Below are positions 1-32,000 of a DNA stretch of 32,000 bases, in pieces. Every line of letters starts with the position of its first letter. The stretch's first letter is position 1. Where the stretch lies: positions 6,900,001-6,932,000 of the forward strand of contig NC_008312.1 in the NCBI RefSeq assembly GCF_000014265.1, read 5' to 3'. The position numbers and the translations under genes are program-made. The notes below the pieces were generated by a model. The model ran no database searches, was not told the DNA's origin, and saw only the letters and a list, made by a program, of their open reading frames with translations. This DNA comes from Trichodesmium erythraeum IMS101 (GTDB taxonomy: Bacteria > Cyanobacteriota > Cyanobacteriia > Cyanobacteriales > Microcoleaceae).

Positions 1-367
1 AAAAAACGTTTTCTTGGAAATTTTCGATAGTGTCGGGGTTGAGTTGGGAAGTGGGAAGTTTATAGTAAAGTTCGAGGTGGGTTTCTCCAGTTTTGATACC
101 TTGACGTAATATATTGACTATACTTTTCTCTTCTATTTGGTGGTGGAGGCGTTCATAAAGTTTTTTCTCCCAGTTGGCGCCGTGGTAGTTAGAAATTTCT
201 GTTAATTTTTCAGGTTGGGTGTTTTGGAGAAACTGGAAAAGTTTCTCAGTGTCGATACAGTAGGTTTGGTCGTAGTCTTTGGGGTTACCTTCTAAATATT
301 GGCAGTCGTCGATGAGACTTTGATAGATAATATTTTCGAGACCTTTTTCAGTAATATCGGAAGCCAT
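1..367 (-). CDS. hsdR: Type I restriction endonuclease R subunit, N-terminal 122 codons only. The gene continues past the left edge of the window.
   Basis: Hand translation of the minus strand from the ATG at 367-365 gives MASDITEKGLENIIYQSLIDDCQYLEGNPKDYDQTYCIDTEKLFQFLQNTQPEKLTEISNYHGANWEKKLYERLHHQIEEKSIVNILRQGIKTGETHLELYYKLPTSQLNPDTIENFQENVF. The frame stays open to position 1. The sequence looks like the N-terminal domain of HsdR proteins and is on the same strand as hsdM/hsdS. It is absent from the ORF track because it is truncated. Confidence 0.7.
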   Translation of the reverse strand, partial: MASDITEKGLENIIYQSLIDDCQYLEGNPKDYDQTYCIDTEKLFQFLQNTQPEKLTEISNYHGANWEKKLYERLHHQIEEKSIVNILRQGIKTGETHLELYYKLPTSQLNPDTIENFQENVF

Positions 368-370
368 TTG

Positions 371-412
371 GGTTATTAGTTATCAGTTATAAGTTATAAG
401 TTATCAGTTTTG
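371..412. repeat. Heptanucleotide microsatellite with six units: GGTTATT AGTTATC AGTTATA AGTTATA AGTTATC AGTTTTG. It lies immediately upstream of the hsdR start codon.
   Basis: Period-7 repeat read directly from the sequence. It starts 4 nt from the hsdR ATG and abuts the 104-bp array. Confidence 0.9.
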
Positions 413-2095
413 GCAAAGTCGGAAAATTCAGCACATATATATATAGATATGACTGGGAAAATTTTGGGAAAAATATCGGTTAGCTTCAGCCATGAAACCC
501 AAAGGATAGGAATTTTGCAAAGTCGGAAAATTTAGCACATATATATATAGATATGACTGGGAAAAATTTGGGAAAAATATCGGTTAGCTTCAGCCATGAA
601 ACCTAAACGATAGGAATTTGGCAAAGTCGGAAAATTTAGCACACATATATATAGGTATGACTAGGAAAATTTTGGGAAAAATATCGGTTAGCTTCAGCCA
701 TGAAACCCAAAGGATAGGAATTTTGCAAAGTGGGAAAATTTAGCACACATATATATAGATATGACTGGGAAAAATTTGGGAAAAATATCGGTTAGCTTCA
801 GCCATGAAACCTAAAGGATAGGAATTTTGCAAAGTGGGAAAATTCAGCACATATATATATAGATATGACTGGGAAAAATTTGGGAAAAATATCGGTTAGC
901 TTCAGCCACGAAACCCAAAGGATAGGAATTTTGCAAAGTGGGAAAATTCAGCACACATATATATAGATATGACTGGGAAAATTTTGGGAAAAATATCGGT
1001 TAGCTTCAGCCATGAAACCCAAAGGATAGGAATTTGGCAAAGTGGGAAAATTCAGCACATATATATATAGATATGACTGGGAAAATTTTGGGAAAAATAT
1101 CGGTTAGCTTCAGTCATGAAACCTAAATGATAGGAATTTTGCAAAGTCGGAAAATTCAGCACATATATATATAGATATGACTGGGAAAAATTTGGGAAAA
1201 ATATCGGTTAGCTTCAGCCATGAAACCCAAAGGATAGGAATTTGGCAAAGTCGGAAAATTTAGCACACATATATATAGATATGACTGGGAAAAATTTGGG
1301 AAAAATATCGGTTAGCTTCAGCCATGAAACCTAAACGATAGGAATTTGGCAAAGTCGGAAAATTTAGCACATATATATATAGATATGACTGGGAAAATTT
1401 TGGGAAAAATATCGGTTAGCTTCAGCCATGAAACCTAAATGATAGGAATTTTGCAAAGTGGGAAAATTCAGCACATATATATATAGATATGACTGAGAAA
1501 ATTTTGGGAAAAATATCGGTTAGCTTCAGCCATGAAACCCAAACGATAGGAATTTTGCAAAGTCGGAAAATTTAGCACACATATATATAGATATGACTGG
1601 GAAAATTTTGGGAAAAATATCGGTTAGCTTCAGCCATGAAACCTAAATGATAGGAATTTTGCAAAGTGGGAAAATTCAGCACATATATATATAGATATGA
1701 CTGAGAAAATTTTGGGAAAAATATCGGTTAGCTTCAGCCATGAAACCCAAAGGATAGGAATTTTGCAAAGTGGGAAAATTCAGCACATATATATATAGAT
1801 ATGACTGGGAAAATTTTGGGAAAAATATCGGTTAGCTTCAGCCATGAAACCTAAATGATAGGAATTTTGCAAAGTGGGAAAATTCAGCACATATATATAT
1901 AGATATGACTGGGAAAAATTTGGGAAAAATATCGGTTAGCTTCAGCCATGAAACCCAAACGATAGGAATTTTTCAAAAGTGGAAAATTCAGCACATATAT
2001 ATATAGATATGACTGGGAAAATTTTGGGAAAAATATCGGTTAGCTTCAGCCATGAAACCTAAAGGATAGGAATTTTGCAAAAGTGGAAAATTCAG
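409..2095. repeat. Tandem array of a 104-bp unit, 16 full copies plus a 23-bp partial copy. It is non-coding.
   Basis: The landmark GCAAAG recurs at 413, 517, 621, 725 and 829, a period of exactly 104. There are no indels between units, only substitutions at roughly a dozen positions. There is no ORF of 60 aa or more on either strand, and 104 is not a multiple of 3. Confidence 0.97.
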
Positions 2096-2229
2096 GAATT
2101 TTTGTTAGTTATACAATAGACATAAATATAGATATAGATATAGAAAATTGGCTTTTTGTTGGGTTAACTTGAGGGCAACCCAGCCTACTACATTATAGCT
2201 TCGGTCCGTTATGGTTGCCATGAGTGAAT

Positions 2230-3477
2230 TTATTGGGGAGGATGATATTTTCTAACGTCTATTTTGCCTGTTACTGTTTCAGAAATTAGAGTTGTTCGAT
2301 ATTCTTGGATTAATTTTATTTCCTTTTCTATTACGGTGAGCGATCGCTCAATTTTTTCTAATTTTTTTTCAATGAATGACACTATTTCTTTTTGTTCAGA
2401 AACTGGAGGAAAAGTAATAGGAAGTCTTTTGAGGTCTTTAAATTTCATATTCTGTCTTACACCGCTTCCCATAGAATAAAAAATTTTCAAAATATCATAG
2501 ATGTGAAGTAGGGTATACACATATTCTGGAATTACGTTTTGAGGGTTTAAACAAAGGTAAGCAGATGTTATTATTCCTTTTTCTTTAACCAACCCTACTC
2601 TCAAACTTCTTTTATCGTTTTGCAAGTCTGTTAGTCTTAGTATTATATTACCAGGTGTGACTATTTGGTAAGTTTCAAAAGACTCTGGAAGTAAACCAAA
2701 ATTGTTAGTAAAACTTTTTCTTATTATTTTACCGTAGCTAAGAGACAAAAGATTTTTTTCAACTAAGTCTCTGTTGATTACACATTGCTCTTTGAAAACT
2801 GCAAATGCTGGTAAAACCTCCCAATGTTCCGGTACTTCTCCTAACCATTCAATACCAGAATATTTCATCGAAACATCTGGGTTAATACCTTTAGTAACTG
2901 CCTGATTAATAATAACAGTTTTCTGTTCTTTTAGTAGTTCTATTATCCGTTGTTTTTTGGCAATATATTCATCTATTTGGGCGAGTTTTTCGTCTAGGAA
3001 ATTAGCGATCGCTTGTTGTTCTGAAAGGGGAGAAACTGGAACTAATTTTTGATAAGCTTTTTCGCGAGATAACCCTGGTACACCTGTATCTTGGGAAATT
3101 TTATCAAGCTCTAATATTTGTAGAGCATAGCATAACCATTTGAGATTTTGTTTGGTTTTTCTTTGGTCAATCAAATAAGCTGTATCAATACAAAAACAAG
3201 GAAACAAAGAATATTGAATTTTACCAAAAGAACCTTTTCTACCAACAATAATTACTGGTGAAAGAGTATTCGCTTTTGAATGCAGACCTATCATTCCATT
3301 AGAACCATATACATTAATATTACCGTCTTCTCTATTTTCTGAACCTAGAGAGTCACCATAAACAAGATGAGATATAAACTTTAGTCTTTTCATCTCCCAA
3401 TGTTCCGGTATTTCTCCTAACCATTCAACACCAGAACTTTTATAAACCGGATATTTTTGCCAATTAAAATTAACCAT
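2230..3477 (-). CDS. hsdS: Type I restriction-modification specificity subunit with two target-recognition domains.
   Basis: 415-aa ORF. An internal duplication is typical of HsdS: SGVEWLGEIPEHWEMKRLKF near the N-terminus and SGIEWLGEVPEHWEV at mid-protein. Two conserved coiled regions are present (LSEQQAIANFLDEKLAQIDEYI and VSEQKEIVSFIEKKLEKIERSL). It lies directly downstream of hsdM. Confidence 0.9.
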   Translation of the reverse strand: MVNFNWQKYPVYKSSGVEWLGEIPEHWEMKRLKFISHLVYGDSLGSENREDGNINVYGSNGMIGLHSKANTLSPVIIVGRKGSFGKIQYSLFPCFCIDTAYLIDQRKTKQNLKWLCYALQILELDKISQDTGVPGLSREKAYQKLVPVSPLSEQQAIANFLDEKLAQIDEYIAKKQRIIELLKEQKTVIINQAVTKGINPDVSMKYSGIEWLGEVPEHWEVLPAFAVFKEQCVINRDLVEKNLLSLSYGKIIRKSFTNNFGLLPESFETYQIVTPGNIILRLTDLQNDKRSLRVGLVKEKGIITSAYLCLNPQNVIPEYVYTLLHIYDILKIFYSMGSGVRQNMKFKDLKRLPITFPPVSEQKEIVSFIEKKLEKIERSLTVIEKEIKLIQEYRTTLISETVTGKIDVRKYHPPQ

Positions 3478-3561
3478 ATTTTCTCAAAATCTCCTAGTTA
3501 AAAAACTCAAATTTTCCCCAATAGATAATCTACCTATTCTCCCCTCCTAAAATTATAAATC

Positions 3562-3591
3562 TGTAGGGAAATTGCATACAACCTCCCTACA
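3562..3591 (-). promoter_or_regulatory. Intercistronic stem-loop between the hsdM stop and the hsdS start.
   Basis: Perfect 8-bp inverted repeat, TGTAGGGA (3562-3569) and TCCCTACA (3584-3591), with a 14-nt loop. It lies 8 nt downstream of the hsdM stop on the operon strand. There is no long U-run, so it is not a canonical terminator. Confidence 0.4.
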
Positions 3592-3598
3592 ATTCCTA

Positions 3599-5632
3599 CT
3601 ACTCAAAAACAATCTCTCTCAATATTCCCTCTGTCTCTTTTTCCAACTCCAAAAGTTCCTCCACAATATCCTCCAAACTCCGCAACTTCTGAAATTTATA
3701 AAAATACTTAGTAAACGAAATCTCATAACCCCTCACCACTTTATCAAAATCTATCCAAGCATCAGAAACATGAGGCAAAACTTCCCTCTCAAAATACTCC
3801 TGAATATTCTCCTTCAAAGGCACATTTTCAGTATCCCTCAATTCCGCATCTGCTTGATAAACAACTCCCTTTTTTGTCTGCTTCAAAATAACAGCCTCTC
3901 CTCGCTCATCCTTCTCAGTAAAAATTTGATAAATCAAATCCAAATCTCGCTTTTTCAAATTCCACCCCTCCACCTTCAACGCCTTCTCAAAATCTCTCTT
4001 CACCAAATTAAAATCCCACTGCACCTCCTCACCAAATAACCCCCGCAAAATATCCACCACTCCCAACAAATCATCCCCCATTTTTTCACCAAATTCCTGA
4101 ACCCTTGCCGCCGTAACTTGAAAACTAAAACGCAAAGGTCTCTCCACAACAATCTTATGAAAACCAAAATCCTCATTATCAAAAATTCGACTATTATCCG
4201 ACTCCGAAAAATCCAAAAACTCCTCAGTTATCCTGTCAATATCTTCCCCCCGTAACTCACAACTTTTACTCCCCAAACTTTTCCTTAATTTCCCATACCA
4301 TTCCCTCCCATCTATCAACTGCACCTTACCCCGACGCTCCACAGATTTTTTATTAGAAATAATCCAAATATAAGTAGCAATACCAGTGTTATAAAACATA
4401 TTTAACGGCAAACCAACAATACATTCCAACCAATCATTTTCAATAATCCAACGGCGAATATTACTCTCCCCACTACCAGCATCTCCCGTAAATAAAGCCG
4501 AACCATTATGAACAATTGCTATCCGACTTCCCAACTTTGTCGAGTCTTTCATTTTAGAAAGTTTATTGACCAAAAATAATAATTGCCCGTCACTACTGCG
4601 GGGAATAAGTTGTAATTCTTCCCCCTGATGTTTAACCAAAAACCTATTATCTTTAACCTCCTTTTTTCTCCCCACTAAAATTTTATCCTGATCGACCTTC
4701 CAAGATTTTCCATAAGGAGGATTAGCCAACATAAAATCAAAAGTAAAATCCGGAAAACCATCACTAGCAAGAGTCGAAGCATACTTAATATTATCGGTTT
4801 CTTTTACCTTAATTAACATATCCGCCTGACAGATAGCATAAGTCTCAGGATTAACCTCTTGCCCAAATAAATGAATGACTACTTTTTTCCCCATTCCTGT
4901 TGCTAACTCCAGCAAAAAATTTTCTGCTTCTGTCAACATTCCCCCAGAACCACAAGCACAGTCATAAACTAAATAAGTAGTATTTTTAATCTGGTCTTTC
5001 ACAGGCATAAAAATCAAATTAACCATCAACTTAATAATATCGCGGGGAGTAAAATGTTCTCCTGCCTCTTCGTTATTTTCCTCATTAAATTTTCTAATTA
5101 ATTCCTCAAAAACATAACCCATACCCAAATTAGATAAACCAGGTTGAATAACCTTACCTTTTTTATCTTTTCTCGGTTCGGGACTGAGATTAATATCTGA
5201 GTCAGTAAACTTTTGAATTAAAGCATAAAGGCGCTTATGTTCTACCAAAGTTTCTAACTGGTTGCGGAACTTAAACTTATTAATAATTTCCTGTACATTG
5301 TCACTAAAACCATTCAGATAATCTATCAAATTTTCCTTGATAGACCTAGGTTCATCCAGTAATTTTTTAAGAGTAAATCCAGAAGTATTATAAAAAGGAT
5401 ATTTAGTAAATTCTGTTAATCCAGATTTATCAGAAATTTCCATATTTTCATAAAAATTATTCTCTTTTAAAACTGCTGCTTTTGTAGGTTCAAGCAAACA
5501 ATCTAACCGCCGAATAACAGTCATTGGTAGAATCACATCTCGGTATTTTCCCCTAACATAAATATCCCGTAAAACATCATCAGCAATTCCCCAAATAAAG
5601 CTAACAATTCCGTTATGTATATTTTGATCCAT
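3599..5632 (-). CDS. hsdM: Type I restriction-modification N6-adenine DNA methyltransferase subunit.
   Basis: 677-aa ORF. It has the AdoMet motif I (VYDCACGSGGML), the catalytic motif IV (LANPPYG) and an HsdM_N-like N-terminus (GIVSFIWGIADDVLRD...YRDVILPMTVIRRLD). Confidence 0.92.
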   Translation of the reverse strand: MDQNIHNGIVSFIWGIADDVLRDIYVRGKYRDVILPMTVIRRLDCLLEPTKAAVLKENNFYENMEISDKSGLTEFTKYPFYNTSGFTLKKLLDEPRSIKENLIDYLNGFSDNVQEIINKFKFRNQLETLVEHKRLYALIQKFTDSDINLSPEPRKDKKGKVIQPGLSNLGMGYVFEELIRKFNEENNEEAGEHFTPRDIIKLMVNLIFMPVKDQIKNTTYLVYDCACGSGGMLTEAENFLLELATGMGKKVVIHLFGQEVNPETYAICQADMLIKVKETDNIKYASTLASDGFPDFTFDFMLANPPYGKSWKVDQDKILVGRKKEVKDNRFLVKHQGEELQLIPRSSDGQLLFLVNKLSKMKDSTKLGSRIAIVHNGSALFTGDAGSGESNIRRWIIENDWLECIVGLPLNMFYNTGIATYIWIISNKKSVERRGKVQLIDGREWYGKLRKSLGSKSCELRGEDIDRITEEFLDFSESDNSRIFDNEDFGFHKIVVERPLRFSFQVTAARVQEFGEKMGDDLLGVVDILRGLFGEEVQWDFNLVKRDFEKALKVEGWNLKKRDLDLIYQIFTEKDERGEAVILKQTKKGVVYQADAELRDTENVPLKENIQEYFEREVLPHVSDAWIDFDKVVRGYEISFTKYFYKFQKLRSLEDIVEELLELEKETEGILREIVFE

Positions 5633-6118
5633 TTGTGTTATTTTTAGTGAAAAGTAACTAAAGTAAATTTTTTAATTTTATCATTAGTTCGACAGAAACT
5701 AAAACAATGCAGGGCGACAATATCATTATTCAGTTTATTAGCTGGAATAACTAAATCACCGTTTATCTAATAAAACCCGGTTCATATATAGCAGTCTTAA
5801 ATATTATATAAATTAAATACCTACTTAAAAAATAGCTTCTTTTGCTTTCTTCCTTTTACTCTCTATATTAAAGCATTCTATTTATTTCATTATTCAGATA
5901 AGATTGCTATAGTAACCAAACCAAAATTAATTTACTTTTAAATCTAATTAGATAATTTTGATATTTTTTTTTACTTTATTTTCTTGAGTTTAATTTTTTA
6001 TCTTAAAAATCAAATTTAAAGTTTTTAGGTAAAAATCAAATCTAGAAATAGAGAAACTAAAATCATTAAAATTTTGCCTAAATTGTGAAATCCCTAAAGT
6101 TCCCTATATCCTGTAATT

Positions 6119-6181
6119 AACCAACTCAAAAGTATGCTGAACTAGCTAGAAAGCAGCAGATAAATTCAGCATATTTTTTTT
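6119..6181 (+). ncRNA. Candidate small RNA, copy 1 of 3. It is about 60 nt and ends in a hairpin plus T8.
   Basis: 9-bp stem of TATGCTGAA (6133-6141) and TTCAGCATA (6165-6173), followed by T8 (6174-6181). The upstream promoter candidate is weaker and non-repeat: TTGTGA (6083-6088), N16, TATATC (6105-6110). There is no ORF. Confidence 0.3.
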
Positions 6182-6258
6182 GTTTATATAAAAACCTACT
6201 TCAACTCAATATTTATAAAGTATTTGACCGATAAACTATATTTAACTATCTTTTAATT

Positions 6259-6321
6259 AACCAACTCAAAAGTATGCTGAACTAGCTAGAAAGCAGCAGA
6301 TAAATTCAGCATATTTTTTTT
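6259..6321 (+). ncRNA. Candidate small RNA, copy 2 of 3.
   Basis: Promoter-like TTGACC (6224-6229), N17, TATCTT (6247-6252). An A at about 6259 is a plausible transcription start. Hairpin at 6273-6313 followed by T8 (6314-6321). Confidence 0.4.
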
Positions 6322-6398
6322 GTTTATATAAAAACCTACTTCAACTCAATATTTATAAAGTATTTGACCGATAAACTATATTTAAGTATCTTTTAATT

Positions 6399-6461
6399 AA
6401 CCAACTCAAAAGTATGCTGAACTAGCTAGAAAGCAGCAGATAAATTCAGCATATTTTTTTT
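6399..6461 (+). ncRNA. Candidate small RNA, copy 3 of 3.
   Basis: Promoter-like TTGACC (6364-6369), N17, TATCTT (6387-6392). Hairpin at 6413-6453 followed by T8 (6454-6461). Confidence 0.4.
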
Positions 6462-6690
6462 GTTTCTATAAAAATCTACTTCAACTCAATATTTATAAAA
6501 TATTTGACCGATAAACTATATTTAACTATCTTTTTTTTTAACTCTCATTTAATTTGAACTTAGACTAAGAGAATACCTCTAGATATTATAAAAAAATCTG
6601 CAAATTTAAGCACTCAGCCCTTAACCATAAACTAAAAGCTGCATCCCTAAACTTATGCTTTAATTTCTAACAAAACCATCAATACTTTAT

Positions 6691-7911
6691 TTATCTATCT
6701 ATGTAATCAACTCCAAATATTCTCTGCCAAACCAACTCTATCTCCTTATTAAATAACTGACTATTTACCCGCCACCTTAATAAACTATTTCCAGACTTCC
6801 CAATAATTTTACTGTCTATTCCTAAAGCTTTCCGAGGTGCAATAGTCCCTAAATTAATTGCAGTTTCAATATCACAAACCCCCCACTTTACCAAATTATT
6901 AACTCCAACCAATAAAGGTAAAGTTGTTCCCGCTAATATTCCATCTTGTAATCTAACCGTACCATTTTTAACTTCTATTTCTCTAGCATCCCAAGGGTAA
7001 ATTCCATCAGGTAATCCCAAAGGCGCCAAAGCATCACTAACCAAAAATATTCCTTGCTGATATTGACTTGCTTTTAACAAAATTTCTATCATTGTTGAAC
7101 AGACATGCTGACCATCAGCAATTAAACCACACATAACCTCAGAATTTGTAATTGCTGCTCCTAATAATCCTGGTTTTCGATGATGTAAACTGCCCATAGC
7201 ATTGAAGGCATGAGTTACCATTGAAGCTCCTAATTTAAAAGCTGTTTCTGCTTGATTTGCTGTCGCCTGAGAATGCCCTAAACTAACTATAATTCCTAGA
7301 TTTTTTAGGTAAGGAATTATTGTTTCTGTACTGTCTAATTCCGGTGCTAAAGTGATAATTTTAACTGTCTGACTATAATCGCCGATTACCTGCTTGACAT
7401 TTTCGATGCTTAATGGTAGCAAATATTTCTGAGGGTGAGCGCCCCGCTTTTCTGGATGCAAAAAAGGCCCTTCCAAATGTACGCCCCAAATTTTAGCTGT
7501 TTTTGGTTCTTGGGGTTGTGAGGCCAAATAGTCGAAGATTTGGAGCGATCGCTGAATATTATCTATAGAAGTTGTGACAATAGTAGGCAAAAAAGCATCT
7601 ATTCCCTGGTGCCATAAATATTGACAAATTTCATGTATTTTAGTTATTGAAGTTTCATCTACTTCCGGAAAAGGTAAACCCAAAGCACCATTAATTTGTA
7701 AATCAAACCCTCCGAGAGAAACCCAGTCTTGTTCCACATCAATAGTAGTAGATGTGCTAGGCAAAGCCTCTCCATTTTGAGGGATAATTTTCTCAATATT
7801 GCCAGTAGAATTGATGAAAATTTGCTGTAGGTTTTGATAACCAGGGACCTTAGCATTAATAATTTTAGTAGTTAAGTTCACGGGTTTAAATTCCAAGTTA
7901 TATTTTATCAA
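6691..7911 (-). CDS. nagA: N-acetylglucosamine-6-phosphate deacetylase.
   Basis: 406-aa ORF with NagA/amidohydrolase motifs: GGFDLQINGALG, HLEGPFL, VTHAFNAM, ADGQHV and VSDALAP. The start at 7911 is TTG. An alternative GTG lies 10 codons downstream, so the start is uncertain. Confidence 0.88.
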   Translation of the reverse strand: MIKYNLEFKPVNLTTKIINAKVPGYQNLQQIFINSTGNIEKIIPQNGEALPSTSTTIDVEQDWVSLGGFDLQINGALGLPFPEVDETSITKIHEICQYLWHQGIDAFLPTIVTTSIDNIQRSLQIFDYLASQPQEPKTAKIWGVHLEGPFLHPEKRGAHPQKYLLPLSIENVKQVIGDYSQTVKIITLAPELDSTETIIPYLKNLGIIVSLGHSQATANQAETAFKLGASMVTHAFNAMGSLHHRKPGLLGAAITNSEVMCGLIADGQHVCSTMIEILLKASQYQQGIFLVSDALAPLGLPDGIYPWDAREIEVKNGTVRLQDGILAGTTLPLLVGVNNLVKWGVCDIETAINLGTIAPRKALGIDSKIIGKSGNSLLRWRVNSQLFNKEIELVWQRIFGVDYIDR

Positions 7912-8271
7912 CTATAAAAAATTATGTTAAAATAAAAGAGAATTTTAGATTTTTTTTGGGAAATCAATATCCCAACATGGAAATACATAAACTTAAAGTC
8001 AAAACTTTAATTACTATATATTTTTTAAATTTTACATTCCCTAAAATATCTATACTGTAACATCTCAATCCTTCATTTTTTTCCATAAAACAAAAGGCAA
8101 AAAAAATATTTAAAAATACAAAAAAAAGTGCTTATTAACTAGATTTCATAAAATTAAATTCATAACTATTAACCTTAAATTTCTTAAGTATGAATTGATA
8201 AAAATACAAAATTATTAATTCAAAAAAATAGGTAGACTTTCTTTTCAGGTGTTTACATAAAAAACTGATAT

Positions 8272-8543
8272 CTATTAACATATTTAACATGAAAAATAAA
8301 ATATTGAATTGACTATATAAAAAATATAAAAATAAAAATAAACATTATAGATGAATGATATAATTTTATACTTAAAATAAAAGAGATAAAATAAATAACC
8401 AGAAACTTGGGAATAAAAATAATTTTGCAGTAAAAAAACAAAATTAAAATACAAATAATTATTCAAGTTTTCTCACAATTTCAGGTTTGAAAATAAAAAA
8501 CTCAGCACTTTTTATACGTGTAGAAAGTTTAAAGCTTTAGCTA
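8272..8543 (+). mobile_element. Left part of a decayed, AT-mutated, MITE-like relative of the IS630 element, interrupted by the intact copy.
   Basis: By-eye alignment to the intact IS. 8519-8541 (GTGTAGAAAGTTTAAAGCTTTAG) matches internal 8790-8812 (GTGTAGAAGTTTAAGGCTTCAG region). 8466-8520 matches 8740-8790 (TTCTCACA...GCA.T.TTT.AT..GTGTAGAAAG). 8341-8400 matches the transposase start region (AA.ATTATAGAT.AA). Many differences are G/C to A/T changes. Confidence 0.55.
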
Positions 8544-9656
8544 TAGCAATCCCATATTGGTCGCAACAGATATAATAGTAAGAATAACAGATCTAAGAAA
8601 AAGACAAAAAATGAATATTATAGATAAACTAAATGATTTTATTAATCAAACAAAAGAGTCTAAAGAAATTAAAAGGGCCTTGGCCGTAAAAATGACCTTG
8701 TCAGGAAAATCCTACCATGAAGTCAAAGAATTATTAAATGTTTCTCACAGTTTTATTAGTGAATGGAAAAACCAAGCATTATTTCATGGTGTAGAAAGTT
8801 TAAGGCTTCAGTATCAAGGGAGACAAGGTTACTTAAAAACGGTCGAAAAAGAGAAAACAATTGAGTGGTTGAGAGCACAAGATTATCTTAGGTTATCAGA
8901 TTTAAAAAACTACTTACAGGAGCAATATGATGTGGTTTTTGAGTCTAATCAAAGTTACTATAACTTGTTTAAAGAAGCGGGCATAAGTTGGAAAAAAACT
9001 CAAAAAAAGAATCCTGCTAAAAATGATGAATTAGTAGAAGTTAAAAGAAAAGAAATAGAGGAATTTTTAGCTAAATGGCAACCAGAAATAGAAACTGGAA
9101 AGCTTACAGTGTTTATGATTGATGAATGTCATCTTCTATGGGGAGACATATTAGGTTATGCTTGGGGAAAAACAGATGAAAGAATAGAAATTGCAATTAA
9201 AAATGAAAAAGAAAGACAGACTTATTATGGAGCTTTAGACTATAAAACCAAGGAATTTCTTGTGCAAGAATATGAGAGTGGAAATACTAAAAATACTATT
9301 GAATTTATTAAATATTTGCAGAAGCAAAGACCGGGCAACAAATTGGCAATATTTTGGGATGGGGCAACTTACCATAACTCTCAAGAATTTCGAGAATATT
9401 TAATGACAATTAATCAATACTTATCAGAAGAAGAATTGTTGATAAATTGTACAAGATTTGCTCCCAATGCTCCGGAGCAAAATCCTGTTGAAGATATTTG
9501 GTTACAAACCAAAAATTTCAGTATTACTTTTTATCATCTTTGCAGTTCTTTTAAAGTAGTTAAGTGGCTATTTAAGTTTTTTGCGGATGGTCAAATATTC
9601 AATTTCCCAAAACTTTTTCAGTATGAAATTTTGCCGCAACCTACTTAGGATTGCTA
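8544..9656 (+). mobile_element. IS630-family insertion sequence, apparently intact, 1113 bp.
   Basis: Terminal inverted repeats are TAGCAATCC (8544-8552) and GGATTGCTA (9648-9656), with further partial matches inward. It is flanked by TA (8542-8543) and TA (9657-9658), which fits the TA target duplication of the IS630/Tc1-mariner group. It encodes a single transposase ORF. Confidence 0.85.
8611..9648 (+). CDS. IS630-family transposase (HTH plus DDE_3-type catalytic domain).
   Basis: The ORF track gives 8557..9648 from a TTG. The first ATG, at 8611 (MNIIDKLNDF...), is the more likely start. The N-terminus is HTH-like (RALAVKMTLSGKSYHEVKELLNVSHSFISEWKNQ). Acidic catalytic-region motifs are FMIDECHLLWG, IFWDGATYHNS and APNAPEQNPVEDIW. 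Confidence 0.85.
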   Translation: MNIIDKLNDFINQTKESKEIKRALAVKMTLSGKSYHEVKELLNVSHSFISEWKNQALFHGVESLRLQYQGRQGYLKTVEKEKTIEWLRAQDYLRLSDLKNYLQEQYDVVFESNQSYYNLFKEAGISWKKTQKKNPAKNDELVEVKRKEIEEFLAKWQPEIETGKLTVFMIDECHLLWGDILGYAWGKTDERIEIAIKNEKERQTYYGALDYKTKEFLVQEYESGNTKNTIEFIKYLQKQRPGNKLAIFWDGATYHNSQEFREYLMTINQYLSEEELLINCTRFAPNAPEQNPVEDIWLQTKNFSITFYHLCSSFKVVKWLFKFFADGQIFNFPKLFQYEILPQPT

Positions 9657-9658
9657 TA

Positions 9659-9825
9659 TCAAGGATGAACATGCCACATTAATGCTATAAACATAGATAA
9701 TCTTAGCTGTGAAATTAACCAATACTTGTTTTCTAATAGCTATGGTGGAAGCAAGGCACCAATGGGTTATTTGTCCAACTTTTCACTCTATTTTAATTAA
9801 GCCTAATCTTATTAAGTCTTTAACT
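9659..9825 (+). mobile_element. Right part of the decayed MITE-like IS630 relative. It is an internally deleted derivative.
   Basis: Joining 8541 to 9659 reconstructs GCTTTAGCTATCAAGGATGAACA, which parallels the internal sequence GCTTCAGTATCAAGGGAGACA. GATAATCTTAGCTGTGAAATTAA resembles internal GATTATCTTAGGTTATCAGATTTAA. TCCAACTTTTCACTCTATTTTAATTAAGCC resembles the IS right-end region CCCAAAACTTTTTCAGTATGAAATTTTGCC. Confidence 0.45.
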
Positions 9826-9830
9826 AATAT

Positions 9831-10340
9831 ATGAATGCCATAGTCGGAATTATAATGGGCAGTGACTCAGACTTGCCCACAATGAAAGAAGCGATCGCTA
9901 TTTGCGAAGAATTTAACATACCCTCAGAAGTCGCCATCCTATCAGCTCACCGCACACCCCAAAGAATGTTTGAATATGCCCAAACTGCCCATAAAAGAGG
10001 ATTAAAAGTCATCATTGCCGGAGCAGGAGGGGCAGCACATCTACCAGGAATGGTCGCATCTTTAACGCCACTCCCTGTAATAGGTGTACCAGTACAAACT
10101 CGAACCTTACAAGGAGTAGACTCATTATATTCTATAGTGCAAATGCCAGGGGGAATACCAGTCGCCACAGTAGCCATCGGCAATGCCAAAAATGCTGGCT
10201 TATTGGCCATTCAAATCTTAGCATCCCACCAACCAGAATTATTAGAACAAGTGCAAAAGTACCGTCACACCTTAGCTGAGTCAGTAATAGATAAGCAAAA
10301 TAAACTAGATCAAATTGGATATCAAGAATATTTAATATAA
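9831..10340 (+). CDS. purE: 5-(carboxyamino)imidazole ribonucleotide mutase.
   Basis: 169-aa ORF with PurE motifs: [19 protein letters not shown] and [14 protein letters not shown]. Confidence 0.93.
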
Positions 10341-10450
10341 ACTTAACCATTACACCAACTTATGATGGTAAAAAACTCACAAATACTTGTTATTGTAACT
10401 GGCAGTAACTGTTGTAGAAGCACCGCAAATACTACTGATAAATAAAAAAA

Positions 10451-10464
10451 GTAGCATTTGATAC
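10451..10464 (+). promoter_or_regulatory. Candidate NtcA binding site (GTA-N8-TAC) upstream of amt.
   Basis: GTAGCATTTGATAC matches GTAN8TAC exactly and lies 69 nt upstream of the amt ATG. The -10 candidates, GATATT and TATTTT at 10490-10497, are 25-27 nt downstream, which is longer than the canonical spacing of about 22 nt. amt genes are classical NtcA targets in cyanobacteria. Confidence 0.45.
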
Positions 10465-10532
10465 AGAAAGTTAAGACAATTAACAGTGCGATATTTTTTT
10501 TTGTAATCTAGCTAATTAACTCAGTCTAAAAA

Positions 10533-11999
10533 ATGACATCTAAATTAAAGTTTAGGATCAACAAAACAAAAAACAGACGGTTATTATCAGCAAAATATAG
10601 CCGTTTCTTAGAACCGACAAAACTGATAAATTATCTAAGTCGGACAAAGTGGTTTTCCCCCACCAAATTAGCTTGCATACCTCTATTATGCCTAATTATC
10701 GCTCTGTGGGCAGGAGCAGCAAATGCGCAAGACCAAGAATTAACCCCAGAATATATAAAAGGGGTTTTAGATGCCATTTGGATTTTAGTAGCTTCAGTCT
10801 TTGTAATTTTTATGAATGCTGGTTTCGGAATGCTAGAATCAGGATTCTGTCGCCAGAAAAATACAGTTAATATATTAGCAAAAAACCTAATTGTATTTGC
10901 CATAGCCACATTAGTCTATTGGTCTATAGGATTTTCCATAATGTTTGCTGGAGACCATCCCTTTATTGGTGCAGGTGGTTTTTTTCTAACTGGAGAATCT
11001 AGCACCTATGGACTAAATCCATTTCCAGCAGGTTTGCCAGTACCTGTATTTTTCCTCTTCCAAGCCGCTTTTGCTGCCACTGCCGCAACTATTGTCTCTG
11101 GAGCAGTAGCAGAAAGAGTAGAATTTTTAGCCTTTTTACTTTTTAGCATATTAATCACAGGTATTTCATATCCTATTACTGGACACTGGATTTGGGGCAG
11201 TGGTGGTTGGCTAGGAGCAATGGGCTTCAAAGACTTTGCAGGTTCAACAGCAGTTCACTCAGTAGGTGGCTGGGCAGCATTAGTAGGAGCGTATATACTT
11301 AGACCTCGGAGGGGTAAATATGATGAAAAAAACCAACCCCAAGCTATTCCTGGCCACAACATGGGTTTTGCTACCTTAGGCTGTTTAATTCTTTGGATCG
11401 GCTGGTTTGGCTTTAACCCTGGTTCTCAACTTGCAGCAGATGAAAACGTGGTTTATATTGCTGTAACCACAAATTTAGCAGCAGCAGCAGGGGGAGCTAC
11501 CGCAGCCATTACATCTTGGTCTAAAGATAAGAAGCCAGACCTTTCAATGATTATTAACGGAGTTTTGGCTGGCTTAGTCGGAATTACTGCAGGTTGTGAT
11601 GGGGTATCTTACTTAGAAGCAGTAATTATTGGTAGTATAGCTGGTATGATAGTAGTCTTCTCAGTTTCCTTTTTTGACAAGTTGACAATTGATGATCCAG
11701 TAGGAGCAATATCAGTTCACTTGATCTGCGGTATTTGGGGTACTTTAGCCGTTGGTATTTTTGTCGAAGATACTAGTATCATAACCCAATTTATAGGTAT
11801 TATCTCCGTTGGATTATTTACAGTTATACTCTCCAGCATTTTCTGGCTAGCTTTAAGAGCTACTGTCGGTATTCGTGTTCATCCAGAGCAAGAGTATAAA
11901 GGGTTAGATATTTCTGAACATGGAATGGAAGCTTATCATGGCTTTGTGAAAGAACCTGATTCCCTTGCAACTGGTGTTTCTCATGATCATATTCAGTAA
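10533..11999 (+). CDS. amt: Ammonium transporter (Amt family) with an N-terminal signal or leader region.
   Basis: 488-aa polytopic ORF with Amt signatures: [53 protein letters not shown] and [15 protein letters not shown]. The start codon is not verified. Confidence 0.9.
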
Positions 12000-12566
12000 A
12001 ATAGTCAAAGCCTAGGTTTTTTAGATAGATATAGAAGCCATTTGGTATCTTTTTAAGCTAAATACCCTTACTAAAGTAACTAGCAGCTCAAGTAAATAAT
12101 AGTATTTGTAATGGCTAACTGAGAATTACTTATGTTAACAATCATTAAACCCAAAAACTGTAAGGCTGATAATTAGAAAAAGATCTATCAAATGGATTCT
12201 ATATACCTGGGAAAAACTTTAACAGAGTAAGGTAAGACAAAAAAACTCCCATCTCTATGAAGTGAAATCTTGCACACTACTCAAGCATAAAGTACTTGTC
12301 GCCGATTTTTGAGGTTAGTTAAACATTACTGATTTGATAATATTTATTCATATAAGTTGAGATATGCTAATCCGGCTTACTTATCAAATTTTATAGATTG
12401 TGGTAAAATTATACTATAGGCTTCAAAGCTTCAAGCTCAAACTACGGTTCTTGTGGCTATCAGAAAGACAATGACTGCAACAGCCATCACTTTAACTGGT
12501 GATGCCACAGAGATTCAAAGTTGATGACTTGTGCATTAGCTTTGTATCAGTTAAATGTTGCACTAA

Positions 12567-13448
12567 TTGAATTCAGCTAAGGTGTTTACTTTCTCTAGAG
12601 ATTTTCCAGCATGGGTTTGGTTTTCTTTGGCTGCTAATGGGCTACTGTCAATGACAGTAGCTATACTAATTGTAACTGATTACAACTTGCCAGAAGACCC
12701 TCAAGTAAGTGCTATAATCACATCAACTACTACTAATAGTATTAAATCGAACAAACCCAGCCCATTATTTGGGGAAGCTCGAACAAAACTTCTAGCTATT
12801 GGGAGAAACCATAAATGGACTTATAAACAATGGGTGGAACAGTTGCAGCGAGAAGCGATCGCCGCAGCTAATAACCGTCCCGAACGTCTAACTATTTTAG
12901 TAGGAGATTCTTTGAGCCTTTGGTTTCCCTCAAAACTTCTTCCCTGGGATAGAAATTGGTTAAATCAAGGAATTTCTGGAGAAACAACAGCTGGTCTATT
13001 GAAAAGATTATACTTATTTGATAGTACCAGGCCAGAAACAATTTTTGTGATGATTGGGATTAATGATTTGTTAAATGGGGTGGATAATCAGAAAATTCTG
13101 GCCAATCAAAGAAAAATTATCAGTCAACTACGAACTGTTCATCCCGGAAGTCAAATAGTTGTCCAATCTATTTTGCCCCATAGTGGGGAGTTAGCTACTT
13201 GGGAAGGTCGCGATCGCCTCCTGCAACTATCCAATAGTCGTATCAGAAAAATTAATCGTAGTCTGAAAGCTTTAGCTGATGATGAAGGAGCATTCTATTT
13301 AAACCTTTACCCACTATTTACAAATGCTCAAGGTCTTCTGCGATCTGAACTAAGTACCGATGGCCTGCACCTGAATGATAAAGGTTATCAAGTCTGGAGT
13401 ACAGCCATCAAAATGTATATCAAAATTAGACTGGAACAACCATGGTAA
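12567..13448 (+). CDS. SGNH/GDSL-family hydrolase with an N-terminal transmembrane segment.
   Basis: 293-aa ORF with all four blocks: block I VGDSLS, block II GISGETT, block III GINDL and block V DGLHLNDKGY. The start at 12567 is TTG, with an alternative GTG at 12582. Confidence 0.8.
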   Translation: MNSAKVFTFSRDFPAWVWFSLAANGLLSMTVAILIVTDYNLPEDPQVSAIITSTTTNSIKSNKPSPLFGEARTKLLAIGRNHKWTYKQWVEQLQREAIAAANNRPERLTILVGDSLSLWFPSKLLPWDRNWLNQGISGETTAGLLKRLYLFDSTRPETIFVMIGINDLLNGVDNQKILANQRKIISQLRTVHPGSQIVVQSILPHSGELATWEGRDRLLQLSNSRIRKINRSLKALADDEGAFYLNLYPLFTNAQGLLRSELSTDGLHLNDKGYQVWSTAIKMYIKIRLEQPW

Positions 13449-13661
13449 ATAGTTGTAAGTATTATTTGTCAGTTTTTAGTGCTCCCTTATGCTCATTATA
13501 GAGCCTCATTGAATTGAGGATTTGTCAATCAAATTAATGAGATTTTCTTATTTATTTTGTCCAAAATTTTCAAATTCTACTCCACAAACTTTATGATCGT
13601 ACTTAGTTAAAAAGTACTGTAAGATTAGAGAAATTTAAGTCAACTCTAATAAGAAAAAATA

Positions 13662-14867
13662 ATGGATACAAAAGCCTTTACCAGAGCACTAAAAAAATCT
13701 GAAAATTATAACCGTCAAGGATTTGGTCATGCTCAAGAAGTAGCCACTCTAATGCAGTCTGCTTACAAAAGTAACCTAATCCAACAAATTCGAGAAAATA
13801 ATTATACCCTACAAAGAGGGGAAGTTACCATTAAACTCGCAAAAACTTTTGGCTTTTGTTGGGGTGTAGAAAGGTCTGTAGCAATGGCTTATGAAACCCG
13901 TCAACATTTCCCTAACCAACAAATTTGGATTAGTTACGAATTAATTCATAATCCTTCTGTGAATCAGGATATGAAGGACATGGAAATTAAGTTTATTCCT
14001 GTAATTGATGGTCAAAAAGATTTCTCTGTAGCCGGGAATAACGATGTAGTAATTTTACCTGCTTTTGGTGCAAGTGTTCAGGAAATGCAAATCCTAAAGG
14101 ATAAAAATTGCCAAATAGTTGATACTACTTGCCCTTGGGTTTCTAAAGTGTGGAATAGTATAGAAAAACATAAAAAGAAAAAATTTACCTCTATTATTCA
14201 TGGTAAATATAGTCACGCAGAAACTATTGCTACTAGCTCTTTTGCTGATAAATATTTGATAGTTCTAAATATGACACAGGCCCAATATGTCTGTAATTAT
14301 ATTCTCAATGGTGGCAACCGTGATGAATTTTTAGCTAAGTTTAAGCAGGCTTATTCTGAAGGTTTTGACCCTGATTTGGATTTAGAACAAGTTGGTATTG
14401 CGAATCAAACAACTATGTTGAAAACTGAAACAGAAGAAATAGGAAAGTTGTTTGAACGAACAATGATGAAAAAGTATAGACCAGATCAATTAAACGCACA
14501 TTATCAAAACTTTAATACTATTTGTGATGCTACTCAAGAGCGACAAGATGCAATAGCAGGCTTATTTAATGAAAAGTTAGATTTAATGGTAGTCATAGGA
14601 GGTTTTAATTCTTCTAATACGACTCATTTACAAGAAATGGCTATAGAAAATGGCATTCCTTCCTATCATATTGATGGTGCTCAAAGGATTTTATCTAGGA
14701 ATAAAATTGAACATAAACCTTTAGGAAGAGAAGTGAAAATATCGGAGGGTTGGTTGCCTGAAGGTCCGGTAGTTGTAGGTCTCACTTCTGGTGCTTCAAC
14801 GCCGGATCAAGCTGTTGAAGATACTATTAATAAAATTGTGGCAATGAAATTGGTTGTTATGAATTAA
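13662..14867 (+). CDS. ispH: 4-hydroxy-3-methylbut-2-enyl diphosphate reductase.
   Basis: 401-aa ORF with IspH/LytB motifs: [34 protein letters not shown] and [11 protein letters not shown]. Confidence 0.92.
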
Positions 14868-15510
14868 AAGCGTTTCCGAATTGAGCTATGAATTTCTCAA
14901 CAAATGAGGATTTATTAACTTCCATATTTCTAGCATAGAAGCATTTTAGTGCCATACTTAAGGCAAATATTTGTGGTTTATAATTTGATCCTCATTCCTA
15001 AATTTGCCTTTGATGAATAAGGGATGAAACTAGAGCAAACAGGGAAATGCCAAAATTTAAAGTAGTACATTATTCACTTGTTTAGGTATAAAAGTCTACC
15101 TAATAGTTGAGGTTAGTGACAGGCATGAATTGTTGCGACAGTCGTAGCGATAGCCACTTCTCTCCCTACAGCTAATAGACCTCTCTTAAAATGCCCATTT
15201 AGGAACTGCGGAGTCAGGGTTTAAAAACATTTTATGTTGATATCTAATGATTAGATAGGTCAACAACAACTGCAAGAGTAAGAACTTCGTCATTATTAAG
15301 CAGAATTTGACATCCTCCTCGGCTATTAGGCACAGGAAAACAACCGAGTCACAGCCAGGAAGTTTCAGAAGCTACAGCTACTTTGGCTGTATTCTTACCC
15401 TTGGCGACCCGTCCATTTTTCATATTGTAAAAGCCTCAAAATAACATACTTTTTAAAAAAAATCAAATAAAAAGTTGCCCACTTATGGGGGAGGCTTTAA
15501 ATCCAAATTT

Positions 15511-15741
15511 TCAGTAATTATAACGATGATAATTTTCTGCTACTTCTAAAAGACCATCTATAAGCCACCAGTTAATACCACCAGATACAACCCCTCCTAA
15601 TATTAGAACCCATGAAGTTTCAGCCTTTGCAAATAATTTAGCAACTAGCTTTGTTATTGCGAATGAAGTCACGAGAATAAATAACTTGGCCTCTATGGGT
15701 AACTCCTGTAAATCTAGAACATTTGATACTCTAATTCTCAT
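15511..15741 (-). CDS. Hypothetical small membrane protein, 76 aa.
   Basis: The ORF has two hydrophobic stretches (LFILVTSFAITKLV and WVLILGGVVSGGINWWLI). I recognise no family, so coding status is uncertain. Confidence 0.35.
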   Translation of the reverse strand: MRIRVSNVLDLQELPIEAKLFILVTSFAITKLVAKLFAKAETSWVLILGGVVSGGINWWLIDGLLEVAENYHRYNY

Positions 15742-15889
15742 TCCTCATGTAGCGACAACTATCACATTGGCAAGGTAACAGTGATTCTTTCAAATAAGGA
15801 TGCCATATGATTTCTCAAGTATCGGTACAGCTCCGTCGTGAACACCGGGAAAGTTATAGAAATTTCAAATCTAAATATTTTACAAAAAC

Positions 15890-16191
15890 AGGACTTACTA
15901 AAAGGTAATATGTATATACTTATATAGTATATATAACTGGAGAGTACTACTACTTATATAGTATACATAACTGGAGAGTACAAAGTTCTCCTAAAAAACT
16001 ACTCGGTTTAAAGGCTGAGAGGATTATAGAAATTTGCTTACAGAATTTATAATTATTTTGTTTTGAGGAAGTTTCTAAGCTTGAGATAGCTGTAAGCAAA
16101 AGCTCGTAATAGTTATTCCCAGAACTTCCCACTATCTAGTATATAACTATAGTTCAAAAACTATGTAACTTATGGTCTCTGCGTAAGTCCT
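15890..16191. mobile_element. Possible MITE-like element of 302 bp bounded by 9-bp inverted repeats.
   Basis: AGGACTTAC (15890-15898) and GTAAGTCCT (16183-16191). The flanks are CAAAAAC on the left and CAAAAAA on the right. Internally there is a 33-bp tandem duplication (TACTTATATAGTATA[T/C]ATAACTGGAGAGTAC at 15918-15948 and 15951-15981). There is no credible ORF. Confidence 0.3.
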
Positions 16192-16215
16192 CAAAAAAAT
16201 CATGGGAAATTATGA

Positions 16216-17025
16216 TCATAAGAGTTTATTTTCTTGTATGACTCCATCTTCAAGATAAGCCACTCTATCAGCATAACTAACTATCCTAGAATCATGAGTT
16301 ACCATTAGCACAGTACAACCACCTTCTTTGGCTAGCCGGCGTAGTAACTCTATAACTTTATGGCCACTATGAGAATCTAAAGCTGCTGTTGGTTCATCGG
16401 CCATAATAATTCTAGGGTTTCCAGATAGGGCACGAGCGATAGCTACCCTTTGTTTTTGGCCACCGGATAAATCCCGTGGATGTAGTTGAGCTTGAGGAGC
16501 CAAACCTACCTGTTCCAAAAGCACTTGAGCTTCATGTTTTGCTGCCTTACCTTTGATACCCTTCATATTCAGAGCTACTTCTATATTTTCTGCTGCTGTT
16601 AATGCTGGAAATAAGTTAAATCCCTGAAAGATAAAGCCGATGTTTTGGAGTCTAAACTTGGCCAATTGATGCCTAGACATTTTGGTAATTTCTTGTCCCA
16701 AGAGACACACTCTGCCAGATGTTGGTGTTAATAATCCTGCTAAGATTGATAGTAAAGTAGTTTTACCAGAACCAGATGGCCCCATCAATAATTGCACATC
16801 ACCCTTTTGTACTGTCAAGTCAATATTCTTGAGTACCTGGTAGGACTGCTGTCCTGTTTGGTAGGTCATTGTTACCACACAAGAGGAAATTGCAGCTATT
16901 CTTAAGCCAACAATATCTCTAGGGTTACAAAGATATAGGTTTTTAGTTTTAGTGGCAGCAGCCATGTACATATTGAAAGTAGTCATAGGTGCGACTTTTG
17001 GTAAGGTAGAGTGTTTGGGGAACAT
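16216..17025 (-). CDS. ABC transporter ATP-binding protein, DevA/MacB-like, with no adjacent permease or membrane-fusion genes.
   Basis: It has Walker A (GPSGSGKTT), the Q-loop, the signature LSGGQKQRVAIARAL, Walker B (IIMADEPTAALD) and the H-loop (VTHD). The C-terminal region EGGCTVLMVTHDSRIVSYADRVAYLEDG resembles DevA. The start is uncertain, with in-frame ATGs at codons 1, 14, 19, 21 and 53. Confidence 0.85.
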   Translation of the reverse strand: MFPKHSTLPKVAPMTTFNMYMAAATKTKNLYLCNPRDIVGLRIAAISSCVVTMTYQTGQQSYQVLKNIDLTVQKGDVQLLMGPSGSGKTTLLSILAGLLTPTSGRVCLLGQEITKMSRHQLAKFRLQNIGFIFQGFNLFPALTAAENIEVALNMKGIKGKAAKHEAQVLLEQVGLAPQAQLHPRDLSGGQKQRVAIARALSGNPRIIMADEPTAALDSHSGHKVIELLRRLAKEGGCTVLMVTHDSRIVSYADRVAYLEDGVIQENKLL

Positions 17026-18043
17026 GAGGAATATACCTCTAATAGATAGTTCGCGCGCGTAGGATATTTCTATTATTTTTCTTTGAGTTGCCTATAGCCT
17101 TTAGTTTAATCTTCCTAAATTGAATCTCTCTGTTAAAAATGAATTTAATATGAGGGGTTAATTTAAGTTGAATGGCCTTTAATATCAAGAGAAACTGAGG
17201 CAATTTATTTATATTGTATTTTAGCTTACTAAGTTTTAAGGTAATTAAGAACACTTAAAACTTAGATTAAAATTACTAGAATTTGTCTAAGAATCTACTC
17301 AGAAATGATTTAGGATAAATTCTAAGTTGTGTTTGACTTACTTAACACATTTTTTTTGAGTTATTTATGTTTGATTTTTAGAATTTTACTGGTTTCACCT
17401 CCATCAACATAATAGACATTAAGAAAAGATAAATTTTTCCTGTTTTGGAGTTACAACCAAGTACTTTTATTAATTTTGAAATTAAAATATTTATATTTTT
17501 TAACCGTTAATTAATAGAATGAACTTGGCAAATTTAAAATTTTAGTTATTAACACTATTAATAAGTCTACTCTATTATTTAAATTATTTCAATTAGTTGA
17601 GTCATAATACTTAGGCTAAGTCTAGTCCCTAGAAAAATCGTTTGTAGGTATTGTCCTCGTAAATTAATAAAGAGTTTCTTGATTGGGTATAAAAACAACT
17701 AATTATTAGTGTATCTATATAACTAAGATAGCATAGTACAATGTTCTGGTTAACAATAAATTATCGTATAAAAAATAGCAGATATTAATCTCTGATAGTG
17801 CTTAAATTGTATATACATTTTTGGGAAAAATAAAGAATGTATGGTGATCCTATTTCAGTGATAATATTTCGGTGGTAGTTAGGTAGGGAAGTTGTCGGAG
17901 ATACGGCAAATAAAAAATTATAACTTAAAAGGTTTCCCGTTTAAATTAACTATTATAAAAATTTTTATAACTTTTTTTTGTCAATTTACTTTCTGCTAAA
18001 CTGTTGTAATTAGTCGATAATATCCAGATATCTCAATATTTTT

Positions 18044-20203
18044 ATGATAGTAACGTTTTTATTAGAAATTGGTACAGAAGAATTACCGGCAAATTTTGTC
18101 TATGAAGCCATACAACAGTGGCAAGAACTTATCCCGATGACCCTCAAAGAAGCATTCCTGACAAATGATTCAGTTAATGTGTACGCTACACCTAGGCGTT
18201 TAGCAGTGGTAATTGACGCTTTGCCAACTAAACAACCAGACCGAGAAGAAGAAATTAAAGGACCTCCGGCTAAGGCGGCTTTTAAAGATGGTAAACCTAC
18301 TAAAGCGGCAGAAGGATTTAGTAAAAAACAAGGAGTACAACTTAATGATCTACAAATATGTACTACAGAAAAAGGTGATTTTGTTTTCGTAAATAAAAAA
18401 ATTCAGGGTAAACCAACAGCAGCAATTCTGACAGAATTAATACCAAAATGGATCGATAAACTAGAAGGTAAAAGATTTATGCGTTGGGCAGATGGAGAAC
18501 TTAAATTTCCCCGCCCTATTAGATGGTTAGTAGCATTGTTAGATGATGAAATCTTGCCGATAAATTTAGATAATGGTTCGCAGAAAATTACAAGCGATCG
18601 CTTCTCTTATGGTCATAGAGTTTTGCATCCTAAATTAATAGAAATTTCTCAAGCAAAAAATTATGTGGAAGTATTGAAAAAAGCCTACATTGAAGTAGAC
18701 TATAAACAAAGAAAAAGCAAAATTGAACAACAAATAAAAACTGCAGCTGAAGAAATTAAAGGAAAAGCAGAAATTTCGGAAGAATTATTAGCAGAAGTCA
18801 CAAATTTAGTAGAATGGCCAACAGTAGTAATTGGAAAGTTTGATGAAGAATTTTTAATTTTACCTGGGGAAGTAACAACAACAGTAATGGAGACACATCA
18901 ACGTTACTTTCCTGTTTTCAAATCTACAAAAACTTTTAAAGACATGGAGTTGTTGCCATATTTTATTACCATTTCTAATGGCGACCCAGAAAAATCAGAA
19001 ATTATTGCTATAGGGAACGAAAGAGTAATTAAAGCGAGATTAGCAGACGGACAATTTTTCTATAAAACAGATTTAGCTAAACCATTAGAAAGCTATTTGC
19101 CTGAATTAGAAACAGTTACATTCCAAGCCAAATTAGGCTCAATGAGAGAAAAAGTTAAACGTATTGTTAGTATAGCTAAGTTAATTGCTGGACAGTTACA
19201 AATAACTCAAGAAGAATCCAAAAATATAGAAAGAGCAGCTCTTCTTTGCAAAGCTGACTTAGTAACTCAAATGGTTTATGAATTTCCTGAATTACAAGGA
19301 GTAATGGGAGAAAAATATGCTCGCGCTGCTGGAGAAACTGAAGCAGTGGCAACTGCAATTTTTGAACATTATTTACCTAGAGGTGCCGGGGATATTTTAC
19401 CCAAAACTATTAGTGGTCAAGTTATAAGTTTGGCAGATAGACTTGATACTTTGGTAAGTATTTTTGGATTAGGAATGTTACCTACAGGTTCCGCGGATCC
19501 TTTTGCTTTACGTCGGGCTGCAAATGGGGTGGTTAATATTAGTTGGTCAGCTAATTTGCCATTAAATTTACATCAGTTATTAGAAGAAATTGCTACAAAT
19601 TTTTTCAAAACTTATTCCCAAACAAACTCAGATTTATTAGCACAGTTATCTAACTTTTTATTGCAGCGAATTAAAACTATTTTACTGGAGGAAAAAAATA
19701 TTGATTATGATTTAGTAAATGCGGTTTTAGGCGATAACGATGCTGAATATAAAGAAAGAGGATTAAAAGATTTATTAGATGTGCGTAATCGGGCAATTTT
19801 CTTACAAAATATTCGGCAAAATGGTATGCTTGGTAAAATATATGAAACTATTAACCGTTCAACTCGCTTAGCTGCTCAAGGTGAGTTGGATAAAATACAA
19901 CTTAAGCCTTTAAAAGTTATAGATTCAAAACTGTTTAAAAGTGAATCAGAATTAGCTTTTTATAATGCTTTGGTTGAGTTAGTTCCTCAAACAGAAATAT
20001 CTCAAAAAACCAGAAATTATCAACAATTAGTCGATGCCTTATTGAAAATAGCTCCTACAGTTAGTAATTTCTTTGATGGGCCTGACAGTGTATTGGTAAT
20101 AGACCCTGACCCGAAAATTAAAAAAAATCGCTTGAATTTATTAGGTTTACTCCGCAACAATGCTAGAGTGTTGGCAGACTTTGGCCAAATAGTGAAAAAT
20201 TAA
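18044..20203 (+). CDS. glyS: Glycine--tRNA ligase beta subunit.
   Basis: 719-aa ORF. The N-terminus [15 protein letters not shown] and the later TPRRLAV, HQRYFPV and [10 protein letters not shown] motifs are typical of GlyS. Confidence 0.93.
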
Positions 20204-20456
20204 GGTAGAAGCTATAGCTGAAGTCAGAGGTTAAATTCTTGCTGTAAATGTATTTTAAGAATTTGAAAATATCCGCGCTAATAATGGCGAGTCTTATAAT
20301 ATTGAAATTTGTTCCTAAGAAGCTTTCCTAGTAATTTGTCTAGTTGATTTTGAAAGAGCTTCCCCAGTTTCCAGAATAAATTGTTATTTTTAATAATAGA
20401 TATCTAGAGTTAGTACATCTATTGTCCAATAGAATAAGGTTTGTTGCAGGTCAACA

Positions 20457-20615
20457 CAGAAGTACAGGAAGTAAAGAAGTAGGTCAGCGCAGATAAATGG
20501 CTTGGTCACTAAGTCCAGTATAGTAAGAATAGTCCCCTAATTCTTTGGTCTAGGTATGCGCCCACTTATCCGATCCATACAGGAGCTTGAGCCACCGAAC
20601 TTCTGGTACTTCTCG
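20457..20615. other. 159-bp segment bounded by a long interrupted inverted repeat. It could be a structured ncRNA or a small non-autonomous element.
   Basis: AGAAGTACAGGAAGT (20458-20472) pairs with ACTTCTGGTACTTCT (20599-20613) as 8 bp, then one A.G mismatch, then one G.U plus 5 bp. The region is ORF-free and lies inside an 838-bp spacer. Confidence 0.3.
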
Positions 20616-21041
20616 TACTGGGCAAAATTTGGCTAAAGTATAATTTGTATGAATGCTTTAAGAATTAATCAGCAAGCCCTATCTCGGAAAGAACCGAATT
20701 GAAAGGTTGGCCTGAGTAAATTCTGGAAGTATTAACTCAGTAAGGTGCTCTAAATAGCTAATATAGTAGTTAAAGTATAGGGTAGAACATTCCTAAATGT
20801 TGAAACTCACCTAAAAGGTTGCTTCTAGTTTAATAGGGTTAAGATAAGACGAAAATTTATAAGGTATCGAAGCATTAGAGTAACTCTTAAAATAGACAGA
20901 ACTGCAAAAAAAAATACTTAAGTGAACCGTATTGACTTCGTGCTTTCTGACTTCTGAGTCCTGTTATAAATACTGCTCCGGCTATCCTTAAAAATTCAAA
21001 ATAATAAGGCCTGGAAATTTGTTCTTCTTAGAAAATTCACT

Positions 21042-22430
21042 ATGTCAAAAGCTCATATTATTGGTTTCGGAAAATCAGGTGTAGCTGCTGCGCGACTACT
21101 GAAAAAAAATGGTTGGGAAGTTGAATTGAGCGATCGCAATACTTCCGACTCCTTGCAGCAAAAAGAAAAGCAGTTAACTCAAGAGGGTATTACTGTTAAG
21201 TTAAATTATTCATTTGAACCAGAAACCTCTCTAGATTTAGTCATTGTTAGTCCTGGTGTTCCCTGGGACCTACCTGCATTGCAACGGTCTAGAGAAACTG
21301 GAATTGAAACAATAGGGGAAATGGAGTTAGCGTGGCGATATCTCAAGTCTTCCTCCTGGGTGGGTATTACCGGTACTAATGGCAAAACTACTACTACTGC
21401 TTTAACTGCTGCGATTTTTCAGACGGCCGGATTGTATGCCCCTGCTTGTGGTAATATAGGATATGCTGCTTGTGAATTGGCCTTACAGGACACTCTACCG
21501 GATTGGGTAATTGCAGAAATAAGTAGTTATCAAATTGAGTCTTCCAATACTCTAAGTCCACAAATTGCTGTATGGACTACTTTTACTGCGGACCATCTTA
21601 GTCGCCACTACAATTTGGAAAATTATTTTAATATTAAAGCTGATTTATTAAATCGCTCTCAAATACAAATTCTCAATGGTGATGACTACTACCTTCATGA
21701 AAATGCAGCACATCTTTATCATAATTCTTACTGGACAAGTATTCAGGGAAAAGCTAATTTAGTGGCAGATGTGACTAGAGGAATTTATCTTGAAGATGGA
21801 TGGGTAGTAGCTTTGCAGGAAAAAATAATTCCTGTGGAGTTGTTGCAAATGTTGGGAAGTCATAATCAGCAGAATTTATTGATGGCAGTGGCAGTGGCGA
21901 AGTTTGCAGGGATAGAAAATGAGGCGATCGCCGAGGCGGTGAAAAATTTTCCTGGTGTCCCCCACCGTCTAGAATATATTTGCAGATGGAATGGAGTAGA
22001 TTTTATTAATGATAGTAAAGCTACAAATTATGATGCTGCAGCAATGGGTTTAAAAGCTTTAGTAGCACCTATATTATTGATTGCTGGTGGTGAAGCTAAA
22101 GAGGGTAATGATAATGATTGGTTGCGACAAATTAAGGAAAAAGTTGTTTTTGTTTTGTTAATTGGTAGTGCTGCTGAGTTTTTAGCTAAGAGATTACAAA
22201 AGATTAATTTTCTGAATTATGAAATAGTAGAAAATATGGAACGTGCAGTAATTAGAGGTGCAGCATTGTCAAAAAAATATGATGCTAAGACTGTGTTATT
22301 ATCTCCCGCTTGTGCTAGTTTTGACCAGTATCAAAATTTTGAAGAAAGAGGAGAAGTTTTTCGCCAGTTATCTTTAGGATTAAACCATAAGAAAAAAAAT
22401 GACATAAGGTTTGGTTCAAGCAGAATTTAA
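21042..22430 (+). CDS. murD: UDP-N-acetylmuramoylalanine--D-glutamate ligase.
   Basis: 462-aa ORF. It has a Rossmann-like N-terminus (GFGKSGVAAARLL), the Mur ligase P-loop (GITGTNGKTTT), and DSKATN and LLSPACASFDQ near the C-terminus. Confidence 0.93.
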   Translation: MSKAHIIGFGKSGVAAARLLKKNGWEVELSDRNTSDSLQQKEKQLTQEGITVKLNYSFEPETSLDLVIVSPGVPWDLPALQRSRETGIETIGEMELAWRYLKSSSWVGITGTNGKTTTTALTAAIFQTAGLYAPACGNIGYAACELALQDTLPDWVIAEISSYQIESSNTLSPQIAVWTTFTADHLSRHYNLENYFNIKADLLNRSQIQILNGDDYYLHENAAHLYHNSYWTSIQGKANLVADVTRGIYLEDGWVVALQEKIIPVELLQMLGSHNQQNLLMAVAVAKFAGIENEAIAEAVKNFPGVPHRLEYICRWNGVDFINDSKATNYDAAAMGLKALVAPILLIAGGEAKEGNDNDWLRQIKEKVVFVLLIGSAAEFLAKRLQKINFLNYEIVENMERAVIRGAALSKKYDAKTVLLSPACASFDQYQNFEERGEVFRQLSLGLNHKKKNDIRFGSSRI

Positions 22431-22478
22431 ACAAATAGTAAGTATTGAGGAAAAATCTATAGCATCTGCAACCCATAA

Positions 22479-23363
22479 AAAATTTTTTTCCAATGTTATC
22501 ATTTTTGTGGGGATATTAAACAATTTGACAACCACGAATGGTTAAAATAAATTGGTTTACAAGAAATAAATTTGGTAGTAGGATGTTCTCCGTGTTAGGG
22601 TTTTTCAGTAGCAGGAAAAAAAAATCTATATGACCTAAGAAATAATTTATTTGGAGAGTTTTTGAGAGTAGTTTCTGAAGTTTGTCTTTGGTATGTTGTT
22701 ATGGAAAATGTGCCAGGAATTATTACTATGAGAAAAGGTGCTGTGAAAAATGATATTTATCAAGAATTTTTCGATATTGGTTATTCTGATTTATCTGTAG
22801 AAATTTTAGAATCTGCTGCCTATGGAGTAACACAAATTCGTCCTATAAATTTTTTTATTGCCAATTAATTTGGTAAGGTTAATTCTTACCCAAAACCTCA
22901 ACTATTACCTCACCAATATAAACCAATAGAATCAGCAATTTCTGAACTTCTAGAATTAACTCCTATTCCAAAAATTAATCATCAGTGGAGTCGACATTCA
23001 CAGGAATATATGGAAAGACTTGCTTAAGTAACTCCTGGTGGTTATTTATATAAAACTTATGCTGATGGTTTACTTAGCTTCACCCGAAGCGGAATTAATG
23101 GAAACAGTGTAACTTTCGATAGTCCGAATTTCTTCTTTCAACTACCCAACTTCATCTGAAGTAGAATTAATGAAAACCTTAATATCCATCAGAAAAGGAA
23201 GCTCCAACAAAGAATGCTACTCAGCTTCGTCTGAAGCGGAATTAATGGAAATACTGGAAAAGTCAAATATATTATTAGTGGTGATATAGCAAATCCAACA
23301 ACTAGAGCGAACTAATGGTATAATCCTATAACAGAAGTGTCTCGGAGATTAACGACAGAATAA
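22479..23363 (+). pseudogene. DNA (cytosine-5)-methyltransferase pseudogene. It is 5'-truncated and has multiple stops and frame disruptions.
   Basis: Frame-0 hand translation reads ...HFCGDIKQFDNHEWLK*IGLQEINLVVGCSPC*GFSVAGKKNLYDLRNNLFGEFLRVVSEV...MENVPGI...YGVTQIRPINFFIAN*...PGGYLYK...IANPTTRAN*. This gives motif IV (PCQ, with the Q codon now TAG at 22596-22598), motif VI (ENVPG), motif VIII (QxRxR-like) and motif X (GNAVPP-like IANPTT). The motif I region is missing. Track ORF 22662..22868 is just one fragment of it. Confidence 0.8.
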
Positions 23364-23708
23364 ATTTTTCAAGGTTTGGAGGCAAACTGAAGCCACAGTT
23401 AGGTTGGTGGTTAGTTATGTCAATGGGATTTTCGTTCATAGCTGCAAGAGTAACACAACAACACAAAAATCTAGTTTAGCGATCGCTCCCATCGTTGGTA
23501 TTACTTGATCACTTTCCCCACACTTTCTTGATGTATTAACCCAAATCTGATGTTTTCATGATATTTTTCTAACAAGTAGAGATCATATTTTTAGCATTAG
23601 AGTTCTTCAAAAAATATACTCGTCAAATCAATTTTTATTCATAAATTATCAATTACTTCTCACTATTACAGCGATACCTCCAAACCTTCTAACCTTCTGA
23701 TGTTTTTT

Positions 23709-24449
23709 TTATAATCCTTCTATTTCTGAATCTTCAATAACTTGCAAACCTCTAGGGTCTCCCACTCTTAACAAAGATGATTTAGCATCTTCGCGTACAC
23801 CCATATCCTCATCTTCCTCTAATGCTTCTATCAAAGCATCAATTGCACCAGCATAAACAATATTAGAAGGTAATTCGCGACATAACTGACCAATAGCCCA
23901 TGCACAATTACTCCGCACTACAATCATTGAGTCTCGTCGTAAACCTTCAATTAACGGTGGTATTGCTCCTACTACCACCTCATAACTTACTTTAGCCATT
24001 TGCCCTAAAGAACTAGCAGCCCATAAACGTACTGCCGGAATATCTGTTCTCAAGGCATCGACCAAAGGTTCCAGGGATCGTTGATCGCGACAATTCCCCA
24101 AGGCCCAGACAATACCTTTACGAACATAGCCATTAAAGTCCAAATTTAATTGTGCAATTAGGGGTTCCACAGCATCTGGACTAGGGTTTCGGCCCAAAGC
24201 ATAAGCAGCACTTACCCGTATTAATGGACAATCATCCTTTAATAACTGAATTAACGGGGAAATAGCTCGTTGATCCTGAAGTTCACAGAAAACCCGAGTA
24301 GCCATCATCCGTTGGGAAGATTCTGAGGATGTCAGCAATGGTAAAACTTCCTCTGGATCTGGCTTCAGGACTTCTTCTTCTCCAATATAGTCCAGAGGAC
24401 TTTCTGCTATTGACTCAATATTTGTTAAGTTAAGGTCTTTATTATGCAT
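23709..24449 (-). CDS. HEAT-repeat protein (PBS-lyase HEAT-like repeats, NblB/CpcE-related class).
   Basis: 246-aa ORF with repeated helical units: RVSAAYALGRNPSPDAVEPLI, VRKGIVWALGNCRDQRSLEPLV, VRLWAASSLGQM and VRSNCAWAIGQL. Confidence 0.75.
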   Translation of the reverse strand: MHNKDLNLTNIESIAESPLDYIGEEEVLKPDPEEVLPLLTSSESSQRMMATRVFCELQDQRAISPLIQLLKDDCPLIRVSAAYALGRNPSPDAVEPLIAQLNLDFNGYVRKGIVWALGNCRDQRSLEPLVDALRTDIPAVRLWAASSLGQMAKVSYEVVVGAIPPLIEGLRRDSMIVVRSNCAWAIGQLCRELPSNIVYAGAIDALIEALEEDEDMGVREDAKSSLLRVGDPRGLQVIEDSEIEGL

Positions 24450-25040
24450 AAAAGTAATTTTAGCAAAAAATTCGGTTTAAAGCCTTATCCATAAGTGATA
24501 AACTTTTTAGTTTTTTTTATACATATGTTATGATATTATTGACTGCTCTTTGGTGAGTAGTTCAAGACAAAAAACAGACAATGAAGATAAGTATAGCCTA
24601 CTCCTCCAACCCTCTTGTGGAAGTTTTTTGAAAGTGAGTGAACAGTCTATAGAGCCTAGAGCCAGGAACTTTCACCCGTAAAACTTTAAATCGTCCTTGA
24701 GCTTCACCTCGGTAAGTATTTCTCTCTATTTTCCTGCCTCACAGCTGGGGAGAATGTTAAAGCAGTTCTTATTAGTAGTAAGTGGGGACATTCTTCCTAC
24801 TCTCTCTTTTAGTCCGTGCTGCGAATTGAATATCTGTGAGTCCTCTATCTGACCTCTCGAATTCTGGCTGCTGAGTTCATCTATACCCCGTTAGTTCCAC
24901 CACATTAATTACCAAATATGCTGTATGACTTTTTGAGTCTTAAGTTTCTGTCGCCAATTCTTGAACTTAGGTGGAATTCTTGAAATACAAATATATCCAA
25001 CTACTAGATCCTAACTAATTCCCATCTCTGTTGAATTCAC

Positions 25041-25068
25041 AGTTCTGAGTTCTTAGTTCTCAGTTTTA
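25041..25068. repeat. Short heptamer repeat: AGTTCTG AGTTCTT AGTTCTC AGTTTTA.
   Basis: Read directly. The AGTTNTN core is the same as in the heptamers at 371-412. Confidence 0.8.
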
Positions 25069-25632
25069 TCCTTACTCAGAAGGTTTACTCAACAAACTCT
25101 ACAGCGCATTTAAGATAAATAAACCACAATAATACAATCTACTATTGACATTATCTTCGGTAAAGTGAAGCGATCGCTTCACTAATAATTAGACTTTGAG
25201 CTGCTGAAGTTCGGGCGTTGCCAAAATTTTGTGGTGCACCGTGTACTAAAAATCTAGTAATTAATGTTTGGGGTAACTCTTGAGTTGCTCAAATGGGTAT
25301 GACAAGTCTGTATTAACTTTGGACATATTGTTTATGATCATTAGTGATAGCTGTATCTACAACAATACCCAAATAAGTATTTAACGTTCTATGGAAACTA
25401 GTATACTGGTAACAAAATGCCTACTGTTTTTCCTGGTTAAGATAACAGTCGGCACCGAGACAGAATATATATAGTAATTTCTATTTGAGTTGGGTAAAAA
25501 AACTAGCTACTTTTAGGAAAAAGGCAAGAGGTAATAGATAAGAAAGTTTCCCAGACCTTTTTACTTTTAGTAAATAACCAACTCTTATTTTACATCTCAG
25601 AGTGAAAATGTCATATTATGCTTACTTTAGAA

Positions 25633-25752
25633 CTATTTATTCAAGAACTTTTGAAATTGTTGCATAGCCACAACACCAATATTAAATACAGCCCAACCAG
25701 CAGCAGCAAGTATAGGTAATAGAACAATTAACAAGCGAAAGTCAAAATCCAT
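25633..25752 (-). CDS. psbY: Photosystem II protein Y, 39 aa. It is too short to appear in the ORF track.
   Basis: Hand translation gives [39 protein letters not shown]. It matches the PsbY pattern (MD..R....L.P...AAGWA.FNIG..A..Q.Q.FL). GAGGAG lies about 9 nt upstream of the ATG. Confidence 0.8.
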
Positions 25753-26027
25753 TTATTTTTCTCCTCAAGACTTAAAAGTATCTTTCTTTATTGTTTAATC
25801 TATCGCAATTTGAATTTTATGTTAAGCTTTCTCATCAAAAAATTTTCATATTCTTAACTGGTGAGTAAGAGTATTCCCTAGAAAAGGAAGACCCAAGAAG
25901 AAAAAAAGAAAAAGGTTAATTATTAATACAGCAGATGTCATCAAGGATAAAACACAACCATAGTATTACAAAATTTTCACCTTACCCTAATGTATTTCCT
26001 TCAATTAACTTTTTAATTTTGACAATA

Positions 26028-26573
26028 CTAACTAAACCCAATATCAGTTCCTTTACCAGAATGAACCAAAGCTAACTTTTCATAATGTTCAGCGTGTTTC
26101 AGTAAATTAGTAACCTCTTGCTCCGAAAGATCTCTCACCTTTTTTGCAGGTACCCCGACTACTAAACATGAAGGAGGTACATCCTTAGTTACAATAGACC
26201 CAGCTCCAATTATACTACCTGCTCCGACTCGTAAACCATTCAAAATTACAGCTCCAATACCAATTAAACAACCTTTTTCTATATGGGCCGAGTGAATCAC
26301 AGCTCGATGTCCAACTGTCACATAATCTTCTAAAACAGTTACTAACCCGGGGTCTCCATGCAAAACTGCCCCATCTTGAACATTAGCATGGTTTCCAATA
26401 ATAATCTTTTCCACATCCCCCCGGACTACAGTTCCGTACCAAATACTGGCTCCTTTACCTACTTCTACTTTTCCTATAACTGTAGCGTTATCTGCAACAA
26501 AAGCGGCTTTCGATAAATCTGGAGAAGGCCAAAAAAAGGGCTGGTTTGACATTACTTTATTAATATTTATCAA
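26028..26573 (-). CDS. Gamma-carbonic-anhydrase-like / hexapeptide-repeat (LbH) family protein.
   Basis: 181-aa ORF with left-handed beta-helix hexapeptide repeats and a gamma-CA-like core (IWYGTVVRGDVEKIIIGNHANVQDGAVLHGDPG...VGHRAVIHSAHIEKGCLIGIGAVIL). An alternative ATG lies at 26552. Confidence 0.82.
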   Translation of the reverse strand: MININKVMSNQPFFWPSPDLSKAAFVADNATVIGKVEVGKGASIWYGTVVRGDVEKIIIGNHANVQDGAVLHGDPGLVTVLEDYVTVGHRAVIHSAHIEKGCLIGIGAVILNGLRVGAGSIIGAGSIVTKDVPPSCLVVGVPAKKVRDLSEQEVTNLLKHAEHYEKLALVHSGKGTDIGFS

Positions 26574-26795
26574 TATTATTATAATTGTAATTTAATCATC
26601 ATTAATTACCTACTTTATAATTTAAATCATTATAGGTATCCATTACATCAACTATGACATAGCTGATGTCAGGTAGGGTGATTCTTAGATTAATCACCTA
26701 AAGAAGTTAAATTCCCAGCACAGACTAAATTTAAGAGGCGCGAAAATATCTACCATGGCCCTAGTGGCTACTATAACTGATAATTAATAACTGAA

Positions 26796-27317
26796 ATGAC
26801 CCAATTTTCTATTGACCCCCTTCTCAATTATCCAATATTTGGCCCTGAAATCCAGTGCCCCCACTGTTGCCAGACCATTCCAGCCCTCACCTTAACAGAT
26901 ACTTATTTATGTCCTCGTCATGGAGCATTTGAGGCTGACTCAAATACTGGTAAATTAGTTCATCTTCACTCTGGCCGTAGCTGGCGTCTCTGGAATGACC
27001 AGTGGTATCGGCAACATGCCCATGCTGATGGGATTAGATTTGAAATACATGAGGCTTTAGACCAATTATATACTCAAGGATATCGGGCTACTCGTGTAAT
27101 TATTGCTCAAAGATATCGAAACTTAGTTAATGCTTATTTGGAACGGAGTACCTCCTGGCGTCATGATTCCGACTCTTGTCAACCAAAACTTTATGGTTTA
27201 CCTGTAGAATTTAGTCCAGACCCACAAGATGAAGCTTGTTGGGAAGTAATTAATTTTAAATTGGAGAAAGAACAAGGGGAATTAGCTAGGTATCCTTATT
27301 TTCGGTTGTTTGAATAA
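26796..27317 (+). CDS. Conserved hypothetical protein with an N-terminal CxxC...CPxH zinc-ribbon-like motif.
   Basis: 173-aa ORF with coding-like composition. CPHCC and CPRH lie 17 residues apart. I can support no family assignment. Confidence 0.6.
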   Translation: MTQFSIDPLLNYPIFGPEIQCPHCCQTIPALTLTDTYLCPRHGAFEADSNTGKLVHLHSGRSWRLWNDQWYRQHAHADGIRFEIHEALDQLYTQGYRATRVIIAQRYRNLVNAYLERSTSWRHDSDSCQPKLYGLPVEFSPDPQDEACWEVINFKLEKEQGELARYPYFRLFE

Positions 27318-27381
27318 CTTTACTTTGAGTAGCTTTAAGGTGGAGAATTAATCTGGAAATCAAGTTAAAATATTAAAATCA

Positions 27382-27819
27382 ATGCACCATGCCTCAATTA
27401 AGACTGCTGATATTCATAAAGCGATCGCTTTCTATGAAAAATTAGGTTTTACAGTCTGTGAACGCTTTACCACAGGCTACACTTTAGCATGTTGGATGGA
27501 AGGATTAAATAGTATAATTGAACTAATTCAAGTTCCTGAACCATTAACTGTATTTGATGCTTTTGGGGATGAACATTATGTTGGATATTATCATTTATCA
27601 TTTGATTTAACTGAAAATATTCCAGATTTACCTAGTTGGTTAAATGCATTAAAAGAAAAGTTTGATTCAGCAATAATAGAACAACCAAAAATGTTTCAAC
27701 CATTAAAAATTCTCTTAGAACCTACTCAACAAATGATTGGAAATAATGTTTATGAGGTAACTTTTATTGCGGATAGTGATGGTTTACCTCTAGAATTTCT
27801 TAGGAAATTAAATTCCTAG
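27382..27819 (+). CDS. VOC (glyoxalase/bleomycin-resistance/dioxygenase) family protein.
   Basis: 145-aa ORF. The N-terminal MHHASIKTADIHKAIAFYEKLGF is the typical first beta-alpha-beta module of VOC proteins. HLSF is present later. Confidence 0.7.
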   Translation: MHHASIKTADIHKAIAFYEKLGFTVCERFTTGYTLACWMEGLNSIIELIQVPEPLTVFDAFGDEHYVGYYHLSFDLTENIPDLPSWLNALKEKFDSAIIEQPKMFQPLKILLEPTQQMIGNNVYEVTFIADSDGLPLEFLRKLNS

Positions 27820-27995
27820 GTATTTATCTATCAAAATAAAACTTGTATTCAAGTACAAAAAAGTGATTTAATATGAACAAGTTTAATTCTTCTAAATTAT
27901 AGATTCAACTTAATTATCATTAGGGTTTATTTATGAAAAAGATTAAACTTTATCTATTTAATTAGACTTTAAAACTTGATAATTACTATATATTT

Positions 27996-28343
27996 TTGAG
28001 CTTTAAAACAAGATTTAATATAGAGATGATTAAACAAAAAATTCGTCAATGGCACAAAGTATTTGCTCCCATAGTTTTCCTACCATTATTTGTAACTGTA
28101 ATTACAGGAGTAGCTTACAGACTAGGTAGAAATTGGTTTGGATTATCCAAAGACCAAGCACATATTTTAATGGTAATTCACGAAGCTGGATATCTTGGTG
28201 AAAAAATTAAACCTTTTTATGTACTATTAATTGGTATCGGCTTAATTTGGATGTTAGTAACAGGTATTATGATTAGCGGTTTATTTAGTAAAAAGAAACC
28301 AAAAAAGAAGACAAGTTTAGAAGTTAATTTAACAGATTCATAA
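27996..28343 (+). CDS. Small membrane protein with two transmembrane helices, PepSY-associated-TM-like.
   Basis: The pattern RQWHKVFAPIVFLPLFVTVITG followed by a second helix, LLIGIGLIWMLVTGIMI, fits this class. The track start is a TTG. The first ATG is at 28026 (MIKQK...). Confidence 0.55.
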   Translation: MSFKTRFNIEMIKQKIRQWHKVFAPIVFLPLFVTVITGVAYRLGRNWFGLSKDQAHILMVIHEAGYLGEKIKPFYVLLIGIGLIWMLVTGIMISGLFSKKKPKKKTSLEVNLTDS

Positions 28344-28468
28344 CTAATAAAAGTAAATAAAATTAACTTAAAATTATACTGTTGTATGATCTAATATAGA
28401 TACCAATAATCAAGATTAACTATCTCAAAGATCCTGACTTATAATAAGTTAATAACTAGTGTCAAAAA

Positions 28469-29314
28469 ATGAAAATTTTTAGAAATAAACTTACAAATGC
28501 TTTCATACCTAAGCCACGCCCTGTTAACAAAAAACAACAACGTCGTGGTATAGAAATTAAATCTGAAAAAGAAATAGAAATCATGCGACAATCATGTAAA
28601 ATTGTCGCAACGGTACTCAAAGAAATTTCTCAAATTGTTAAACCAGGAATGACTACTGCAGACCTAGATGCTTATGCTGAAAAACGTATTCTGGAAATGG
28701 GAGCAATACCAAGTTTTAAAGGTTATCTAGGTTTTCCTAGTTCTATTTGTGCCAGTATAAATAATGAAGTTGTACATGGTATTCCTAACAAAAAAAAGGT
28801 TATTCGGACTGGTGATGTTTTAAAGGTAGATACAGGTGCTTATTATCAAGAATTTCATGGGGACTCTTGTATTACTATTGCTGTAGTTGAAGTTGCTCCA
28901 GAAGCAGCTAAATTAATTCGCGTTGCAGAGGAAGCAATGTATAAAGGTATTGAACAAGTAAAGGCAGGTGCTTATCTACTAGACATTGCAGGGGCTATTC
29001 AAGACCATGTGGAAACAAATGGTTTTTGTGTGGTTGAGGAGTTTACTGGTCATGGTGTGGGCAGAAACTTGCATGAAGAACCTGCAGTATTTAATTTTCG
29101 GACCTTAAATTTACCTAATGTTAGGCTCAGAGCAGGTATGACTTTAGCTATTGAACCTATTGTTAATGCTGGTTCAAGGTTTACAAAGATTTTATCTGAT
29201 AGATGGACTGCTGTTACTCTTGATAATTCTCTTTCTGCTCAGTTTGAGCATACAGTATTAGTGACAAATACTGGTTATGAAATTTTAACTGCTCGCTCTA
29301 CTCCGGATAGGTAA
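28469..29314 (+). CDS. map: Type I methionine aminopeptidase.
   Basis: 281-aa ORF with metal-ligand regions: [39 protein letters not shown] and FEHTVLVT. Confidence 0.92.
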
Positions 29315-29322
29315 TACAAAAA

Positions 29323-29427
29323 CAGAAAACAGAAAACAGAAAACAGAAAACAGAAAACAGAAAACAGAAAACAGAAAACAGAAAACAGAAAACAGAAAAC
29401 AGAAACCAGAAAACAGAAACCAGAAAA
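29323..29427. repeat. Heptanucleotide microsatellite (CAGAAAA)n, 15 units, two of which are CAGAAAC.
   Basis: Units start at 29323+7k for k=0..14. The array begins 9 nt after the map stop codon. Confidence 0.97.
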
Positions 29428-29872
29428 CAAAAGCTCAGTTTTTATTATAATAGATGTCAGTATGATTTAGATATCTTTGCAGAAAGTATTAAGCTAGCTA
29501 CAAGTTTTATACTACTTAGATGTTAGTAATTTTAAGTCTAAATGAACTATACCTCTTTCAGTTTAAGTATAAAAAGATAAGAGTCTATTAATGTTTATTT
29601 TATAAATCAGCTTGAATACATCTGGTTTCTTAGCAACAGAAGAATACAAAACAAGTCAATATTCTGGAATATCTTAAGCTAAACCTGGTTTTGCTTTGAA
29701 ATATACAACTCATAAAAAAAAACTTTAGTCAAGTGTAGTAAACAATATATTTTGTTCATTCCATTAATGATAAAAATTAGCTAAATTAGAACTAAAAATA
29801 ATGAGTAAGGATAATCTATATTGATCATATTATTTTACTTAAGATAAAAATGAACTAGAGGAAAAATTAAAA

Positions 29873-30574
29873 ATGTCACAAGTGTCAGGAAAAATATTAT
29901 TAGTAGATGATGAACCAGGGTTACGCGAAGCCGTACAAGCTTATTTAGAAGATAGTCATTTTAATGTAGATGTTGCTAGTAATGCTAATGAAGGATGGGA
30001 TATACTGGAGAAAAATTTACCTGATTTAGTAATTACAGATGTTATGATGCCTCAAGTAGATGGTTATCAATTTCTGCAAAAATTACGAGAAGAACCAAGA
30101 TTTAAAGCTTTACCTGTAGTGTTTTTGACTGCCAAGGGGATGACTACAGACCGCATTCAGGGTTATCAGGCGGGTTGTGATGCTTATCTTTCTAAACCTT
30201 TTGACCCAGAGGAGTTAGTAGCTATTGTCAATAATTTGTTAGAGCGTCGAGCATCAGCACAAACAGCTAATGGAGACGAAAAAACTTCGGATATTGCTGC
30301 TCTAGCAGGTCAAATTGCAGAAATAAAGGCAATGTTGATGGGAAAAAATGCAATCGCTAAAACTACTTCAGTGATCAAAATAGATTTGACTCCAAGAGAA
30401 CAGAGTGTTTTAGATCTGGTGGCTAGAGGGCTAATGAATAAGGAAATTGCTAGGGATCTAAGTACCAGTGTTCGGAATGTGGAAAAGTATGTGAGTAGAC
30501 TATTTACTAAAACTGGGACGAATAGTCGAACGGAGTTAGTTCGCTATGCTTTAGAGCATGGGTTGACTAATTGA
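29873..30574 (+). CDS. Two-component response regulator, NarL/FixJ (LuxR-type HTH) family.
   Basis: The REC domain has LLVDDEPG, ITDVMMPQVDG and FLTAKG. The C-terminal LuxR HTH reads LTPREQSVLDLVARGLMNKEIARDLSTSVRNVEKYVSRLFTKTG. There is no adjacent histidine kinase. Confidence 0.88.
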   Translation: MSQVSGKILLVDDEPGLREAVQAYLEDSHFNVDVASNANEGWDILEKNLPDLVITDVMMPQVDGYQFLQKLREEPRFKALPVVFLTAKGMTTDRIQGYQAGCDAYLSKPFDPEELVAIVNNLLERRASAQTANGDEKTSDIAALAGQIAEIKAMLMGKNAIAKTTSVIKIDLTPREQSVLDLVARGLMNKEIARDLSTSVRNVEKYVSRLFTKTGTNSRTELVRYALEHGLTN

Positions 30575-31401
30575 TATAGCACTACAGGTAAGTCAAAAGT
30601 TAAAACTAACTGCATAACTAAAATTCTTGACCTATTCTAATTATGACAGGCTTTCTGGAAGTTTGATGGGTGAGGGTAGGAGGGTTGGTCGCTATGATCG
30701 GAGCGAAGAAATAGAGGCAGAAATAAATAAGGAATTCCAGAGGATGCGTCGAAAGTGTTTTCTTTGAATACTTCTGCTTGACATAGCTCAAAATTGAGGA
30801 TTTTGCTCCGTTTGTTCTACAAACTTATACCTTTTTTGCACGAAAAAAAGCTCAAGCATTTATCTGTAAATTTTTTTAGTCTTGGAAGATTAGCTGATTT
30901 TATTATCGCAACAATGAGGCTAATTATGGACATATTGTAGTAGGAATTTAAGTACCACCATTAACAGTAACTGAATGGTACGTTTTTTCTCCAAAGCTTA
31001 GGTTATCCATCTTGGTAAGAACGCCAAAATACAGTTGATAAAAGGTTCTTAGTCTATTTCAAGAAAGTTTTTGTGCTTAACTGCTCCCTAATATGATAGT
31101 GTATATACTGTTTCGTCTTCTACTAGTTACTTGTTAGTCTTGTAAAAATAGTGTCGCTATTTGTTGTAACTCTCTTTGTCTTAAAAGGGACATATCAAAA
31201 ACCGTGATTGGTTTACTACTGACGGCTATTTTTCTGAGGCTAATAAAATTTGCTTTAATTTAGTCAAAATGGCATAAATTTCTATCCATTTTCTCTCTAT
31301 TAATTCAGCAGAGCTAGAAGTAATTTATGGAAACTTAATCTGCTCCATACCACTTGTGAAAGATGAAATATCGGTCATACTAGATAAACTGAAAAAATTT
31401 A

Positions 31402-32000
31402 GTGCAATCAAATACTGTTCTTGATCAAACAAATGATACAAAGTCCATAGAGTTGCCCTTTACTCTTCAAGAGGTGAAAGCAGCTATTCCTGCCCACTGT
31501 TTTAAATCTTCCCTCTGGAGGTCTCTTAGCTACTTCTTTCTGGATATTGGCATTATCGCAGGTCTATATGGTATTGCTTACAGTTTAGATTCATGGTTCT
31601 TTTTTCCCTTCTTCTGGTTAATGCAAGGAACTATGTTTTGGGCTTTATTTGTAGTCGGGCATGACTGCGGTCATGGTTCTTTCTCAAAATACAAATGGGT
31701 TAATAATTTAGTTGGACACTTGTGTCATACTCCTATTCTCGTGCCATTCCATGGTTGGCGTATTAGTCATAGGACTCATCATGCTAATACAGGAAATATT
31801 GAAACTGATGAAAGTTGGTACCCAGTTTCTGAGAGCAAGTACAATATGATGCTCTGGTATGAAAAGCTATTTCGCTTCTATTTATTGTTATTAGCTTATC
31901 CTCTCTACTTATTTAAGCGATCGCCTAACCGCGAAGGTTCCCACTTTGTCCCCAACAGTCCTTTATTCCGTCCCCATGAAAAATCGGATGTTTTAACTAG
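31402..32000 (+). CDS. desB: Omega-3 (delta-15) acyl-lipid desaturase, N-terminal ~199 codons. The gene continues past the right edge of the window.
   Basis: Hand translation gives ...ELPFTLQEVKAAIPAHCFKSSLWRSLSYFFLDIGIIAGLYG...FVVGHDCGHGSFSKYKW...HGWRISHRTHHANTGNIETDESWYPVSE...RSPNREGSHFVPNSPLFRPHEK. This contains histidine boxes HDCGH and HRTHH and is very close to my recollection of Synechocystis DesB. There is no in-frame ATG. Start candidates are GTG at 31402 or TTG at 31453. Confidence 0.85.
   Translation, partial: MQSNTVLDQTNDTKSIELPFTLQEVKAAIPAHCFKSSLWRSLSYFFLDIGIIAGLYGIAYSLDSWFFFPFFWLMQGTMFWALFVVGHDCGHGSFSKYKWVNNLVGHLCHTPILVPFHGWRISHRTHHANTGNIETDESWYPVSESKYNMMLWYEKLFRFYLLLLAYPLYLFKRSPNREGSHFVPNSPLFRPHEKSDVLT

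Follow-up and report, generated by a model that had tools for sequence, protein, structure and literature searches.

In Trichodesmium erythraeum IMS101, the hsdS and hsdR genes of a type I restriction-modification operon are separated by a 1.7-kb array of sixteen 104-bp repeats, located within the 32,000-nucleotide stretch of DNA that was analysed (the window; Table 1). On balance, this array is probably a locus-specific non-coding minisatellite (VNTR) that undergoes concerted evolution and acts as a spacer of variable length. Tests for function were negative or weak and gave no indication that the array does anything by itself; a role for its copy number in tuning hsdR is possible.

The gene order proposed in a preliminary description of this DNA (hsdM, hsdS, the array, a heptamer run and the hsdR start codon at position 367, on the minus strand) is correct, as is its statement that the methylase and specificity genes are split from the nuclease gene by a long, homogeneous, non-coding array. 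Its attribution of the DNA to Nostocales was mistaken, the organism being T. erythraeum IMS101. The ORF starting at position 367 matches the first 122 residues of HsdR (ABG53458.1/WP_011613781) with 100% identity. This protein is full length in IMS101 (991 aa), and its nuclease, motor and C-terminal domains were recognised through orthologues 93-96% identical to HsdR of MAG_R01 (HSDR_N, ResIII/DEAD, SWI2_SNF2 and T1R_D3-like domains). Pfam analysis of HsdS showed Methylase_S in two stretches (PF01420, E = 8e-18), and that of HsdM showed N6_Mtase (PF02384, E = 1.6e-55) and HsdM_N (PF12161, E = 8.5e-25); against the NCBIfam model for hsdM (TIGR00497), HsdM scored 100.2 bits, under the curated cutoff of 242.75. 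Judged by these sequence features, the IMS101 locus is an intact type I restriction-modification system. Genes for a glutamate-gated channel, a methyltransferase, a DUF423 protein and a kinase form its conserved neighbourhood. A 140-bp repeat (3.1 copies, TRF) lies upstream of hsdM and is apparently single-copy in two other lineages, and in the three other Trichodesmium loci examined hsdR is followed by three decayed copies of its own 3' end.

Table 1. Features of the hsdM-hsdS-hsdR locus, in window coordinates
Feature	Position	Strand	Remarks
hsdR 5' end, first 122 codons	1..367	-	gene continues beyond window start
Heptamer leader (AACTGAT/AACTTAT), 5.4 copies	368..408	-	abuts hsdR ATG; TRF 372-409
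104-bp repeat array	409..2095	.	16 full units and a 23-bp partial unit
Decayed 17th unit	2073..2181	-	hsdS-side edge of array; unit HMM E = 0.003
(ATAGAT)4.8	2116-2144		within decayed 17th unit; TRF
Promoter-like ATGGCA-18-TATAAT	2192..2221	-	10/12 consensus matches; just past hsdS stop
hsdS, 415 aa	2230..3477	-	two target-recognition domains; exact match to ABG53459.1
hsdM, 677 aa	3599..5632	-	exact match to ABG53460.1

TRF analysis confirmed the array of 16 x 104 bp between hsdS and hsdR (period 104, 16.2 copies, 95% matches, 0% indels). Cut from position 409, it yields sixteen units of exactly 104 bp followed by the partial seventeenth; the invariant unit length claimed earlier therefore holds within IMS101, but not beyond it, as the units of MAG_R01 are 115 bp long. 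A 28-mer taken from the unit has sixteen matches in the array, against none expected from shuffles, and an nhmmer profile of the unit likewise finds sixteen matches, every one of them on the operon strand (E about 1e-29). The units abut and the whole 104 bp is repeated, with no unique spacers, and so the array is not of the CRISPR type; head-to-tail non-coding units in the size class of about 10 to over 100 bp are those of a minisatellite. Fifteen columns of the unit are variable in IMS101, in eight of which the minor allele occurs at least twice. The variants are mosaic, with 22 of the 28 informative site pairs failing the four-gamete test, and adjacent units are no more similar to each other than distant ones, there being no gradient between neighbours. 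This pattern is that of concerted evolution with exchange between units, and it bears out the earlier suggestion that the shuffled variants arose by exchange or conversion.

At the hsdS side, the flank containing the decayed unit is also present in related loci L001, L002, L022 and L026. The hairpin/(ATATAG)n flank was suspected of lying in inverted orientation relative to that of Dapis; this idea was dropped, as the only significant inverted alignment stems from the hexamer microsatellite. At the hsdR side, heptamer runs occupy the equivalent position in MAG_R01, Okeania (ACTGATA, 3.7 copies) and Dapis (CTGACTC, 4.3 copies). Runs of the heptamer type were also detected elsewhere in the window by TRF (for example at 29319-29429). 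Because tandem repeats assemble poorly and a single reference assembly supplies the count of sixteen, the possibility was considered that the array is an artefact of how the IMS101 reference was assembled. This is extremely improbable: the hsdS-side border and units are reproduced base for base in L001 and L002 and the hsdR-side border and units in L016, L017 and L023, while the unit-specific combinations of variants give a unique tiling path.

Within everything searched, the unit is specific to this locus, in line with the preliminary description. A unit HMM matched only the hsdS-hsdR spacer in 214 kb comprising the window and related loci, and a 20-mer scan of genome (species-representative genomes), metagenome and viral collections gave nothing except two chance matches, in Roseburia and in a high-GC contig. 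No unit match was obtained by blastn in plasmid and phage collections. In the collections covered, the 20-mer scans and blastn speak against a dispersed repeat or an origin from a phage or plasmid, and in the 214 kb and the 20-mer collections the unit does not recur at many loci in the manner of MIRUs. The statement that no described type I system carries such an array also stands in the literature searched on type I tandem repeats, Trichodesmium and cyanobacteria, where none was found.

Other Trichodesmium lineages have related units in the hsdS-hsdR spacer. Homologous units also precede hsdR in three further genera: Dapis has at least two copies of 101 bp, at the end of a contig, Hydrocoleum two copies of about 92 bp, and Okeania about 1.3 copies. 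A Nostoc orthologue is a compact operon with a gap of only 2 bp between hsdS and hsdR, so that the spacer is the derived state. Polymorphic sites are common to the IMS101, MAG_R01 and ALOHA-type arrays. Between L022 and L023, one of 2400 hsdR bases differs, compared with five of 145 in the last unit and leader, indicating that turnover of the array is fast relative to its flanks. The core of the unit is 78-83% identical to that of Dapis, and hsdR third codon positions are about 81% identical; divergence of the unit between genera thus appears to be about neutral.

These comparisons bear on the proposal that the array is a contingency locus, in which copy number would set the expression of hsdR relative to hsdMS and so generate subpopulations of differing restriction strength, either because a long untranslated leader would change in length and stability or because an upstream promoter would come to lie nearer or farther away. 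We regard this as unlikely. Its position between the modification and nuclease genes is conserved in four genera, and the apparent copy number varies by lineage: sixteen in IMS101, at least 5.9 in MAG_R01 (where the array adjoins a gap in the scaffold), 2.2 in L022 and 1.2 in L026, although the latter two are short-read metagenome contigs whose low numbers may reflect collapsed arrays. The system also looks active and fast-evolving, as hsdS alleles vary from lineage to lineage and HsdR of two lineages differs at 39 amino-acid-changing codons compared with five synonymous-only ones. The putative ATGGCA-18-TATAAT site past hsdS, recognised as a consensus match and identical in L022 and L026, points through the array to hsdR, with no terminator predicted in between within the array. 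For Mycobacterium tuberculosis, copy-number variation of promoter tandem repeats has been proposed to switch expression as a form of phase variation (PMC12817950). On the other hand, divergence between genera is not below neutral, and a change of copy number within a clone is a supposition. The more specific reading, that hsdR is controlled by the array as a conserved element of variable copy number, retained since before the split of Trichodesmium, Hydrocoleum and Dapis, is rather less probable still. If true, it would represent minisatellite-based phase variation of restriction-modification, undescribed for type I systems, with the ratio of restriction to modification set for each Trichodesmium filament or colony.

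Neither a gene nor a consensus promoter, terminator or structured RNA was detected in the array. It had been described as ORF-free, which is literally untrue, as each unit has a 36-aa ORF with a GTG start on the operon strand, yet no credible ORF is present: ten array ORFs tested had no match in a collection of 15 billion proteins. Coding potential was rejected on this result and on P/R/H differences at second codon positions. A segment ATGGCT...CCGATATT, said to echo the start of hsdR, exists as a string with homology at chance level; the local alignment of the hsdR start with a unit dimer scores 16, a value reached or exceeded by 47% of genomic 100-mers, and the echo is not conserved in the other genera. 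A consensus scan found no promoter within the array on either strand. The antisense promoter TTGCAA-N17/19-(C/T)ATATA claimed earlier is likewise present as a string, with the final T of its -10 element missing. A terminator after hsdS was also discarded, as its fold (z = 0.11) is no better than that of shuffles.

An array of small transcription units, with a promoter in each unit, sense or antisense, and a short non-coding RNA from each, would have precedent in IMS101, where repeats of about 900 bp each have a transcription start (PMC4143802) and about a quarter of transcription starts lead to non-coding RNAs (PMC6596454). TTGCAA/TTGCCA hexamers do occur in the units, as does a (TA)n run, but inspection shows that this run is unable to supply the TAnnnT -10 element. 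The suggestion of an sRNA array also fared poorly: Rfam searches of positions 1-8000 at E <= 1 returned only a meaningless miRNA match inside hsdM, and fold z-scores against shuffles were -0.88 to +0.98 on both strands for Trichodesmium and Dapis units, so that neither an Rfam family nor folding beyond the shuffle level marks a structured RNA. In its main text, the paper on the IMS101 transcriptome mentions neither this locus nor any restriction gene. Transcription from each unit is accordingly a doubtful explanation of the array.

Short motifs in the unit could instead point to DNA with a protein-binding or architectural role, in which TTTTCC(C) motifs on one strand, together with the AT-rich core, would form an array of sites or a bent scaffold. 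The motif TTTTCCCA occurs 37 times in the array, whereas the remaining 30 kb of the window contain it three times. In all four genera, TTTTCC(C) occurs two to three times per unit, always on the operon strand, and TTTTCC and TTTTGCC are found on that strand, with a spacing that is not conserved between genera. Of the three TGGGAAAA motifs described earlier in each unit, the first reads TCGG in seven of the sixteen. A curved scaffold of phased A-tracts, as once proposed, proved weak. The bend predicted for a single unit is at background level (17% of background windows are bent at least as much) and the 10.4-bp helical period is not the dominant one in the AA/TT spectrum, although under a wedge model the predicted writhe of the array exceeds that of 97.5% of shuffled-unit arrays. 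The unit has a single, weak palindrome, which neither Dapis nor Hydrocoleum conserves, and no partition or regulator gene was found in the conserved neighbourhood; with neither a conserved inverted repeat nor adjacent partner genes, the array does not resemble a centromere-like or iteron array. Resemblances of TTTTCCAC and GTTTCA..TGAAGC to a DnaA box or parS, noted by eye, were set aside as imperfect and not conserved between genera. Taken with the unconserved spacing, a binding or architectural role is very unlikely.

For the minisatellite spacer, the following history is proposed. The spacer would have been gained between hsdS and hsdR in the common ancestor of Trichodesmium, Hydrocoleum, Dapis and Okeania, after which about 90-105 bp of it may have been duplicated in head-to-tail orientation. 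The array could then have grown and shrunk by slippage or by unequal recombination in register, with gene conversion keeping the units homogeneous and shuffling a few old polymorphisms. The surroundings of the array are prone to tandem duplication, as seen in the repeat upstream of hsdM, the hsdR 3'-end copies and the published sevenfold array discussed below. An untranslated spacer of variable length would undo the tight hsdS-hsdR coupling of the Nostoc orthologue, and with this coupling broken hsdR would be expressed by read-through or from a downstream start of its own. In the first case, transcripts begun at hsdMS, or at the TATAAT-like site after hsdS, would extend across the array; in the second, transcription may start in the last unit or in the heptamer leader. 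Were copy number to affect HsdR dosage, this would be a side effect, which selection may or may not exploit.

Four observations count against a purely passive spacer. The multi-copy state is present in at least three genera and is more persistent than expected of a purely neutral minisatellite. The same-strand TTTTCC(C) motifs in four genera and the array-level writhe also count against it. Finally, the only visibly decayed system, that of Okeania (split hsdM, IS605 insertion, truncated hsdR), is also the one with the smallest array.

If the array is mere padding, it is a further case of the accumulation of tandem non-coding DNA by Trichodesmium and its relatives. Nearly every short-read assembly examined breaks at the array (contigs of several T. 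erythraeum assemblies end about 1.5 units into it), and hsdR is consequently separated from hsdMS in MAGs. If copy number tunes hsdR, the array would give a nitrogen fixer of global importance a new route to heterogeneity in its defence against phages and its uptake of DNA, and would extend repeat-mediated phase variation of restriction-modification from pathogens to marine cyanobacteria. The locus is also a convenient candidate marker for strain typing of Trichodesmium populations.

In the known phase-variable restriction-modification systems, repeats of 1-7 bp lie within coding sequences or in the spacers of promoters, or hsdS cassettes invert. The array shares with these systems, including those of type III, repeat instability within a restriction-modification locus, which could make a population heterogeneous in restriction or modification; unlike them, its 104-bp unit is intergenic, at least 41 bp from the hsdR ATG, and is unable to shift a reading frame. 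The sopC locus of plasmid F consists of 12 x 43 bp, its units containing an inverted repeat bound by SopB and adjoining partition genes. It too is a tandem array of constant unit length with a short motif repeated in each unit, whereas the 104-bp array has neither a conserved palindrome nor a partner gene. STRR sequences of cyanobacteria have 7-bp units dispersed through the genome; the heptamer run at 372-409 is of this type, in contrast to the 104-bp unit, which is neither heptameric nor dispersed. Closer in form are the intergenic minisatellites of mycobacteria (MIRU-VNTR), which were reportedly described by Supply et al. in 1997 and 2000. MIRUs occupy dozens of dispersed loci and often contain small ORFs overlapping the flanking stop and start codons. 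Like the array, mycobacterial minisatellites have head-to-tail non-coding units of tens to about 100 bp between the genes of an operon or upstream of a gene, and their copy number differs among strains, as that of the array may; unlike MIRUs, the 104-bp unit is confined to one locus in the collections searched, and an effect on expression is here a conjecture. The same genome holds a second long, near-identical, non-coding tandem array adjoining a gene, namely seven ncRNA repeats of 736-973 bp, each with a mapped start, that give rise to the most abundant RNA of the cell (PMC4143802). Its units are about nine times longer than the 104-bp unit, in which no promoter or RNA signal was detected. 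Partial copies of a gene 3' end are found in both settings, those of Tery_0080 in the ncRNA array (PMC4143802) and those of hsdR in other Trichodesmium loci.

Tandem Repeats Finder (TRF) placed an array of period 104 between hsdS and hsdR of the type I restriction-modification (R-M) system, with 16.2 copies, 95% matches and no indels, bearing out the 16-unit array described for this position. Cutting every 104 bp from position 409 yields 16 complete units with 23 bp of a further one left over, and a 28-mer of the unit occurs 16 times in the sequence versus zero in shuffles. Fifteen columns of the unit table vary, the minor allele being seen at least twice in 8 of them. A decayed 17th unit was detected with an nhmmer profile of all unit types. 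The gene order on the minus strand was likewise upheld by Pfam-type domains and protein identity: the ORF from 367 is 100% identical to residues 1-122 of ABG53458.1 (991 aa), close relatives of which carry all the HsdR domains. It follows that no part of the R-M system is missing and that the array splits it. Exact protein matches, which include amt (ABG53464), GlyS (ABG53468) and MurD (ABG53469), identify the host as Trichodesmium erythraeum IMS101 and not a member of the Nostocales, as had been assumed, probably on the strength of heptamer repeats, which this lineage has as well. The G+C content of the window is 34%.

Features of the R-M locus and other repeats in the window
Feature	Position	Strand	Description
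140-bp repeat	6107-6534		hsdM to nagA-like gene; 3.1 copies, 97% matches
hsdM	5632-3599	minus	HsdM_N and N6_Mtase; exact match to ABG53460
Hairpin	3561-3592	minus	14-pair stem in the 121-bp gap between hsdM stop and hsdS start; flagged terminator-like by scan
hsdS	3477-2230	minus	Methylase_S in two stretches; 415 aa; exact match to ABG53459
ATGGCA-18-TATAAT	2221-2192	operon (minus)	Promoter-like by consensus scan; directly after hsdS, pointing into array
Flank		minus-strand order	135 bp, between hsdS and array
Decayed 17th unit	2073-2181		nhmmer profile
Array	409-2095	minus-strand order	Follows the 135-bp flank
Heptamer run	372-409		Between array and hsdR ATG
hsdR start	367 (ATG)	minus	ORF of 122 residues within window
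34-bp repeat	15917-15981		1.9 copies
Heptamer AAAACAG	29319-29429		15.9 copies

Outside this locus, a conserved 20-mer of the unit gave one chance hit in 185,579 species-representative genomes (Roseburia) and one in JGI metagenomes (a high-GC contig), and nothing was found in viral contigs, plasmids or phages. Matches to the nhmmer profile were confined to the hsdS-hsdR spacer in the window and 25 related loci (214 kb). These searches strongly suggest, without proving, that the unit is locus-specific, the part of the IMS101 chromosome scanned being the window.

Other T. erythraeum short-read contigs with an identical hsdS all end about 1.5 units into the array, and their flank and two distal units are the same as in IMS101. 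The flanks of Trichodesmium sp. MAG_R01 (locus L016) are 97-99% identical to the window, and its scaffold carries hsdM and hsdS, then a gap, beyond which at least 5.9 units are followed by the same heptamer leader and by an hsdR of 989 aa. Its hsdS has a different target-recognition domain. Two MAG_R01 units measure 115 bp, with the 11-bp sub-repeat ATTTTTCCCAA tripled, so that the invariant unit length reported earlier holds for IMS101 but is not a property of the element. Contigs of thiebautii type (Tara, ALOHA) begin inside the last unit or two units upstream of hsdR, and the whole spacer is crossed by two metagenome contigs, with 2.2 (L022) and 1.2 units (L026), low copy numbers which may reflect either genuinely short alleles or a collapse of repeats in assembly. 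That the array itself is an artefact of assembly is scarcely credible.

The R-M genes also vary among these loci. hsdS is allelic: its product has 415 aa in IMS101, against 439 aa in L026 (4692-6011), and similarity of the MAG_R01 hsdS (L016 12156-12896) to that of IMS101 stops about 100 nt into the gene, a break suggestive of swapped target-recognition domains. Between the HsdR sequences of L016 (13671-16640) and L022 (568-3540) there are 39 amino-acid-changing versus 5 synonymous-only codons, and 21 versus 0 in the first 200 codons (nuclease domain); these counts suggest diversifying selection or recombination. In L026 (6314-9285) the gene call for hsdR consists of two ORFs (816 and 177 aa) that overlap, which may reflect a frameshift or sequencing error.

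Related units lie directly upstream of hsdR in Dapis, Hydrocoleum and Okeania, where HsdR orthologs are about 81% identical in protein sequence. Dapis sp. BLCC M126 has at least two copies of 101 bp extending to where the contig stops; these give way to decayed 88-bp copies and then to (ATATAG)9.7 and a heptamer run. Hydrocoleum sp. CS-953 has two of about 92 bp at a contig end, and Okeania sp. KiyG1 about 1.3 copies. Alignment showed homology of units from different genera over their whole length and in the same orientation (z-scores 10.7-15.5), with the common core (TA)n-GCTGAATTTTCC-N2-TTTTG(G)CAAA. In Nostoc, an ortholog of 59% identity belongs to a compact hsdM-gmrSD-hsdS-hsdR operon with a 2-bp hsdS-hsdR gap, which marks the spacer and repeat as a derived trait of the Trichodesmium clade. 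The KiyG1 locus (L020 3876-10361) is decayed: hsdM is split into ORFs of 87 and 307 aa, an IS605-family tnpB is inserted between hsdS and hsdR, and hsdR is truncated to 786 aa. The more distant contig L013 (1279-2714) has no more than an HSDR_N protein of 207 aa, whose ORF overlaps one of 276 aa without Pfam hit; the N-terminus encoded there is 77% identical to that of the window's HsdR, TRF found no long-period tandem array there, and the gene may be an hsdR remnant.

Within the array the units are mosaic. The four-gamete test was failed by 22 of 28 informative site pairs and no drop in similarity with distance between units was seen, the signature of repeated exchange or conversion, as the shuffled variants had indicated. 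Polymorphism falls at the same sites in units of IMS101, MAG_R01 and ALOHA type, from which it follows that reshuffling acts on old variants. Turnover is rapid: between L022 and L023, another Trichodesmium locus, hsdR differs at 1 of 2400 bases and the hsdR-adjacent unit plus leader at 5 of 145, so the identity of the edge variant changes much faster than point substitutions accumulate. Compared with Dapis, the unit core is 78-83% identical over about 59 bp, the rest being unmatched by blastn, and identity at third codon positions of hsdR is about 81%; judged from these alignments, the unit is no better conserved across genera than neutrality predicts. The main rival reading, a contingency locus whose copy number would tune restriction, would agree with the conserved position, apparent differences in copy number, the rapid evolution of the R-M genes and the precedent of promoter tandem repeats in M. 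tuberculosis (PMC12817950), and is considered rather unlikely.

Signals intrinsic to the unit are lacking. An antisense promoter had been proposed for each unit from TTGCAA-N17/19-(C/T)ATATA. The string is present, but the last T of its -10 hexamer is missing, the alternating TA run is by inspection unable to supply TAnnnT, and the consensus scan placed no promoter or terminator inside the array on either strand. No relevant Rfam match was obtained, and folding of both strands and of the Dapis unit was no better than shuffles (z-scores -0.88 to +0.98), which speaks against the suggested sRNA. An array of per-unit promoters or non-coding RNAs is accordingly improbable. The repeat had been called ORF-free; this is not literally so, each unit having a 36-aa GTG ORF on the operon strand, but none of 10 tested array ORFs occurs in a 15-billion protein collection. 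The P/R/H differences fall at second codon positions. The supposed echo of the hsdR start at ATGGCT was rejected as homology (best local alignment score 16, reached by 47% of genomic 100-mers), and ATGGCT is not conserved in other genera.

A protein-binding or architectural array is very improbable. In dinucleotide wedge modelling, one unit by itself is unremarkable (end-to-end/contour ratio 0.98 versus a background of 0.987) and 10.4 bp does not dominate the AA/TT power spectrum; what persists of the curved scaffold once envisaged is a weak signal, the predicted writhe of the whole array exceeding 97.5% of arrays made from shuffled units. TTTTCCCA occurs 37 times in the array versus 3 in the remaining 30 kb, and in each of the four genera TTTTCC and TTTTGCC are found on the operon strand, with spacing that is not conserved.

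On balance, the array is probably a minisatellite specific to this locus, derived from part of the hsdS-hsdR spacer peculiar to the clade, its units evolving in concert as untranslated spacer. Such a spacer of variable length would uncouple hsdR from hsdMS; transcription would reach hsdR either by reading through the array, perhaps beginning at the TATAAT site behind hsdS, or from a start near the last unit. Folding of the hairpin that comes after the TATAAT site was no better than shuffles.

Tandem duplication is also seen around the locus. In the 140-bp repeat, every copy has a promoter-like TTGACC-17-TATCTT on the plus strand. At this repeat MAG_R01 falls 281 bp short of IMS101 (about two copies fewer), L026 has the same shortened gene spacing and no such repeat by TRF, and the T. 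erythraeum contigs L001 and L002 keep the IMS101 spacing. The 34-bp repeat recurs at the syntenic MAG_R01 position (L016 1775-1839). Beyond the window, the spacer that follows the hsdR stop codon holds three decayed partial copies of the gene, 74-82% identical to its final ~100 bp, at each of three Trichodesmium loci (L016 16705-17261, L017 and L022); Dapis has none.

Intergenic minisatellites are a known kind of bacterial object. As the preliminary description had supposed, a literature search covering tandem repeats of type I systems, of Trichodesmium and of cyanobacteria found no long intergenic tandem array described inside a type I R-M operon, and the locus goes unmentioned in the IMS101 transcriptome paper. 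The published IMS101 transcriptome reports a coding share of only ~60% for the genome and an array of seven 736-973-bp repeats with partial duplicates of a neighbouring gene (PMC4143802). The hsdR 3'-end copies resemble the partial Tery_0080 copies in that published array.

Follow-up and report, generated by a model that had tools for sequence, protein, structure and literature searches.

How did the spacer between nagA and hsdM in Trichodesmium erythraeum IMS101 come to hold three near-identical copies of what looks like a small RNA (sRNA) gene, and what might they do there? The locus lies in a stretch of 32,000 nucleotides (GCF_000014265.1 NC_008312.1:6900001-6932000), called the window below, and coordinates count from its first letter unless another contig is named. 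A first-pass annotation made from the sequence alone had proposed a tandem array of sRNA genes, each with a promoter, about 60 nt, a hairpin and eight T residues, and had offered stacked bidirectional terminators as the alternative. It had also placed the array between nagA and an hsd operon, which is correct: hsdM and hsdS are identified by Pfam and nagA by the names of its homologues. Along the minus strand the order is nagA, array, hsdM, hsdS, and no plus-strand gene lies upstream of the array. The flanking features are:

6691-7881, minus strand: nagA (N-acetylglucosamine-6-phosphate deacetylase; names of homologues), preceding the array along the minus strand
about 6590-6659, minus strand: terminator-like long imperfect hairpin of nagA with T7 at 6596-6590 (fold and sequence)
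3599-5632, minus strand: hsdM (type I restriction-modification methylase; Pfam), downstream of the array on the minus strand
2230-3477, minus strand: hsdS (Pfam), after hsdM

The hairpin and T7 beside nagA start about 32 nt past the nagA stop codon and, from their fold and position, are probably nagA's own terminator. Farther along, the gap between nagA and purE (7912-9830) contains a DDE_3/HTH transposase ORF (8557-9648); in three relatives (L041, L046 and L059) only about 116 bp separates the divergently oriented nagA and purE, so the transposase of the window represents an IS insertion specific to the window lineage. The 32-kb window has hsdM and hsdS and no hsdR-sized ORF. The type I system may be methylase-only, or hsdR may lie past a 104-bp tandem array (16.2 copies, 95% matches, 409-2095) directly downstream of hsdS. 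Okeania (92 bp x 6.2, L061 9169-9731) and Dapis (44 bp x 7.6, L060 9563-9898) have arrays at the corresponding place, and the Trichodesmium and Okeania units have a common core, approximately GAATTTTCC..TTTGC.AAA. With its position kept in three genera, this hsdS-downstream array may deserve more interest than the 140-bp one considered here. The window also contains an AAAACAG heptamer repeated 15.9 times (96% matches, 29319-29429), a short tandem repeat type common in filamentous cyanobacteria.

The tandem 140-bp array proposed for the nagA-hsdM spacer was recovered by Tandem Repeats Finder (TRF) at 6107-6534, as a 140-bp direct repeat present in 3.1 copies (3.06) with 97% matches. Pairwise identity among the 140-bp copies is 97-100%. 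The copies are:

6107-6246, plus strand: repeat copy 1, whose head differs at 6111 and 6113 (TRF and copy table)
6247-6386, plus strand: repeat copy 2 (TRF and copy alignment)
6387-6526, plus strand: repeat copy 3, with three private substitutions in the spacer past T8
6527-6534, plus strand: partial copy 4 (TATCTTTT), an 8-nt stub that is the microhomology at the right duplication boundary (TRF and alignment)

The two differences in the head of copy 1 arise because the unique left flank adjoins that copy. Besides the three private substitutions of copy 3, a fourth inter-copy difference, G/C, affects the final base of copy 2 (6386) and sits within the spacer of the promoter-like site that precedes copy 3. 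All four lie outside a 62-nt segment that ends with the T8 run of each copy. The probability of this by chance, (78/140)^4, is about 0.1, and the pattern is weak evidence in favour of a transcription unit. The array contains no ORF of at least 20 aa, as the first-pass annotation had said, and the sole ATG of the 140-bp unit starts a frame of three codons, which rules out a small peptide gene. A CRISPR array is likewise rejected: the whole 140-bp unit, would-be spacer included, repeats at 97% identity.

Short-read contigs are prone to break in the array region (L003, L004, L005 and L058), and another contig (L002) has a run of N within it, raising the question of an assembly artefact. The breaks, however, fall exactly where a k=31 graph is predicted to branch (position 6143). 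An independent metagenome assembly (L001) contains all three copies together with both flanks, 99.6% identical to the window, and a third assembly, L058, contains the copy-to-copy junction. The contigs near-identical to the window include JAGGDU010000230; JAGGDU has been named as Trichodesmium erythraeum (PMC9366434). The 41-nt hairpin described below is also expected zero times by chance, and we give next to no credence to the view that the array is an artefact or a chance pattern and not a genuine genomic feature. All four differences of L001 from the window make its copy 3 identical to copy 2, a pattern that indicates continuing homogenisation.

The most distinctive element of the unit is a 41-nt hairpin, TATGCTGAA-N23-TTCAGCATA, which occurs exactly three times (6133, 6273 and 6413). 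Each copy has a perfect 9-bp stem followed on the plus strand by T8 (6174-6181, 6314-6321 and 6454-6461), just as had been annotated, and each is preceded by A4, so that the reported A-tract upstream and T-tract downstream are also present. The segment 6259-6321 (63 nt, plus strand) folds stably as one long hairpin, at -15.9 kcal/mol with a z-score of -3.4 against dinucleotide shuffles and main-stem pair probabilities of 0.94-1.0; its reverse strand folds less well (-14.7, z = -1.8). Two mutually exclusive folds had been envisaged, with TGCTG pairing to CAGCA in the second. That complementarity exists, but at -4.4 kcal/mol its energy is negligible next to the main fold, which rules out a riboswitch-like alternative.

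A custom scan of both strands of the 32-kb window, requiring a perfect stem of at least 9 bp and then at least 7 T in 8 bases, matched the three array hairpins only. About 19% of Markov-simulated windows hold at least one such site, so a single hairpin of this type is moderately unusual and not extraordinary. A consensus terminator scan of 5500-7000 returned no terminator-like site; it missed the hairpin because the stem is AT-rich, with just three G-C pairs, and the apical part measures 23 nt. Like a Rho-independent terminator, the array element combines a stable hairpin with a U8 tract directly after it, and its A-tract upstream allows the stem to be extended. Unlike one, it has a stem that is not G+C-rich and a 23-nt apical part in place of a 3-8 nt loop, and there is no upstream plus-strand gene to terminate. 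It also differs from a partly bidirectional terminator: on the minus strand the hairpins are followed merely by CTTTTG, a U-tract of 4 nt. We infer that the hairpin would stop transcription on the plus strand.

Does each hairpin have a promoter of its own? The candidate sites are:

6083-6112, plus strand: weak promoter-like TTGTGA-N18-TATCCT before copy 1, 8/12 consensus positions, under the scan threshold and read from the sequence
6224-6252, plus strand: promoter-like TTGACC-N17-TATCTT preceding the copy 2 hairpin (consensus scan)
6364-6392, plus strand: promoter-like TTGACC-N17-TATCTT preceding the copy 3 hairpin (consensus scan)
6504-6532, plus strand: promoter-like TTGACC-N17-TATCTT past copy 3, antisense toward the nagA terminator and 3' end (consensus scan)

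The earlier description of one promoter per cassette thus applies to copies 2 and 3, with TTGACC-N17-TATCTT at 6224 and 6364, but not to copy 1, which is preceded by unique DNA with the 8/12 site only. The fourth site, at 6504, does point antisense at the 3' end of nagA, as had been noted. The TTGACC-N17-TATCTT sites match 9/12 consensus positions. Shuffles predict about 126 sites of this quality and the window has 111, which is no enrichment, and their density of about 1 per 580 nt per strand gives a 140-nt unit an approximately 1-in-5 chance of holding one on a given strand. A promoter here is plausible from its good -35 box, ideal 17-nt spacer and A start, albeit statistically unsupported. 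The putative start A lies about 6-7 nt past the -10 box and 62 nt ahead of the T8 end. If the sites fire, the predicted products are:

6119-6181, plus strand: putative RNA 1 of about 62 nt, with a 14-nt 5' tail, hairpin at 6133-6173 and T8 at 6174-6181
6259-6321, plus strand: putative RNA 2 of about 62 nt, with hairpin at 6273-6313 and T8 at 6314-6321
6399-6461, plus strand: putative RNA 3 of about 62 nt, with hairpin at 6413-6453 and T8 at 6454-6461

The boundaries of the unit suggest how promoter-like site and hairpin came together. An imperfect short direct repeat marks both ends of the unit (CTATATCCTGTAATTAAC at the left, ACTATCTTTTTTTTTAAC at the right), and the internal junctions (…AACTATCTTTT|AATTAACC…) are hybrids of both boundary repeats, the signature of slippage or unequal exchange at microhomology. 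On balance, we favour the view that a 140-bp piece of the nagA-hsdM spacer was recently triplicated in tandem, in the T. erythraeum lineage only, and that this triplication is probably neutral. The ancestral unit would have carried one plus-strand hairpin of the Rho-independent type, its 9-bp stem lengthened by A-U pairs and followed by U8. Slippage or unequal exchange would then have fused consecutive units tail to head. Given the hybrid origin of the junctions, the TTGACC…TATCTT site is part of the ancestral unit's tail; it would originally have been aimed at nagA, and duplication alone would have put a hairpin after it. As a by-product, each junction would set a pre-existing TTGACC-N17-TATCTT site 6 nt ahead of an A that lies 62 nt upstream of a T8 end. 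Copies 2 and 3 could in this way release identical plus-strand RNAs of about 62 nt, convergent with nagA and antisense to any read-through from nagA to hsdM. Such RNAs, if made, would be young by-products and not a conserved regulator.

Sister lineages of Trichodesmium preserve what appears to be the single-copy state. A 10.6-kb contig (L059; about 94% identity to the window in NagA and 98% in HsdM) runs unbroken through amt, purE, nagA, the spacer, hsdM and hsdS and has exactly one unit. Two independent assemblies of one further lineage (L046 and L057, NagA 96%) likewise show the right flank, one unit and the left flank, a single copy that could be an assembly collapse. In L059 the 3' stem arm has TTTAGCATC where the window has TTCAGCATA: one G-C pair has become G-U, which pairs in the plus-strand RNA only, and the other change breaks the closing pair. 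The fold is correspondingly weaker, at -11.1 kcal/mol (z -1.0). Among three distinct sequences there are zero compensatory pairs (one G-U, one broken), a comparison of low power. Between the window and L059, 2 of 41 hairpin positions and 2 of 14 positions of the 5' tail have changed and the 23-nt loop is unaltered, which makes the tail, the proposed seed, the fastest-changing part. Divergence is 5-11% in every part of the spacer, compared with 6.8% at four-fold degenerate sites of nagA and 4.3% at those of hsdM; on the very few substitutions that underlie this comparison, spacer and unit are indistinguishable from four-fold sites, and conservation of the unit above the neutral rate is not seen. 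The corresponding four-fold divergence of purE (9831-10340) is 24.7%, and the block of nagA, spacer and hsdM (3599-7881) may have been recently exchanged between Trichodesmium lineages.

The L059 contig also has a 91-nt insertion (5296-5390 of that contig) between the TTGACC box and the T-run, equivalent to a point between 6522 and 6523 in the window, and the promoter-like site is consequently not intact there. In its fold the insertion is a single long inverted repeat (z -2.6), resembling a small MITE. Its plus-strand hairpin, unrelated to that of the array, lies about 130 nt further on and is followed 7 nt later by a T9 run, which is also found on the plus strand of the window. The opposite polarity, in which the window lineage lost these 91 nt and thereby gained the -10 box, is less likely, as Okeania matches the arrangement of the window.

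How far beyond these lineages does the unit extend? Okeania SIO3I5 (L061) and Dapis BLCC M126 (L060) keep the nagA-hsdM adjacency, which rules out that the hsd genes are a recent island beside nagA. In the lineage from TARA (NagA 90% identity), different DNA without hsd genes begins directly past the nagA stop. A covariance model built from the three known variants matched the three window copies and the single copy of L059 only; it did not find the hairpin in the Okeania, Dapis or TARA-lineage loci. Weak homology to the TTGACC…TCATTTAATTT segment persists in Okeania (nhmmer E = 2e-5), where the diverged counterpart of the fourth promoter-like site reads TTGACT-N17-CATCTC. The Okeania nagA-hsdM spacer contains its own, unrelated 194/296-bp tandem repeats that include the nagA 3' end, so tandem duplication is recurrent in this spacer; these repeats recall the Tery_0080-fragment repeats described for T. 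erythraeum (PMC4143802). Between purE and nagA, the same Okeania contig has an array of 324 bp x 6 (L061 2071-4011), with a 58-aa ORF called per unit.

Wider searches gave no further copy. A scan of 185,579 species genomes for the stem and T-run returned 33 chance terminators in unrelated phyla and no homologue; it also missed the window's own locus, so that the source region was evidently masked or not represented and paralogues in the source genome are not strictly excluded. In metagenomes, an anchor on the nagA side gave zero matches and the stem pattern gave ten chance matches with no homology past the stem. Viral contigs, plasmids and phages contained no copy of the unit. A MITE or dispersed mobile repeat was rejected on the same grounds, as no copy was found outside the array in the window, the species genomes, the metagenomes or the viral, plasmid and phage sets. 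Against Rfam 15 (4227 models), no family matched at its gathering score or at E<=10 apart from a spurious plant miRNA at 6601-6655, which arises from the nagA hairpin at 6590-6659; this accords with the earlier caution in claiming no homology. Relatives did not reveal a conserved or covarying stem: no compensatory change was found, the stem is eroded in L059, and farther out the hairpin is absent.

The layout had been likened to NsiR1, with the reservation that homology could not be claimed. NsiR1 is a tandem sRNA array of heterocystous cyanobacteria (Ionescu et al. 2010, as presented in PMC6596454), described there as lying upstream of hetF in about 20 genera. Both are short non-coding direct tandem repeats in a cyanobacterial intergenic spacer, and both combine a promoter-like site with a terminator hairpin in each repeat, for a predicted product of about 60 nt. 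To our knowledge Trichodesmium forms no heterocysts, and NsiR1 of Anabaena has about 12 copies. The array has three, its RNAs are putative, its flanks are nagA and hsdM instead of hetF, its host is Trichodesmium, and it is limited to a few closely related lineages as opposed to about 20 genera. It matches no Rfam family, in a set of 4227 models that may or may not include NsiR1. TCCGGA occurs four times in the window, never between 4755 and 7663 and thus not in the array. Put to an NsiR1-like layout, the locus has the repeats and the terminator-like hairpins, and its promoters are consensus matches at chance density. The earlier reservation was well placed: judged by sequence and context, the array appears to resemble NsiR1 in layout only and not to be an NsiR1 homologue.

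A closer precedent comes from the same genome. T. erythraeum IMS101 expresses a tandem repeat of more than 6 kb whose seven units each have their own start site (Pfreundt et al. 2014, PMC4143802); its ncRNA of about 260 nt was demonstrated by dRNA-seq and Northern blots (PMC4143802). That repeat, like the array, lies beside a gene 3' end and has no similarity outside the genome; unlike the array, its units measure 736-973 bp and include copies of the neighbouring gene's 3' end, whereas the array units are 140 bp long, lack a gene fragment and are known here from sequence alone. In T. erythraeum 6,080 start sites have been mapped (PMC4143802), and the species has the highest share of non-coding start sites among the bacteria examined (PMC4143802; PMC6596454). 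The size cut-off of the published dRNA-seq library, 300-500 bp, misses short RNAs, such as one of 60 nt (PMC4143802), so the absence of the array from the main text of that paper means little. The array can also be set beside other tandem sibling sRNAs. PrrF1/PrrF2, OmrA/OmrB and LhrC1-4 are conserved across species and have known regulators and targets. With these the array has in common adjacent, near-identical promoter-to-terminator units that stem from local duplication; it differs in being very young and in having a structure that is not visibly kept in the sister lineage.

If not a neutral triplication, the locus could be a genuine functional tandem sRNA array of the NsiR1 kind, in which three units make the same regulator of about 62 nt and copy number sets the dose. 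We regard this as possible but doubtful. The threefold cassette of promoter-like site, about 62 nt, hairpin and T8 is confirmed in full, and the array has an orphan plus-strand terminator and no ORF; orphan terminators close to promoters have led to the discovery of many sRNAs. The copies differ in their spacers and not in the putative transcript (P about 0.1), the loop is unaltered in L059, and both the seven-unit repeat with its start site per unit and the dRNA-seq cut-off (PMC4143802) speak for this reading. Yet the promoter match is at chance level, and the array is confined to the T. erythraeum-type lineage, with one copy and a weaker stem in the sister. Relatives lend no support: there is no covariation, conservation is lowest in the 5' tail, where the seed would probably lie, the rate overall resembles a neutral one, no Rfam family matches, and Okeania, Dapis and the TARA lineage lack the hairpin, even in loci that keep the nagA-hsdM synteny. 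Nor did a target search give any signal beyond its controls: in duplex energy with the window's 18 translation start regions, the putative RNA did no better than shuffled sRNAs (fraction 0.47). A variant that we consider improbable is a newborn sRNA family, in which duplication at microhomology fused a pre-existing promoter to a pre-existing orphan terminator, the cassette was multiplied to three doses, and the RNA, perfectly antisense to any read-through from nagA to hsdM, could tune the hsd operon. In that case, the sister lineage could not make the RNA of about 62 nt from that promoter.

The other main alternative treats the hairpins as stacked terminators that form an insulator, blocking plus-strand transcription from the AT-rich region upstream of hsdM before it reaches nagA, with triplication tightening the block; a weak bidirectional action on nagA read-through into hsdM may be an added role. 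The hairpin with U8 is the only statistically notable feature and the sole stem and T-run of its type in the window, with A4 and T8 about each hairpin, and the second, unrelated plus-strand hairpin in L059 with its T9 run would fit the same purpose, although it lies in the insertion that resembles a small inverted-repeat element. Cyanobacteria are not known to have Rho, so hairpin terminators carry the load in these organisms. The proposal that the array stops nagA read-through is nevertheless weakened by the nagA hairpin and T7, 32 nt past the stop, and by the lone CUUUUG after the array hairpin on the minus strand. Upstream of the array there is no plus-strand gene or proven promoter to insulate against. 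Because nagA has its own terminator and a single copy with a decayed stem is enough in the sister lineage, we think an insulator unlikely.

The neutral triplication, which we prefer, has the repeat, its junctions, the hairpin, the lineage restriction and the neutral-like divergence behind it, and several observations pull against it. A plus-strand terminator with no upstream plus-strand gene is a classical sRNA signature, and a TTGACC -35 box with an optimal 17-nt spacer and an A start makes a good promoter. The G-U change in L059 retains pairing in the plus-strand RNA only. T. erythraeum expresses another tandem repeat from every unit (PMC4143802), assembly collapse could account for the single copy of L046 and L057, and the divergence comparison is built on very few substitutions.

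The first-pass proposal is supported in part: its layout holds, its promoters and function are putative, and the evidence from relatives tilts to neutrality. We class the array as a tandem repeat and sRNA candidate that is undescribed, confined to one lineage and of a general kind already known. The Trichodesmium genome is 40% non-coding, with much of this DNA transcribed. If the array is silent, it would be another neutral tandem repeat in a repeat-rich genome, and a caution that, in AT-rich DNA, a layout of promoter, hairpin and T-run is by itself weak evidence of an sRNA gene. If it is expressed, this locus beside a restriction-modification operon would be a dated case of a promoter-terminator cassette made and amplified by local duplication, with the single-copy sister lineage providing the before-and-after comparison.
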